Of a stretch of DNA of 64,000 nt, positions 1 through 64,000 are shown piece by piece. The stretch's first letter is position 1. Every line of letters starts with the position of its first letter. Made by a program: the position numbers and the translations under genes. The notes below the pieces were generated by a model, which saw only the letters and a list, made by a program, of their open reading frames with translations, made no database searches and was not told the origin of the DNA. Source of the DNA: TPA_inf: Saccharomyces (Eukaryota). The DNA is taken from assembly GCA_000146045.2 (NCBI GenBank), contig BK006948.2, positions 800,001 through 864,000 on the forward strand, read 5' to 3'.

Positions 1-731
1 ATGGAAATCAATGTCCCATAATTTTCTTCGTTCATTGTTTTTGAATCAGCGTCATTACCATTATTGAAGTGTTGGAAAAATTCCACCATCTGTTGATCCT
101 CCACCGAGATCTCGTCGTTAGCCAGAAGACAGTTTTTTACCTTTTGAATATGAACGTTATCTTTAAATCGTAGCCATAGCGGAGTATGCTTAAATACAGT
201 TTTGAAATTTTGTAGATTAATCCAGATTGTCTCCCTCATTTCAAAATCACCAATTTGATACTTGCGTATACAAGTTGACAAAAATGTTCCTAAAAAACTC
301 GCTCTTGTCATTTGTCTTCTTGTTGATGTTGTACGCATTTTCATTGACCTGTAATTATTAACCAAACAGTTCTTTTCTAAATCCATCATTAGTCTGTTGA
401 TTGAATCCAGTCCATTAATTGCTTCCAAATAGCCCATTAATGTCAGAGCTATTTTGTTACCATCCTTGTCATCTAACAGTATCCTTATTATATTATCTAG
501 AATAGGAAGTACAGGAGGAGGAACAATAGATGAAGATCTTAAATTACTATTATCCTTGAGCAGAGGATTCCATTCTAGTGAAGGTCTAGTAGGGGATATT
601 AACCGAAGAAATACTGCTGTTGGCACTGATATGCCATTATCTTGTGAGCAGTGAGCATGTATTAGGATTAATATGCATAGATCGTACGGAGTAATAAAGT
701 TAGTAATACCCAATGGACCATACTTACTCAT
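1..731 (-). CDS. APC5: Anaphase-promoting complex subunit 5, partial: N-terminal ~243 codons; the gene continues past the left edge of the window.
   Basis: Minus-strand reading frame is open from ATG (complement of 729-731) to position 1; translation begins [25 protein letters not shown]. Identity from recall of the APC5 N-terminus and its position upstream of CLP1. Confidence 0.7.
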
Positions 732-969
732 TTTTCTGATCAGTTTTGATTTGCCTTTTCCTTTTAACTCTCGTCGTTTTTTATATTCCTCGATGAAACT
801 GCAGCAGTTTTTTAGCTAGCGCAAATAATGTCAAAGACACAAATTGGCAATATTGTTAATATATAAGCGTTGGAAAAATTAAAAATAAAAATCACCCAAA
901 CAATACTTCGACAGTACAGTACGATATTTGTATGGATTTGATATAAGGCTCTTGAACAGATAATTTTAC

Positions 970-2307
970 TTACTCTAAATATCTATATGAAGTTAGAATC
1001 ATCGCCTTGCTGGGAAGTCGGCCTGGGACAGGTAGTAAAACCCTTAATTTACGCCTTTTTTCATTAACTTCTGTAATCAAAGCGAATCCTAAAATAGGCG
1101 ATTTTATTACTGTTGCCTGATCTGCCCTTCTTTCTGCGAACGTTATGGCTATAATAGCGTGCTGTAGGTTACTTGGAGTTATAGTGACGGGGAACAGTTC
1201 CACCCTACCGACCTCGTTATCGAAAACATTGCTAGGTTTCCAAATAGTTAAATCCTCATAATCAACACCAATAGCATAAGGACTCAAGGCTGTATCAAGA
1301 GAGCCGTAAAAGTACTCTCTTATGGATGTCCTCTGCAAGGATCTTTTGTATACATCATCAACTGCGGATACACCATCCAATTTAGGAATGAAAAAAATAT
1401 TATTATTTCCCAATTCTGGACCAAATGTCTTTTTTACTTTCTCCCAAAGAGGATCCGTTTCAGAACATAGTACTAGCATAATGTTAACATTGAGTTTCTC
1501 AATGATATGGTGCAGTTCAGCCAAATTTTCATCCAGTTGTGATATTGATGGCGTATCGACAATGCACCCTGATCTCCTGACTTGAGGATCCAAATGTAAC
1601 CTTTGACCTACTACTTGACCTAACTGGCTTATACACTCAAGGTATAGATCTTTGTTCTCATTAATCCTTTCCAGGCCAAAATTTTTCACCATTGGCTGCT
1701 TATTATGTAGTAGTGTGGCACCACTAGTGAGACTCTGACCCCAAGTGGGTAGTTGTGCATCAAGTATATCTGATATTGGGGTGGCAGATATGCATCCAGG
1801 AACAGTAAAAATGGGCTGTTGAGGGTCAAGATTGATGTATAGTGGTTGGTAAGCGTTGAATTTCAAAGCGTAAGAACATAGTGTCCTCGATAGGGAAGTC
1901 TTCCCGGTTTGCGAACCACCAACAATCACCACTCGAGGGCCTTCAAAGTTAGACATTCGTATCTTCTCCAACATGAAGTGTAGATTATAAATATATTTCA
2001 TAGTATGGTTAGGCTTGACAGTTATTGTATTCGTAGTTAAATCAGGACATTTCCATAATAATTCTGTTTCTTCGACAGCGTATATGGGAAACTTCCAGTT
2101 CTGAAAAGTGTACTCATCATCTACTGCCAACTCGGTGCCAAATATCTCAACTATGCCCGAGTTTACCTTGACTATCAGTTTTCCCTCTGCTTTAAGATCA
2201 ATTTGCCAATCACTGCCCTTGGGAATAACCAACTTGTGCCATTCGTTATCACCAGTTATCAATTCTTCAGAGGTAGTATGCTCATCAATACCAGGTAGAC
2301 TTGCCAT
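970..2307 (-). CDS. CLP1: Clp1, mRNA cleavage/polyadenylation factor IA subunit (445 aa)
   Basis: ATG start confirmed; P-loop GGSQTGKTSLSRTL; length and N-terminus MASLPGIDEH match CLP1. Confidence 0.93.
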   Translation of the reverse strand: MASLPGIDEHTTSEELITGDNEWHKLVIPKGSDWQIDLKAEGKLIVKVNSGIVEIFGTELAVDDEYTFQNWKFPIYAVEETELLWKCPDLTTNTITVKPNHTMKYIYNLHFMLEKIRMSNFEGPRVVIVGGSQTGKTSLSRTLCSYALKFNAYQPLYINLDPQQPIFTVPGCISATPISDILDAQLPTWGQSLTSGATLLHNKQPMVKNFGLERINENKDLYLECISQLGQVVGQRLHLDPQVRRSGCIVDTPSISQLDENLAELHHIIEKLNVNIMLVLCSETDPLWEKVKKTFGPELGNNNIFFIPKLDGVSAVDDVYKRSLQRTSIREYFYGSLDTALSPYAIGVDYEDLTIWKPSNVFDNEVGRVELFPVTITPSNLQHAIIAITFAERRADQATVIKSPILGFALITEVNEKRRKLRVLLPVPGRLPSKAMILTSYRYLE

Positions 2308-2549
2308 GATGGTTTAATCGTGTTGGAATTTCGAAAAGAATTAATAGTTTGTTCTTTTCCCTCGATAGAAAGGTCTCTGCTCATTTTTGCCAGCAGTCTT
2401 ATTTTTTGCTGTTATTTTCTATTTTACCGGGCAATAACAATGAAGAGCACAAATAAGACAAAGAAAGGGAGATCGCCCTTTAAGTAAGTAGATAGATAAT
2501 TAATATATGTAGCTAAATAAATCGACTTGTCAAGAATATATTTCTCTTA

Positions 2550-3464
2550 TTAATCTCTGTTTTCAGCAATCCACTCGGGCCCGGATTTCAAGACCCACTC
2601 GGTCCAGGATCCATCATATAATCTAACATTGGGAACTCCTGCTAGCTCCAATGCTGTCTTGATAATGACTCCTGAAACGCCAGTTCCACAAGAGCAAATA
2701 GTTGGTTTACTTGGGTCCAAAGTGCAATGAAAGTCTTTCAATGCCTTTTCCAAAGTAGCGTGTATCGCCTCCCCAGCTTCTGGGTACGTTTTGGTCTCCG
2801 GATCAAGTAAACTTCCATATGGTAATGGTTGGGTACCTGGAATATGCCCCGATGGAATGTCGGAACGAGGCTCTGGTTCTGTACCTTCGAATCTACCGAG
2901 CGACCTTGCATCGAAAGCATTGAATTTCTTAGCCAGTTCCCCACTCTTTACCAATTGGAACATTTCCTCATAGTCTACAATCTCCTTGTCTTGGAAACTT
3001 TCTGAGGACTCATAATGACTCTTTGGATAGGGTGAAAACGCTGCCACCTTAGAGGAATCTAGAGGGTACTTAAACTCTCTGTACTGGTTGAAATTATTTA
3101 GTAAGTACACCTTAGGATGTCCCATCACTCCTAATGTCCAAGCACATCTAGGGGAGCTAAAGTTACCAACACGATCGTAAACCACTAATATATCATCTTT
3201 TTGAACTCCTAAATTACTCATAGCGTCGTCAAAAACCTTCTTTGTAGGGAACATATGTGGATAGGGCGATTTTTTGTCACTGATTGCATCAATATCAAAG
3301 AAAATGGAGTTTGGTATACGTGGTTTGGTCAAGAAATCCACTTTATTATCAAGCTTCCAACTGGGTAGGTACCATGTTGCATCAACTGGAACGATTCTAT
3401 GAACCTTCTCACTGGCCACTAACTTAACAAACGCTTTTGGAGAAATAAGATCAAATAATGGCAT
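2550..3464 (-). CDS. TUM1: Tum1, tandem-rhodanese sulfurtransferase of the tRNA thiolation pathway (304 aa)
   Basis: Two rhodanese domains with active-site CSCGTGVSG; the ORF-track start at 3479 is TTG, and the first in-frame ATG gives MPLFDLISPK and 304 aa. Confidence 0.88.
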   Translation of the reverse strand: MPLFDLISPKAFVKLVASEKVHRIVPVDATWYLPSWKLDNKVDFLTKPRIPNSIFFDIDAISDKKSPYPHMFPTKKVFDDAMSNLGVQKDDILVVYDRVGNFSSPRCAWTLGVMGHPKVYLLNNFNQYREFKYPLDSSKVAAFSPYPKSHYESSESFQDKEIVDYEEMFQLVKSGELAKKFNAFDARSLGRFEGTEPEPRSDIPSGHIPGTQPLPYGSLLDPETKTYPEAGEAIHATLEKALKDFHCTLDPSKPTICSCGTGVSGVIIKTALELAGVPNVRLYDGSWTEWVLKSGPEWIAENRD

Positions 3465-3562
3465 TGAATGTATGGGCAATTTTCTTCACAACTTTATGCT
3501 TTTGTCCTCATTGTTTGAATGCACTTACGCTGTATTATTGTACACAGCTGAACATCCCGAGC

Positions 3563-3606
3563 GAAAATTTTAAAATGGTTTAATAGACGAGATGAGAGAT
3601 GAGCTC
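3563..3606. promoter_or_regulatory. RRPE (GAAAATTTT) plus tandem PAC-like GATGAGAGATGAGCT in the TMA16 promoter
   Basis: GCGAAAATTTTAAAATGG...ACGAGATGAGAGATGAGCTC, 60-100 bp upstream of the TMA16 ATG. Confidence 0.45.
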
Positions 3607-3666
3607 TTTAAAGGTACTTTCTAAGAAGAAAAGTATCGGAACAGGACTTACCACGACAAACTAATC

Positions 3667-4203
3667 ATGCCGGTTACTAAATCTTTATCTAAGTTGCAAA
3701 AGAACTTATCCAAGAAAGGGAAAAATATCACGGTTCATCCGAAGGGTAGAAAGTATGAAAAGCTGGTCAGGGCTACTATGCGTGAAGATAAAATCGCAGC
3801 CAAAAAGAAGCTTCATCAAGACAAAAGAGTCCACGAACTAGCTCGGGTAAAATTTATGCAGGATGTAGTTAACTCTGATACATTCAAAGGGCAACCAATA
3901 TTTGATCACGCCCACACAAGAGAGTTTATTCAAAGTTTTATTGAAAGAGATGATACGGAATTAGACGAACTCAAGAAGAAGAGGAGGTCAAACAGGCCAC
4001 CAAGCAATAGACAAGTGCTACTGCAACAAAGGAGGGATCAAGAGTTAAAAGAATTTAAGGCGGGGTTTCTCTGTCCAGACTTGAGTGATGCGAAGAATAT
4101 GGAATTTCTAAGAAACTGGAATGGCACTTTTGGCCTTTTGAATACTCTAAGATTGATCAGAATTAATGATAAAGGTGAACAAGTCGTTGGAGGAAATGAA
4201 TAA
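3667..4203 (+). CDS. TMA16: Tma16, small lysine-rich ribosome-associated protein (178 aa)
   Basis: ATG start confirmed; basic 178-aa ORF; RRPE+PAC motifs in its promoter; gene order. Confidence 0.8.
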   Translation: MPVTKSLSKLQKNLSKKGKNITVHPKGRKYEKLVRATMREDKIAAKKKLHQDKRVHELARVKFMQDVVNSDTFKGQPIFDHAHTREFIQSFIERDDTELDELKKKRRSNRPPSNRQVLLQQRRDQELKEFKAGFLCPDLSDAKNMEFLRNWNGTFGLLNTLRLIRINDKGEQVVGGNE

Positions 4204-4334
4204 GAAGTGTCGCAGAGGAATCTTTATGGTTTATATGCTCTTTATATAATTTTATGTATATTATAGTAGAAAAAGCAAAGAAAAAAAAGAAAATTGATAT
4301 TATTAGCGAAGCTTTTTCACAAATTAATCCGTAA

Positions 4335-4907
<573 letters not shown>

Positions 4908-5031
4908 CAGATGGCTGAAAAATTTTTTTTTTTTTTTTGGTTTTGCTTTGTATACACATGTATCTATTTTTATAAAGATGAAATATATACGTCTAAGAGC
5001 TAAAATGAAAAACTATACTAATCACTTATAT

Positions 5032-7023
5032 CTATTCTGGTGATTCATCATCTTCAGCTTCTGTATCCGTATCGATATCAGTATAATCGCTAGCATCACT
5101 TTCATCATCACTTTCGGTTTCGTCGTCATCAGTAGAGTACTCATCATCCTCCTCAGAATACACCTCTACTTGTTCCACTGCAGGAGAATCACGAACTTTC
5201 ATATTCATGGTAATATCCAAATCTGTAGTGAAATAATCTGTGGATTTAACGATTACTCTAAAAAAGAAATCACCAACAGTTTCAGGTGCAGGCTGACCTA
5301 ATGGAATTTTTATGGTCCCGATTTCCCAATCATTTATATCGAATTTTTCGTGTTTGGTTAAATCCATTTTTATCCTCTTATCAAAGAAATCTTTGTCATC
5401 GTTCAAGTTCTTGTAAGATAGCTTTTCAATGATAATTGGCGTTTGAAGTATTTTACCATCTTTTTGAGAACTTACCAGACAGCACCAACTCCCACGTCTC
5501 TTTGTAGGGAAAAATGGTGCAAAGGAATATGGGACGAGTGGCTGTTTACTCATCATAGCAAATGGATCTCTTTGAGATTCAAAATCTTGAGGTTCTGTTA
5601 AATTTTCTTCAGGAATTAAGCTAGTTGGTATCAATGGCTGTTTAGCAGAACGAACCAGTACTTTCAAAGAAATGTATGGGGTAGATGATGGTGTTACTTG
5701 GTTCTCACCTGGGACAAGGAAGTCTGCCTTGATGATCTTTAGATTTGGAATATGCGATGCAACTCTCAAAGTTTCGTTTAACTTTGCTTGATCCTTTATT
5801 CCAAGAACCTCACCAATCTTGGCATCTTCTAAAGTAAACAATTTACCTAATGTATGAATATCTCCGGTTTTGGTAATAAAGTGCTCTTTATCTACGTTCG
5901 GCAATTGAAGGATTTGACAGTTTGGTGTTAATGGTACAGCCTGAACAATACACTTGAAAGTATTGATTGCACCCAATGCAATATCTAAATTTCTGAATCC
6001 ACAAGCAATATCCAATAAACCGTGTAACAAAGAGTGACATTTGGCCACTATTCTAAATTTCGCATTGTTAAGTTTACCACTATCTCTGCGGTTAATATGA
6101 TCTTGCAAAAGTTTTTCAAAATCCGTTGGTTGCAAATCCGGGAAGAATTGTTTAAATTCATGAGCAAATGATAACCAGTGTAAGATCAAATCTGTGGTGA
6201 CAATCTCAGATGGCTTGTAATTGACTAAGTTACTAACAAAATTAGAAGCCGTCACATTATGTATTCCCTTCTTAGTATACGATTGTGTTCTTGCCCACCA
6301 TCTACTAACAAAATATGGCAAGATTAAACCTAGTAGCGCAACATAACAAACCACTAATAATGGAGATGCACTTCCATCTACCAAAAATCTTGGTAGAGCG
6401 ATACCATGTGAAGTAGATTGTGGGCCATCTGGATGACCGTATTTCAAATAGTTTTGCCTAACCAATTCGTCAGTAAGGGATTCGTAAGCCTTCGTAATCT
6501 GAACATAAGTTTCTTCCATCACACTTTTCTCATCAGGTGTTAGGCCCTTTGCTAATTTATCTGGATGAAATTTAACAGATAATTTTCTATAAGCAGATTT
6601 GATGTCTCTATCGGAAGCACTAGTAGAGATACCAAGGATTTCATAAGGATCAAATAATTTTGTAGCAGCGTCTTTAATCGCGTCATTACTATTAATCCTT
6701 TGCAGAAGAATTGCAACTAAGATCCAACCCACAATAATTATAATATTTCTCCTGCTCCATATTTTGGACTTCTTATTACTATTTTTATCAAACTTCCTTC
6801 TAAATTGTTTGATTTCATCACTGGTGTATTCTTCATTCAAGTTCTTGAAAACTTCCTCATTAAACTCCTTACTCTTCCCTGAATTCCCATCTTCAGCATT
6901 GGCCCCAAAAAAAATTTGGTATATTTGAAGCAGTGTCATAGGCCCGACGACCATCAAGAGCCCCGTTAAAATGAAGGACGGCCACGTCTCACTAGCCTCA
7001 TCATACTCGTAATTTGTAGGCAT
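5032..7023 (-). CDS. SEC63: Sec63, ER translocon J-domain protein (663 aa)
   Basis: J domain with HPD (DPYEILGIS...KFHPDK), three transmembrane segments, acidic Ser/Asp/Glu-rich C-terminal tail. Confidence 0.95.
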   Translation of the reverse strand: MPTNYEYDEASETWPSFILTGLLMVVGPMTLLQIYQIFFGANAEDGNSGKSKEFNEEVFKNLNEEYTSDEIKQFRRKFDKNSNKKSKIWSRRNIIIIVGWILVAILLQRINSNDAIKDAATKLFDPYEILGISTSASDRDIKSAYRKLSVKFHPDKLAKGLTPDEKSVMEETYVQITKAYESLTDELVRQNYLKYGHPDGPQSTSHGIALPRFLVDGSASPLLVVCYVALLGLILPYFVSRWWARTQSYTKKGIHNVTASNFVSNLVNYKPSEIVTTDLILHWLSFAHEFKQFFPDLQPTDFEKLLQDHINRRDSGKLNNAKFRIVAKCHSLLHGLLDIACGFRNLDIALGAINTFKCIVQAVPLTPNCQILQLPNVDKEHFITKTGDIHTLGKLFTLEDAKIGEVLGIKDQAKLNETLRVASHIPNLKIIKADFLVPGENQVTPSSTPYISLKVLVRSAKQPLIPTSLIPEENLTEPQDFESQRDPFAMMSKQPLVPYSFAPFFPTKRRGSWCCLVSSQKDGKILQTPIIIEKLSYKNLNDDKDFFDKRIKMDLTKHEKFDINDWEIGTIKIPLGQPAPETVGDFFFRVIVKSTDYFTTDLDITMNMKVRDSPAVEQVEVYSEEDDEYSTDDDETESDDESDASDYTDIDTDTEAEDDESPE

Positions 7024-7270
7024 TGTGCTGTAATATGCAGTATATTTATTTTGTTGCGAAGGCCTTCTTTGGTCAATTATAACTGACTATTGTTCCAGTC
7101 GCATCTTTTATTCGTTCAGTGATCTTCGACGTGTTCAAGACAAATTTTTCAGAAAACGCCTTTCCGTAACGAGTGACCAATTCGCGTTATAAGAGCGATT
7201 GTGTCAGTAATGAAGTCAGATTGTGACATTATAAAGCTAAGACGTTAATAACTCAAAATAGAAAAGAAGC

Positions 7271-8107
7271 ATGAGAGCACCACCTTCACCGAGAAAGTCC
7301 AAATCTGGTCATTTTTTTTACCTATATTTTCGACTGTGTCAACTGTTCAGTGGCCGGAAATTAAAGAGGAGGTGGCATGTCCACAAACTTCACATTCACC
7401 AATATAATACTCGCTGGAACTTGAGCCCCCTCTCCGAAATACACATTGAGGACATGATAAATGAACCGTCTGGACTATGTCCAGGAAGTTCCAAAAAGAA
7501 ACCACTACTGATTGCAAGGTTTCCCAAGGGTTGCCAAGAATCACCAAGGGTATATGTACTGCAAAGGAACAATTTGTCTCGTTTAAAATTAAGCAAAAGA
7601 AAATATGCCCTAAGGTTCTATCACAATGAAATTTTTGGCAATAATTTAAAGAGAAAAGACGGAAGCATCCACAAAGTTGAACACCAACAGTGCGCAGAAA
7701 CCGTTAGAAAGATCAAGAAAGTCACAGCAAACCATGCTGATGTTAAAATAATATTTCACGATAAAAATACTATAAGAAGTGACAAATTAGGGGGTAGGAG
7801 TAATAAGATGCAGACTAGGCCTAGTGTTCTTGAAGAGGATGTAGAAGAAGAAGTCTCTTCGGTATATATCAGATTTTGTGACGACCATTCCCTGAGAGTT
7901 AAAGATTATCACTCTTTGCACAGGCATTCTAAAAAATCTTCTAAAGAAAAACGAAATAATCAGGAGATTGGAAAATCTAAGTTGCTTGGGAAGCTTTTTG
8001 AAGAGGAAACATCGCGTCAAAACAAAGGTGTAGAGAAGAAACTAGATACGATTGTGATACAGAAATTTCAAAATTATCCTATTGTCTCCTTCTCTCGTGT
8101 CATTTAA
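7271..8107 (+). CDS. OSW1: Osw1, basic sporulation (outer spore wall) protein (278 aa)
   Basis: ATG-start ORF of the expected length between SEC63 and TRE2; basic composition; identity by gene order and recall. Confidence 0.7.
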   Translation: MRAPPSPRKSKSGHFFYLYFRLCQLFSGRKLKRRWHVHKLHIHQYNTRWNLSPLSEIHIEDMINEPSGLCPGSSKKKPLLIARFPKGCQESPRVYVLQRNNLSRLKLSKRKYALRFYHNEIFGNNLKRKDGSIHKVEHQQCAETVRKIKKVTANHADVKIIFHDKNTIRSDKLGGRSNKMQTRPSVLEEDVEEEVSSVYIRFCDDHSLRVKDYHSLHRHSKKSSKEKRNNQEIGKSKLLGKLFEEETSRQNKGVEKKLDTIVIQKFQNYPIVSFSRVI

Positions 8108-8253
8108 CAAAAAGATATATACAAACATAGGATACTAAGAGGAAAAGCATCCCAAAAAGAAGAAATGCTTGCATGCCATGTATTACATAATTAAAGAAAA
8201 AATTTTATTAACATACTTCCTTATACTTACAATATGTATTCTTTCAGTTCAAT

Positions 8254-10683
8254 TTATTTATACCCGATGTCATTAGTCTCTTCGACAAACAATGCAGCAG
8301 ACTGATGGAGTACTTTGCCAATAAGGTCAATTTGTTCTTGAGCCCTCTTCCAGTCATCATCGTAAATCGCATCCATCACTCCTGGAAATGTCCAGAAATC
8401 TACATTTCCACCATTTTTAGATTTATCCTCCTGTATCAATGTTGGTCCGAACAAAACGTTCTTATAAAATGATCTATTAGGTAGACCCGCCGGAGAGCAT
8501 GTTCTTCTACCAATATTAGTCAATTTTTTATTCCATGTCCACCTATTAATTGAAAGTAAGGAGGGCTCTATACCATCCCCATGCGACCATACTATGTTCT
8601 CCCAACCTTGAGTCCATGACGCCCATTCGCTACCGATTTTCTTCCAAAATAACAAACCTTTGATTATTGATGTGAAGTTTAGTTTTTCAGGGTATGCTTG
8701 CTCTAACCTTTGCAATCTTTCATCGATATCTTCAACATAGCTTATTATGTCAAAATGAAGTAGCGGGTCATCAATCAATTCCATACTAATATGTAAAAGA
8801 TATACTAGCAAATCCTTGACAGATTGTTGGTTCTGTTCGTCTTCCAGAATCTTCTCAACACGTTCAAATTTATCCTCAGATGTTTCAGTTGGGGTGTCAC
8901 GGTTTCTCGTAGAATCAGAAGATATTACAGATACAGGAATTCCATTTGCCAGAAATGGAGTCCAGTCACCATAGTGCTGTACATTATCCACAGATATATC
9001 AAAGTTTCCATGCGCGTTTCTATTGAAAAACTTCTTCAATAAGGGATGTGTCTCAATGCTTAATTCTCCTCTAGTTTTACCGTTCTCATATTTTTCGGCA
9101 AAGGGTATACCCAGTTGACTAATATCAATCAAAGAATAAATTTCGTCTTTTAATGGCGTTAGCCTTTGCTCAACCAGCTCCGAAGATCCAGCATAATTAA
9201 ATTCGGTACCACCGAATGAGATGAAATAGATATTTCTCAAAGGTTTCCAACCAAACTTATATTTCACCTCTTGGAATAATTGAACTATAGATAATAATGC
9301 AGCTGTACCAAAATTGGGATAAGTAGTTCCAAAATTGATGGAATTTCTCGATGCAGCAATTATTATAGCTTTGTCTGATTGTTCTCTCCCTTCAATTTTA
9401 CCAACAATATTAGGAATAAAATGCTTTTCCCTAACATTAGTTTGCAGATCTACATCGATCAATACGTCTCCCATTTTCCCACTGTTACTACGATCACTAT
9501 TACCATCATCAACCGTTACTCCTCCTGAAGATAAACGCGATAGTAGCTCTTTTCCTTGTCTCGTGGAGATTGGGATAGTTGGAATATGAGTTTGACGCCA
9601 AAATTTATGATCCTTTTCTTCTACAGGAGAACCATCCCAATTCAATCCTGATGCATCACCAGTCGAATATTGGGGCAATCCTACAGGCTTAGATTGAACA
9701 ACGTCTATATTCTCACCATATGGCTCAGATATGAAGATTACAGCTTTAGCTCCGAATTTCTCAGCAATTAGTACTTGCTGACTCACTAATTTATCATATT
9801 GCAGTAAAAGCACATAGTCCTTCCCATCTTCTATCGTTTTCGAATCTTTTAAATGTTGTAAATCGTATGTTGTACCTTTGCCTCCATAAATCAAGCTCAC
9901 TTTGGATAATTTCCCGTTAGAACTCAACGGATTGAAATTTTCTTTAGAAAGTTCTAGATCATGCTTTTCATTCTTGTTATCATAATATGAAATTGATACA
10001 TTGCCTGGATAATTAGAATAAACTGAGTATCCCATTTCTTTAACCAATTTCAACCCATTGTTGTCAAAAGATTCCTGAATGTATCGATAAATAGCTGCAT
10101 CACCCTTCGTTCCGGATCCATGAGGCATGCTACTAATATATTCCAAATCTCTCTCAAACTTTGCCAAATCCACGGATTTTTTGGCATATTCAAAAAGTAT
10201 ATCGTGTTGAGAAAACATCCCTTTAGATCCTGATGCCTTTTCGTTGAATAAGTAGCCACTTGACAAGACATAATATGCAATAAATGACATGAAAATGATG
10301 TAAAAGAACCTTCGAAGTATAAAGGGATTTCCGATTTTACTTAAGTAATAGTCAGCTTTGTCTGGAACGAATTTTGATATTTGTAAGAGTGGATGAATGA
10401 TGTTTTCCATTAAGGGTTCCAAAATTTTTTCCTGAAACCCAATTGAAACCCTCTGTAGATGTGTTCTTTTGTGAAGATCATCGTGAGGGTCCTCTATATC
10501 AAATTCATAAGAAGGTGGTTCAGGTGGAGGCGTTATATTAGTTTCTATACTGTTGTCGTTAGAACTAGGAGGAGAATCATCAAAACGCTGGCTCATCAAC
10601 AGATTATGGGACGACGACGCAGTAGGTATAGCATTTTCATGTTCAAAGTTTGTAGTTGACACTGGTTGATAACTGCTCCTCAT
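8254..10683 (-). CDS. TRE2: Tre2, transferrin-receptor-like / PA-M28 domain membrane protein (809 aa)
   Basis: N-terminal transmembrane segment, M28/transferrin-receptor-like ectodomain, 809 aa, gene order. Confidence 0.85.
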   Translation of the reverse strand: MRSSYQPVSTTNFEHENAIPTASSSHNLLMSQRFDDSPPSSNDNSIETNITPPPEPPSYEFDIEDPHDDLHKRTHLQRVSIGFQEKILEPLMENIIHPLLQISKFVPDKADYYLSKIGNPFILRRFFYIIFMSFIAYYVLSSGYLFNEKASGSKGMFSQHDILFEYAKKSVDLAKFERDLEYISSMPHGSGTKGDAAIYRYIQESFDNNGLKLVKEMGYSVYSNYPGNVSISYYDNKNEKHDLELSKENFNPLSSNGKLSKVSLIYGGKGTTYDLQHLKDSKTIEDGKDYVLLLQYDKLVSQQVLIAEKFGAKAVIFISEPYGENIDVVQSKPVGLPQYSTGDASGLNWDGSPVEEKDHKFWRQTHIPTIPISTRQGKELLSRLSSGGVTVDDGNSDRSNSGKMGDVLIDVDLQTNVREKHFIPNIVGKIEGREQSDKAIIIAASRNSINFGTTYPNFGTAALLSIVQLFQEVKYKFGWKPLRNIYFISFGGTEFNYAGSSELVEQRLTPLKDEIYSLIDISQLGIPFAEKYENGKTRGELSIETHPLLKKFFNRNAHGNFDISVDNVQHYGDWTPFLANGIPVSVISSDSTRNRDTPTETSEDKFERVEKILEDEQNQQSVKDLLVYLLHISMELIDDPLLHFDIISYVEDIDERLQRLEQAYPEKLNFTSIIKGLLFWKKIGSEWASWTQGWENIVWSHGDGIEPSLLSINRWTWNKKLTNIGRRTCSPAGLPNRSFYKNVLFGPTLIQEDKSKNGGNVDFWTFPGVMDAIYDDDWKRAQEQIDLIGKVLHQSAALFVEETNDIGYK

Positions 10684-11007
10684 TAAAATTACTTGATCTC
10701 AATACCCGGGGGTATTATCTTGGTTTGCAAATTAGTTACAGATTTCAAATAACCCAAAGCTTGATGTATTTCTCTAGTATTGAGAGGCGTTTAGGAAAAG
10801 AACAACTTTAATGATGCAGGAAGTACTTGCTTAACTAGTTCTTGCCTGATGCCGTAATTTTATCTACTAAATTTCCAAGAGTTTTGGAGGCTTAACTATT
10901 GCGAAATAGAGAGAAAAAAAGAAGAATCCTAATTAGTAAGTATGGAAGAGATTTATTAAACGAGAAAGGAAGTGAACCAAAGAAGAAACGGAAATAAATC
11001 ATACAGT

Positions 11008-11493
11008 ATGAGTAAGAACAGGTCATCGCTACAGTCTGGTCCACTTAATAGCGAGTTATTGGAGGAGCAAAAGCAAGAAATATATGAGGCGTTTTCATTG
11101 TTCGATATGAACAATGATGGGTTCCTCGATTACCACGAGTTGAAAGTAGCAATGAAGGCCCTGGGATTTGAGCTACCCAAGAGAGAAATACTTGACTTAA
11201 TAGATGAATATGATAGTGAGGGGCGGCATTTGATGAAGTATGATGATTTTTATATTGTAATGGGGGAAAAAATATTGAAGAGAGATCCGTTAGATGAAAT
11301 AAAAAGGGCATTCCAATTATTTGATGACGACCATACTGGGAAAATAAGTATTAAAAACTTGAGGCGTGTAGCTAAAGAATTAGGAGAAACTTTGACGGAT
11401 GAAGAGCTGAGAGCGATGATTGAAGAGTTTGATTTGGATGGTGATGGCGAGATTAATGAAAACGAATTTATAGCTATTTGCACCGATAGTTAA
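11008..11493 (+). CDS. CDC31: Cdc31, centrin (EF-hand protein of the spindle pole body half-bridge), 161 aa
   Basis: EF-hand loops [24 protein letters not shown] and [12 protein letters not shown]; the first ATG (11008) gives [10 protein letters not shown]; the upstream extension in the ORF track is rejected. Confidence 0.93.
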
Positions 11494-11670
11494 TTATGAC
11501 TATATATTTAATCTATAAAAATGATTTGTAACTATATTAGTATACTCCCGTGGGTCTCTCGTTTTCTGTTTTAACTTACATCTTGCCCAAGGATGCACTT
11601 AAAAGTGAAAAAGCCAATCTAATCCTGCAGGGCAACAATAAGAGAAGACAATAAAACAAAACACTGAAAA

Positions 11671-12324
11671 ATGTCATGGAGGTATGCGTTAAAAAACTAC
11701 GTTACCAGCCCAGAAACGGTAAACGATGATACAGTCACATACTTTGATGATAAAGTGTCCATAATTAGAGACTCGTTTCCTAAATCAGAGTGCCATTTAT
11801 TGATTCTACCACGAACTATGCAGCTGAGTAGAAGTCATCCTACTAAAGTGATTGATGCTAAGTTTAAGAATGAGTTTGAATCATACGTTAATTCTGCGAT
11901 TGACCACATCTTTAGGCATTTTCAAGAAAAGTTCCGAATAAAGAAGAGTGATGATGACAAAGACCCCTGCTGGGATGACATATTAAAAGACAAAAACAAG
12001 TTTGTAAGAAATTTTGTACAAGTTGGGATACACAGCGTGCCTTCGATGGCCAACTTACATATACACGTCATATCCAAAGATTTCCATTCGGTAAGATTGA
12101 AGAACAAAAAACATTATAATTCATTTAATACTGGATTCTTCATTAGTTGGGACGATTTACCATTGAACGGAAAAAATTTGGGCACTGACAAGGAAATTGA
12201 AACTACGTACCTGAAAGAACACGATTTACTTTGCTGCTATTGTCAGCGAAATTTTAGTAATAAATTTAGCTTATTGAAAAAGCATTTAGAACTAGAGTTC
12301 AATAGCCATTTCGAGCTTAAATAA
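11671..12324 (+). CDS. HNT3: Hnt3, aprataxin-like HIT-family DNA 5'-adenylate hydrolase (217 aa)
   Basis: Histidine-triad motif LHIHVIS; C-terminal C2H2 zinc finger CCYCQRNFSNKFSLLKKHLELEFNSH. Confidence 0.9.
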   Translation: MSWRYALKNYVTSPETVNDDTVTYFDDKVSIIRDSFPKSECHLLILPRTMQLSRSHPTKVIDAKFKNEFESYVNSAIDHIFRHFQEKFRIKKSDDDKDPCWDDILKDKNKFVRNFVQVGIHSVPSMANLHIHVISKDFHSVRLKNKKHYNSFNTGFFISWDDLPLNGKNLGTDKEIETTYLKEHDLLCCYCQRNFSNKFSLLKKHLELEFNSHFELK

Positions 12325-12394
12325 GGCAAGCTTTCTCGCATTTCTTTTTGTTACTGATATACACATACCTATACATACACATGTCTTTTTAACA

Positions 12395-13708
12395 TCATAA
12401 TTTTTGGTATTCTATAGTGCCTTCCAATTTCTTAACTTCAGCTACTTTTCTTACGGCTTTCATTAAATCATCAGGGTTGATGTGATCACGGTCATCTCTT
12501 ATGGCGAAAAAACCTGCTTCAGTTGCACAGTTACGAATATCAGCACCATTGAAACCATCACTCATTTTTACAGCAGCCTCGAAGTCAAATTCCCCTGTTT
12601 TTTTGACTTTTGCAGTATGAATTTTGAAAATTTCTAATCTGCCGGCCTCATTTGGCAATGGGATTTCAACTTTCCTGTCTAGTCTACCGGGCCTCAACAA
12701 AGCAGGATCTAAAGTATCTGGTCTATTCGTAGCCATGATGATTTTAGTCTGTCCAAGATTATCAAAACCATCCATCTGGGTCAACAACTCCATCAACGTA
12801 CGTTGAATTTCACGGTCTGCTGAAGTACCTTCACTGAATCTTCTACCACCAATAGCATCCACTTCATCCATAAAAATGATGCAAGGTTCGTGTTCCTTTG
12901 CATATGCAAACATTTCTCTAATAATACGAGCAGACTCACCAATGTATTTATCCACAATACCAGACGCTGGAGAGAAAATGAAGTTGGCTCCAATCGTAGC
13001 AGCAACTGCCTTCGCTAGTAAAGTTTTACCAGTACCAGGGGGACCATATAGTAGCACACCCTTTGGAGGTTTGATACCGACCCTCTGGAAAATTTCTGGG
13101 TTCTTCAATGGTAATTCTATAACCTCCCTTAATTCTCTGATTTGCTCAGTCAAACCACCAATACCATCAAAAGTGATTTCACCTTGTTCAAAACTGGTCA
13201 TATTATACACCAGTGGATCTGTCTCTCTGGGCAAAATTCTCATTATAGTCAAAGTGGTGATATCTAAGGTGACTCTCACCCCTTTCTTTAATTTAGAGCG
13301 ATCTACCGAATTCCTAACTCCGACAATATAACGTGGGCCCGAAGAGGCCTTCACTATATATTTCTCTTCAGATAATTCCTTCATGACTTCGCCAATCAAT
13401 TGTCCAATACTTTGCAAAGCTTTTATGTCGTTTTCAGTCTTGTCATATAACTTCTCTAGATCTCGTATATTTTGACGGCGCTGCTTCAATTGATCATCAT
13501 ACCTTCTGTGTTCTAGCAGCTTTCTCTTGAATTGATTCAAGGCCTTGTTATGGGCCTCCTGTTCAGGATCCACTCTAGAAGGCTCCTCTTCATGATGTTC
13601 TTCCGTTTCCTGTGGTTGTTCTGGTTGTTGTTCGTGTGACTGTTGGGTGTGATTGTCGCCGGACGTTTCCCCCAATCCTGCTAATAAAGGGTCCTGTTCT
13701 TCACTCAT
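12395..13708 (-). CDS. RPT4: Rpt4, 26S proteasome regulatory-particle AAA ATPase (437 aa)
   Basis: Walker [17 protein letters not shown] second region of homology, N-terminal coiled coil; PACE element 104 bp upstream. Confidence 0.94.
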
Positions 13709-13811
13709 TCTTAGTTATTAATATCTTTGCTTCGTCTGTTATCTTTGGAACCGGTGCGAGGTACTAGATTTAATTTACTTCACTATGGTATTTCAAGCTT
13801 CCTTTCCCTTC

Positions 13812-13820
13812 GGTGGCAAA
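13812..13820. promoter_or_regulatory. PACE (Rpn4-binding proteasome-associated control element) GGTGGCAAA in the RPT4 promoter
   Basis: Exact 9-mer GGTGGCAAA 104 bp upstream of the RPT4 ATG, in the RPT4/GCD1 divergent intergenic region. Confidence 0.55.
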
Positions 13821-13983
13821 TTCCACTATTTGAAAGGTCACCCGCCTATCGCAAAATTTTTCACTTCTCATCACTATATTGAAATATAACAATCAAGCAC
13901 TTTACGATGCAACAGAAAATGCTGAACGCTGTGCTGACCAAAAGTTCCCACCGTTGATAGCTCCCCCCCCTATTGTCGTAGTC

Positions 13984-15720
13984 ATGTCAATTCAGGCTTT
14001 TGTCTTTTGCGGTAAAGGTTCCAATTTGGCTCCCTTCACCCAGCCAGATTTTCCATTCCAAACGCAGAACAAAGACAGTACAGCTGCCACGAGCGGTGAC
14101 AAACTTAATGAGTTGGTCAATAGCGCCCTCGATTCAACTGTCATAAATGAGTTCATGCAACATTCAACGCGCTTGCCCAAGGCTCTTTTGCCCATCGGTA
14201 ATAGACCTATGATTGAATACGTCTTGGATTGGTGTGATCAGGCAGATTTCAAAGAAATCAGTGTGGTCGCACCCGTTGACGAAATCGAATTAATTGAAAG
14301 TGGACTGACTTCGTTTTTGTCCCTAAGAAAGCAACAATTTGAACTAATATACAAGGCTTTGTCAAATTCCAACCACAGTCATCACTTGCAAGATCCTAAG
14401 AAAATTAATTTCATCCCTTCGAAGGCAAATTCTACAGGTGAGTCCTTGCAAAAAGAGCTTTTGCCTAGAATCAATGGCGATTTTGTAATCTTGCCCTGTG
14501 ATTTTGTCACAGATATACCTCCACAAGTCTTGGTCGATCAATTTAGGAATAGGGATGATAATAACCTAGCAATGACTATCTACTATAAGAACTCTTTAGA
14601 TAGTAGTATCGATAAAAAGCAACAGCAAAAGCAAAAACAACAGCAATTTTTCACTGTTTATTCAGAAAACGAAGACTCAGAGAGGCAGCCAATACTTTTG
14701 GACGTTTATTCTCAAAGGGACGTCACAAAGACAAAATATCTACAGATCAGATCTCATTTATTATGGAACTATCCAAATTTAACAGTATCCACTAAGTTAC
14801 TGAACTCATTCATCTACTTTTGTTCCTTTGAACTTTGCCAGTTGTTAAAATTAGGACCTCAATCAATGTCAAGACAAGCTTCATTCAAAGATCCATTTAC
14901 TGGAAACCAACAACAGCAAAACCCTCCTACTACTGATGATGATGAAGATCGCAATCATGATGATGACGATGATTACAAACCTTCGGCTACATCTATCCAG
15001 CCTACCTACTTCAAAAAAAAGAATGATCTCATCTTGGACCCAATAAACTGTAATAAATCATTGAGTAAGGTTTTTAGAGATTTATCTCGTCGTTCGTGGC
15101 AACATTCGAAACCGAGGGAACCAATAGGTATTTTTATTTTACCAAACGAAACCTTGTTCATCAGAGCCAATAACTTGAATGCTTACATGGACGCTAATAG
15201 ATTTGTACTAAAGATAAAATCACAAACGATGTTCACGAAAAATATACAGATTCAATCTGCCGCTATCGGTGCTGATGCCATAGTAGATCCCAAATGCCAA
15301 ATCTCTGCTCATAGTAATGTCAAGATGTCTGTTCTCGGTACTCAGGCCAATATTGGTTCCAGATGTCGTGTTGCAGGGTCTCTCTTATTTCCTGGAGTCC
15401 ATCTTGGTGACGAAGTAATCCTGGAAAATTGTATTATTGGACCTATGGCAAAAATCGGTTCAAAGTGTAAACTCAGCAATTGTTATATCGAAGGCCATTA
15501 TGTTGTGGAGCCTAAAAATAACTTTAAAGGTGAAACACTGGCCAACGTTTATTTGGATGAAGATGAGGAGGACGAGTTAATATATGATGATAGTGTTATT
15601 GCTGGAGAAAGTGAAATCGCCGAAGAAACTGACAGTGATGATAGAAGCGATGAAGATTCTGATGATAGTGAATATACCGACGAGTACGAGTACGAAGATG
15701 ACGGATTATTTGAGCGTTAA
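13984..15720 (+). CDS. GCD1: Gcd1, eIF2B gamma subunit (578 aa)
   Basis: Nucleotidyltransferase-like N-terminus plus hexapeptide repeats; acidic C-terminal tail; true ATG at 13984 (MSIQAFVFCGKGS); the ORF-track start at 13879 is TTG. Confidence 0.9.
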   Translation: MSIQAFVFCGKGSNLAPFTQPDFPFQTQNKDSTAATSGDKLNELVNSALDSTVINEFMQHSTRLPKALLPIGNRPMIEYVLDWCDQADFKEISVVAPVDEIELIESGLTSFLSLRKQQFELIYKALSNSNHSHHLQDPKKINFIPSKANSTGESLQKELLPRINGDFVILPCDFVTDIPPQVLVDQFRNRDDNNLAMTIYYKNSLDSSIDKKQQQKQKQQQFFTVYSENEDSERQPILLDVYSQRDVTKTKYLQIRSHLLWNYPNLTVSTKLLNSFIYFCSFELCQLLKLGPQSMSRQASFKDPFTGNQQQQNPPTTDDDEDRNHDDDDDYKPSATSIQPTYFKKKNDLILDPINCNKSLSKVFRDLSRRSWQHSKPREPIGIFILPNETLFIRANNLNAYMDANRFVLKIKSQTMFTKNIQIQSAAIGADAIVDPKCQISAHSNVKMSVLGTQANIGSRCRVAGSLLFPGVHLGDEVILENCIIGPMAKIGSKCKLSNCYIEGHYVVEPKNNFKGETLANVYLDEDEEDELIYDDSVIAGESEIAEETDSDDRSDEDSDDSEYTDEYEYEDDGLFER

Positions 15721-15914
15721 TATAAACTTATGTATATTCCTTCAGTCTCTTTAATAGAGACCAAGTAAGTAAGTGGACGAGAATAGAGGCGATATTATGC
15801 ATTTATATTTGAAATTCAACAGAACATAATTATGCTTAAGCAAATTAACATGTTGTATTAATACATAGCGTTTTACACATCTATTTCATATATTATGTTA
15901 TGTTAATTTTTGAA

Positions 15915-16931
15915 TTAATTTTTCTTGTTCTTTCGTTGGATCAATGGCGCAGTTGCTTCTTTGTCACCACTCTCACTCTCACTGTCATCAGAGACTTTTG
16001 ATTGTTTGTCCTTTACTCTTTGTTCTTGAATTTTTTTATTTTGAATTTTGTTTTCAATCAAATCATCAAACGCGATAATTGACCTAACCAAATTGCTTAT
16101 ATATATAACCATTAATTCATCATTAGTTTTCACAGTTAAAGCCTTTTGTAAGTTATTTGAAATATTAATTCTGTCATGATTCTCCACATCTATTTCGTCA
16201 TCATCAGGTGTTCCCAGATTTGGTAAAAGGTTGAAAACATCTTGTAGCTTGCCCAATATAGTGTGGTTTATCGGTAATTCCTTATTAATGACTTTGTCTA
16301 AGTACTCGACAACGTCTTTTAGTTTGCTTTGTAATCCTTTCAAAGATTTTAATTGGTTGGTCAACCGGATAGATAAGCCACCTGCTGCTTGATCACGTAC
16401 GTCTCTCAATAAGTGTTCTACACCAATTTCTTCAGCTTCTTCGGCCTCAATAGTACAAGGCAAATGAAGAAACGTCTTTTCTGTAGACGTACCATCATCC
16501 TTAACTTGCTCAATCGCGACATATGCATCTGTTGGTAAACCAACACCTTGTTGTTTGACATCAACAATTAATAATAGCGGATTATTCTGAGTATATTTTT
16601 TAAACAGCTCATTAATCTTGAGGTCAGAAGCCCTTAATTTAGGACCACTATGATACCATCCAATGAGTTTTTCCTTGGCATTAATCTTTTTACACATTTC
16701 ATTCATGTTTTCAATATAATTATGGTCTAAAAACCACACGTCAGAGTTTTTCTCATCTTCTTCAAACGGTAAGGCAAAGGAATTAGTGACTCTGATAGTG
16801 GAACTGTTAGCATCACCTAAGATGACACCAACGCATCTTTTGTTTTCTTTTGTCTGCGTACGCTCATAATGATCCAAAGCAGATAGCAAAACTAGTGGTG
16901 CAATGGTAACTTTCTCGTGTTGTAGAGACAT
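15915..16931 (-). CDS. RPN8: Rpn8, proteasome lid MPN-domain subunit (338 aa)
   Basis: MPN domain without a JAMM metal site; 338 aa; PACE-variant motif in its promoter; gene order. Confidence 0.9.
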
Positions 16932-17291
16932 TGTAATTTGATTTTCCTTTCTTTCTTTCTTTTTTTAAATTCGAAAAATGCCCTCAATCAGTAGCAGTTG
17001 TACAGAAAGCCAACGTTACACTATAGATTGCTTAGCTGTTGGCTTCACAATTATTTCATTGTAGATTCTACGTTACGTGCAACTTGAGTAACGATTTGCC
17101 ACTGAGGTATCCCCGAACTTTAGTAAAATCAAATTTCGTAATAAGTGATTAGGAATATTGCTACTTAAAGTAAGTGATGCTCATTGAAAGATTGCATTGT
17201 GAGTCTTCACTACTTACCGTAATAGAATGGTTTGTTTTCATTTGATTGTTGTTGTGTCAATAGTTTTGATTTTCTACTAGAGAGTACAATA

Positions 17292-18335
17292 ATGCCCTTC
17301 GCTCAGATTGTTATTGGTCCACCAGGTTCAGGGAAGTCAACCTATTGCAACGGCTGCTCACAGTTCTTCAATGCCATCGGAAGACATTCCCAGGTAGTGA
17401 ATATGGATCCTGCTAATGATGCCTTACCTTACCCATGCGCTGTGGATATTCGTGATTTTATAACATTAGAGGAGATCATGCAAGAGCAACAGTTAGGCCC
17501 TAATGGAGGTTTGATGTATGCTGTTGAATCATTGGATAATTCTATTGATTTGTTCATTTTACAGATCAAGTCACTTGTAGAAGAAGAAAAAGCATATCTT
17601 GTATTCGACTGTCCGGGCCAAGTGGAGCTATTTACTCATCACTCATCTTTGTTCAACATCTTTAAAAAAATGGAAAAGGAATTGGACATTAGGTTTTGTG
17701 TTGTAAATTTGATTGACTGTTTTTACATGACATCCCCTTCACAATATATCTCGATTTTGTTACTTGCATTGAGGTCTATGTTAATGATGGATCTCCCTCA
17801 CATCAACGTTTTTTCTAAAATAGATATGCTGAAATCATACGGAGAATTACCCTTTAGATTAGACTATTATACAGAGGTCCAGGATCTGGATTATTTGGAG
17901 CCATATATTGAAAAGGAAGGCTCTAGTGTACTGGGAAAGAAATATAGCAAGTTAACTGAAACAATCAAAGAGCTAGTCTCAGATTTCAACTTAGTATCAT
18001 TTGAGGTTTTGTCCGTGGATGACAAAGAAAGTATGATAAATCTTCAAGGTGTTATAGATAAAGCAAATGGCTACATATTCGGCGCATCCGAAGTTGGTGG
18101 TGATACCGTGTGGGCTGAGGCTTCGCGAGAAGGTGCATTAATAGCGAATTACGACATTCAAGACAGGTGGATAGACAATAAAGAGAAGTATGATAAAGAA
18201 GAAGAAGAAAAACGTACGGCGTTGTTAAAAGAACAAGAATTGCAAAATAAAGCTGTTGATGTGAATGAAGAAGATGAGTGGGAAAATGCGCTGAAGGAGT
18301 GGGAAGAGAAACAAGGAATGGATTTTGTTAGGTAG
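17292..18335 (+). CDS. GPN2: Gpn2, GPN-loop GTPase (347 aa)
   Basis: P-loop GPPGSGKST and the GPN motif (QQLGPNGGL); the first ATG is at 17292 (MPFAQIVIG); the ORF-track start at 17232 is TTG. Confidence 0.9.
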   Translation: MPFAQIVIGPPGSGKSTYCNGCSQFFNAIGRHSQVVNMDPANDALPYPCAVDIRDFITLEEIMQEQQLGPNGGLMYAVESLDNSIDLFILQIKSLVEEEKAYLVFDCPGQVELFTHHSSLFNIFKKMEKELDIRFCVVNLIDCFYMTSPSQYISILLLALRSMLMMDLPHINVFSKIDMLKSYGELPFRLDYYTEVQDLDYLEPYIEKEGSSVLGKKYSKLTETIKELVSDFNLVSFEVLSVDDKESMINLQGVIDKANGYIFGASEVGGDTVWAEASREGALIANYDIQDRWIDNKEKYDKEEEEKRTALLKEQELQNKAVDVNEEDEWENALKEWEEKQGMDFVR

Positions 18336-18865
18336 CGTGTTCAGGTATCTTTTTCTCGTTCAGCCGTGGAACTTAATTCAAAATTGAAAATTGTATACAG
18401 AGTATATATGCATATAATTGAAAGCAGCTTACTACGAAATGTTCTTGAATTGCTGGCCGAGTTGCAAATCAGCTGCAAAGGACAGAACCCTATGTCTGAA
18501 CATGATTGCTTTCGTACCCTGAAAGCCAGCGCTACTAATTAACCAGGTTGACCAGCCTTCACTCATTCGCGGCGACAGCAAAAGCGGAAGAAGAAAAAAA
18601 TAACCAGCAAACTGTCAATGGGTTTCTAGGAGGAAAAAGAACAAGTTAAAAATGATTAGCACCAACAACGTTGCCTATATCTGTCATTGGGCAGCTGTGC
18701 GGGGATTCTAAGGTTTTTGCGCAGATCGTGATATAAAATGTTGTAAAAATGGTTTGCTACTCTATATTGATGAAGTTTTCATATTCAAAAGGATTTATTA
18801 AATGAATGAACCATTTATAATTGTGAGGGCAGGATAGCAAAAAAATCCTACAGAATAACTTAGTA

Positions 18866-20158
18866 ATGCCAAGAAAGTTTTTGGGCAATAAAATTGAAAA
18901 GAATGTTGATGCAGTCAGACCATCTTCGCTAACATTAACAGCTGATGACTTGAAGTATATTCCACCGATACCACAAGATTTTGAAGATGAAGATGATAAG
19001 GTTTTACGTACCAGCAACGGTGGTAACAGGTTGTCTAAAAGATTTGGGGGTACACTGAAACTGAAGAAACGGTTAGAGTCTGTTCCAGAATTGTTCTTAC
19101 ATGATTTCAAGAAGAGGCCACGCTCCCAACTTGAGGTGATTAGAGAGAAAAAATTTACTGACATGCAAGTTCCCAAGGGACCAGTTTGTCCTCAAAGCAC
19201 GATTCTACCATTACGAGAAAGAAAGAAGGTAAAATCACTACCAATTCAAAGAAAAAGTTTACGTAGGCCGACGCTGTCAAAGCCTGCAGTAGTACAATCT
19301 TTAGGGCATAAGACACATTCGGATCATATTATTGATAAAGTGTTTGTCTCTCGCCCGGCCCCAATTGTAATGCCTGTAAAAGCCCTTACTCCTATTAATC
19401 CGGTCTCCCTAATGCAAACACAGACACAAGATTGCTGTAGAAAAAATAAGTATGGCAAAAGCGGTAGTGAAATATTGTTTGACGAAATTCTATCAGCCTA
19501 TGAAAACGTTTCTACAAGCGATTCTACTGCCCTAAATTCAGAAATTGACAGAATTATCGATATATGCGCTTCAAAACAAATAGCTAAAAAAAATGAGGCA
19601 TTTCAGGTACCATATGTCGTCTGCCCTGACGACACAGAGACTTTGTTTTCGTCAACAACACCAAAGTTGAAACCTGTCAATTCTAACACATTAAACGATG
19701 TCATTTCTAGCCCAGAATACACCACGTCTGGATGCAGTACATACTCTGACCAATCGAATTCAGATGAGGAATTGTCCGAAGTAGAAAGTATAGTATGGAA
19801 CACGAATAAGAGGACAATGAGATCATCCATTGTGTCTGAAAGCACTAGTGAGGAAGGCTATTGCACTGCTGCGGAGACTTTGCCCTCAACAGTATCAGTG
19901 GAAGATCTGGATATACATAACAAGCTTCCAAAAGTTGCACAAACATCATCGTGCAATACGCTTTTGAATAAACTCTCTATAAGAAAATTAAAAAAAGTAA
20001 TTCTCGATCCGCCTAAAATAATGCATGTCATGACTTTTGACGATGACAGTGATGATGGAGATGACAACGATGACGAGGATAGGGCTTTGAATATTCTTCA
20101 AAAAAAAATTGACTGCATTGAAATAGCAAGTTGCAGCAGTAGCATTTACAGCGAATAA
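18866..20158 (+). CDS. DSE3: Dse3, daughter-cell-specific protein (430 aa)
   Basis: ATG-start 430-aa Ser-rich ORF with an acidic C-terminus; identity by gene order and recall. Confidence 0.75.
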   Translation: MPRKFLGNKIEKNVDAVRPSSLTLTADDLKYIPPIPQDFEDEDDKVLRTSNGGNRLSKRFGGTLKLKKRLESVPELFLHDFKKRPRSQLEVIREKKFTDMQVPKGPVCPQSTILPLRERKKVKSLPIQRKSLRRPTLSKPAVVQSLGHKTHSDHIIDKVFVSRPAPIVMPVKALTPINPVSLMQTQTQDCCRKNKYGKSGSEILFDEILSAYENVSTSDSTALNSEIDRIIDICASKQIAKKNEAFQVPYVVCPDDTETLFSSTTPKLKPVNSNTLNDVISSPEYTTSGCSTYSDQSNSDEELSEVESIVWNTNKRTMRSSIVSESTSEEGYCTAAETLPSTVSVEDLDIHNKLPKVAQTSSCNTLLNKLSIRKLKKVILDPPKIMHVMTFDDDSDDGDDNDDEDRALNILQKKIDCIEIASCSSSIYSE

Positions 20159-20453
20159 AAAAATTTATTCTAGGTTTCAAGTAAAATCATACGTATATAA
20201 GTAGAATAATGGCATGAGCGGTGACACATTGTGTATTTGCACCAGAGGTGGTCATCAATAGAAAAGTGTCACAATTTCAACGATAAATGGCCGCTTATGT
20301 CGCACCTTTTGTAGTATTACCCGCAAAGGATCATAATGAAGAACTACTATGGCTACATATAAACAGAGCAGTTAGATACAGTGCGTCTTATAAGGGCATT
20401 TTTGAGCATAAAGCACAACAGGTTGAACTCAAGAAAACTACATTTCACTATCA

Positions 20454-20774
20454 ATGGCACCCACACAATTGGATATAAAAGTCAAGGCCTTGAAGAGGCT
20501 GACTAAGGAGGAAGGGTACTACCAACAAGAACTGAAAGATCAGGAAGCACATGTGGCAAAACTTAAAGAAGACAAGTCAGTTGACCCATATGACTTGAAG
20601 AAACAGGAGGAGGTCCTTGATGACACAAAAAGATTATTACCTACTTTATATGAGAAGATTAGAGAATTTAAAGAGGATTTAGAACAATTTCTAAAAACTT
20701 ACCAGGGTACCGAAGATGTCAGTGATGCAAGATCCGCTATTACGTCTGCACAGGAATTACTCGATTCTAAATAA
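20454..20774 (+). CDS. RBL2: Rbl2, tubulin-folding cofactor A (106 aa)
   Basis: Small coiled-coil protein MAPTQLDIKVKALKRLTKEE; 106 aa. Confidence 0.85.
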   Translation: MAPTQLDIKVKALKRLTKEEGYYQQELKDQEAHVAKLKEDKSVDPYDLKKQEEVLDDTKRLLPTLYEKIREFKEDLEQFLKTYQGTEDVSDARSAITSAQELLDSK

Positions 20775-21022
20775 TCTATAGATAACCTTTTTCTTACCTT
20801 TTCGCATTTATTTTGATGCAGGTTTTTATACTTTATTATGTACAAACCTGTTGCGGATGAATAATAAATCTCGCTAGAAAATGCACGGAATATTATATGC
20901 AAAAGTAGAAAAGTGGAAGACGGCTGTTGATACAGTGACGAGATATAAGAACATTTTACTCTATATTTAAAAAGAACTTTATTAATCTATTTAATTGAGT
21001 TAACACCTTTAATGCCATCGAT

Positions 21023-22294
21023 ATGGATTCTCGAGTTGCACTGGTACGAAAATACATAGCACCATCGGTGATAAAAAGCGATTCTATTCAATTGCACGGT
21101 TTAGTGAAGGCACCACTATTTAAAGCGTTGAATAGCCGTTACAAATTAGGTTCACTACAGATAGTACAGGATGTCGATTGGAATGCGAAGACAACACCAT
21201 CCGATTCTCCAGAGCCTCTGGCCGCTACTCTAAACTCTAATCGATCCCTACCAATGACTAAGTTCCCCAAGCAGGAGATCTTGGAACAGGTAAAATTGGA
21301 TACTAAGGTTGGCAAATGGAGGAAATTCATGACAGGTTGGTTTAGAATTGGATTGTATCTTTTAAAAAGCTATAAAACAGGAATTCAGAACACGTTAAAA
21401 GTATTCTGGGATACTCGAAACGAAGAGCAGAAATTCAGCATAAAAAACGGTGCATTGGCTAACTTAGTACGGGAAATAGAAATGCATGAAATCAATACAA
21501 GACTATCGTCTTCATCATTGCCTACAAGTTCTTCAGCAAAAGCCCCATTAAGGCCACTTTCAATCAATAGGAAAACACTGGTGGAACTGATCAGACGAGA
21601 TCAAATCTGGAAATTACCTGTATTTTTCACCTTAGTATTCATATTTGAGGAGGTAAGTGTATTGATCTTTACCTTTTTTCCACGTGTCTGTCCGTACAAT
21701 TGTTTAACTCCTGGTGGATACAAGAAGCTTTCCAACTCATATATCAAGGGAACAACAAGCACACAAGGTAACTACGGTCTGGGTCCCTTAGAGTTTACTA
21801 AGCAAGGTACAATTAAGTATGAGCCACCATATGCAGTTCCTATTGAGAATTTGTATAATTTTCTGACAAGCTTTCCTCAAAGTATGATATCAAACTGGAA
21901 ACTGTATATTTATAAAAAGTTAAAATTACAGAAGCTACTTTGCAATGAGATAGAAAAAATTTACCAGTATCTGTTTATCGATGACTGGTTGCTGTTGCAG
22001 AGTATACTCAACACTGATGTTGAGAAAACTAAAATCGCGCTAAGTGATAGAGAATTGGTTAACTGTATACTTGAAAGAAAACTTTATCACATGGGCGATG
22101 ACTTGAATGAGATGGTTAATGACACGTTAGGGAAAGAAATCTTACTGAAAAGATTGTTTCTTTATTGGACATTAAGATATAATGACACTATATCCTTAAA
22201 CGGAAAGCATACATTCAGTGAGAAATGGGGTGTCAACAATATATCATTGTTAAAATATAATTCAGAATTGGTAGCTACGAAAGATATTCAATAG
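21023..22294 (+). CDS. PNT1: Pnt1, mitochondrial inner-membrane protein (423 aa)
   Basis: ATG-start 423-aa ORF with a hydrophobic segment (FFTLVFIFEEVSVLIFTFF); identity by gene order and recall. Confidence 0.75.
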   Translation: MDSRVALVRKYIAPSVIKSDSIQLHGLVKAPLFKALNSRYKLGSLQIVQDVDWNAKTTPSDSPEPLAATLNSNRSLPMTKFPKQEILEQVKLDTKVGKWRKFMTGWFRIGLYLLKSYKTGIQNTLKVFWDTRNEEQKFSIKNGALANLVREIEMHEINTRLSSSSLPTSSSAKAPLRPLSINRKTLVELIRRDQIWKLPVFFTLVFIFEEVSVLIFTFFPRVCPYNCLTPGGYKKLSNSYIKGTTSTQGNYGLGPLEFTKQGTIKYEPPYAVPIENLYNFLTSFPQSMISNWKLYIYKKLKLQKLLCNEIEKIYQYLFIDDWLLLQSILNTDVEKTKIALSDRELVNCILERKLYHMGDDLNEMVNDTLGKEILLKRLFLYWTLRYNDTISLNGKHTFSEKWGVNNISLLKYNSELVATKDIQ

Positions 22295-22587
22295 ATGTAA
22301 ATATTCATGACATTATCTATGCTGTACATATTGTTTAAAACAAAAACTCTTTTAAACTTTTCTAATTGCAAATTCAAACAATAATTCAGTGATGTTTCTT
22401 GCTTTTGGAGCAAAGGGCAATGTTACTCTATATTGTATGTATAATATGATAGATACTCTTCCGTATATATAGTATATAGATTTTCGTCAAGCGTTTCAAT
22501 TGGAAAGTGAAAGAAAAAAATAAGAAAAAATAGAAAATACAATTAAATTAATCGAAAAAAGAAGTGAAAATAATTGAGTAGTTCGTA

Positions 22588-22924
22588 TTAAACCTTGTAG
22601 GTCTCTAAGTGAGCATTTTCCTCCCTAACCAATGTATGGTGATGGCCAGGCGCTCTAATAACTTTATTTTTTGAATCCATGGTACAGGCAGCAATGGCGG
22701 CAAACCATTCATCATTAAAAATATCATCTAAGGTTGCTCTTTTCTTTGGATCTACTTGCAGTATACGGGACATGATAGGTCTTGAAGCATGTGGTAGTAG
22801 ACGTAATAGACGGTATGGGCCATGAATAATTTTTTTATGGTGAGGTCCTCTGTGCTGTTGACTCGATTTATTATCGGAAGCGATACTATGGGCCTTGTCT
22901 TGATTTTGATGCTGGTGATGATGG

Positions 22925-22987
<63 letters not shown>

Positions 22988-24867
22988 GGATTGTTTTGGG
23001 GAACCATATCAGGGTTAGCGTTGGCAGCAGTGTTGACGTTAGTATCAACTTTAGCGTTACAATCCGATTCATTGCTGCAGTCATTGTTAGCATTACAATC
23101 CGTTTTGTCATTGCAGTCACTGTTAGCCTTGCAATCCACTCTGCCGTTAGAGTCACCATTAGCATCGCAATCAGCGTCGGCATCGGCATCTACTTTCTTT
23201 GGGTTAGCTGAAACTACCGTGCTTTTATTCTCATTTTTGCTTATTTTAATATCGATGGTACTTTCCTTGTCATTATCTGGCGTGCTTTCTTTATCATTAT
23301 TGCTATCATCTTCTTTATTTTCTTCGGTTTCTTCTTCCACAATGTCTGGTTTGTTATCGCTTTTACCCTGTATAGATGCTGGAGTATTTGGAACTTGATT
23401 TTGAACTGTTTTCAAGTTTGATTCATGAGCTGGTTGTTGCTGATTGATGGCGGAACAGTCACTGTGATTCAAAAACCTTTGACGCTTTTCTTTTCTTTCC
23501 TTCAGTAACTCTTCGTGATGCCTGGCAGATTCAACATAGTCGTGTTCTATATCATCCGGCATACAATATAATCTAAAATTATCGTCAGAATCTCTAGGGG
23601 CTTTCCATGGAAACCTTTTAAGCACCATACAACAATATATGATCCCAATAGACCATATATCGACGCACTGAGGATCATAAGATTTGGTGGAGGTAATCAC
23701 TTCCGGCGCTAAGTAAGGGTCACTACCCACGATTCCATGAGCCATCGTTACGCCATCTTCAAAAGGATATCTGAACACAACAGCACTACCAAAATCAATT
23801 AATTTCAAAATACCCTGGGAAGTCATGACACAATTATCCAATTTCAAATCTCTATGTGCCAATCCCATAGAATGTAAATATTTAACACCTTCAGTCAATT
23901 GCTTCAAGCAACAGTTGATCTCGCCACGAGACATCTTGCCTGTCATAACAACAGCAAAAAAATCAATCGGACAGTACTCCATAACTTCATAGTATTTATT
24001 TTGTTTAGAATCAGAGAAAACGTCAACAGTTTCGATAACATTTGGGTGATGTAAAGTCGAACCAATACAAAATTCTGCGGTGCACTTCTTGGCATATTCT
24101 TTCACACTCTCATTCGGTTTCCTTGGTCTGAATTCTTTGACGGCAAAAGTAGCACCATCAGTTGGTCTCACAAGAACTTTAACGGACCCACCGGCACCGG
24201 AACCCAATAACTTACCCAATTTCCCGTATTTTTGAGCCAGAATACAATCATCGTGATATATATTAATATTATTGGACAAAGATAGGATAGAATCGGTACT
24301 TGGCGGTATAGCAGACTGGGTATGAGCATAGTGGTCTGTAAAGCCATGAGGATGCTGGGCACGATAGTGATTATTTAAATTAACTGTAGAAGTTGATTTT
24401 GAAGGTGGGGGGGAATGGGTGCTATGTTTCTTGGAACGAAGTTGAGACATAGATAGTTTTTTATTTACAGAAGGTCTGAAAAACCTTTTCAATTCTGCCA
24501 TGGAGTGGGTTTGTTTTGGAGAGGCGGGAGAAGTATAGTCATGGAGCCCATGAGAAATATTATGGTGGTGGTTTGTTTCATAGTTATTATTGTAGTTGTT
24601 TGTTGAGATACTGGTTGCATTAGAATGGCTATGGGTGTTGTTATTAAGGTTTGTTGTAGTATAATTTGTAGTGGTTGTGGTAGATTTCATGGAATCTGTA
24701 GATTTCTCGCTTCTTAGTGAGTCATTACTTTGTTTTCTACCAATGAAGTTTAAGAAAGATTTAGAACTTCTGATCAACTGTGGCGGGTTATTAGACGAAT
24801 TTTCACGGTCATGATGATGGTCATTATGATGACCATGGAATGGGTTTCTCGACAATAGATTAGGCAT
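22588..24867 (-). CDS. HRK1: Hrk1, Ser/Thr protein kinase of the NPR/HAL5 family (759 aa), with a Q20 tract
   Basis: Kinase motifs [16 protein letters not shown] and APE; low-complexity Asn/Ser/Thr-rich N-terminal half with a Q20-His tract. Confidence 0.9.
22927..22986. repeat. Perfect (TTG)20 / (CAA)20 trinucleotide microsatellite encoding the Q20 tract of HRK1
   Basis: Sixty nt of uninterrupted TTG on the plus strand; flanked by CAC (His) codons on the coding strand. Confidence 0.95.
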
Positions 24868-25533
24868 CTTTATACGAGAAATAGTTCTACCGTATTATTA
24901 TAATTATTAGTGTTATTATTTTTGTTTTCGATCAATTCTAGCGGAGCTACAATGTGGTAGTCAAACGCTGCTATTGTATTTAATTCCGGCTCGAGACCAG
25001 TCTGGAAAGTCGACGTATATCGTTACTACTATCCTTTTTTTATTATTCCTACTATTTCCTTATTGAAAAAGTGGAAAACTGTTAAATCTGGAAATTCTTC
25101 ACGATTCTAGAAAAATAGGAGGTGAAGAAGATTTCTAAGCTTTTTGAAAAAAACGGGAAAAGGAAGAGGCCCAAAAAAGTGAAAAAAAACTGTGTGTGTG
25201 AAATGTAAACGAACTTTGCTCCCTCTAGGAAAAACTTCTTTAAGCGGTTGGGAACTGTCTTGGGCTTACTTGTTTGTAAACAGTTGTATGAATGATTCTA
25301 TATGCTAATTCTCAGTTTGTCTCTCTTAAAGATTTGTCACTCTGAAATATATAGCCAAATAGAACTAGGCGAAGAAAAAGAAAAGGGGCGGCGACGACGT
25401 AGGGGTCAGGTAGAAGAGTTGGGCACTTATTGGCGATATAAAAGACAAAATACACTAATGCAAGAGTATGGTGAGCGAAAGGAAAATAAAGAAAGGCTAC
25501 GTTATTGACGGATATATGAATCAAGACACAAGA

Positions 25534-25932
25534 CTATTTTGTATAGTAAGCAGAACCGGCTTGTGTTTGTGATTCATGGATCAACGAGACGGTAGCGAAT
25601 AAGCACCAACGGAAAAAAAGAAAACATACGCATACATGCACGTACAAGATAAAAAAAGCACAGGTGTGGTGGTAGTATTGGGATAACCAGGCACACGCTA
25701 CTGCGAGATAGCAAAAGACCCTTCCCGTAAACCGCTCGGATAAACCGATTTTGTCCTTTAGCGTGACACGGATTATACGCGGGGATCCGGCGTCACAAGC
25801 CACGGCCCGTCCCGTCCGCGTGGTTTTTAATTCTGGCTCCGCGTAGTACATTTTGTAGCTTGCCTTTTTTCCGGCTTCTAGAAAACTGGAAAAACCATAA
25901 GAAAAAAATGGGAAGGGGAAAACAAAAACCAT
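25534..25932 (-). CDS. Small 132-aa ORF of unknown function in the HRK1-PAC1 intergenic region (YOR268C-like); protein-coding status uncertain.
   Basis: ATG-start 132-codon ORF; no recognisable domain; it overlaps a GC-rich patch. The size matches the annotated YOR268C, recalled from memory. Confidence 0.35.
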
Positions 25933-26384
25933 TCAGGTCTTGCGTGCCGAGAATTTTTTTTTTCTCTTTTTCGTTGTCAACTTTTGCAGTAGCAGCCGCT
26001 GGCGACCCGGACGGTAGCCATGGCAACGGTTAGCTAATGGTAGGTAAATAAAACGAGTAACGACGTTTTAGTATATCTTGGTAAACTACAATTAGATCTT
26101 AAAACGGTTCCTGAAAAAGTGCTTTCATCTACCATTGAATTTAATTCACTTCCCTTTATGGAATTTGCACTGGTTTTGTGCTGTGGGATGTGGGTGTTTT
26201 GAAATATTTTCAGCTTGCAAGTCGTGCATATTGCACTTGTTTCTTATTTTTGGCGAGTGTAAACGTAATAGGTAATCTTAGTATTGGGCCATCGTCGCCC
26301 AGATAGCCATTGATAAAGCAGCTAGGTTCGTCGTCCGGTTGTTGGTATACACCTGTGCGTGCGTAAGTGTAGAAAAAAATAGAA

Positions 26385-27869
26385 ATGACTAACTGGCAGC
26401 AACAGCTTCCTTTAACAGATACACAGAAAAATGAACTCGATAAAAGTGTCCTCCGATATTTGAATTGGAATTACAAACAAACTGTACGACATGAGCATGC
26501 TCAAGATTACGAAAGTGTTCGACATGCAATTGTAACTCTATCAGGTTTTCTGTTGCAAGAATCAGTGGACCGGCAAGAATTCATCAGTAACAATGACACC
26601 AGTAACGAAAGTATGGTAGACATTGATGAATTACTGCTACCGAAGAAGTGGAACTCAATTGTTAGACTACAAAAAAAAATCATTGAATTGGAGCAGAATA
26701 CAGAGACCCTTGTATCTCAGATTAAAGATTTGAACACTCAAGTGTCAGAACTAGCACAATTCAAACCTACCACCAGTAACGGCACCAGCGCACATAATGT
26801 TTTGAAATGGATACCGAGAAATCTACCAAGCTGTTTAATTAATGTTGAATCATCTGTCACTTCCGTCAAACTACATCCCAATTTGCCTATAGTGTTTGTG
26901 GCCACAGATCATGGCAAATTATACGCATTTGATTTATTTAACTACACCATCCCTCTGGCATCCTTGCAAAGTCATACCAAGGCAATTACCTCCATGGATG
27001 TTTTATTTACCAATTATACGAACTCCAGCAAGAAGAACTATTTGGTGATCGTTACCGCGTCTAAAGATTTGCAGATTCATGTTTTCAAGTGGGTCTCCGA
27101 GGAATGCAAGTTCCAACAAATTAGGTCTTTATTGGGCCATGAGCATATTGTCTCTGCGGTAAAAATCTGGCAGAAAAATAATGATGTCCATATAGCGTCC
27201 TGTTCCAGAGATCAAACTGTTAAAATTTGGGACTTCCACAATGGTTGGTCGTTGAAAACATTTCAGCCTCATTCCCAATGGGTTCGTTCCATAGACGTTC
27301 TAGGCGATTACATCATCTCTGGTTCACATGACACTACATTAAGGTTAACACATTGGCCATCAGGTAATGGTCTTAGTGTTGGCACGGGTCATGAATTTCC
27401 CATAGAGAAAGTTAAATTTATTCATTTCATCGAAGACTCTCCGGAGATAAGGTTTAGAACACCATCAACGGATCGATATAAGAATTGGGGGATGCAATAT
27501 TGTGTCTCAGCGTCAAGAGATAGAACGATAAAAATCTGGGAGATACCTCTACCTACGTTAATGGCCCATAGAGCACCCATACCGAATCCTACAGATTCAA
27601 ATTTCAGATGTGTTCTTACGTTGAAGGGGCATCTTTCGTGGGTTAGAGATATTAGTATTCGAGGCCAATACTTGTTTTCTTGTGCTGATGATAAATCTGT
27701 CAGATGTTGGGATCTGAACACGGGGCAGTGCTTACACGTTTGGGAAAAGTTGCATACAGGATTTGTCAACTGTTTAGACCTGGATGTGGATTTCGATTCT
27801 AACGTTACCCCAAGGCAAATGATGGTCACTGGTGGATTGGATTGCAAGTCTAACGTTTTCATGAGATAA
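26385..27869 (+). CDS. PAC1: Pac1, LIS1 homolog and dynein regulator (494 aa)
   Basis: N-terminal LisH and coiled coil, followed by WD40 repeats. Confidence 0.9.
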
Positions 27870-28051
27870 GTTTGGCTTTCCTATTTCTTTTTCCCTTTTT
27901 TTTGACTCTTTTTAAGCATTGGTTGATACTTTAAATACTTTATTGAATTAGCATTGATAGTATATAATAAGGTTTACTCACTATATAGTAGCATCATTTA
28001 TTATTTAATGAAGTACTTAAATGTTTCGCTTTTTTTAAAAGTCCTCAAAAT

Positions 28052-30574
28052 TTAGCTTGAAGCGGAAGAGCTTGCACTAGCAACAGCGACTTCCATGTCT
28101 TTATACTCAAATGCGAATGGTTCGTATGGTAAACCTTCACCCACGAAAAACTTGGACATAGATTCAACCCAGTGCAAACGTAAGGAATGAAGCATGGCAG
28201 ATGTACCTTCCATCAAAACAAGAACTGCACATGTTAGTGCGAACCACATGGCAAAAAGTGCAACCGTCATAAACACACCCACAAATCCTCTAAATCCAAA
28301 GGCAATTTGAATTGTCATTGTCCATAAAACACTAGACAATTGAGCATGTGCCAATGATAAGGCCCATAAACGTAAATAGGATGCAGTGTGCGAAACACAA
28401 TTCAAACAGAATTCAATTGTATGAATAACTTGATGAATCATAATATCACCAAAGTCTTCACCATGAGATCCAGAACCAACTTCTTCTTCTTCAGCGTCAT
28501 CGGCGTCCATCGCGGAAATTAATTGTTGTGCTTCCAAATCTTCAGAACTAGCATCTGCTTCAGTCGATGGCAGTGGTTCGTGAGATTTCTTTTTATGAGT
28601 GAATTTGAAATGTAATGGCTTCACCAATAGCAACCAAGGAATACAAACCAAGGCCATCAACAACAAAAACACTTGGACCTTTGCTTGATGAGGGTATAAT
28701 TCATCGTCAATAGTTCCTGGTGATAAAAACATGTTGATCAACATATTTAACAAACCTGGAGCAGGCTTTCCGTCCTTAACCCAATCAACAGCCCATTTGT
28801 AAACAATACAAACGGAAAGATAACCAAAGATACCTTGCATAAATAGCAAACCAGGAATAAAGTTACCGATGATATCAATCATAGAGTTAAAGTATAGGTG
28901 GTTAGCCAACGAAAAGAAATAAGAATAGGTCATGTGGATGAACCCCATTAAAATTGATAGTTTCATTTTGTAAGAATTAGAAAATAACAAAGCATTTTCA
29001 GTTCCATGCCAAGCCCAATCTAAACCGATAGGGTATGTACCCACCGATGTAGCAGTAATACTCTCACCTTTTTTCCAATGATCAGGCCATTTCCAACCAG
29101 ACTTGAAAATAGTCATAGTTTTAGAGAAGATATCGTTGTAAAGGAAACCTGTGTACATGGAAAAGACACCCATCAACAAAATAATGTATCTACCAGTGAA
29201 GGCCATATCGAAAATTTCGCCTCTTTTCATTTTGTTGATTTTCTTTTCATTCAATACAAGAGACAATGCGGCTAAGGTCATTAAGAACCCGTGACCCATA
29301 TCACCAAACATGATGGCAAACATGAAAGGGAAAGTGACAATTGTGGGTAAACCAGCATTGATTTCTCTGTACTGAGCAATACCGTAACAGTCACAGATAC
29401 TTTGGAAACCAGCAGTAAACTTGTTAGTTCTGTGGAAGGTAGGTGGAGTGTGGTTTGTATCCAGGACTTGGATAATGGATGGGACATCAATACCCAATCT
29501 TGCGATCATTTCACCAAGACGAGCTTGCAAAGTAGCCAATTCGTCTCTTGGTATCCAACCTTCAGCAATCAAAATCTTTCTATTGGTATCATAGTTAGAC
29601 TTGTTCAAAATTTCAAAAATCGCCTTTTCACGGGTAACATCTTGGAACCAAGAGTCCAATTCTTTGGCAATGGCATATAATTCACTTTCTAAAGTGGTAG
29701 AAGTGGTTTTCAAAACTGTGTACAAATCACTCAAATTCTTGTTGACCTTGGCCAATTGTTGTGATCTACCCTCGTTGGAAGAGTCAACATCGTAAAGATT
29801 GGCATCCAATGATTCCGCAATCTTTCTGATTCTTTTAATAATCAGATCACCGTGAGAAAATACGATAAAAGCATTTTTATGTTTATACTCCCTGGTTTTG
29901 ACATCATAAACAGGTTGTTCAATTTCAACAGTTTTGAAGAAAAGGTTACCTCTTAATACTCTCCAAAGAATTTGTTCTAAGGTGGCAACTTTGTCTCTAG
30001 CAATGACACCAGTGACATAGTTTACAGAAGCACCGATAGCAGCAGCAATGTTTTCCCCATTAGCGTCGATCATGTCTTCATCCATATAGGAAGTGCTGTC
30101 GGTATTATCACCCTTCAAGAAAAATTCATCACCTGACTGCAAAATAAAGCGATACTGTTCCAAGTCATTTTTCTGGACTTCAATTTGATCGGTTGCATCC
30201 TCCATTTGAATCAATCTTTCTTCCAAATATGAAGCGTTCCGGACATAATCATCTATCACTGAACCGCTTGGTGGAACGTACAATTCACCTGAGCCGTCCA
30301 AATATTTGTCCGTGTCTCCTTCGTAGAGCTTAATATCGTGTTTCTTCAAAAGAGAATAAAAGTAACGATACTGTCTTTCTACATTATCCAGTCTTCTAAT
30401 TTCGTTCACGAAAGTTCTTTGAAACGCACGCACCTTAGAGTTCAAGTCACGGAATTGAACAAGACCCAATTGACCTAAAGTGTAAGCAGAGTCTCTTGAA
30501 ATTTCTTGAGGAATATAGAATTGGACTAAAGCCATTTCAGCAGAGCGAAAAATCGCTTCCTCCTTCTCTGCCAT
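28052..30574 (-). CDS. VPH1: Vph1, vacuolar H+-ATPase V0 subunit a (840 aa)
   Basis: Large cytosolic N-terminal domain plus multi-pass membrane C-terminal domain typical of V-ATPase a subunits; 840 aa. Confidence 0.94.
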   Translation of the reverse strand: MAEKEEAIFRSAEMALVQFYIPQEISRDSAYTLGQLGLVQFRDLNSKVRAFQRTFVNEIRRLDNVERQYRYFYSLLKKHDIKLYEGDTDKYLDGSGELYVPPSGSVIDDYVRNASYLEERLIQMEDATDQIEVQKNDLEQYRFILQSGDEFFLKGDNTDSTSYMDEDMIDANGENIAAAIGASVNYVTGVIARDKVATLEQILWRVLRGNLFFKTVEIEQPVYDVKTREYKHKNAFIVFSHGDLIIKRIRKIAESLDANLYDVDSSNEGRSQQLAKVNKNLSDLYTVLKTTSTTLESELYAIAKELDSWFQDVTREKAIFEILNKSNYDTNRKILIAEGWIPRDELATLQARLGEMIARLGIDVPSIIQVLDTNHTPPTFHRTNKFTAGFQSICDCYGIAQYREINAGLPTIVTFPFMFAIMFGDMGHGFLMTLAALSLVLNEKKINKMKRGEIFDMAFTGRYIILLMGVFSMYTGFLYNDIFSKTMTIFKSGWKWPDHWKKGESITATSVGTYPIGLDWAWHGTENALLFSNSYKMKLSILMGFIHMTYSYFFSLANHLYFNSMIDIIGNFIPGLLFMQGIFGYLSVCIVYKWAVDWVKDGKPAPGLLNMLINMFLSPGTIDDELYPHQAKVQVFLLLMALVCIPWLLLVKPLHFKFTHKKKSHEPLPSTEADASSEDLEAQQLISAMDADDAEEEEVGSGSHGEDFGDIMIHQVIHTIEFCLNCVSHTASYLRLWALSLAHAQLSSVLWTMTIQIAFGFRGFVGVFMTVALFAMWFALTCAVLVLMEGTSAMLHSLRLHWVESMSKFFVGEGLPYEPFAFEYKDMEVAVASASSSASS

Positions 30575-31058
30575 TATTTTCCTTGTGTAACCTTTAAATG
30601 TTTTTTTTTTGATTCAAATTAAAAGGGATTTAAAAGTTCAAACCCTCACTTGTTGTATAGAGAAAGGTAAAAGCTAGCAAATACACACAGGTAGCCCTCT
30701 AAGCAAGTATAGATATATTGAGAGGCAAAAGCTATGGACTTATTTGGACTTTTGTTGTTTTGTAACCTCTAAAAGGGTTGCACTCAAGAAAAAAGGTTTT
30801 CCATATCGACTTATCTGAGTTTCTTTTTTTTGCTTTTTTTTTTTTTAGCCCATTTTTTTTTTGACGCATTAGTCGTTAATGATGATATAATGTCCACGTG
30901 ATGACATTTCAATCTGCAACAATAGCTCGGCAACTGGATTACTAGCAGTCATACGTATGTCAGTCACTACACATATATATATATTAATGTTTAACTAATT
31001 TTTTTTTCTTATCTATCTGATATTTATTCTATAACTATATAAATTTGTCTCTTCACTT

Positions 31059-32042
31059 CTAAATACCTCTGTTAAAATAGACCTTTTCAATTGGCTTCCC
31101 ATCCTTATCCTTCTTGCCATGTAGTTCAGGTTCTAGTTTATTTAAATGGATTGCTTGTCTTTGAGGGAAGATACCGAGTGCAAATGGCAAAGCTGAGAAC
31201 ATTGTGACTGAGATCAACCCCAAATTGGCCAAAGTTTGCACACCGAGAGACTTACCTTTGAGGACACCGCGTTGTAGTCTAACCAAAATCAAAGGTGGGA
31301 TGACCATAGTTGGAGTGGCGTTAATCACTCTACTTAATGCAGTTTCACCAACTGCCATGAAGGCAGCCTTCTTGGACTTTCCGACTTCGTCACCGTTAGA
31401 GTCAAACACAGAAATACCCTTTCTAATTTCGTTGCCTCTCATTAGGAAGACGTTGACAATACCGGCACTGACCACGGCGGCAAATGGCACCAAACGGCCC
31501 AAGATCAACTTTGAATGTGGAGAAATGTTTTTCAACCTGGGAACTAGGTTATTTAGACCTAACGCAACACCACACGACGCAGTTACAGCGGCAGCGTAAT
31601 TGGTGAGCAATTGGGACGTGGACATAGGATGAGATTTGTTTGCGTTAGCGGAATTAACGGCGACGTTTAGCGATTGATTTGCCCATTGCCAAAATACAGT
31701 CCCTGCCGTACCCAAACCAGGCGTCAGCATACCTACAGTAACGACTAGGTTTGATAGCACGTTGGAAGACATACGGAAGGGCAAAAGAACTGTCTTCCCT
31801 GTGTCCGGATGCACGGTGGAGTCCAGTTGTTTCTTGGCTCGCCAGAACTCCGGAGTAGTCTCTTTTAGTTCACCGTGACGATACGCACTGATGATTTCTC
31901 TAGCATGCGCCAGGTCCTTCTCAGTAGTTAACAACATAGTGGGGTCGGAAATCTCTGCGCAATGGCGGATTCTACCCCAATACGTGGATAAGTCATAGCG
32001 GGATTCGGGCAAATCGATGGGCCCTGGGACTGATGATGCCAT
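31059..32042 (-). CDS. FSF1: Fsf1, fungal sideroflexin (mitochondrial tricarboxylate-carrier/SFXN family), 327 aa
   Basis: Sideroflexin-like multi-TM sequence; ATG start at 32040-32042; 327 aa. Confidence 0.9.
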   Translation of the reverse strand: MASSVPGPIDLPESRYDLSTYWGRIRHCAEISDPTMLLTTEKDLAHAREIISAYRHGELKETTPEFWRAKKQLDSTVHPDTGKTVLLPFRMSSNVLSNLVVTVGMLTPGLGTAGTVFWQWANQSLNVAVNSANANKSHPMSTSQLLTNYAAAVTASCGVALGLNNLVPRLKNISPHSKLILGRLVPFAAVVSAGIVNVFLMRGNEIRKGISVFDSNGDEVGKSKKAAFMAVGETALSRVINATPTMVIPPLILVRLQRGVLKGKSLGVQTLANLGLISVTMFSALPFALGIFPQRQAIHLNKLEPELHGKKDKDGKPIEKVYFNRGI

Positions 32043-32185
32043 ATTTCTCTGCCTTGTTTATTTTTTTCTTTCGATGCTGTGTGGTTTTATTATTGCTAAC
32101 TTGCAGTGGTCGACGCCTTTGAAAACTGTAAAGCTGATGCGAAGACCTAACAGTCTCTTATCCAATTACCTCAATCTGGTACGCT

Positions 32186-32195
32186 CCGGTACCGG
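32186..32195. promoter_or_regulatory. Perfect palindrome CCGGTACCGG (matches CCGG-N2-CCGG, the Leu3-type Zn2Cys6 site) about 145 bp upstream of FSF1
   Basis: TCCGGTACCGGA at 32185-32196 is a 12-bp perfect palindrome in an otherwise AT-rich promoter. Confidence 0.4.
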
Positions 32196-32643
32196 ACGCC
32201 AGTACGAAAGAAAAACTTTTCGTTCGTCTCGGGCACCATTGGTATAAAAAGCGCCGAGGCAGCGATCATTTTTCTAGTATTACTCTTCTTTCATTTTTTA
32301 GTTATCTTTGATTTTCGGTTCCGAAGAAGGCATGATACATATTAAACATGCCTTCTATTCACTGTGCCATCTTACATCCGTAGGTGATCAGAGGGGAAAA
32401 GAAGAGCTAGAGCAACTCCCACACTCATGAGCGTCCTCATACTGTTCTGGGCGCTTCTCACAGGTGCTTCTTTTAGTGTCTCCCATTGGCCCAGATCGGT
32501 AGCTGCGCGAGTGAGATATCTTTCATTCATTTATATTTATCTGTAGCAATAGCTTCCTTTACTATTTTATTCTTAGGGAGAACTTTAGCTTATTTCTTGC
32601 ACAAGAGGGTTTGACAGTTTTCTGTTACCCGGCCAGTACTTCA

Positions 32644-32682
32644 AAAATTTTTCAAAAATTTTCTGAAGTGCTCATCTCATCG
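32644..32682. promoter_or_regulatory. Ribosome-biogenesis promoter module in the YTM1 promoter: two RRPE (AAAAATTTT) plus one PAC (GCGATGAGATGAGC, reverse orientation)
   Basis: TCAAAAATTTTTCAAAAATTTTCTGAAGTGCTCATCTCATCGC, about 130-170 bp upstream of the YTM1 ATG. Confidence 0.6.
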
Positions 32683-32812
32683 CAAACCGTAGGAGCAGTG
32701 AAAGGCATATGCTCATCTGTATAATTGCAAAAAGACATATTCTATGTTCGCAGAACCAATACGTTACCTAAAGTTTTAAAGACAATACCAAGGGAAACTG
32801 CACAAATTCAAT

Positions 32813-34195
32813 ATGACAGAAGATAAATCGCAGGTTAAAATCAGGTTTTTCACGCGTGAGAAAGATGAATTACTACATGTACAAGATACTCCAATGTACG
32901 CCCCCATCTCATTAAAGAGATATGGGTTGTCCGAAATTGTCAATCACTTGTTGGGCTCGGAAAAGCCTGTTCCTTTCGATTTCTTGATTGAAGGTGAATT
33001 GTTACGTACTTCATTGCACGACTATTTGACCAAGAAAGGTTTATCGAGCGAAGCCTCGCTGAATGTAGAATATACCAGGGCAATTCTTCCACCATCCTAT
33101 TTGAATAGTTTCAGCAATGAGGACTGGGTTAGCTCATTGGATGTCGGCGACGGTTCCAAGCATATTATTAGTGGTTCTTACGATGGTATAGTTCGCACCT
33201 GGGATTTATCAGGTAATGTGCAAAAGCAGTACAGTGGTCATTCTGGCCCAATCCGTGCAGTAAAATACATTTCCAATACAAGGCTAGTTTCGGCTGGTAA
33301 CGACCGTACTTTGAGATTATGGAAAACCAAAAACGATGATTTGAAATTAACTTCACAACAACAGGCACAGGAAGACGATGATGACGAAGTAAACATAGAG
33401 GACGGTAAGACACTGGCTATCTTGGAAGGTCATAAGGCACCAGTAGTCTCTATTGATGTTTCAGACAACTCAAGAATATTATCTGCATCATACGACAATT
33501 CTATTGGGTTCTGGTCTACTATTTATAAGGAAATGACAGTTGTTGATCCATTAGAAGATATAAACAATCCAAACAATAAAATATCCACTGCTGCTAGAAA
33601 AAGGAGAAAATTGACAATGAAAGATGGTACCATTAGAAGACGTGCCCCTCTGTCTCTGTTAGAATCCCATACAGCTCCTGTTGAGCAAGTGATCTTCGAT
33701 TCTACAGATAATACCGTTGGTTATTCAGTATCACAAGATCATACCATCAAGACATGGGATTTGGTCACCGCGAGATGTATAGATACAAGAACAACATCGT
33801 ACTCGTTGCTTTCCATTGCTCAATTGTCGACTTTGAACTTGTTAGCATGTGGGTCCAGCGCCAGACACATCACATTGCATGACCCACGTGTGGGAGCGTC
33901 TTCCAAAGTTACTCAGCAACAACTAATTGGTCATAAGAACTTCGTTTCCTCTCTGGACACTTGTCCCGAGAATGAGTATATATTATGCTCGGGTTCTCAC
34001 GATGGTACCGTGAAGGTATGGGACGTCAGGTCTACTTCTCCGATGTACACCATAACAAGAGAAGACAAATCGGTCCAAAAGGGCGTCAATGACAAAGTTT
34101 TTGCTGTCAAATGGGCTGAAAAAGTGGGTATTATCAGCGCTGGTCAAGACAAAAAGATTCAAATAAATAAAGGAGACAACATTTTCAAAAACTGA
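32813..34195 (+). CDS. YTM1: Ytm1, WD40 60S-ribosome biogenesis factor (460 aa)
   Basis: N-terminal ubiquitin-like region followed by WD40 repeats; RRPE x2 and PAC motifs in its promoter. Confidence 0.9.
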   Translation: MTEDKSQVKIRFFTREKDELLHVQDTPMYAPISLKRYGLSEIVNHLLGSEKPVPFDFLIEGELLRTSLHDYLTKKGLSSEASLNVEYTRAILPPSYLNSFSNEDWVSSLDVGDGSKHIISGSYDGIVRTWDLSGNVQKQYSGHSGPIRAVKYISNTRLVSAGNDRTLRLWKTKNDDLKLTSQQQAQEDDDDEVNIEDGKTLAILEGHKAPVVSIDVSDNSRILSASYDNSIGFWSTIYKEMTVVDPLEDINNPNNKISTAARKRRKLTMKDGTIRRRAPLSLLESHTAPVEQVIFDSTDNTVGYSVSQDHTIKTWDLVTARCIDTRTTSYSLLSIAQLSTLNLLACGSSARHITLHDPRVGASSKVTQQQLIGHKNFVSSLDTCPENEYILCSGSHDGTVKVWDVRSTSPMYTITREDKSVQKGVNDKVFAVKWAEKVGIISAGQDKKIQINKGDNIFKN

Positions 34196-34451
34196 GAAAA
34201 AACTGTTGTTGTTTTTATGTAGAATAATGTACTGATATACTTGAAATAAATTTGGTTTTGCCAACAGCTTTCGCAAATTTCTGTCACCTTCTTCTTTATG
34301 TAAAACGACATTACTTGCTAAAAAAAAAAATACTTCTATGATAATGTGTACTTGTATGAAACTTCTATAAATTTAAATTGGTGAATTTTATCCAGCTATC
34401 CCCCAATTTACTATTTGAATATATGCAATTGTGATCTGTCTTAAGACCTTT

Positions 34452-36431
34452 TCAAACCATTCTGGCGGAAGCATCGGTGGCCATTTCCGTATACGAATAA
34501 CCGTCTTCATTATCCTTGATAGCTGAGTATAAACTATTGGAAATGGGTTCATTACGATTTTGCGCATGTTGCCCGTCCTCGCGATCAAACGAGGCAGGAA
34601 CGGGCTGCGTATGGGTCCTGCGCAGAGATAGCCTTTCACCTGGTTTTTCTCTAGTCGAAGGGTCTGTTTCCATGGTCCTTAACGTGGTCATCCTTGTTAG
34701 ATTCAATTCACCATCGACAGCATTTACGTCATCTATACCACCTTCGGTCTCAGCCTCCTTTTCCATGGCGGCATAACCAAATTGTGACTTGTGTCTTAAT
34801 TTGCTCCCCCATTTTTCAAAAACCCATGGAATTGGAATCATCACAACGCAAACTAATGCAAATAAAGTGCTTGCCCATTTGATTTTCATCTTTGTGTACA
34901 TTTGGATGGTAAACAATGGGAATACACTACTCATAACGTATCTTAATAGATTATTGGCAGCCAAACAGGATGCCACAGTTAATGGCGGATAGCATGTAGA
35001 GAAGTACATTAAAACGCTGAAAAAAATCAAAATTAAACCAAAACCAAATGGCACACCGGCAGCCACAGGAGCCATCCAGTGGACATCTGATCTAGCAGTC
35101 CAGGCTTGCCAAAACAGGCCGATAGGCAAAGCTACAGAACCAAATTTACAGGCAATTAAAAATTTTTCTGGAACAACGGGTAGCAATTCACCTGTTTCAG
35201 CGTCTCTTGCACCTCTGTAAGGGGTAGTCCTTTTAGAAGTTCTCTCTTTTTCGGTGAGTGGTTGAGTGCCAGCTGGTGGTTTAGGGAAGAGATATTTTCT
35301 GTCGATGTAAAGGTAAAAGAAAGCACCTATCCATAACCCGACACCAATACCAATAAATGGCAAGCCAGATATCCCCATAGACATGTGGTAAACACCACGA
35401 TAAATGACAGCGTATGCTTCGAAAAATCCAAATAAAATGGCGAATATGAAAGCGACATAAACACTGAAAACAAATACAATAGGTTCAACGACAAGCATTT
35501 TTAAAGGCCTTAAGATTGTAATAGTGACAGTGGTTTTTAAAAATTCTTTCTGAGCTTCCCTGCTGAACTTCTTCAAGGCTATATTTCTCTTCTTGGCACG
35601 CTTTCTTAAAATAATACCTTTATGGGTCTCTGGCATGAGCGCAATAAATGGCAAGATTAGACCGCCCGCAATCAATTGGATCCATTCAGACCAACGCCAG
35701 CCTTTGGCTTCAGTAGCAAATCCTGCCATAATAGGAGATAAAACTGGCCCTAAGAATGGAGATAGAACAAAGTATGTCATTGCGACGGAGACCTGGTCCA
35801 CGTCAAAGATATCCAGGATGGTACCTGATCCAACGGATAAGGCGGGGGATGCAAAGACACCTGATAAAAACCTTAGGGGTAGAATTATTCTCATGTGGCC
35901 ATTGGATAACCCAACACCCATGGTGAAAAGCATTGACACAGGTAGGGAAAATAAATAGACAGGCTTACGACCAAACACTTCACTTAATGGAGCGCCGATG
36001 ACAGTCGATAAACCCAGAAGATAGAAAGTTAAACCAGCAAGCGCCAAAGTCTGACTAACGTGATATCTTTCTACCAATTCTGGTACGGAAGAAACATATA
36101 GGGAACTACCCATTGTGACGACCAAACAAAGAAAAGCTGAAGTCATAGTAGTATACCATTTCTTCAAAGAGGACCAATTATGCGGATTGTCTGGGTCATC
36201 GGGCCCGTCCCAATCGAGATCTCTTGGGTCAATTGGCTCGCCCCCTGTCATGTTATTGGAATCTGCATTCGGTTCTGATCTTTTTTCGTCCTCTGTTATT
36301 GACCCTGTCGAAGAAGAAGTCGAATCCAAGTTGCCGCTATTAGTTACATTTTTGTCCAAGGCTTTTGGTACCTGCTGTATGTTTGTTCGAGGATCTGAGT
36401 TAGATTCGGTTTTTGTCAAAGAAGAAGGCAT
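34452..36431 (-). CDS. TPO4: Tpo4, MFS polyamine/drug:H+ antiporter (659 aa)
   Basis: Major-facilitator topology with 12 predicted transmembrane segments; hydrophilic N-terminus. Confidence 0.9.
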   Translation of the reverse strand: MPSSLTKTESNSDPRTNIQQVPKALDKNVTNSGNLDSTSSSTGSITEDEKRSEPNADSNNMTGGEPIDPRDLDWDGPDDPDNPHNWSSLKKWYTTMTSAFLCLVVTMGSSLYVSSVPELVERYHVSQTLALAGLTFYLLGLSTVIGAPLSEVFGRKPVYLFSLPVSMLFTMGVGLSNGHMRIILPLRFLSGVFASPALSVGSGTILDIFDVDQVSVAMTYFVLSPFLGPVLSPIMAGFATEAKGWRWSEWIQLIAGGLILPFIALMPETHKGIILRKRAKKRNIALKKFSREAQKEFLKTTVTITILRPLKMLVVEPIVFVFSVYVAFIFAILFGFFEAYAVIYRGVYHMSMGISGLPFIGIGVGLWIGAFFYLYIDRKYLFPKPPAGTQPLTEKERTSKRTTPYRGARDAETGELLPVVPEKFLIACKFGSVALPIGLFWQAWTARSDVHWMAPVAAGVPFGFGLILIFFSVLMYFSTCYPPLTVASCLAANNLLRYVMSSVFPLFTIQMYTKMKIKWASTLFALVCVVMIPIPWVFEKWGSKLRHKSQFGYAAMEKEAETEGGIDDVNAVDGELNLTRMTTLRTMETDPSTREKPGERLSLRRTHTQPVPASFDREDGQHAQNRNEPISNSLYSAIKDNEDGYSYTEMATDASARMV

Positions 36432-36745
36432 TAGTAAAACTTAAAATATATGTATACGATGTCTATGCTTCTTTGTGTGTGTATGTGTGTGTATAAGATG
36501 GTATCTTTATTCTGTAATTTTCAGGAAAGTGATGACTAGAAAATCGATGTGTCAGGTACAACAAATTGACAACCTATAACTTTCCATACAGGCGAATATA
36601 TATATACACATAAACACATTCAAGCCTCCGGTACCGTTTGCTCTGACAAGGACAATTAGCATGTAAGCACGAGTGCGGGTATGCAATCATTTCAGTGTTT
36701 CCTTCATTTGGCATAGTGTCGTAACACGGATTTAAGGTGAGCCGT

Positions 36746-36770
36746 CAGGGGCTTTTAAGCGGAGCCCCTG
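36746..36770. repeat. Perfect 7-bp GC-rich inverted repeat (hairpin CAGGGGC-N11-GCCCCTG) inside a GC-rich non-coding island
   Basis: CAGGGGCTTTTAAGCGGAGCCCCTG. Confidence 0.6.
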
Positions 36771-37017
36771 CAGCTTCATGAAGACGGAACCGCACGGGCC
36801 TATTACCTCGGGGATAGATCAATTATCCGAAGCGGGTCACAACCCGGAAATAATAACCACTATGCCCGACCGTACCGACGTGGCACTATTTTTGGGATCC
36901 GTGGAAGTCGGCCATTAGTGGTAATCGGCGAAAACAAGTTTATTGCAGCTAAAGCACGCCATACGGTTGATATAAACAGCAATTAGGCACTTTTTCTCTT
37001 ATTATTCATATGCCTTA

Positions 37018-37041
37018 TTGGCTTGTGGCTTGTGGCTTGTA
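37018..37041. repeat. Tandem heptamer (TGGCTTG)x3 in the MOD5/TPO4 intergenic region
   Basis: TGGCTTGTGGCTTGTGGCTTGTAGCC. Confidence 0.7.
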
Positions 37042-37673
37042 GCCTATGCAAATGCATTTGCTGATAGCAGCATAAGAAAGTTGGGAAGAAACGCTAACTG
37101 TACTTTTTATATCCAGAGTTCATTAGTTGATCTTTTACCCCAATAATTTCTTCCACTTGCGGCCTGCTTCTTCGCATTTCTCCCATTCCGGGCCGCGACT
37201 CCGTAGTTCTTACAGAAACAGCCGCCTCCATAACCATCTATGATAGGAAAAAGATGGACAAACAGGAAAAGAGCTAGGGAGTATAACCTGATTCCTGACA
37301 TGTATAGGATTCGGGTAATTTTGAAATACGAAGCTCTTTGCATTCCGAGACCGGTTTAGGAAGATTTATTTACATATCTACTTGCGCTATTGTGGTCATG
37401 CCTTCGAAAGATAAAGAGCGAATTTTGCTCGTATAAGCTAAAATCAGGTAAAAGTTCCTTATGTTGCTGCTCCTCGATGGCAACGTCGATCTAAGATCTT
37501 GATTACTGAATCAGGCGAAAGCACACGTTCATCTTTCGCTCATCGGAAAGAAAATTAAAACAGAAAAAAATTCTAAAATGGCAAAAAAGAAGAAAAGCTC
37601 AGTGAGGGCTGTATAGTTTATTAGATAAGCTACTATACGTACATATCTTTTGTAAATAGAACCAAAAATCTTC

Positions 37674-38960
37674 ATGCTAAAGGGACCGCTTAAAGGTTGC
37701 TTAAATATGTCTAAAAAAGTTATAGTGATTGCTGGTACAACAGGAGTAGGAAAGTCTCAGTTGTCCATACAATTGGCACAAAAATTTAATGGCGAAGTTA
37801 TCAATTCGGATTCTATGCAGGTATATAAAGATATTCCTATTATAACAAATAAACATCCGCTTCAAGAAAGAGAGGGCATTCCTCACCATGTAATGAATCA
37901 CGTAGATTGGTCAGAAGAATACTATTCCCATCGTTTTGAAACTGAATGCATGAACGCTATTGAAGATATTCACCGGAGGGGTAAGATACCCATCGTTGTT
38001 GGGGGTACTCATTATTATTTGCAGACTCTTTTCAATAAGCGGGTCGATACGAAATCATCCGAACGTAAGCTCACAAGGAAGCAGCTCGATATTTTGGAAT
38101 CGACTGACCCTGATGTGATTTATAACACACTTGTGAAGTGTGATCCTGATATAGCTACCAAATACCATCCTAATGACTACAGGAGGGTACAACGAATGTT
38201 GGAAATCTACTATAAGACGGGCAAAAAACCAAGCGAGACATTTAACGAACAAAAAATAACTTTGAAGTTTGATACCCTATTTTTATGGCTATACAGTAAG
38301 CCGGAGCCACTTTTCCAAAGGCTTGACGATCGTGTAGACGACATGCTAGAAAGAGGCGCCTTGCAAGAAATCAAGCAATTATATGAATATTACAGTCAAA
38401 ATAAATTTACGCCGGAGCAATGCGAGAATGGTGTTTGGCAAGTTATTGGCTTCAAAGAATTCTTACCGTGGCTAACCGGGAAAACTGATGACAACACAGT
38501 AAAATTGGAGGATTGTATAGAAAGAATGAAAACGAGAACACGTCAATACGCAAAAAGGCAGGTAAAATGGATCAAGAAAATGCTGATACCTGACATCAAA
38601 GGCGATATATACTTACTGGATGCCACTGACCTTTCTCAATGGGACACGAATGCATCTCAAAGAGCGATAGCTATTTCCAATGACTTTATTAGCAATCGAC
38701 CCATCAAGCAAGAAAGGGCACCTAAAGCCCTAGAGGAGCTGTTGTCTAAAGGCGAAACTACGATGAAGAAATTGGACGATTGGACACATTATACTTGCAA
38801 CGTCTGTCGTAACGCAGATGGTAAGAACGTTGTAGCTATTGGCGAAAAATATTGGAAAATTCATTTGGGTAGCAGAAGACATAAATCCAACTTGAAAAGA
38901 AACACTCGTCAAGCTGATTTTGAAAAATGGAAAATAAACAAGAAGGAGACTGTGGAATGA
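37674..38960 (+). CDS. MOD5: Mod5, tRNA dimethylallyl (isopentenyl) transferase (428 aa) with two in-frame initiation codons (M1 and M12)
   Basis: P-loop GTTGVGKSQLS; C-terminal C2H2-like zinc finger (CNVCRN...HLGSRRH); ATGs at 37674 and 37707 in frame. Confidence 0.95.
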   Translation: MLKGPLKGCLNMSKKVIVIAGTTGVGKSQLSIQLAQKFNGEVINSDSMQVYKDIPIITNKHPLQEREGIPHHVMNHVDWSEEYYSHRFETECMNAIEDIHRRGKIPIVVGGTHYYLQTLFNKRVDTKSSERKLTRKQLDILESTDPDVIYNTLVKCDPDIATKYHPNDYRRVQRMLEIYYKTGKKPSETFNEQKITLKFDTLFLWLYSKPEPLFQRLDDRVDDMLERGALQEIKQLYEYYSQNKFTPEQCENGVWQVIGFKEFLPWLTGKTDDNTVKLEDCIERMKTRTRQYAKRQVKWIKKMLIPDIKGDIYLLDATDLSQWDTNASQRAIAISNDFISNRPIKQERAPKALEELLSKGETTMKKLDDWTHYTCNVCRNADGKNVVAIGEKYWKIHLGSRRHKSNLKRNTRQADFEKWKINKKETVE

Positions 38961-39083
38961 AAATATTAGGAAAAAGGAGTTTATCCTGAGTGTATATATC
39001 TACATAAGTGAAGCTGGGTTTTGATAATGGAAAGGGAGGATGACAAGCTCAAAATATACTTTATAGATGAATGAGGACAGGTA

Positions 39084-41069
39084 TCATTGGTCTTCAAATG
39101 TCAAACTCTTATCAAGCCTAGCTTTTTCTGCTCTTCTTGCTGTATCATATTCCTGTACCTCATTGTACAGATTGCTGGTAGAAGTAATTAAATTTTCGTA
39201 AAATGCTGTGCCGGCACTTAAATTTTCTTTCACCTCATCAAGCAGTTTGAAGGAATATCTCAGATCTTCAATATATAGCTCTCTGGGATCTATTCTTACC
39301 ATTTTCTTTGGTTCAATCCCGCTTCTGCCGGGGTTATTCTTCTTACTTAGGTTTACTTCCTCAATAAGTTTGATATTTTCTTCCTTTGTACTATTAACGT
39401 ATCTTAAATCTTCGTCAAAGTATTTTAAATGGCCTATGAAAATGGGTTCAAAGTCGACTGTTCCATTTTTTTTATACGATGTAATGATCTTTGGAAGTAT
39501 TCTATATTCTGAAGATTTCCGCCTCGTCCTATCAATATAATCATTTCTTTCCTGTATGATCATCTTAATCTTATTCGTTAGAGGATCATTAGATTCCGGT
39601 AACCTGATCTCTGATCCAATCAAATTTTTATCGATGCTTTGAAATAGTTCATTTGTTTGTTTGTCAATCGCACTACCTTCATCAAGGTATCCTCTCAGCT
39701 TTTTTAGTTTTTCATAATATGCTGTGTTAGTAGTTGAAGATTCGGGTAAAGTCCAATTTAAGGTTCCGTGTTTTAGTCGGAGCTGATTGTCAGTAAATGC
39801 TTCTTCATTTAAAATTTGCTCAATGTTATCGAGTTGTACCTGCACATTTTTATTATTAATGAGAAGATTATTCAGTGATGCCTGGTAATGACTCAGTTCT
39901 GCTTCACTCACCTTTGTAAGCCCTTGTGGTATTTGGAAAGTAGTCAAGGACTCCTTCAATAGTTTATTTAGGGAAGCAAGGGGATTGGTAACACGTTGTT
40001 CAACGTATTCATCTTGCCTTTCATTGTATGCTGTGCAATATTCCATCACTTCTATAGGGATTAGGTCTTTGAATAAAGTCTCATCCTTTTTAATAGAAGG
40101 CAACAATGTTGCTGAAGAAGATGGTTTAACCATGAGAGCTGGTTTGATCGATGGTAATTCCGAAGGAACTTCTTGTAAGTAGATGAATTCATTGTCTCTT
40201 TGGGCTTCTTTCAGAGAAGATTCGACAACAGTTTTAAACTTAGCTTGCGAAGATAGTGTTGATTCATTTATAAATTGCAATCCCATTTGCAGAGCTTTCA
40301 CAACATTTCCGAACTGCTTCTTCTCATTAAAAGATAAGGCTATTCTGTAATAAGTCACCGCACTAAAGTAAGCCTTTTTAGCCTTTAAGTGGTTTATCCA
40401 ATCACTTCTAATAAGTTTCCCCCTTTGGGCGTCATTAATAGCCTCGCAGTAGAAGTCCACGATCTGTTGTGACAACTTCGCGATTAAGGAGTCCTTGTGT
40501 TTATCTTGCACGGCTTTAAACCAGAAGCATTCTTGCGCTTGTGCTAGCATCAGGGAGGTTAAAGCGTTCAATGTGGCGTCATCTACCACTGGGATTGTCT
40601 CAAGATTTTTTTGGTGGTCTAAAACATGTTTAAAGCATCCGGCGGCATTCTGGAAGTACAGACATGACGTTTTGAGGGATTCGGCTGCATCATTGTTGCT
40701 ATTTAGAGCCAACAGTGAATACATGCAACCAATATTATAAATAATGGTTAATTTTTCCCATTGTAATGAGTATTGACTAGTACCACGAGATTTTTGTGAT
40801 AGCGTTTGAAACCATGTAAATTCTATTTGATTATTGGGAAACTTTTTCTCTAATTGCAACAATATTACATAGTATTCCTTCAGTGCAGAAAGACCGTCGA
40901 TTGAGATATCGGGTGCAATCGCATTGTTTCTTGCATCAACAACTTTGAGTATGTCTGATTGGAAAAAGGATGCCGTTTGAAAGGAAGTAGTATCAATTAG
41001 TTTTGACAACTCCGTGGCAAAGTCCACTTCTAAAGTTCGCTTAAGTGGAATGGCAAGCAGTTCACTCAT
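39084..41069 (-). CDS. RIM20: Rim20, Bro1-domain protein of the Rim101 pH-response pathway (661 aa)
   Basis: Bro1-domain architecture; the ORF-track start at 41114 is TTG; the first ATG at 41069 gives MSELLAIPLKRT. Confidence 0.88.
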   Translation of the reverse strand: MSELLAIPLKRTLEVDFATELSKLIDTTSFQTASFFQSDILKVVDARNNAIAPDISIDGLSALKEYYVILLQLEKKFPNNQIEFTWFQTLSQKSRGTSQYSLQWEKLTIIYNIGCMYSLLALNSNNDAAESLKTSCLYFQNAAGCFKHVLDHQKNLETIPVVDDATLNALTSLMLAQAQECFWFKAVQDKHKDSLIAKLSQQIVDFYCEAINDAQRGKLIRSDWINHLKAKKAYFSAVTYYRIALSFNEKKQFGNVVKALQMGLQFINESTLSSQAKFKTVVESSLKEAQRDNEFIYLQEVPSELPSIKPALMVKPSSSATLLPSIKKDETLFKDLIPIEVMEYCTAYNERQDEYVEQRVTNPLASLNKLLKESLTTFQIPQGLTKVSEAELSHYQASLNNLLINNKNVQVQLDNIEQILNEEAFTDNQLRLKHGTLNWTLPESSTTNTAYYEKLKKLRGYLDEGSAIDKQTNELFQSIDKNLIGSEIRLPESNDPLTNKIKMIIQERNDYIDRTRRKSSEYRILPKIITSYKKNGTVDFEPIFIGHLKYFDEDLRYVNSTKEENIKLIEEVNLSKKNNPGRSGIEPKKMVRIDPRELYIEDLRYSFKLLDEVKENLSAGTAFYENLITSTSNLYNEVQEYDTARRAEKARLDKSLTFEDQ

Positions 41070-41332
41070 GTCACACTGCCTGGATCTCCATAGATAATAA
41101 TACTCTCTCTGCAAGGGTATAGTAGTGTTTTAATAAGGCTTTATAGTCCCTTTTCTTATGCTATATTATAAAGCCGGGTAGTAGCGAGGCTTGAATATCT
41201 CTTTTCCTGGACGAAAAATAGTGAAAAATTGGAAAAAGTATTTGGCGTAAAGCATATTCTACCGATTGCGATAGACATTATTTGAGCTGTAACCTGAATA
41301 TAGGATTAAGAACTTTTATTTAATTTCACGAC

Positions 41333-41818
41333 ATGATCAAGTATACTATCGATGAGCTTTTTCAACTGAAGCCAAGTTTAACTTTGGAAGTTAATTTCGA
41401 TGCGGTGGAATTTAGAGCCATCATTGAAAAAGTTAAGCAATTGCAACACTTGAAAGAGGAAGAGTTTAACAGTCATCATGTTGGTCATTTCGGTCGTAGA
41501 AGATCTTCCCACCATCATGGTAGACCAAAGATTAAGCACAACAAGCCTAAGGTTACAACCGATTCAGATGGTTGGTGCACATTTGAAGCCAAGAAGAAGG
41601 GTAGTGGAGAAGATGATGAAGAAGAAACAGAAACCACACCAACTTCTACTGTGCCAGTTGCTACCATTGCCCAAGAAACTTTAAAAGTCAAGCCAAATAA
41701 CAAAAATATTTCTTCCAACAGACCTGCTGATACCAGAGATATTGTTGCGGACAAGCCAATTCTTGGTTTCAACGCATTTGCTGCTTTGGAAAGTGAAGAC
41801 GAAGACGACGAAGCATAA
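41333..41818 (+). CDS. CAF20: Caf20, eIF4E-binding protein (161 aa)
   Basis: N-terminal canonical eIF4E-binding motif YTIDELF (YxxxxLphi); 161 aa. Confidence 0.9.
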
Positions 41819-41957
41819 GTCATTCGCTCATGCTTTCTTCAGGCAGCTGTACGTGTACTATGTATAAATTTTGAATAACATTTTTTTTAATAAACAGTTT
41901 TTACTCTTTTAGGTTACTTTCCAGATTGAAAATATACAACGTGGTTACATAAAGAAA

Positions 41958-42182
41958 TTAAAATGTAGAACGAATCATGACCAACTGTATCAGGTGTTTA
42001 AAAAGGCGAGGTGAAAGAGAAAGGCTTCCCCCTCTAATATCAACAGCTGGAGATACATCTTTCTAATAATTAATCTACCATGAGCCGTACGCACTGAAGC
42101 AACGCCCATCAAACATCCGAAGCCACATTATGAGTACAAAAGAGGCTGACGTTAATAGGAACTCATGGTGTAATTTTGCTTC
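41958..42182 (-). ncRNA. SNR31: Candidate H/ACA box snoRNA (snR31-like), minus strand
   Basis: Recalled to lie in the CAF20-HEM4 interval. A minus-strand 3' end around 41961 has ACA (complement of 41964-41966) followed by 3 nt and a U-rich run; candidate H box AGAUUA mid-RNA; TATA-like TATATTTAAA (complement of 42241-42250) about 60 bp upstream of the proposed 5' end. Ends uncertain by a few nt. Confidence 0.45.
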
Positions 42183-42332
42183 ACTTTTCTGAATTCAAAT
42201 GGAAATAGAAGTAAAAATGGGCAGAAAAGTTACCTCATGCTTTAAATATACTCAACTTTTCTCTACCGACAGTAGGAGCCCTAAGAGATAAAGCGAAAAA
42301 TTTTCACAGCGCGCTCCTTGGTGCGGCGAGGG

Positions 42333-42339
42333 TATAAAA
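42333..42339 (+). promoter_or_regulatory. TATA box (TATAAAA) of the snR5-like transcription unit
   Basis: GGTATAAAAGGCG, 64-70 bp upstream of the proposed snoRNA 5' end. Confidence 0.4.
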
Positions 42340-42402
42340 GGCGATTTCATTTCAATTCTTTGAACTTACTTCATTTGCAGGATCCTTCAGGATAAGAAAA
42401 CC

Positions 42403-42599
42403 ATCATTCAATAAACTGATCTTCCGGATTACCATGCTTAAGACATCACGCCTCCATATGTCTATATAAAGCGCAAATGGCTGGAAGTAGACCAATTTTT
42501 TTTGTTCCTAGCTTTTCATTATTGAAATCTAATCCAGTTTTAATGGTTTTTCTTAATTAAGAAAACAAATTATCATTGGTTCGCTCTAGGTGTACATAT
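42403..42599 (+). ncRNA. SNR5: Candidate H/ACA box snoRNA (snR5-like), plus strand, divergent from the snR31-like gene
   Basis: GGTATAAAAGGCG TATA box at 42331-42343, about 65 bp upstream of the proposed 5' end; ACA at 42594-42596 is exactly 3 nt from the proposed 3' end (42599); candidate H box AGACCA near 42488; no ORF of 60 aa or more. Confidence 0.5.
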
Positions 42600-42816
42600 C
42601 TTCACTTCATTACTCTCTTGTTTACATTGTATACATCGTACATATACTTCAATTATGGAAATACCATAAATTCTCTTAGTGTGTAGTTCACTAGTTTTTG
42701 GGGTTGGGTTGTGCTGTAGTCAGCTAAGGCGCTTTAGTGAACTTTCTAGTGAGTTTTTTGAATTTTAGTGTCAAAGGATAAGGAAACAGAAAGGTAAAAT
42801 AGACCTTGCTCGAGAG

Positions 42817-43644
42817 ATGTCTAGTCGTAAAAAAGTCAGAGTATTACTGCTCAAGAATAAAACTGTCCCCATTGATAAATATGAATTGGAGTGTAGGAGT
42901 AAGGCGTTTGAACCCATATTCGTACCGCTTATTAAACATACACATGTAATTCAAGATTTTAGAAATGTTTTGAATACCATCCCAAACTATTTGAATACTA
43001 TCAATTACATTATTATTACCTCTCAAAGGACTGTAGAGTCATTGAATGAAGCGATCATTCCCACATTGACAAGTGAACAAAAAGCTGCATTGCTCAGTAA
43101 AACAGTTTATACTGTAGGCCCTGCTACTGCTAACTTCATCAGAAGATCAGGTTTCATTAATGTTAAAGGTGGAGAAGACGCTGGTAATGGTTCAATCCTT
43201 GCTGATATAATTATTGATGACTTGAGTACGGATATTAAGGCATGCCCACCAAGTGAACTATTATTTCTCGTGGGTGAAATTAGAAGAGATATCATCCCAA
43301 AGAAACTCCATAGCAAGGGAATAAAAGTAAGAGAAGTGGTTACTTATAAAACTGAAGAATTAAGCGACGGTTTTAAAAGATTCATACACGCCATGAAAGA
43401 ATGCGATGAGGATGAAGTATTCTCGGACTGGGTGGTAGTTTTCAGTCCCCAGGGAACGAAAGAAATTACTCAGTATTTGGGTGACAGTAACCGCCTACCA
43501 GGTTCCCATCTACGGGTTGCGTCCATCGGACCTACCACTAAAAAATATCTGGATGATAATGATGTAACCTCTGATGTGGTCAGTCCAAAACCGGACCCCA
43601 AGTCGCTATTAGATGCTATTGAATTATACCAGCGCCATAAATAA
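42817..43644 (+). CDS. HEM4: Hem4, uroporphyrinogen-III synthase (275 aa)
   Basis: HemD-family fold sequence; 275 aa; ATG confirmed. Confidence 0.9.
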   Translation: MSSRKKVRVLLLKNKTVPIDKYELECRSKAFEPIFVPLIKHTHVIQDFRNVLNTIPNYLNTINYIIITSQRTVESLNEAIIPTLTSEQKAALLSKTVYTVGPATANFIRRSGFINVKGGEDAGNGSILADIIIDDLSTDIKACPPSELLFLVGEIRRDIIPKKLHSKGIKVREVVTYKTEELSDGFKRFIHAMKECDEDEVFSDWVVVFSPQGTKEITQYLGDSNRLPGSHLRVASIGPTTKKYLDDNDVTSDVVSPKPDPKSLLDAIELYQRHK

Positions 43645-43697
43645 TATTGATACGTCATATTTCTCTCTATTTATATTTATTTACTTCTTCAAAGAAG

Positions 43698-44630
43698 CTA
43701 TTGGGTAGAGTCCCAATCTCTTTTGCGTATACCCGCTACACCACCTTCAAATCTAGATAATATACTTCGTATTCTTTTATTCCCGACAAGTTCATTAATC
43801 TTTATGCTCTTGAATGACGGTTTGGTCCTCATTTGCTTTTCTGGTGTATATCTTGCCTTAGGAGGGAGGATCCAATCAGACCTTCTACGTGACTCCAAAA
43901 TTTTGGGTACCAAACTCTCATATAGGTCTTGGATTTTGGTCTCCCCTTCATCTCCGTCATGTCCGTCGCCTTCTTCATCTTCTTCTGACCCCAGTCTAGA
44001 CTGTGAACGTCTTTTGTCTCTTTCTGATATCCTTGATGATCTCCTTCTAATACCATCCCTTTCAGTTATATCTGAAGCAATGTCAATATTTTCCACTTCT
44101 GATATTGGAATTGGAAATGGCAATTCACTTCCATTTATTTCAGAAATAGTAACATCATCATTGTTTGCATTCGCTTCACTAATTGAGGGTAAAGATGCTG
44201 GTAGACTATTTTCTCTTTGAATAGCTCGAGATCTCGTACGTCTTCTTCGACTGGCAGCACCAGTAGTTGTAGGAGTGTTCTCACCTGAATATTCTGTATC
44301 GCTGATATCAGCTGATGAGTTTGATCTAGTAGAAGAGGAGGAGGAGGATGTGTTGCGAGGGATTGGTTCGCCGACTTCTTGTGTAGAGTTCCTCTTGATT
44401 TTCTTGTAGTATATTCCATATTCTTTATTTCTTAAACTGTCAATATCCACATGGCCACTTGCAGATATTCCTTTTTTGAACGTTTTTATCAGGAAATAAT
44501 CCTGATACGATTCAAACTCCAAGGGTTTAATGGATTTATTAAAGTCTTTTATTTCATTTATTAACCTCCTCTTATCATTGATTAAACTTTGCAAATCACT
44601 ATTTTTTATGATTTCCGTATTTGTACTCAT
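43698..44630 (-). CDS. RFM1: Rfm1, repression factor of middle sporulation elements (Sum1-Hst1 complex), 310 aa
   Basis: The ORF-track start at 44636 is GTG; the first ATG at 44630 gives MSTNTEIIKN; Ser/Arg-rich low-complexity middle region. Confidence 0.8.
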   Translation of the reverse strand: MSTNTEIIKNSDLQSLINDKRRLINEIKDFNKSIKPLEFESYQDYFLIKTFKKGISASGHVDIDSLRNKEYGIYYKKIKRNSTQEVGEPIPRNTSSSSSSTRSNSSADISDTEYSGENTPTTTGAASRRRRTRSRAIQRENSLPASLPSISEANANNDDVTISEINGSELPFPIPISEVENIDIASDITERDGIRRRSSRISERDKRRSQSRLGSEEDEEGDGHDGDEGETKIQDLYESLVPKILESRRRSDWILPPKARYTPEKQMRTKPSFKSIKINELVGNKRIRSILSRFEGGVAGIRKRDWDSTQ

Positions 44631-44991
44631 TCGCACTTTCTTATAACACCTTCCTGTTGTTCTAATTAAATTCTTTTAATTAAAATTAATAGTTATTTTA
44701 TATGCAATGTCTTATGATCACTTCTAGCTGTCAGTGTTCCTAGGATAGTGTTCAACAGCGTTTAATATTAATATATTGAGATACTTCCGCCAGATAAAAG
44801 AAATCCTTACGTTAAATATATATCATTCGTGTGCCGCGAAAATTCTTTCTTTAGCAACAGATATAAATCAGGTATAGAAAATCAAACGTCAAAGAAGGCG
44901 GCAGAAAAGTCACACTATTCCTTTTTCTCGTCGATATTTTCAATAGTTTTATAAAAATTGTATGTAGCTCATATAAATATCAATTATCGAA

Positions 44992-45792
44992 TTACAATTT
45001 ACCCAAGGAATCGATCATATCTAACAAATCATCTTCCAATTGAGGTTTGTCAAATTGTTTCCGATCTACTTCAGGTTGGGCATTATGCTCTTGACCCTCT
45101 TTGCTAGTAATTCCTTGGATCCAATTGCAAACTTGGGATACGAATGGTTTCGAGTTTGGGACAAAATGGGCTCCAGGATGAACCAACAATGTCCTTTTGT
45201 TATCGGGCCATGACTCGTACAATGCCATGATTCTAGATTCTGCTACAACTTCATCTAACTCCCCCCTTACATGTAGAGAGGGCACCTGGATAATCCTATG
45301 ATATTCTTTCTGGTAGGATTGATCTTCTAATTTGAATCCACTAAATGAAATAAAAAATTTTAAAGCGGGCTGTTGTTCATCAGTAAGATTTAATATTCTG
45401 TTAAAGTCAGTGACTAAGTAGCCCCCAAGACCTGCACCTTGGCTGAATCCAATGACACCATCAAATGGTCCATTTTCTAGCACGTAGTTACGTAAATAGT
45501 TAAACACCTTTTGATCTATTTGAAAGGAATTGAAAGATTCGGGATTTCTAAAGAACCACCCGTATACTTCATCACTAGTCGCTGAGGTGTTGAATTCCTT
45601 CGCAGCATCTCTACCCTTTTCTGACTCTGATTGGAATAACGCTTTTTTATCAATTGAATGTGGGGCGCAAGGATAGTATAAATCGTAACCTAACTTCTTC
45701 AAATTCTTTCGTAATCCTCCAGTCTTCGCAGAAAATATCTTATCGGATTGGACAAAACCATGTAGCATTAGAACTTTCTTCTTTTCACTCAT
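44992..45792 (-). CDS. FSH3: Fsh3, family-of-serine-hydrolases alpha/beta hydrolase (266 aa)
   Basis: GFSQGA (GxSxG) nucleophile motif; 266 aa. Confidence 0.9.
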   Translation of the reverse strand: MSEKKKVLMLHGFVQSDKIFSAKTGGLRKNLKKLGYDLYYPCAPHSIDKKALFQSESEKGRDAAKEFNTSATSDEVYGWFFRNPESFNSFQIDQKVFNYLRNYVLENGPFDGVIGFSQGAGLGGYLVTDFNRILNLTDEQQPALKFFISFSGFKLEDQSYQKEYHRIIQVPSLHVRGELDEVVAESRIMALYESWPDNKRTLLVHPGAHFVPNSKPFVSQVCNWIQGITSKEGQEHNAQPEVDRKQFDKPQLEDDLLDMIDSLGKL

Positions 45793-46268
45793 AATAATAA
45801 TTCTGGGGTTTGTGGTAGAATTCAGTTTGAAAATGCACCGAAGTAGAACAGATTACTTTCTGTATTACTGCATCCATAGTGTTCTTTATACGCACAACTA
45901 GAAAAAGTAAATTTCTATCCTCTGACAACAAAGCGAAAAAGTAGTAAAACTTGATACCAGACCATGCTCCATATGACGATTTAAAAGGTTTATTCTGTCA
46001 AGATGTGCCTGCTCGAACTTAATAAGGGGTTTTATTGTATCTGTATCCTAAGTATGCTTGACGGTAATTAAAGAGCTTTAATTGGTTGCCATGACAACGG
46101 CTCTTACTAAAATCCATGCTGCAGCGATGTTCAATCATACATACCGTAATCCTCGCGTAAACATTCAGAGAAGTACATGACAAAGTTTGCTGTTCTTTAT
46201 ATCTGTATATATTAAATAATGGGGATAGTGACACCACTTAGCCTGTAAATAAGGAATATTCGCACTAT

Positions 46269-47129
46269 TTAGTCAAAAAATCCATCATCATCATCATTAA
46301 TGTTGCCATCATCATTTCCACCTATGCCGACATTAAATTTTCCTCTAATACCTGACCTGATCGATTTTTTTTCACCGTAATGCAATTTTCTCTCTTCCCT
46401 GGATTCTTCATCGTCTCGGTTCATTATCAGTCTGTTGTCTCCTTCTGCAACAGCGCCAACTTTTACCATAAAATCTTCAAAGTCTTCCATCTTGGAATTA
46501 TTACCACCCAGTTCTAGTAGCGTTATCATGTTTTTGATTACCTCACCCCGGTAATATACAATTAATGTCGGGCAATTGGATTCGGGATAGTTTTCAATTG
46601 CTCTATTGGCAGGTATTTCTACAAATTTTATTTCTCTGAATTTGCATGCAGCAGATTGGAAAAGATGAGACAGAATTCTGCTTTGTAGTTTACTTTGAAG
46701 CGAGAGATGAACGAATACGTAGACACCACCGTCATCCTCTTCACCATTGTCATTGGTTTGTGCACCTTCATATTTCTTTCCCTGACTGGCCAAAGTAACC
46801 TCTTTGTTGTATTCAGGTTTGTTAATGTGGAAAACTTCTCCAAATTTGGAACGTTCCTGTAATTTGCGGATTTCATTTAATCTTTTGATCTTGTAAGCTT
46901 CCAAGAAATCTTCATCTTCATCGTCTTCTAGTTCTTCCAAATCCGACAAGTCTTTATCTTCTAGTCTATTTTCATGCTGCTTGGCAATTGCTTCTTCTAA
47001 TGCTTCTTCTAACTTTGCAGTGGGCGAAGGTGCACGTTCTGGTATTACACCCTTCGCTCTTAAAATATCGTTCCATTCACTGTCTTCAGATTCGTCCACC
47101 TGGACCTGAAACATTGGTTCATTCTGCAT
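46269..47129 (-). CDS. PLP2: Plp2, phosducin-like protein with thioredoxin-like fold (286 aa)
   Basis: Acidic N-terminal helix plus thioredoxin-like C-terminal domain; 286 aa. Confidence 0.9.
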
Positions 47130-47452
47130 TATGTCTGCTGAATATGCCTTTCTTCTCAGTGATGTTTACTCGAAGGCGTTATCTTGTACTGCAGATTTCT
47201 TCAGGTCGATCATATAACCTTTTCTTTTTTTCCTCTAGCGGGATTTCCTCTTTTTTCAGTAATTTTTTTTCCAGCGATATTAATACAATGGGAAAATCAG
47301 GTCGTCACAATATTACTTAATTCTTTTTTGAATTGTAGAACATAAAGTATTGCTTTATTCATTCTGGTTCGAATTAGTCTCATACTGTAAGATCAAAGCG
47401 GCAACGAAGCTCGAAGCTATACAAGCACCCAAAAATATATTTATACCCAAGA

Positions 47453-48145
47453 ATGACTAAGGAAGTACCATATTATTGCGATAATGACGATAACAACATC
47501 ATCAGATTATTCATTATTAGGCATGGACAAACAGAACACAATGTAAAAAAAATTTTGCAAGGTCACAAAGATACCTCGATCAATCCTACGGGAGAAGAAC
47601 AAGCCACTAAATTGGGGCATTACTTGCGTTCAAGAGGTATTCATTTTGATAAGGTTGTCAGTAGTGATTTAAAAAGGTGTAGGCAAACTACGGCTTTAGT
47701 TTTGAAACATTCAAAACAAGAAAATGTGCCTACTTCCTATACTTCGGGGTTAAGGGAGCGTTATATGGGTGTTATTGAAGGTATGCAGATTACTGAGGCT
47801 GAAAAGTATGCTGATAAACATGGTGAAGGCTCCTTTAGAAATTTTGGGGAAAAAAGTGACGATTTTGTTGCTAGGTTAACTGGATGTGTCGAAGAAGAAG
47901 TTGCTGAAGCATCTAATGAAGGTGTCAAGAATCTAGCCCTAGTTAGTCATGGAGGTGCTATCAGAATGATTTTACAATGGTTAAAGTATGAAAATCATCA
48001 AGCTCATAAGATCATTGTTTTCAACACCTCTGTCACTATAGTTGATTACGTCAAGGACTCCAAGCAGTTTATTGTGAGACGTGTCGGAAACACCCAACAT
48101 CTTGGTGATGGCGAATTTGTCGTCAGTGACTTAAGATTACGTTAG
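47453..48145 (+). CDS. YOR283W-like histidine phosphatase of the phosphoglycerate-mutase family (230 aa)
   Basis: Catalytic RHG motif (IIRHGQTEHN) and the downstream His motif (SHGGAIR). Confidence 0.85.
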   Translation: MTKEVPYYCDNDDNNIIRLFIIRHGQTEHNVKKILQGHKDTSINPTGEEQATKLGHYLRSRGIHFDKVVSSDLKRCRQTTALVLKHSKQENVPTSYTSGLRERYMGVIEGMQITEAEKYADKHGEGSFRNFGEKSDDFVARLTGCVEEEVAEASNEGVKNLALVSHGGAIRMILQWLKYENHQAHKIIVFNTSVTIVDYVKDSKQFIVRRVGNTQHLGDGEFVVSDLRLR

Positions 48146-48477
48146 ACACTATATGGTTATTCACTGTTGGGTTTTTCTCATTTTGTATTAGAAATGCGGT
48201 TTAGGTAGTAATAGAAATTTCGCATGCGTGTATTTTATTTTAAAACATATAGTTCGTAAGGGTTTATCTAAATGCAGTAGATGTTCATAAATTATAGGGG
48301 TTTTATGTTTTTATATTATTGATATAGTTTTTCACATGAGATGAGAACGACGCGTTTATTTTAAAGGAAAGAAAACTGTGTCGTAATATGTAACAAGACT
48401 ACATTGATACTCCATAGCAGAGAAATGGATATGTTCTGTCGGTGGTAAATTCAGGTGAATTGTATATCAGTGAAACT

Positions 48478-49209
48478 ATGCAACAAACAAAATTTGGCAA
48501 GATGTATTTGGACCACGATTCGGTAGTTGAGTACTCAGAAGATGAAATTGTCGAAGCCGATCGTATTACATTGGGCTATAAAAAGAGATTGTCAATGATT
48601 GAAAATCAAATGCGACATCTTTTGGAGGATTTTAGTTTGGACGTTCAGCAGATTGAACCCATTCTTGCCGACTTGCAGAAGTACTACGACGCGTTTCTAC
48701 AACTTTTACAGAAAAGGAACAAATCATTACAATGTAAGAGGTCCACTCACCAGCCGGTCCCATCCCCAATGAATAGCCAGACATCAACAAATGCAAAGGT
48801 TAATTTGAGCGGAAAGCTTATGAAGTTTCAGCTAAATAGTGTACAAAAGTTCGACGAAGAAAATATACTAAGGATTCTGCAAAATAAAATAGAATTCGAA
48901 CATTATTTCCAAATTGATAAAGGTAAGAAGCAAAAGGTGCTATTACTTGCCGTATATCAATGCCTCAATGGGCCAACACGTTTGCATAAAGTGCTTAATA
49001 TTGAGGGAATTATACATAATAATAGTATCAGAACTATACTGGGCAAACAAGTGTCCAGTTCTAAGTGGACAGTGTTTCTGTACGATGTAAAACTAGTTTT
49101 ATTGGCGCATAGACAAGATGTTCCGAACTTAGAAACTAGCAAGATGATCGTCAGATATGGTGATTTATTTCCCTGTGCATTGTACTTCAAAGATCATACA
49201 GCATACTAA
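48478..49209 (+). CDS. HUA2: Hua2, cytoplasmic protein of unknown function (243 aa)
   Basis: The ORF-track start at 48442 is GTG; the first ATG at 48478 gives MQQTKFGKMYLDH; 243 aa; gene order. Confidence 0.75.
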   Translation: MQQTKFGKMYLDHDSVVEYSEDEIVEADRITLGYKKRLSMIENQMRHLLEDFSLDVQQIEPILADLQKYYDAFLQLLQKRNKSLQCKRSTHQPVPSPMNSQTSTNAKVNLSGKLMKFQLNSVQKFDEENILRILQNKIEFEHYFQIDKGKKQKVLLLAVYQCLNGPTRLHKVLNIEGIIHNNSIRTILGKQVSSSKWTVFLYDVKLVLLAHRQDVPNLETSKMIVRYGDLFPCALYFKDHTAY

Positions 49210-49634
49210 GCGCTTTCCAGGGACACCTTCTGTCGCAAAATATCAGAATTTTTCTTGATTAAACGCAGCATATTGAGTATATGAAATTAACGGGACACTG
49301 TGTGAAAAATTTGTAGTTGTACTTTTTTGTTATCCCCTTTGGTAGACATATGGACGAATTACTACTAAGATTGGCTTCCATAAGGCCCAAATCCAGATAT
49401 CACCTACGGTATGTCCTTTTCCTACTTGCAATGACAAATAATTTGTTATTTATCTTGGAACCTATATAAGTTACATCTGATTGCTTTTGTATTTTTTTTG
49501 GAGAATATTATTACCCGCGGGGAAGGAAGTAAGGGGAGAATTTTTGAGGTGTATAAAAGAGAGTGGAGGCTTAATCAATCAAAGAATTCTTTCTCGTTTA
49601 TTTTCAGGGTTTGTGACTAAGAAACGATATTAAA

Positions 49635-50054
49635 ATGTGGAAGGCCGTGATGAATGCTTGGAATGGAACCGAGAGTCAAAGTAAGAATGTTTCAAATATT
49701 CAATCTTACAGTTTTGAAGACATGAAAAGAATCGTTGGAAAGCATGATCCTAATGTGGTTTTGGTAGATGTTAGAGAACCATCTGAGTACTCGATTGTTC
49801 ATATTCCTGCTTCCATCAATGTGCCATATAGATCGCACCCTGACGCATTTGCCTTAGATCCTTTAGAATTTGAGAAACAGATTGGCATCCCAAAACCTGA
49901 CAGTGCCAAGGAGCTAATATTTTATTGTGCTTCTGGCAAACGCGGGGGAGAAGCTCAAAAAGTCGCCTCCTCACATGGATATTCAAACACCTCACTATAT
50001 CCTGGCTCTATGAATGATTGGGTTTCTCATGGGGGTGATAAACTTGACTTATAG
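49635..50054 (+). CDS. RDL1: Rdl1, single-domain rhodanese thiosulfate sulfurtransferase (139 aa)
   Basis: Rhodanese active-site loop CASGKRG. Confidence 0.9.
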   Translation: MWKAVMNAWNGTESQSKNVSNIQSYSFEDMKRIVGKHDPNVVLVDVREPSEYSIVHIPASINVPYRSHPDAFALDPLEFEKQIGIPKPDSAKELIFYCASGKRGGEAQKVASSHGYSNTSLYPGSMNDWVSHGGDKLDL

Positions 50055-50279
50055 CCTTGTATACTCTAGGTATGTACCCTGTGTATTTTCGTAAGCTAGT
50101 AACGTATTATGCCATTTATGTCACACCGTTCATAATATTTGCCTATTGCATTGGCTGTGATAGCGGCGGCGCAAAGAAATTAGGAAGTATAAAAAAAAAA
50201 ATACAAAACTTAATCTGAATGGAATAAGATAGCGATAACTCTCAACAAATGGAAGCGAGACAGAAGAAAAAGACCAACG

Positions 50280-50729
50280 ATGTTCAAGCATAGTACAGGT
50301 ATTCTCTCGAGGACAGTTTCTGCAAGATCGCCTACATTGGTCCTGAGAACATTTACAACGAAGGCTCCAAAGATCTATACTTTTGACCAGGTCAGGAACC
50401 TAGTCGAACACCCCAATGATAAAAAACTATTGGTAGATGTAAGGGAACCCAAGGAAGTAAAGGATTACAAGATGCCAACTACAATAAATATTCCGGTGAA
50501 TAGTGCCCCTGGCGCTCTTGGATTGCCCGAAAAGGAGTTTCACAAAGTTTTCCAATTTGCTAAACCACCTCACGATAAAGAATTGATTTTTCTTTGTGCG
50601 AAAGGAGTAAGAGCCAAAACTGCCGAAGAGTTGGCTCGATCTTATGGGTACGAAAACACTGGTATCTATCCTGGTTCTATTACTGAGTGGTTAGCTAAAG
50701 GTGGTGCTGACGTTAAGCCCAAAAAATAA
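50280..50729 (+). CDS. RDL2: Rdl2, single-domain rhodanese (149 aa) with an N-terminal mitochondrial-presequence-like extension
   Basis: Active-site loop CAKGVRA; N-terminus MFKHSTGILSRTVSARSPTLVLRTF is Arg/Ser/Thr-rich; clear paralog of RDL1. Confidence 0.9.
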   Translation: MFKHSTGILSRTVSARSPTLVLRTFTTKAPKIYTFDQVRNLVEHPNDKKLLVDVREPKEVKDYKMPTTINIPVNSAPGALGLPEKEFHKVFQFAKPPHDKELIFLCAKGVRAKTAEELARSYGYENTGIYPGSITEWLAKGGADVKPKK

Positions 50730-50936
50730 GCCAAAAAGAAACAAGTATAATCGATATATCCTGTATATAGACAACCTTTTGTGTATTTCAAATTTTTTGT
50801 TGTCACCTCTCCGATTCATTCGATTTTCTCCTTGTGGTTCGCGGATAACCTCTTACTTCCATTAGTTTATGTGTGCGTTTATTTTTTTATCTTTCTCTAT
50901 ATATTACTTTAATGTGCATTCTTTTGCTTAAATACT

Positions 50937-51839
50937 CTACCTACGATTATGAAATTCAAATTGTTTAAACTCTTTACCCAATCTCTTCTTCCTTTTCCTT
51001 TCCATGACCTTTTCACGTTGCTTGGCCTTCATGTGATCAAATTTCCACTTTTGCACCACTTTACGTTTCTCAGACTTTTTCAAATGGTATCTCGTATTAT
51101 TGTTTTTATTCATATCATTTTCGTATTCCTTGAGAATTTCACGCTCGAGATCTTTGTTTTTCATTGATTGCAATCTCGATTTCATACTTTTCAGTCTTTG
51201 TTCCATTTCTTCACGTTCTCCCTGGTCTATTTTTGATAGAAATTTTCTTTCTTGTAACAGCTTCTGCAGTTCATCAATTTCTTTTTCTCTATATTCGTCC
51301 AAGAACTGGTAACGTTTTCTTATGATAGAACTATCAAGGGCTTTACCGGTGGACTTATCAAATCTGATGTCCTGATAGAGGTTAGACCTTTTATTCCTCG
51401 GTATTTCCAGCCCAGGGATATTTCGGACTCGTGGTACCCTTTTCTTGGATGATTGTTCTACTGGAGCGTGTTTGCTCTTCTTTTTTGGTACTTTCTGACC
51501 ATGATGAGTTTCATCCTCACTATCTTCTTCAAAGAATCCAGCATCCTCGTCTGATTGGTCCTCACTGTCCTCATCTTCATCAAAACTTTCTTCTCTGTAT
51601 GTAGTTGTGATCGGTTTTTTGTGAACGGGTTTCGTATCTTTGAAATCTTCTTCATCTATTACCGTTTCAGCCTTCTTCAAAGAACCAAAAGACAAGGTTT
51701 TCAACTCATCGTCACTTGATTCTTGTTCGTCAATTTCTCGCTTACTTTTGTTCGCCATTATGCTCTCCAATAAGTTTCCGTCATCTTCTTCTACGTCGGA
51801 GTTCAAGTCTGGCTTCAGATTTTTAAAGTAATACGACAT
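50937..51839 (-). CDS. RRP36: Rrp36, 90S pre-ribosome / SSU processome component (300 aa)
   Basis: The ORF-track start at 51875 is TTG; the first ATG at 51839 gives [10 protein letters not shown]; charged coiled-coil C-terminus; PAC-like and RRPE motifs upstream. Confidence 0.85.
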
Positions 51840-52120
51840 TTTTAACCTTCTAGTGCTTATTGACCCTCTATACAATTTTTGGATGGCAATTTAATTATAC
51901 TATTTAGTACTTATTCTTATGCCCCAGTTTTCCGGTAGAAAGGCAAGCTCATCGGTTGAAAATTTTCAAAGCGGGTAATAAACGTGTCTTTCGGTATTTA
52001 ACCGCTCAGATAAAAGTTATTATTGCAAATAAAAGTAAACGTCCATGCCATCAGTTAGTGGACTATATAGATACATATGTTGTGTTTAATTAGATAATCA
52101 TTGAATGAGGAAACGTACCA

Positions 52121-53077
52121 CTACAATTCGTCGTGCTTGTTTCCTGAGGAGGAATGGTTCTTTTTAATTGGCTTCTTGCCAGTTTTTAAGTAAGCAATAT
52201 ATTCAGAACGTCTACTAAAAGGACCCTCATTGGGGGTAATACTAAAAGTGTCCCGCAGAAATTTGGAAATGTCATTTTTGTTGATTGAGTTCCCTTCATA
52301 CTCCCAAAATTTATCTTTGTCTGCATCAAAAACGACAAGCTTACTTTTATCGCTCTGTCGCTGTTCAGGAATGACCTTCTGCAAATATTTGAAAATCTCA
52401 GGAGTTTTTTCATATGTTGGGTTCATATCGGTTAGTTGCTTGAGTTTTTTGTTTGAAATTGAATAAAAATCGAACTTTCCTAACCAATCAAGGGCAATGC
52501 TTTTATAAACCGGTGAAATTTTGTCTTGTTTGGAAAACAACACCACGGAAAGTTTGGGTGACTTTCTAAGTAAAGAGCCAAGTGTATCTATACGGACAAA
52601 CTTTTTGACATATGACCTTATTCTTGAAAGAGAAAAATCAACAATAGGCGCGAGAGTTCTTGCACCTGAGTACACTTCATTGGCATGAGCGCTGAAACTT
52701 TTTTTGGCGTTATCTATTGGCTTAGATAGGTCAATTTTTGGGGGCCTAAATACCATTAACGTGGGAAATCCGTTTACGTCGTATTTAGCACACAAAGCCT
52801 TATTCTTGTTAAGGTCACAGTTTACAGCAGCAACTTGGACTACACCATCCAATCTTTTTGCTGCCTTGCGGAACGTACTAGAGAGCTTCTTACAATGGCC
52901 GCACCACGGAGCATAAAATTCCACTAATGATGTGTAATTTGTGTTATGGATCGCTTTATCGAAGCTTTTTGGCGTTAACTCTGATATATGAGGATCGGAA
53001 TCGTAAAAGTTTTGCGCCTTTACTTCATTCATAATAAAAAGTCCCAAAAGGAGCTTAATAATATTAAGAAATAACAT
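52121..53077 (-). CDS. MPD1: Mpd1, ER protein disulfide isomerase family member (318 aa)
   Basis: N-terminal signal peptide; thioredoxin active site APWCGHCKKL; C-terminal HDEL retrieval signal. Confidence 0.92.
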   Translation of the reverse strand: MLFLNIIKLLLGLFIMNEVKAQNFYDSDPHISELTPKSFDKAIHNTNYTSLVEFYAPWCGHCKKLSSTFRKAAKRLDGVVQVAAVNCDLNKNKALCAKYDVNGFPTLMVFRPPKIDLSKPIDNAKKSFSAHANEVYSGARTLAPIVDFSLSRIRSYVKKFVRIDTLGSLLRKSPKLSVVLFSKQDKISPVYKSIALDWLGKFDFYSISNKKLKQLTDMNPTYEKTPEIFKYLQKVIPEQRQSDKSKLVVFDADKDKFWEYEGNSINKNDISKFLRDTFSITPNEGPFSRRSEYIAYLKTGKKPIKKNHSSSGNKHDEL

Positions 53078-53356
53078 TATATGTCAAATTTTGTCTCTCC
53101 TAATTGTGTTAAGTGGATGCTTACTGTTGAAAATGACTGCGAAAAGATATTTCTCTTCATGTTATTTAACTTTTACGTGTCAATTTTAATTTTTACCAAA
53201 TTTTTATACGCCTCGCAAGGCTCGAACAACGGCCCTTTTTTCAAGGGATAAGCACATGACACTGGGCGACAAAGGAGGAATATAAAGAGAAATTTGCGTC
53301 AATTTGTATCCAGATAAGATCCTTTGAAAAGATGGTTTTTGGCTTGTGCGATAGTA

Positions 53357-54112
53357 ATGGCTTTAAGGCTATTTCGAAAATCCAGTTTTTTTGCAAAGAT
53401 ATCAATGGAAGGCCCTAAAGGTTCATCGCCATTTGCGTTTTACGCATTTTATCAACTTTATTCGCACTTGAATCCGGGGAAATCGAGCAGCCTTTCTTTA
53501 GAAGATATTAGAAGAAGGCTATACCCCGACTTTAAAATAGATTACAATGAGAAAACTTCGTTGTTCATAACTTGGAAGAAAAAGTCCAATAAACATCACA
53601 CAATAGACACTAACGAAGAGAATTATATACTTAGAGGATGTATCGGTACATTTGCTAAGATGCCGATTGCACATGGTATTGAGAAATATTCCTTGATTGC
53701 TGCTTTAGAGGATAGGAGATTTTCTCCGATCCAGAAAAGGGAATTGGTGGACCTGAAATGCAGTTGCAACATCTTAGGCAACTTCAAAACTATTTTTCGA
53801 GGTGGTGGTAATCCAAATGGGGACATTTTCGATTGGGAACTCGGAAAGCACGGTATTGAACTGTATTTTAAGCATCCCAAAACAGGCACCACATGTAGCG
53901 CAACCTTTTTACCTGATGTTATGCCTGAGCAACATTGGAATAAAGAAGATACCTTTGCCAATTTAATCGAGAAGGCGGGTTACTGGGGCAATATTAGTGA
54001 AGTAATGGATAATTTTGAAACTTATTTCATTGAAGTAATAAGGTACGAGGGCAAAAAAAGTTCCATAACTTATGAGGAATTTAACAAACAGTTAAAAGAT
54101 ATAGAGGCTTAG
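53357..54112 (+). CDS. YOR289W-like AMMECR1-domain protein (251 aa)
   Basis: AMMECR1-family sequence with a conserved LRGCIG motif; the ORF-track start at 53324 is TTG; the first ATG at 53357 gives MALRLF. Confidence 0.8.
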   Translation: MALRLFRKSSFFAKISMEGPKGSSPFAFYAFYQLYSHLNPGKSSSLSLEDIRRRLYPDFKIDYNEKTSLFITWKKKSNKHHTIDTNEENYILRGCIGTFAKMPIAHGIEKYSLIAALEDRRFSPIQKRELVDLKCSCNILGNFKTIFRGGGNPNGDIFDWELGKHGIELYFKHPKTGTTCSATFLPDVMPEQHWNKEDTFANLIEKAGYWGNISEVMDNFETYFIEVIRYEGKKSSITYEEFNKQLKDIEA

Positions 54113-54180
54113 AAAATAACCCTCGTTAGTTAGTCTTAGAAACATTAAAAAAAATATGCTTTTATACATTGATCAAGCTT

Positions 54181-54186
54181 AAAAAT
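54181..54186 (-). terminator. Pol III oligo(T) terminator of tRNA-Ala
   Basis: The minus strand reads ATTTTT immediately 3' of the tRNA. Confidence 0.6.
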
Positions 54187-54259
54187 TGGACGCAACCGGA
54201 ATCGAACCGATGACCTCTTCCTTGCAAGGGAAGCGCGCTACCAACTGCGCCATGTGCCC
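54187..54259 (-). tRNA. tA(UGC): tRNA-Ala (anticodon UGC), 73 nt
   Basis: Reverse complement reads GGGCACATGGCGCAGTTGGTAGCGCGCTTCCCTTGCAAGGAAGAGGTCATCGGTTCGATTCCGGTTGCGTCCA: A box TGGCGCAGTTGG, B box GGTTCGATTCC, anticodon loop CTTGCAA (TGC), 7-bp acceptor stem GGGCACA/TGCGTCC. Confidence 0.95.
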
Positions 54260-54275
54260 TGATGACTGTTGAAAC

Positions 54276-54615
54276 TGTTGTATCTCAAAATGAGATATGT
54301 CAGTATGACAATACGTCATCCTGAACGTTCATAAAACACATATGAAACAACCTTATAACAAAGCGAACAACATGAGACAAAACCCGTCCTTCCTTAGCTG
54401 AACTACCCAAAAGTATAAATGCCTGAACAATTAGTTTAGATCCGAGATTCCGCGCTTCCACCACTTAGTATGATTCATATTTTATATAATATATAAGATA
54501 AGTAACATTCCGTGAATTAATCTGATAAACTGTTTTGACAACTGGTTACTTCCCTAAGACTGTTATATTAGGATTGTCAAGACACTCCGGTATTACTCGA
54601 GCCCGTAATACAACA
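54276..54615 (+). mobile_element. Ty3 sigma solo LTR (340 bp), 16 bp upstream of tRNA-Ala, flanked by a 5-bp GAAAC target-site duplication
   Basis: Starts TGTTGTATCTCAAAATGAGATATGTCAGTATGACAATACGTCATCCTGAACG and ends CGAGCCCGTAATACAACA (terminal inverted repeats TGTTGTAT/ATACAACA); direct repeats GAAAC at 54271-54275 and 54616-54620. Confidence 0.9.
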
Positions 54616-54985
54616 GAAACTCATTTCTAATGAGTGGTAAATACATTTGTGGGAAATATCTTTAAGGCCATCTCGGACCTGTATATAATCTCCGAGTATT
54701 TCCATTAAAGATGAATCAAATACATGAAATATCTATTAAAGACATATACTCAAGGAAAAGAAGTAGTAGATATATCTTCTTTATATATATTGCCCTGTGT
54801 TGCTAGCAGGGTGTTGGAACAAATAATTTGTTCCGTATTGGAAAATTTATAATTAGGTCCAAGAACAAGTTCACTATGATGACGACATATTACTTTGTTC
54901 AAAGAGATGGTTTAAAATAAATATGTATAGCAGAATTATAAGAGGCGAAATCGATCAATTAGTTGAACAATTAACTTAAAATCTA

Positions 54986-55016
<31 letters not shown>

Positions 55017-55146
55017 GGAAATATACGGCACGTTATACTAGAGATATTAAACATCCCAACTCGGTTAATGGGTACAATAAAAAAAAGAGGGATTAATGTT
55101 TGTCTACGTATAAACGAATAAGTACTTATATTGCTTTAGGAAGGTA

Positions 55147-58100
55147 CTATACACTCGCTTCTGTCATGCTCGAGTCCGCTTCATCTGTGAAAGATTCAGC
55201 CACGCTTGAAGTAACAACAGGAGGCAAGACGAGGGGTCTGGTGCCATACTGTTCATCAAATTCAGTAAAGTCGAGTTGTGAGTTATCGCCCATTATCTCA
55301 CAGTATTTCTTCGTAACCACTTTTTCCAGTTCTAAAGAGTCTTCGTATACTACTGAACCCTCAGTATTGTATATCCTAGCATTGGAAAATATCAGATGAA
55401 AGTCTTGAAGGGTCTCTTTAAGGGAGTTGTAAGCTAGCGTTTCAATATGCGTGTTAATATTATCAAAGGCGACAGGGTACTTAATAATCATATAGTAGTC
55501 GGGATATAGTGCTTTGGAAGGTTTGGAGAGGAAAATGTCAGAAAGTTTCCTTCCAGCTTCATTTTCATAATTGAGAGCAAAGTGGTATAAGTCTAGAGCT
55601 TGTTTAGCAACTTTCTCTCTAATATCAATAGGACTCGTTGCCGCAGCGGGCGTGCGGACATAATCAAGCCCATTTCTTGCTTTTGGCGGCCTTCCTCGTC
55701 CACGTCCTCGCCCTCGACCACGACCACGACCGCGACCACGGCCCCTTGTTGAAGTTCTTGCTGATTTAACAGATGTTTTTCCCGCTGTACGTGGTTTTGG
55801 AATGTCCATAAAATCCTCACTGGGAGAGTTATCGCCAGTAACTGGACTTGATTCAAGCGCTGGTGGTTCAGAATTTTCAGATCCTTCAAGTTTCACTTTC
55901 TTAGGTCTTCCACGGGGCCTTCCTGCCTTTCTCTTTTTAGACAAGAAATCATCGTCATTCATTGCCAAATCCGTATCTGCCCGATCTTCGGCCGATATAT
56001 TATTAATTCTAGGACCGTCATTATCAGCGTCAATGTTTTCGCCTTTAATTTCTCCATTCCCATCAATCGCCTCGCTCTTATCTTCCTTCTTTGTTCGTTG
56101 TTTTCTTGCCTGCTTGTCATTTTTTTCATCATCGCTAACTTCAAATTGTCTTAACCACTGTTCTTCAGACATATTATCGTTGTAAGTTGCCGTCTTACGT
56201 TCTCTTGCACCCCTTCCATTGTAAACAGCAGCAGATTCTGATTCTTCACGTTTGAGCTCGGCACCAATATCTCTACTGTAAATATCAGGTAATTCACTCT
56301 TTTCTAAGAGACGGCTCTTTACTCCCAATTCTTCCTCCTTCTTTGATCTATCTTCATCCATCCTTGTAAGAACAGCCATTTCTTCGTCATTTCGAGCAAG
56401 AATTTCGTTGATTTCTGAGTCTTTTAACTCCTCTTCTTCTTCAACACCAGACTCTCTTTTCTTTCTACGTTCCTCTTCTGCATCCAGCAAAGATCTAAGC
56501 AACGCTTCTTGTTCCTCCGATGTAGATTTGTTATCGAATTTACCTGCTTGAATGACTTTACCATCGATATCTAGCTTCTTGTAGGCTCTCTCTAGGATAA
56601 CTTCTTCAACTGAATTCGTAGTAATCAATCTTAGAATTCTAACTTCATTCTTCTGACCTATTCTATGCGCTCTATCCTGAGCTTGCAAATCTTGATGAGG
56701 ATTCCAGTCAGTATCAAAAATAATGACAGTGTCTGCAGTTTGTAAATTTAAACCCAAACCACCCGCTCTAGTTGATAAGATAAAGCACAAGTATTCAGAA
56801 TCAGGGGCGTTAAATAGACGTAACAACTCACTACGTTCATCAGATTTTGTATGACCATCTAACCTCAGGTACTTGATATTAATGTACCTTAAAAAATCTT
56901 CCATAATATCCATAATTTGGGTCATTTGAAAAAAAATTAATACTCTATGCCCAGTTGCCTTAAGCTTAGGCAAAATTCTATCTAATAGTTCAAATTTACC
57001 AGCAACACGCCAAATATCATCATTCGTTTCTCTTGTTGGATTGATTTGGTCCTCAACTTCTTCAAATACAAAAGGATGATTACAGATTTTCTTTAGTTGC
57101 ATGATTTGATTATTGAAACCTCTTAAACCTACCATTTTCTTATTATTTTGATCACCGATAAAAAGACGACGATATTTCAACATTTGTTGGTACATAATTT
57201 GTTGTAAAGCGCTCATTTTGCACTTCACTACCTTCTCAACTTTATCCGGTAATTCTTTTTCTACATCCTTTTTCAAACGACGCAATAAAAAGGGTCTCAA
57301 GACTTTATGCAATCTCCTGATAACCAAAAGCGTCTCTTCTTCACTCAACTCAATTTTATCTTGCCCACCGGTGTTGGCAAAGGGTGTATTGAACCATTCA
57401 TCAAAAGATTTCACGGAATTGAAAATCTTGGGTAACACAAAATTCAATAAGGCCCATAATTCTGGCAAGTTGTTTTGAAGTGGTGTACCTGTCAAAATTA
57501 ATCTATAATCTGCATGGTAATGTGTGTTCAAGGTTAAAGAAAGCTTGGATTGCGCATTTTTCATTCTATGGCCTTCATCAATAATCATATGGACCCACTT
57601 GACCTTGGATAAAAGTGCTCTTTCTTTAATAATATACTCAAAGGTAGTCAGAACTACATCAAATTCACCTGCCCTTATTTTAGCCTGTTTGGCTTTCCTC
57701 TCATTTGGCGAACCTTTAAATGATATAGTTCTTAAGGTAGGAGCCCATTTCGCGAATTCACTGCTCCAATTTGACAGTGTAGATAAAGGAACAATGACTA
57801 AATATGGCCCACGAATATTCTTCATTTCATATAAATATGTAAGTAAGGATATCGTCTGGATAGTCTTACCAAGACCCATTTCGTCTGCTAAAATACCATT
57901 TAAATGATTATTGAAAAGCGAAACCATCCACTGTAAACCCTTGATTTGATAGTCCTTTAAGGTACCACCAACCAATATTGAAGGCTGCTTCTTGATATCT
58001 TCTTTAATTCTATGTGCGACATTGTAATAATCGACGTTAGAATTGTCGTCGTCGTCATCATATTCTTCATCCTTCATCTTGGGGACCATGGACAAATCAT

Positions 58101-60258
58101 CCACTTCCTCCGATGCTTCCTTTATGTGGGAATCAATCATTTCTTTAGTGTACTTTTGTTGATCTTTCACGGCTCTTGTTAAAGAATCTAAAAATGCGTT
58201 TGTTTGCCTTAGAAGATGTGTAATTCTTGTATCTTTGGTTTGGTCTAATAATTTTATATAGGCTTCCTCATCGTTCGCCTTTAAAGCCTGTAAACGTTCT
58301 TTTGCCTTTTTTTCAGCTCTCTTTTGCTCATCCCTTTCTAAATTAGTATGCGTAGCAATGAGTCTATGGCCAAACTTCAACCTTTTATTCTTTTTATCTT
58401 GTCTTCTATTATATTGATTGATGGCGGATTTATTCATCGACTTTAATCTGGCCACTGCCTCAGTCTTCTTCCTTTCTAACTTAAGTAATTCATGATTCTT
58501 ATAAAGTTGGTTTGTTAGCAATGCATCTTGAACGTTGATGTTTCTTATTTTCGAAAGAAAATTTGGATGTGTATTGGTTAATAAAGAATTTTGATGCCAT
58601 TCAAATTGTAATACATGACCTCTTACGGCTTTTTGTAACGGTAATAATTGTAAGGCGTAGTAATCGTAAAGAGCATTTTCCCTGGTTGATTCCGTACATT
58701 CGTCATTTAGTAGCTTATCCAAACAGTCATTTACCGTAGTATCTAGGTTCAATGCAATTAAAGTTTGGTAAATGTCAGTAGCGGTATGTGTGTCAATACC
58801 AACCGGTAGAACGCCAGGTTCAATAGTAAACTTTGCATGATCCGAATTGGCCAATAAAGTCTGATAATCGATATTACTATGTGAGATATTGGGCATCGTA
58901 AAAGAATCAACCATCATATCAGGATCATCTATATCTACCACTTTTATTCCTTCCTTATATTGATCTTGAAGGACGTTTAAAGGAACGGGTTTCTGCGGTT
59001 TTGGCGGGTTATTTTGCTCGGTGTGGGTCTTATTACTATTAGGAGCTGTTTTAGCTACGTTTGAAATGGTTTCGTTTTCCTCTTTTTTCGATTCTGTTTG
59101 CGTGATTGGAGTGCCACTTACAGTTTGCGAATTTTTATCGAGGGTGCCATTCTTCGCATTATGTACACTAGATGGACCAGCTGGTGAAACAGATGCAAAA
59201 TTTTCGTCTTTGCTATCTAAAGGTGCATTTCTGGTAAGCCCAGAAACGTTGTCAGTGTTAGTGTTATTGTAGTGGGAATTGGTGCCGGGTTGCTGCGTAT
59301 TGTTGCCGCCATTGAGATTTGATTGGTTATTTTGATCTGTGGGTTGTCTTCTTCTCGCAAACTCACTCAAAGACAGTAACATTCTTTTGAAATCTGGAGG
59401 ATGGTTAATAGATTTTTGGATAACAGCCTGAAATTCAAACGGAATAGGCTTTCTATTTACTAGACATTTTAGAGATGTGATTTGGGCCTTTAACAGTTCG
59501 GATTGCTCGGCAGTAAACATTGTCATGGGTAATCTTCTCCCCTGTTGCAGTCTCGCTTGTGCTTGTTGTGCCTGTTGTGCCTGTTGCGCTTGTTGCGCCT
59601 GTTGTGCTTGGAATTGTGCCTGCTGCATCTGCGCCTGCTGGGGCATAGGAGAATTTATCTGCGAACCTGGCATCACATTTGAATCCTGTATGTTGTGTTC
59701 TTGTAATGATCGATTTTGCGGTTGAAGCTCGGAATTATTAAGGTTTAAGTTATTATGGTTTGAGTTATCTGGTTTCTCCGCAGCATTTTCTCCATTGTTT
59801 GCTGGTGTTGGTGAAAAATTAGTTGCATTTAATGAACCAACCGAAGATTGCCGTTGTGGTAGCATGTTATTACCACCATTGCTATTTAATGGCATCTGTG
59901 TTTGCATGATTGGTGATTGATGAGCAGAAGTGCTAAAGGTCTCATTTCCATTCAATTGCATATTCGGAGCTAAATGCGGGGAAGCAGAAGCAGAAATGTG
60001 CGAGGAAGCATTATTCGGCAGTTCTGCTTGATCTGAAGAATTTGGAACAATATTTTGCTGAGAACCTGAAATGCCTTGCTGTTGGCGTTGCATTTGTAAT
60101 TCTTGTCGCTGCTTGGCAGCAAATTGCAACACTTTAGTCAAATAGATAAATTCCGGCACACTCGGAGCGTTCATTCCGTGTTCATTTCTCAAATGCTGCC
60201 ATCTTAAATAGCAGCGGTTGACCTCTTCGTTGCTAAATTGACGCTGTGGTATGTTCAT
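55147..60258 (-). CDS. SNF2: Snf2/Swi2, catalytic ATPase of the SWI/SNF chromatin remodeler (1703 aa)
   Basis: Gln-rich N-terminus with QAQQAQ repeats, HSA region, SNF2 ATPase motifs (DEMGLGKTIQ; DEGHRMKN), (GR)9 AT-hook-like tract, C-terminal bromodomain. Confidence 0.97.
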   Translation of the reverse strand: MNIPQRQFSNEEVNRCYLRWQHLRNEHGMNAPSVPEFIYLTKVLQFAAKQRQELQMQRQQQGISGSQQNIVPNSSDQAELPNNASSHISASASPHLAPNMQLNGNETFSTSAHQSPIMQTQMPLNSNGGNNMLPQRQSSVGSLNATNFSPTPANNGENAAEKPDNSNHNNLNLNNSELQPQNRSLQEHNIQDSNVMPGSQINSPMPQQAQMQQAQFQAQQAQQAQQAQQAQQAQARLQQGRRLPMTMFTAEQSELLKAQITSLKCLVNRKPIPFEFQAVIQKSINHPPDFKRMLLSLSEFARRRQPTDQNNQSNLNGGNNTQQPGTNSHYNNTNTDNVSGLTRNAPLDSKDENFASVSPAGPSSVHNAKNGTLDKNSQTVSGTPITQTESKKEENETISNVAKTAPNSNKTHTEQNNPPKPQKPVPLNVLQDQYKEGIKVVDIDDPDMMVDSFTMPNISHSNIDYQTLLANSDHAKFTIEPGVLPVGIDTHTATDIYQTLIALNLDTTVNDCLDKLLNDECTESTRENALYDYYALQLLPLQKAVRGHVLQFEWHQNSLLTNTHPNFLSKIRNINVQDALLTNQLYKNHELLKLERKKTEAVARLKSMNKSAINQYNRRQDKKNKRLKFGHRLIATHTNLERDEQKRAEKKAKERLQALKANDEEAYIKLLDQTKDTRITHLLRQTNAFLDSLTRAVKDQQKYTKEMIDSHIKEASEEVDDLSMVPKMKDEEYDDDDDNSNVDYYNVAHRIKEDIKKQPSILVGGTLKDYQIKGLQWMVSLFNNHLNGILADEMGLGKTIQTISLLTYLYEMKNIRGPYLVIVPLSTLSNWSSEFAKWAPTLRTISFKGSPNERKAKQAKIRAGEFDVVLTTFEYIIKERALLSKVKWVHMIIDEGHRMKNAQSKLSLTLNTHYHADYRLILTGTPLQNNLPELWALLNFVLPKIFNSVKSFDEWFNTPFANTGGQDKIELSEEETLLVIRRLHKVLRPFLLRRLKKDVEKELPDKVEKVVKCKMSALQQIMYQQMLKYRRLFIGDQNNKKMVGLRGFNNQIMQLKKICNHPFVFEEVEDQINPTRETNDDIWRVAGKFELLDRILPKLKATGHRVLIFFQMTQIMDIMEDFLRYINIKYLRLDGHTKSDERSELLRLFNAPDSEYLCFILSTRAGGLGLNLQTADTVIIFDTDWNPHQDLQAQDRAHRIGQKNEVRILRLITTNSVEEVILERAYKKLDIDGKVIQAGKFDNKSTSEEQEALLRSLLDAEEERRKKRESGVEEEEELKDSEINEILARNDEEMAVLTRMDEDRSKKEEELGVKSRLLEKSELPDIYSRDIGAELKREESESAAVYNGRGARERKTATYNDNMSEEQWLRQFEVSDDEKNDKQARKQRTKKEDKSEAIDGNGEIKGENIDADNDGPRINNISAEDRADTDLAMNDDDFLSKKRKAGRPRGRPKKVKLEGSENSEPPALESSPVTGDNSPSEDFMDIPKPRTAGKTSVKSARTSTRGRGRGRGRGRGRGRGRGRPPKARNGLDYVRTPAAATSPIDIREKVAKQALDLYHFALNYENEAGRKLSDIFLSKPSKALYPDYYMIIKYPVAFDNINTHIETLAYNSLKETLQDFHLIFSNARIYNTEGSVVYEDSLELEKVVTKKYCEIMGDNSQLDFTEFDEQYGTRPLVLPPVVTSSVAESFTDEADSSMTEASV
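55692..55748. repeat. (CGN GGN)9 repeat encoding the (Gly-Arg)9 tract of SNF2
   Basis: Plus strand reads CCTCGTCCACGTCCTCGCCCTCGACCACGACCACGACCGCGACCACGGCC; the protein reads TRGRGRGRGRGRGRGRGRGRPPKARNG. Confidence 0.75.
59556..59612. repeat. Imperfect hexanucleotide repeat (CAACAGGCG/CAACAAGCA)n encoding QAQQAQQAQQAQQAQQAQA in SNF2
   Basis: Plus strand reads CTTGTGCTTGTTGTGCCTGTTGTGCCTGTTGCGCTTGTTGCGCCTGTTGTGCTTGG. Confidence 0.75.
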
Positions 60259-61174
60259 GGCAGATAATTAATCGAAAGTCGTGAAAATAGCAGAAAGTCG
60301 CGATTAGAGAAACAACAGAATAGCTGACCTTCCCGATGATTTATATACAAAAGGTCCACGTACGTCACAAATATCTTCTTTATTGAGACTAGAGGTAACC
60401 TTTCTTTTAACTTATTGTCCTACCGCCTCAGGATGGCCCCGTTTCGTCAATCAATTTGTTGATATTTGTCTTTCAAACGCGGTTTTAACATATCGCGAAC
60501 AACGGTATTCGGGTAACAGCCTATCACTATTTTTACCGGCGGCTATTTTTCCTAAACCTAGTATATATACGCGAAAATTGGCTACCTGCAAAATTCCAAT
60601 AGTGGCGAATGTATTGGAATTAATCTGCAAGGAAAATAAGCGTTAGGAACTTCAACTGTATTTTGCTCACTAATTCTTCTTCATCATGTCTTCTTCTTTT
60701 TTTTTCAATTACTTGTTAGTTCTTAGTGTCCTTATGTTCACTCAGAATAGCCATTAAGAATCGTGTCTTTTTGGAAGTGAAGGAGTTTCAATAAAAAGAA
60801 AAAAGCGAATATTTCAACACTGTGTTCTAAGAAAAGGCTCTATAGCTTTTTTTATTAGTTTTATTAATTTGAAAAATGCCTTGTTTGTTTTATATATATA
60901 TATGTGTGTATTTAGGGCAGCCGCGGCCAACAGGGGGTATGGGTATGAAGAGGTGATAGAAGAGTGAAAAATGAAAAAAAATGGAAATCAAGGAAAGAGT
61001 AGTGAAAAAAAGAAAAAAAGGAAAAAAGGGCAAAAAGAGAACGCAATACCATAGAGTTGGAGGTGTTGGACTTGTGAATTTATTTTTGATTGAAAATAGT
61101 TCAGAGTCAATAGATTCTTCTTTAAAATAAAAAGGAGCCCAGACTTACTGATAGATCTTGCATATACTCCGGTA

Positions 61175-64000
61175 ATGGATATTCCCTCTTCAAACCAAAT
61201 TCAACATGGCCAAAGGAGTGAAAGGAACCGAAGAATGCCGAGGGCTTCTTTTTCTTCTACAGCCACTACTTCTACGGCGGCCACATTGACTTCCGCGATG
61301 GTACTGGATCAGAACAATTCGGAACCGTACGCAGGTGCAACATTCGAAGCCGTGCCAAGTTCTATTGTATCATTCCATCACCCTCATTCTTTTCAATCAA
61401 GCAACCTCCCAAGTCCGCATTCTTCAGGGAACCTAGAGCAGAGAGGCCGCCGATTGACTGAATCAGAGCCTTTAGTATTATCCTCGGCTGAACAGTCTCG
61501 AAGCTCTTCTAGAAACCCTTCTCATTTTCGATTTTTCACTCAGGAGCAAATATCCAATGCTGAAGGCGCTTCCACGTTAGAAAATACAGATTATGACATG
61601 GCCTGGGATGCCACCCCCGCTTATGAACAAGATAGAATCTATGGTACGGGCCTATCTTCCAGGCGTTCTTCTATTCGAAGTTTTTCCAGAGCATCATCTC
61701 TCTCAAATGCAAAGTCTTATGGATCTTTCAGTAAGAGGGGTCGCTCTGGTTCAAGGGCACCACAAAGGCTGGGAGAAAATTCTGACACTGGGTTCGTTTA
61801 TCATTCCGCTACACATTCATCATCCAGTTTATCGAGATATACGACCAGAGAAAGAATTCCTATTGAACTAGAAAGTCAAACAGATGAAATACTAGAAGAC
61901 GAGTCTTCTACACATTCTTTAGAATCTTCAGATAGTAGGCGATCTGCAAGCGAAAATAATAGAGGAAGCTTTTCTGGTCATGATGATGTTCATAATCAGC
62001 ATAGCGAATATCTAAAACCTGACTATCATGAAAAGTTTTATCCACAGTATGCACCAAACTTGCATTACCAAAGGTTTTACATTGCGGAAGAGGATTTAGT
62101 TATTGGTATCGCTGCTTACCAGACCTCAAAATTCTGGTATATTATTTACAACCTGTGCTGCTTCTTGACTTTCGGATTAGTTTATCTTTTAACGAGATGG
62201 CTTCCCCATCTCAAAGTTAAATTATATGGCGTGAAAGTGCCATTGGCTAAAGCAGAATGGGTCGTGATAGAAAATGAGTTTGGTGAGTTTGTCATACAAC
62301 CTATCGATCGACAGTGGTATAATAGACCATTAAGTACTGTTTTACCTTTTGAAAATTACCCTAATCCGTCATATGAACCAAATGATATCAATTTGAGCCA
62401 CCACCATGCCAATGAAATTAATCCAAATGTGCCTATCTTGATCACATTTGAATACAGATATATTAAGTTCATATATTCACCGCTCGATGATCTCTTTAAA
62501 ACTAACAATAACTGGATAGATCCTGACTGGGTGGATTTAAGTACCGTATCAAATGGTTTAACTAAGGGGGTTCAAGAAGATAGAGAACTTGCGTTTGGTA
62601 AAAATCAAATTAATTTGAGAATGAAAACTACTTCAGAAATTTTATTCAATGAAGTGTTGCATCCGTTTTATGTCTTTCAAGTATTTTCGATAATTTTGTG
62701 GGGCATTGATGAATACTACTACTACGCCGCATGCATTTTTTTGATTTCTGTACTGTCTATTTTTGATTCATTGAATGAACAGAAGAAAGTATCGAGAAAC
62801 TTAGCTGAAATGTCGCACTTTCATTGTGACGTTCGTGTTTTGAGGGATAAGTTTTGGACAACGATAAGCTCATCAGAACTAGTTCCGGGCGATATATATG
62901 AAGTATCTGACCCAAATATAACAATATTGCCTTGTGACTCTATTCTTCTGTCCAGTGATTGTATAGTCAATGAATCCATGCTAACTGGTGAATCTGTGCC
63001 CGTTTCGAAATTTCCAGCTACGGAAGAAACAATGTACCAATTATGTGACGACTTCCAGAGCACCCAAATATCGAGTTTTGTTTCCAAATCCTTCTTGTAT
63101 AATGGTACAAATATAATTAGAGCAAGAATTGCCCCCGGGCAAACCGCCGCTTTGGCGATGGTTGTAAGGACAGGATTCTCAACAACAAAGGGCTCCTTGG
63201 TTCGTTCCATGGTTTTCCCAAAACCAACTGGTTTTAAATTCTATAGAGATTCCTTTAAATATATTGGATTCATGTCATTAATCGCAATTTTCGGTTTTTG
63301 CGTCAGTTGCGTTCAGTTCATTAAACTTGGTTTAGACAAAAAGACAATGATATTAAGAGCTTTAGATATCATAACAATTGTAGTGCCACCAGCTCTGCCC
63401 GCGACTTTAACCATTGGTACCAATTTTGCTTTGAGTAGGTTAAAGGAGAAGGGAATATTTTGTATCTCTCCAACAAGGCTTAACATTAGTGGTAAAATCG
63501 ATGTTATGTGTTTTGATAAAACTGGAACACTTACCGAAGATGGCTTAGATGTACTTGGAGTACAAATATCGGAGCCAAATGGGGTTAGAGGCCAGAAGTT
63601 TGGAGAACTATTGAGTGATATTCGCCAAGTATTTCCTAAATTTTCTTTGAACGATTGTAGTTCGCCATTAGATTTTAAGTCCAGGAACTTTTTCATGTCA
63701 TTATTAACATGTCACTCGCTGAGATCAGTTGATGGAAATTTACTCGGTGACCCACTAGACTTTAAAATGTTTCAATTTACCGGTTGGTCATTCGAGGAGG
63801 ACTTCCAAAAACGAGCATTCCATTCATTATACGAGGGAAGACATGAAGATGATGTTTTCCCAGAAAATTCAGAAATCATTCCTGCGGTAGTTCACCCTGA
63901 TAGTAATAATAGAGAAAATACGTTTACTGATAATGATCCTCATAATTTTCTAGGGGTGGTGAGAAGCTTTGAATTTTTATCTGAGCTGAGACGTATGAGC
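61175..64000 (+). CDS. YPK9: Ypk9, P5B-type P-type ATPase, 5' partial (first ~941 codons; continues beyond the window)
   Basis: ATG at 61175 (MDIPSSNQIQHGQRSERNRR); the frame is open to the window end; P-type phosphorylation motif FDKTGTLTEDG at about 63505-63540; transmembrane segments. Absent from the ORF track because there is no stop codon in the window. Confidence 0.9.
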   Translation, partial: MDIPSSNQIQHGQRSERNRRMPRASFSSTATTSTAATLTSAMVLDQNNSEPYAGATFEAVPSSIVSFHHPHSFQSSNLPSPHSSGNLEQRGRRLTESEPLVLSSAEQSRSSSRNPSHFRFFTQEQISNAEGASTLENTDYDMAWDATPAYEQDRIYGTGLSSRRSSIRSFSRASSLSNAKSYGSFSKRGRSGSRAPQRLGENSDTGFVYHSATHSSSSLSRYTTRERIPIELESQTDEILEDESSTHSLESSDSRRSASENNRGSFSGHDDVHNQHSEYLKPDYHEKFYPQYAPNLHYQRFYIAEEDLVIGIAAYQTSKFWYIIYNLCCFLTFGLVYLLTRWLPHLKVKLYGVKVPLAKAEWVVIENEFGEFVIQPIDRQWYNRPLSTVLPFENYPNPSYEPNDINLSHHHANEINPNVPILITFEYRYIKFIYSPLDDLFKTNNNWIDPDWVDLSTVSNGLTKGVQEDRELAFGKNQINLRMKTTSEILFNEVLHPFYVFQVFSIILWGIDEYYYYAACIFLISVLSIFDSLNEQKKVSRNLAEMSHFHCDVRVLRDKFWTTISSSELVPGDIYEVSDPNITILPCDSILLSSDCIVNESMLTGESVPVSKFPATEETMYQLCDDFQSTQISSFVSKSFLYNGTNIIRARIAPGQTAALAMVVRTGFSTTKGSLVRSMVFPKPTGFKFYRDSFKYIGFMSLIAIFGFCVSCVQFIKLGLDKKTMILRALDIITIVVPPALPATLTIGTNFALSRLKEKGIFCISPTRLNISGKIDVMCFDKTGTLTEDGLDVLGVQISEPNGVRGQKFGELLSDIRQVFPKFSLNDCSSPLDFKSRNFFMSLLTCHSLRSVDGNLLGDPLDFKMFQFTGWSFEEDFQKRAFHSLYEGRHEDDVFPENSEIIPAVVHPDSNNRENTFTDNDPHNFLGVVRSFEFLSELRRMS

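Follow-up and report, generated by a model that had tools for sequence, protein, structure and literature searches.

In the window, i.e., the whole 64-kb stretch of DNA that was analysed, the sideroflexin gene FSF1 and a YTM1-like ORF are separated by an intergenic region embedding the H/ACA snoRNA gene SNR8. The product of the FSF1 ORF is 100% identical to S. cerevisiae Fsf1 and matches PF03820 over the full length of the profile (positions 1-319 of 319, E 4.3e-134). The features of the region are the following, where the sequence blocks described as invariant are those shared by the four Saccharomyces species introduced below:

31059-32042, minus strand: coding sequence of FSF1 (YOR271C), a sideroflexin of 327 aa (PF03820) and the presumed regulated gene
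32141-32150, minus strand: conserved 10-nt block TTAGGTCTTC (FSF1 sense), invariant, the second-longest run
32165-32170, minus strand: conserved block GGTAAT (FSF1 sense), invariant
32185-32196, no strand assigned: Leu3-type palindrome TCCGGTACCGGA, read directly from the sequence, with the invariant CCGGTACCGGA at 32185-32195
32243-32250, plus strand: conserved TATAAAAA (TATA) box, oriented towards SNR8, 89 bp upstream of the snR8 5' end
32332-32521, plus strand: SNR8, H/ACA snoRNA gene (Rfam RF01248 snR8, 190 bits, E 5e-41, full-length model)
32625-32631: TTACCCG upstream of YTM1, invariant
32644-32662: two AAAAATTTT RRPE-like repeats upstream of YTM1, invariant
32670-32683: PAC element GCTCATCTCATCGC upstream of YTM1, invariant
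32813-34195, plus strand: YTM1-like ORF with an NLE domain and WD40 repeats

SNR8 is transcribed away from FSF1, and the two genes share a divergent promoter region of 289 bp. The perfect 12-nt palindrome is located in the middle of this promoter, 143 bp from the FSF1 ATG and 136 bp from the snR8 5' end; over its whole length it spans 143-154 bp upstream of the FSF1 ATG, i.e., it is placed in the 5' intergenic region at the distance of a UAS. These sequence and position data agree with those of a previous sequence-only reading of the same DNA, which had described a perfect Leu3-type palindrome at 32185-32196, about 145 bp upstream of the sideroflexin gene FSF1. The same reading had placed the site 620 bp from the divergent YTM1; the distance is correct (617 bp to the ATG), but SNR8, which that reading had missed, intervenes at just 136 bp and lies between the palindrome and YTM1, so that the latter is not the neighbor of the site.

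The only conserved TATA box of the promoter region is found on the SNR8 side of the palindrome, 47 bp away from it and on the far side from FSF1; the four Saccharomyces species all carry the octamer GTATAAAA (32242-32249) unchanged, and both the distance and the orientation of the TATAAAAA box suggest that it belongs to SNR8. A CTCGAG-like element is located near the SNR8 TATA/A-tract in many species (window positions 32226-32236), in the form GCCCGAGAC in S. cerevisiae (FSF1 sense) and N. castellii, GCTCGAG in S. eubayanus, K. lactis, and Z. bailii, and TCTCGAG in T. delbrueckii and Kaz. africana; a role as a common promoter element, of the snoRNA or of FSF1, is possible. The two conserved blocks TTAGGTCTTC and GGTAAT both lie on the FSF1 side of the Leu3 site, ahead of the ATG, and TAGGTCTT is also present at -129 upstream of FSF1 in Nakaseomyces bracarensis, beside a TGACTCA. 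The TTACCCG, RRPE-like, and PAC elements are ribosome-biogenesis motifs of the upstream region proper to YTM1 (32625-32683). Further RNA genes of the window are the divergent H/ACA snoRNA pair snR31 and snR5 (41961-42182 on the minus strand and 42403-42599 on the plus strand, respectively) and a tRNA-Ala(TGC) (54187-54259, minus strand).

The core of the palindrome is the decamer CCGGTACCGG (32186-32195), with everted CGG half-sites separated by a 4-bp spacer. It conforms to the core decamer by which Leu3 sites are recognized (CCGGNNCCGG, 4-bp spacer) and, moreover, it is the very decamer that Leu3 prefers (PMC2065891), which bears out the assignment of the motif to the everted CGG type of Leu3 made by the sequence-only reading. 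The Leu3 consensus compiled from the literature is the longer YGCCGGTACCGGYK (MacIsaac 2006 supplement); this extended form is not found at the site, whose decamer is flanked in S. cerevisiae by T/A instead of G/C. In S. eubayanus the flanks are A/A. The G/C flanks of the decamer are a preference rather than a requirement.

The CCGGNNCCGG decamer occurs twice in the 64-kb window versus 0.08 copies expected from dinucleotide-preserving shuffles, two copies being reached in 1 of 100 shuffles. The other copy, CCGGCACCGG (24191-24200), falls within a kinase-like ORF of 759 aa (22588-24867, minus strand), where it codes for the glycine-rich GSGAGGS loop; it was considered as another Leu3 site and discarded for this reason. 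Since it represents a by-product of coding, the copy upstream of FSF1 is the sole intergenic CCGGNNCCGG of the window. The looser pattern CCGNNNNCGG is not enriched over the same 64 kb (4 observed versus 1.84 expected). Against chance, conservation is stronger evidence than these window counts.

The whole FSF1-YTM1 intergenic regions of S. cerevisiae, S. mikatae, S. kudriavzevii, and S. eubayanus were aligned. In the FSF1-SNR8 promoter, 35% of the columns are invariant; in the snR8 block (about 190 bp) the invariant columns amount to 88%. The longest invariant run of the promoter is CCGGTACCGGA (11 nt, 32185-32195), and a maximal run of at least 11 columns has a probability of 0.0014 when the columns of the FSF1-SNR8 promoter are shuffled. 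In each of the four species the core also starts at a similar position, at -153 to -158 from the FSF1 ATG. The T at the outer end of the 12-mer is variable, being replaced by A in S. eubayanus, which indicates that selection acts on the decamer plus one base and not on the full palindrome. On the basis of this alignment, purifying selection acts on the site in Saccharomyces.

The picture changes when the analysis is extended beyond this genus. In L. thermotolerans, GCCGGTACCGGC is located at -166 from the FSF1 ATG, versus 0.03 copies expected per 5-kb locus, and this copy does carry the flanks of the extended consensus. Allowing up to one mismatch, no site was retrieved in the 1 kb upstream of FSF1 in T. 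delbrueckii, N. castellii, K. lactis, Nak. bracarensis, Z. bailii, Kaz. africana, and C. tropicalis, and E. gossypii has just a one-mismatch match, ACGGCACCGG, at -878 from the FSF1 ATG. The site is thus missing upstream of FSF1 in eight of the nine non-Saccharomyces yeasts examined, i.e., in all but L. thermotolerans, so that the link between the Leu3 site and FSF1 is lineage-restricted. The E. gossypii promoter also contains CCGGTAGCCCGG at about -218 from the FSF1 ATG, with the same half-sites arranged as CCG-N6-CGG, that is, with a spacer longer by two bases; it could be related to the Leu3 site through decay or a change of spacing, or it could have arisen by chance, the promoter being rich in GC. 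Gcn4-type motifs are present upstream of FSF1 in Nak. bracarensis (TGACTCA at -122) and K. lactis (GAGTCA at -104), and no Gcn4 site was found upstream of the gene in S. cerevisiae. The idea that Gcn4 replaces Leu3 in the amino-acid control of FSF1 where the Leu3 site is absent was considered; these motifs are short and occur at approximately the rate expected by chance, and no conclusion was drawn from them. The annotated Fsf1 ortholog of T. delbrueckii (372 aa) has an N-terminal extension of 45 residues (2001-2135 of the locus); as the conserved MASSV... start lies 135 nt downstream, its start codon has probably been mis-called.

Published data allow us to compare the site with the occupancy of Leu3 in vivo. 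Tang, Liu & Clarke 2006 (PMC1559704) compared ChIP-chip and expression data obtained with an overexpressed, constitutively active MBP-Leu3. In Additional file 1 of that paper, YOR271C and YOR272W are adjacent entries of a 200-entry column, and they are absent from both the 250-entry column and the 44-gene intersection. Methods and Results describe the lists as the 200 most strongly bound genes and the 250 most strongly induced ones. The header of the file is reversed with respect to Methods, in that the 250-entry column is labelled "bound" and the 200-entry column "induced"; mining the file by its header would therefore label FSF1 and YTM1 as "induced by Leu3". We rejected this literal reading for YOR271C and take the 200-entry column as the bound set, on the basis of the list sizes, of the presence in this column of BAP2, GDH1, and LEU9 (BAP2 is not induced at high Leu3 activity, according to the text of PMC1559704), and of the number of adjacent-gene pairs, which is 45 versus 23 in the 250-entry column, an excess expected if intergenic probes were assigned to both flanking genes. 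With the column read in this way, Leu3 occupies the region between FSF1 and YTM1 in vivo when its level is raised, binding having been scored at 8-40-fold Leu3 overexpression. The tentative statement of the sequence-only reading, that YOR271C appears in genome-wide lists of Leu3 targets, was therefore correct. [quoted passage not shown] The text-form supplements of MacIsaac 2006 contain motifs and no target lists for YOR271C, and no paper pairing Leu3 with YOR271C or FSF1 was retrieved from the full-text literature, the link being reached through reviews and one supplementary table.

Given the layout of the region, it might be asked which gene the site serves, if any. Its target might be SNR8, or the two divergent genes together, if it worked as a bidirectional upstream element in the promoter of the snoRNA, and indeed its distances from the FSF1 ATG and from the snR8 5' end are nearly equal (143 versus 136 bp) and it is upstream of the conserved TATA box positioned for SNR8. 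The comparison of the loci makes this improbable. snR8 is syntenic between FSF1 and YTM1 in nine other loci (S. eubayanus, S. mikatae, S. kudriavzevii, K. lactis, L. thermotolerans, E. gossypii, T. delbrueckii, Nak. bracarensis, and Z. bailii), and in five of these species, namely K. lactis, E. gossypii, T. delbrueckii, Nak. bracarensis, and Z. bailii, it is in place without the palindrome, which is therefore not needed by SNR8. The L. thermotolerans locus has the 5' end of snR8 at 734 and the palindrome at 1835, i.e., 1.1 kb separate the site from the snoRNA and 166 bp from the FSF1 ATG. The site and snR8 do not co-occur at a fixed distance across species and, since the site is close to FSF1 in L. 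thermotolerans, it tracks FSF1 rather than SNR8. A bidirectional effect in Saccharomyces keeps a small probability.

The main rival to a regulatory site is a perfect decamer made accessible by the open chromatin around a strong snoRNA promoter, to which decamer Leu3 would bind without any meaningful effect on FSF1. The presence of FSF1 in the bound list and its absence from the induced one would be accounted for, as would the finding that most bound genes are unregulated and their binding possibly fortuitous (PMC1559704), and the TATA box of SNR8 is only 47 bp from the site. Conservation counts against this possibility, because a neutral site would hardly be the longest invariant block of a promoter otherwise invariant at 35% of its columns in four species, and because L. 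thermotolerans has the site again, equally far from its FSF1; on balance, we regard it as unlikely. A further possibility is that the palindrome arose by chance, or that it is conserved for another CGG-reading factor, with no involvement of Leu3. As 64 kb were scanned for any interesting motif, a single match in one genome is weak evidence, and CGG triplets are read by many Zn2Cys6 factors; UAS_GABA, the site of Uga3, is also an everted CCG-N4-CGG, with the same half-site orientation and spacing as the FSF1 site. The everted CCG-N4-CGG with a GTAC center is nevertheless an arrangement specific to Leu3, Uga3 preferring a different center: the central four bases of the Uga3 site reportedly differ from the GTAC of the Leu3 type, which is the one present at FSF1. 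If one also considers that just 0.08 copies are expected per window, that 11 nt are exactly conserved, and that an in vivo enrichment of Leu3 at the intergenic region has been published (PMC1559704), neither chance nor another factor appears at all probable.

The palindrome is, very probably, a selected Leu3-binding site serving FSF1. That Leu3 binds to it is highly likely, and we lean towards a regulatory effect of Leu3 on FSF1; taken as a whole, it is reasonably likely that the palindrome is a genuine Leu3 site of the UAS_LEU type, through which Leu3 would regulate FSF1 according to the level of alpha-isopropylmalate (alpha-IPM). As regards the control of FSF1 by Leu3 advanced by the sequence-only reading, the Leu3 decamer, the selection acting on it, and the bound list are in its favor, and the absence of FSF1 from the 250 induced genes is against it. 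[quoted passage not shown] By analogy with its characterized targets, the Zn2Cys6 homodimer would be constitutively on the site, some 150 bp ahead of the FSF1 ATG; when alpha-IPM is low, as with plentiful leucine, Leu3 would dampen FSF1 transcription, and when alpha-IPM accumulates, as with limiting leucine, it would activate it. The expression of a transporter of the mitochondrial inner membrane would in this way be tied to the flux through the branched-chain amino-acid pathway. The sequence identity of the site, the selection acting on it, and its occupancy in vivo under raised Leu3 are established; that FSF1 responds to Leu3, in which direction, and with what part, if any, for Fsf1 in exporting alpha-IPM is inferred.

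The FSF1 site shares several properties with the classical UAS_LEU elements of LEU1, LEU2, LEU4, ILV2, ILV5, and BAT1, i.e., the CCGGNNCCGG decamer with the preferred TA center, the upstream location within about 150 bp of the ATG, the conservation in related yeasts, and the occupancy by Leu3 in ChIP-chip. It departs from the extended consensus in its T/A rather than G/C flanks and, unlike the classical elements, it is common to a divergent snoRNA gene. Moreover, whereas LEU1, LEU2, LEU4, ILV2, ILV3, ILV5, and BAT1 are in both the bound and the induced lists, FSF1 is in the bound one only (PMC1559704). Another term of comparison is OAC1 (YKL120W), which codes for the mitochondrial oxaloacetate/alpha-IPM carrier and, like FSF1, is a Leu3-bound gene for a transporter of the mitochondrial inner membrane; it represents a precedent for the control of a mitochondrial transporter gene by Leu3, and a model in which Leu3 controls the export of its own co-activator, alpha-IPM. 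The two cases differ in that OAC1 is bound and strongly regulated and the transport of alpha-IPM has been shown for its protein, whereas Fsf1 is a sideroflexin and not an SLC25 carrier, and its role in alpha-IPM transport is putative.

The link between Leu3 and FSF1 is a rediscovery of a prediction of 2006, with matching ChIP data from the same year. Kovaleva, Bazykin, Brudno & Gelfand 2006 (J Bioinform Comput Biol 4:981), as described in two reviews (PMC7911444; PMC9495560), proposed on bioinformatic grounds that YOR271C is a candidate alpha-isopropylmalate transporter, thus reaching for the same gene the same conclusion as the sequence-only reading; both reviews present the proposal as lacking experimental confirmation. 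With respect to that work, as described there, the present scan adds the SNR8 context and the patchy distribution of the site outside Saccharomyces. What is added here overall is the SNR8 context, a site that tracks FSF1 across species, its lineage-restricted distribution, and the status of FSF1 as bound but not induced. FSF1 orthologs of Zygosaccharomyces, Komagataella, and Brettanomyces now bear the name "putative alpha-isopropylmalate carrier". This widely copied name seems to derive from a regulatory inference such as this cis-element supports.

The functional data on Fsf1 favor serine transport and not alpha-IPM, which does not sustain the link of FSF1 to leucine or alpha-IPM metabolism suggested by the sequence-only reading. 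According to the account of Kory 2018 given in PMC7911444, FSF1 rescues the glycine auxotrophy and the purine-synthesis defect of human cells deficient in SFXN1/SFXN3, and the SFXN1/3 loss that Fsf1 complements is a defect in serine import (PMC7911444); in addition, the extension of lifespan by L-serine is blunted in fsf1-delta (PMC7949035). A review of 2025 still calls the substrate of Fsf1 unknown (PMC12783890), and cites Marobbio 2008 for Oac1 as the demonstrated alpha-IPM exporter; OAC1 is also a strong Leu3 target (PMC1559704). The bound-but-not-induced status of FSF1 weakens the alpha-IPM carrier name. The Leu3 site behind this name is absent in eight of the nine non-Saccharomyces species checked and, since a hyperactive Leu3 binds without detectable induction of FSF1 and the element is absent in most of the other yeasts examined, caution is needed in carrying the name over to orthologs.

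Yeast has a single sideroflexin, Fsf1. A more speculative scenario, to which we give little credence, is that Fsf1 provides a second route of metabolite exchange, conditionally induced through Leu3 and following the flux of the leucine pathway, and that snR8 is coupled to the amino-acid supply, both being a recent acquisition of Saccharomyces and of at least one Lachancea rather than an ancestral trait. If this were true, the second route would consist either of an export of alpha-IPM redundant with Oac1, or of an import of serine/one-carbon units coupled to the branched-chain amino-acid status of the cell, and the bidirectional element would couple a ribosome-modifying snoRNA, snR8, to the supply of amino acids.

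Follow-up and report, generated by a model that had tools for sequence, protein, structure and literature searches.

The closest described relatives of the sequence analysed here are the canonical oleate response elements (OREs) of the peroxisomal/β-oxidation genes POX1, FOX2, POT1, CTA1, SPS19 and FAA2, to which the Zn2Cys6 heterodimer Oaf1-Pip2 binds. In two of these promoters, SPS19 and POX1, an Adr1-type site overlaps the ORE. The canonical elements consist of inverted CGG/CCG triplets 15-18 bp apart, with TNA or TNR three bases past the CGG, and they lie a few hundred base pairs upstream of the ATG of genes for peroxisomal enzymes. They occur more than one to a promoter, POX1 and IDP3 also being listed with several (PMC2173120). 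We used CGGN3TNAN9-12CCG as the strict consensus, and CGGN3TN(A/R)N8-12CCG is the relaxed form (PMC2784042). OREs can activate in both orientations, and in the SPS18-SPS19 spacer an ORE enhancer lies between divergent genes of which one alone is known to respond to fatty acids (PMC2784042).

TPO4 (YOR273C) has been tied to this system before. It is an oleate-cluster candidate with one predicted ORE and 11 clustering hits, and it clusters together with peroxisomal genes when cells are induced with oleate (N=11) (PMC2173120). A canonical ORE at TPO4 and a decrease of the TPO4 transcript in oaf1Δ cells have both been published; the gene ranked 23rd among the most reduced oaf1Δ transcripts and belongs to an OAF1/PIP2-regulated module. 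YOR273C and its neighbour YOR274W (MOD5) are both entered as Oaf1 and Pip2 ChIP-exo targets in Table S8 of PMC6068829, which assigns occupancy by gene pair and not by palindrome. According to a review, Pip2 acts on TPO4 in oleate-grown cells (PMC4021133); the main text of Smith 2007 (PMC1911199) does not name TPO4. The regulatory link between Oaf1/Pip2 and TPO4 is already known, and the DNA described below is a promoter element of a familiar type, most of which has been described before.

The TPO4 locus resembles the canonical ORE promoters in the inverted CGG/CCG triplets and their spacing, in the TNA/TNR bases, in the position relative to the ATG and in having more than one element and, on the published evidence, in being oleate-co-regulated and Oaf1-dependent. 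It differs in its product, a plasma-membrane/vacuolar polyamine and drug exporter rather than a peroxisomal enzyme, and in that one of its three elements appears, from its bases, to be inactivated by a single-nucleotide polymorphism (SNP) in the reference strain. A half site of the Adr1 type (CCCCAA, 37138) comes no closer to an ORE than about 270 bp and does not overlap it. The arrangement recalls SPS18-SPS19 in placing an ORE enhancer between divergent genes. Unlike that spacer, the TPO4-MOD5 spacer is long (1.24 kb) and yielded no counterpart of the insulating or repressing SPS18 MSE, and MOD5 is served by a distant proximal promoter of its own. We conclude, with a probability of roughly 0.85, that the GC-rich island between the two genes is a conserved upstream activating region of TPO4, a compact cluster of zinc-cluster (Zn2Cys6) and C2H2 factor sites in which OREs predominate.

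A conserved GC-rich island upstream of TPO4

The window, by which we mean the whole 64-kb stretch of S. cerevisiae chrXV that was analysed, contains TPO4 on the minus strand (34452-36431) and, transcribed divergently from it, MOD5 on the plus strand (37674-38960), both assigned from their ORFs and translations. TPO4 encodes an MFS polyamine/drug transporter (99% identity between the window protein and S. cerevisiae Tpo4p); MOD5 encodes a tRNA isopentenyltransferase, and its homologues carry the IPPT domain. The spacer was aligned across six species, S. cerevisiae, S. mikatae, S. kudriavzevii, S. arboricola, S. uvarum and S. eubayanus; S. paradoxus, whose Mod5 we assumed to fall within the S. 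cerevisiae 90% cluster (15 of 75 members listed), was left out.

The preliminary description had singled out a GC-rich island at 36690-36960, and this segment does have 50.6% GC, where the window as a whole has 37.8% and the flanking spacer 36-39%; no more than 0.4% of all 271-bp windows across the 64 kb attain this value. Its CpG observed/expected ratio is 1.16, against 0.78 window-wide. The rest of the spacer had been called AT-rich, which is true of the flanks of the island but not of a second, smaller and likewise conserved patch at 37150-37250 (53% GC), within which the block TTCCGGGCCGCGACTCCGTAGTT...ACAGAAACAGCCGCC (37172-37231) has 57% GC and 45-48% invariant columns. The island had also been called free of ORFs in all six frames; this holds for ORFs of at least 50 codons, but three ORFs of 40-46 codons overlap it. 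The ATG of the one that we checked (36778-36918) is not kept in the other species.

Conservation across species, a check that the preliminary description had proposed, came out clearly positive. The segment 36660-36910, which we regard as the core of the island and a candidate upstream activating region (UAS) 229-479 bp upstream of the TPO4 ATG, has 43% invariant columns, compared with 21% in the rest of the spacer (six Saccharomyces species; binomial p=1.7e-15). The orthologous segments have 50-55% GC in all six species, so the GC island has been kept in the five others. Inside the island, G and C are the best-conserved bases (44-51% invariant), while outside it they are the worst (14%). The conservation takes the form of short blocks centred on CGG/CCG triplets, and the indels between species, some of 1 or 2 nt, do not come in multiples of three. 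The CGG/CCG-rich stretches CCGCACGGGCC and CCGAAGCGGGTCACAACCCGG lie where they had been placed, at 36790 and 36827. Six CGG/CCG triplets are fully invariant (36727, 36790, 36809, 36827, 36845 and 36866), and such triplets are invariant more often than others (odds ratio 4.4; Fisher p=0.012). Five of the six are ends of the palindromes described below; the sixth, at 36790, belongs to a separate CCGCAC block. The patch is GC-rich because selection keeps G/C-rich recognition triplets while the unconstrained spacer drifts toward AT.

Three palindromes of the Oaf1/Pip2 type and neighbouring sites

Three inverted CGG-N15-18-CCG palindromes are found in the island, all of which fit the Oaf1/Pip2 ORE, one of them (ORE-A) in its ancestral form. 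ORE-B (CGGAAATAATAACCACTATGCCCG, 36845-36868, plus strand) is the spacer's sole strict match, and the 64 kb hold three in all. Shuffled spacers give 0.06 strict matches on average, and within S. cerevisiae alone one strict ORE is no more than marginally unexpected (P=0.06). The CGG and CCG ends of ORE-B and its inner AT and CTA bases are invariant in the six species, and the orthologous element is strict in four of the others and relaxed in S. eubayanus. ORE-C (CGGGGATAGATCAATTATCCG, 36809-36829, plus strand) has CGG-N15-CCG spacing and fits the relaxed consensus; it is matched in all six species, with both end triplets and GATAG invariant. ORE-A (CGGATTTAAGGTGAGCCGTCAG, 36727-36748, plus strand) is degenerate in the allele of the window, its ancestral form, ending in GTCCG, being a strict ORE. 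Its orthologs are strict in S. mikatae, S. kudriavzevii, S. arboricola, S. uvarum and S. eubayanus, 10 of the 17 other haplotypes of S. cerevisiae carry it intact, and GCGGATTTAAGG is invariant in the six species. The bases critical to an ORE are under purifying selection here, the end triplets being unchanged throughout the alignment at both ends of ORE-B and ORE-C and at the 5' end of ORE-A. The three elements lie 296-437 bp from the ATG of TPO4 and 806-947 bp from that of MOD5. That these palindromes are the sites occupied by Oaf1/Pip2 would fit the published ChIP-exo assignment.

Between the island and TPO4, TATATATATA (36597-36606, minus strand), 166-175 bp upstream of the ATG, is from its position the likely TATA element of the gene; AATATATATAT at this place is nearly invariant in the six-species alignment.

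Several other sites lie among and beside the OREs. The conserved block GAGCCCCTGCAGC (36762-36774, minus strand) contains an STRE-type AGGGG (36765-36769); CCCCTGC within it is invariant in the six-species alignment, and AGGGG is matched at the orthologous place in every species. The motif suggests that the factor bound there may be a C2H2 protein of the Msn2/4 type. In the block ACGGAACCGCACGG (36784-36797), which has a CGG-N2-CCG / CCG-N2-CGG arrangement, GGA.CCGCAC is invariant, including the CCG at 36790, and none of the consensus patterns that we scanned was reported to match it. This block and another at 36683-36695 are conserved outside the assigned factor sites. Scans with the consensus sequences for Gal4, Put3, Hap1, Leu3, Cat8/Sip4, War1, Abf1, Cbf1, Gcn4, Yap1, Rpn4 and Mig1 gave no match conserved across species.

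[quoted passage not shown] The sequence TCCGTGGAA (36898-36906, plus strand) is one mismatch from the former and also fits the latter. A PDRE-like site is present at the orthologous place in five of the six species, being a perfect TCCGCGGA in S. uvarum and lost from that place in S. arboricola. It shares with the PDREs of PDR5, SNQ2, YOR1 and TPO1 an everted CCG-CGG core, here within TCCGTGGA at 36898, and TPO4 is like the genes with PDRE promoters in that its product is an efflux transporter of drugs and polyamines and its expression rises together with the PDR regulon under HMF stress. PDR5, on the other hand, has multiple perfect PDREs and TPO4 a single site with one mismatch. PMC3091778 groups TPO4 with the Pdr1/Pdr3 regulon and gives a 2-3-fold induction by HMF; the Pdr1/3 control of TPO4 is database-derived, and TPO4 does not appear among the Δpdr1-reduced genes in the qRT-PCR results that we consulted.

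Farther from TPO4, the (TGGCTTG)x3 tandem of the preliminary description was recovered by TRF as 3.1 copies at 37019-37040 on the plus strand (score 44), one base away from its earlier coordinates. The copy number is two or three in S. cerevisiae, S. kudriavzevii and S. arboricola and one in S. uvarum and S. eubayanus; the array of S. mikatae is degenerate. GTGGCTT in the repeat resembles the Crz1 site GTGGCTG. YOR273C has been included in a comparison table of Crz1 targets, and TPO4 is up upon CRZ1 overexpression; a role of the repeat as a Crz1-type site is speculative.

A segregating substitution, the hairpin and the RNA readings

Position 36747 (plus strand) is a segregating SNP at which comparison of haplotypes and species identifies C as ancestral and A, carried by the S288C-type haplotype, as derived. 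The window and all seven haplotypes with the S288C-type Mod5 protein have the A; the C occurs in all ten haplotypes with another Mod5 allele, including GCA_000149365.1 (locus L014), which we take to be RM11-1a, and in all five other species. With the derived A, ORE-A loses its 3' CCG, an AGGGG arises and the stem of a hairpin becomes complete. It is possible, though we hold it only tentatively, that 36747 C>A acts in cis as a natural regulatory variant, moving the control of TPO4 away from fatty acids and toward general stress in laboratory strains and strains related to them. More remote than this is a reading in which the island is also the source of an unstable promoter-associated transcript.

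This hairpin had been put forward as a perfect 7-bp stem, CAGGGGC at 36746 pairing with GCCCCTG at 36764. Both arms are present, but the stem is in fact one of 8 bp, CAGGGGCT-N9-AGCCCCTG (36746-36770), and is borderline relative to shuffled sequences (P=0.06). Restoring the ancestral C at 36747 leaves no stem of 7 bp. Among the other species the hairpin is mismatched in three and interrupted by a 6-nt insertion in two more, with no compensatory change. It is a by-product of palindromic factor sites and one derived SNP.

These results bear directly on two readings that the preliminary description had offered, an unannotated structured ncRNA and a tRNA or Pol III relic. An ncRNA with the hairpin as part of its fold would fit the perfect 8-bp stem, the sequence conservation of the island and predicted folds of -82 and -84 kcal/mol on the two strands. 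The fold z-scores, however, are -0.87 (plus) and -1.33 (minus), within the range of dinucleotide shuffles, and the RNAalifold covariation terms are -0.75 and -0.6 kcal/mol for the two strands, most pairs being either invariant or broken. The hairpin is allele-specific, since it needs the derived A, and is not maintained in other species, and the conserved blocks sit on CGG/CCG triplets rather than on paired arms. The suggested Rfam search, which covered the whole window at gathering score and the spacer at E≤10, found no family in the island at threshold, the best sub-threshold match there having E=1.4, at chance level; the matches in the window (snR8, snR31, snR5 and tRNA-Ala) all lie outside it. 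Searches, fold statistics and covariation alike lend the ncRNA no support, and we consider it very improbable. A decayed tRNA gene or other Pol III/TFIIIC (ETC-like) site has next to no chance of being correct. What speaks for it is TTAGTGGTAAT at 36915, loosely like the D-arm/A-box region of a tRNA. The sequence is indeed present, but no part of the region is less conserved than the stretch that holds it, the share of invariant columns at 36912-36951 being 0%. The tRNA-Ala at 54187-54259 was all that ARAGORN and the tRNA model of Rfam (RF00005) detected, with nothing in the island. The lack of a tRNA B box noted earlier was borne out, the GGTTCRANNCC pattern being absent from the spacer in all six species; the A-box pattern has no match in the S. 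cerevisiae spacer and a single one among the five others, in S. uvarum, outside the island. The Pol III reading thus fails in these scans as well.

The third option of the preliminary description, an array of zinc-cluster factor sites, is the one that the data favour: the invariant triplets pair into Oaf1/Pip2-type palindromes, a PDRE-like site accompanies them, and occupancy and Oaf1 dependence have been published.

The target gene and the history of the spacer

We infer that the palindromes most likely act on TPO4 rather than on MOD5. TPO4 of K. africana, N. bracarensis and N. castellii is preceded, at a distance of 150-230 bp, by an ORE or a palindrome resembling one; that of N. castellii, alone among those of the distant species, visibly resembles ORE-B by eye, with a spacing (N13) just outside the consensus. 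As a comparison from before the whole-genome duplication we used L. fermentati, Z. rouxii being without TPO4 beside MOD5. In L. fermentati a CGG-rich patch of 55-58% GC with a relaxed ORE stays with TPO4, and the PAC motif GCTCATCGC is carried by the 84-bp spacer between DML1 and MOD5. In the window the proximal promoter of MOD5 has a PAC-type motif, GCTCATCG (37538-37545, plus strand), at 129-136 bp before the start codon, and TCGC.CATCGG at this motif is invariant in the six species. This suggests that MOD5 runs on a short proximal promoter.

The island might instead be a shared bidirectional enhancer that drives MOD5 as well as, or in place of, TPO4. The activity of OREs in both orientations (PMC2784042) would allow this, and both genes are ChIP-exo targets of Oaf1/Pip2 in Table S8, although that listing of both simply reflects their shared spacer. 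The OREs are nearer to the ATG of TPO4, we found no report of oleate or Oaf1 dependence of MOD5 in the papers searched, none of which names both TPO4 and MOD5, and a conserved proximal PAC motif belongs to MOD5 itself, which in pre-duplication yeasts works with an upstream spacer of only 84-118 bp. We therefore regard a shared enhancer as unlikely. Gene order invites another explanation, in which the GC patch is what decay has left of a gene that disappeared following the whole-genome duplication. In the ancestor, TPO4 and MOD5 were separated by DML1, the order being TPO4 <> DML1 > MOD5 in L. fermentati, and in Z. rouxii DML1 is also directly upstream of MOD5. It follows that the S. cerevisiae spacer must include the site of the lost DML1 copy, which helps to explain its length of 1.24 kb. 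As the origin of the GC patch, however, such a relic is very improbable: a tblastn search of nine spacers with DML1 from Z. rouxii and from L. fermentati gave a best E of 1.1, some indels in the island are 1 or 2 nt long, and its conservation is concentrated on factor-site triplets. Moreover, a GC-rich, CGG-rich patch is already beside TPO4 in L. fermentati, where DML1 is intact.

If the island is an upstream activating region of TPO4, it would act from about 230-480 bp upstream of the start codon, just upstream of the TATA element. Its backbone would be the three inverted OREs, to which the Oaf1-Pip2 heterodimer binds in the presence of fatty acids, and these would place TPO4 in the fatty-acid/peroxisome regulon. 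The STRE-like CCCCT, the CGG/CCG block and the PDRE-like TCCGTGGAA may add stress and drug inputs.

The compositional oddity that drew attention to the island is explained as the normal outcome of selection on GC-rich zinc-cluster sites in a spacer that drifts toward AT. Beyond a tidy annotation the significance is small. The map of sites (three OREs, the STRE-like block and the PDRE-like site) is a concrete design for promoter dissection, and the derived SNP, which leaves the reference strain with one deeply conserved ORE broken, bears on how TPO4 expression data from BY strains are read.

Composition and conservation of the TPO4-MOD5 spacer

The RNA genes recognized with Rfam and the translations into Tpo4p and Mod5p identify the window as S. 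cerevisiae chromosome XV. TPO4 (34452-36431, minus strand) and MOD5 (37674-38960, plus strand) are separated by a divergent spacer of 1,242 bp (36432-37673), and the known RNA genes, the H/ACA snoRNAs snR8 (32332-32521), snR31 (41961-42182) and snR5 (42403-42599) and a tRNA-Ala(TGC) (54187-54259), lie outside it. All features of the preliminary description were found in the sequence where it had placed them. The GC-rich island that it reported at 36690-36960 is 50.6% GC, compared with 37.8% for the window and 36-39% for the spacer flanks, and a GC content of at least 50.6% is attained by only 0.4% of 271-bp windows across the 64 kb. The island had been called ORF-free, which holds for ORFs of at least 50 codons, whereas three ORFs of 40-46 codons overlap it. 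There is a second, smaller GC-rich patch at 37150-37250.

Orthologous loci of S. mikatae, S. kudriavzevii, S. arboricola, S. uvarum and S. eubayanus were fetched via their Mod5 proteins. The order YTM1-TPO4<>MOD5-RIM20-CAF20 is kept in all five, with spacers of 1.25-1.34 kb. In the six-species alignment, 43% of the columns are invariant in 36660-36910 versus 21% in the rest of the spacer (binomial p=1.7e-15), and GC content is 50-55% in the orthologous island segments of each species and 33-40% in the remainder of the spacer. Within the island, G and C are conserved better than the other bases (44-51% invariant), and outside it they are conserved least (14%), the signature of selection retaining GC-rich elements while the remaining spacer drifts AT-ward. 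Only three SNPs occur within the 251-bp island among 18 S. cerevisiae haplotypes. A lack of conservation beyond neutral expectation, which had been named as an argument against the island, was not observed, and because its conservation exceeds that of the rest of the spacer, the island is most probably functional.

Several motifs lie elsewhere in the spacer. The (TGGCTTG)x3 tandem was confirmed at 37019-37040, outside the strongly conserved core; its conservation is partial: three species have two to three copies, S. mikatae has a degenerate array, and S. uvarum and S. eubayanus each have a single copy. The Crz1 site is GTGGCTG, from which GTGGCTT differs by one base. A table comparing Crz1 targets includes YOR273C, and CRZ1 overexpression raises TPO4; a Crz1 link of the repeat is a lead only. 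Another GC-rich block, TTCCGGGCCGCGACTCCGTAGTT...ACAGAAACAGCCGCC (37172-37231), is conserved as well (45-48% invariant columns); in the other species it reads AGCCGCCG, resembling the Ume6 URS1 core, and just upstream of it is a conserved Adr1-type half site, CCCCAA (37138-37143; TTGGGG on the minus strand). A TG/TGTGTGTGTA microsatellite 43-63 bp upstream of the TPO4 ATG (36474-36494) is present in all six species, varying in length and strongly expanded in S. eubayanus. TCGTATA, of the Upc2/Ecm22 sterol-response type, occurs at 36453-36459 and 37429-37435; the latter is common to S. arboricola, and its enclosing block, GTTCGTATAAG, is partly retained in S. mikatae.

Oleate response elements and the polymorphism at 36747

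Of the 16 CGG/CCG triplets in the island, six do not vary among the six species (36727, 36790, 36809, 36827, 36845 and 36866). Five of them are ends of three inverted CGG...CCG palindromes with 15-18 bp spacing, matched by consensus to the Oaf1/Pip2-type oleate response element (ORE); the other, at 36790, lies within a CCGCAC block to which no factor was matched. ORE-B (36845-36868, CGGAAATAATAACCACTATGCCCG) fits the strict consensus CGGN3TNAN9-12CCG, and its orthologous position gives a strict match in four other species and a relaxed match in the fifth. ORE-C (36809-36829, CGGGGATAGATCAATTATCCG) fits the relaxed consensus CGGN3TN(A/R)N8-12CCG (PMC2784042) in all six. ORE-A (36727-36748) reads ...GTCAG in the window; the five other species and the C-allele S. 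cerevisiae strains have a strict ORE there (CGGATTTAAGGTGAGCCGTCCG). By shuffling, 0.06 strict OREs are expected per spacer, and only three exist in the whole 64 kb. The island also contains the conserved blocks GAGCCCCTGCAGC, with an STRE-type CCCCT invariant in six species, and ACGGAACCGCACGG. A PDRE-like (Pdr1/Pdr3) sequence, TCCGTGGAA, at 36898 has one mismatch; S. uvarum has the perfect site, S. arboricola has lost it, and one S. cerevisiae haplotype carries G>A at 36904 within it.

The hairpin reported as a 7-bp stem is present in the sequence; the stem is really 8 bp with a 9-nt loop, and is borderline relative to shuffles (P=0.06). It is completed by the A at 36747. All five other species carry C here, as do 10 of the 17 other S. 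cerevisiae haplotypes, among them that of assembly GCA_000149365.1, which we take to be RM11-1a. The hairpin is allele-specific: the C allele leaves no 7-bp stem. S. uvarum and S. eubayanus also have a 6-nt insertion within the stem region. The reference-type A is, judging from these comparisons, the derived allele of a segregating A/C polymorphism. It disrupts the strict, deeply conserved ORE-A and generates AGGGG, making 36747 A/C a candidate cis-regulatory variant for TPO4.

Alternative readings and the history of the spacer

Three options had been put forward, a structured ncRNA, a tRNA or Pol III relic and an array of Zn-cluster transcription-factor sites, and only the last is supported: the invariant triplets pair into ORE palindromes, and the published link of Oaf1/Pip2 to TPO4 agrees. 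An Rfam search of the island gave no family beyond chance level, even at E<=10, its folding is no more stable than that of dinucleotide shuffles (z-scores of -0.87 and -1.33 for the two strands), and RNAalifold covariation terms (-0.75 and -0.6 kcal/mol) are essentially nil, all of which speaks against a structured ncRNA. As to a tRNA or Pol III relic, ARAGORN found no tRNA in the island, the B-box pattern is absent from all six species' spacers and the A box from that of S. cerevisiae, and the "D-loop-like" TTAGTGGTAAT sits in the least conserved stretch (36912-36951, 0% invariant columns). A coding reading was rejected, given that island indels in the six-species alignment include 1- and 2-nt lengths and the other species do not keep the start codon (ATG) of the 46-codon ORF at 36778.

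A relic of a lost gene was also considered. The pre-duplication order is YTM1-CARME-TPO4<>DML1>MOD5><RIM20 (L. fermentati locus L029, 3440-8752; Z. rouxii locus L019, 4497-7290); the Z. rouxii locus has no TPO4 beside MOD5, and the full order, with TPO4<>DML1>MOD5, is thus from L. fermentati. The post-duplication yeasts sampled no longer have the DML1 and CARME-domain gene copies on this track, and the DML1 that ancestrally lay between TPO4 and MOD5 was lost following the whole-genome duplication. The S. cerevisiae spacer therefore spans a gene-loss site, partly explaining its length. No protein-level DML1 relic was detected in nine spacers and the island is on the TPO4-proximal side, and the relic reading was rejected. 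The N. castellii spacer (locus L018, 5070-5725) contains a 100%-identical inverted copy of the RIM20/MOD5 convergent 3' ends, covering RIM20 amino acids 560-678 and MOD5 amino acids 372-437. The copy reflects either a very recent inverted duplication or an artefact of the assembly, and makes the spacer look longer in that species.

Association of the island with TPO4

The three OREs lie 296-437 bp upstream of the TPO4 ATG, slightly farther out than the conserved TATATATATA (-166 to -175), which is the likely TATA element of TPO4, and 806-947 bp from the MOD5 ATG. A strict ORE is found about 205 bp upstream of TPO4 in K. africana and about 150 bp upstream in N. bracarensis. The N. castellii palindrome CGGTTATAAGTCCCCATTAGTGCCG, about 230 bp upstream, is one base above the spacing limit and, judged by eye, resembles Saccharomyces ORE-B. 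In pre-duplication L. fermentati, TPO4 is preceded at 150-300 bp by a CGG-rich patch of 55-58% GC that includes a relaxed ORE. The GC-rich module stays with TPO4 in these species. MOD5 has just 118 bp of upstream spacer in Z. rouxii, and in L. fermentati is preceded by an 84-bp DML1-MOD5 spacer bearing a PAC-type GCTCATCGC. This motif, together with the PAC-type GCTCATCG (37538-37545, about 130 bp upstream of the MOD5 ATG) that is invariant in six species, suggests that MOD5 belongs to a ribosome-biogenesis-type regulon with a short proximal promoter. Since OREs are able to work bidirectionally (PMC2784042), the island may have a secondary effect on MOD5.

Published data concur on TPO4. YOR273C is listed among the genes that oleate induces together with peroxisomal ones; one ORE was predicted for it, and it had 11 clustering hits (Smith et al. 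2002, PMC2173120). TPO4 was placed in the OAF1/PIP2-regulated "peroxisome module" as having a canonical ORE, and ranked 23rd among transcripts lowered in oaf1Δ (Lee et al. 2009, PMC2627940). The single predicted ORE of these S288C-based studies agrees with ORE-B being the sole strict ORE in this allele. In the gene-level listing of Bergenholm et al. 2018 (PMC6068829, Table S8), Oaf1 and Pip2 each have YOR273C as well as YOR274W among their ChIP-exo targets, and a review has Pip2 acting on TPO4 in oleate-grown cells (PMC4021133). Under HMF stress, TPO4 is described as induced together with the PDR regulon (PMC3091778).

The island is real and conserved, a cis-regulatory module of a familiar type, and the literature already describes its central feature, the ORE preceding TPO4. 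New, and only mildly so, are the deeply conserved arrangement of three OREs and the derived SNP of the S288C haplotype, which breaks one ORE and makes a hairpin.
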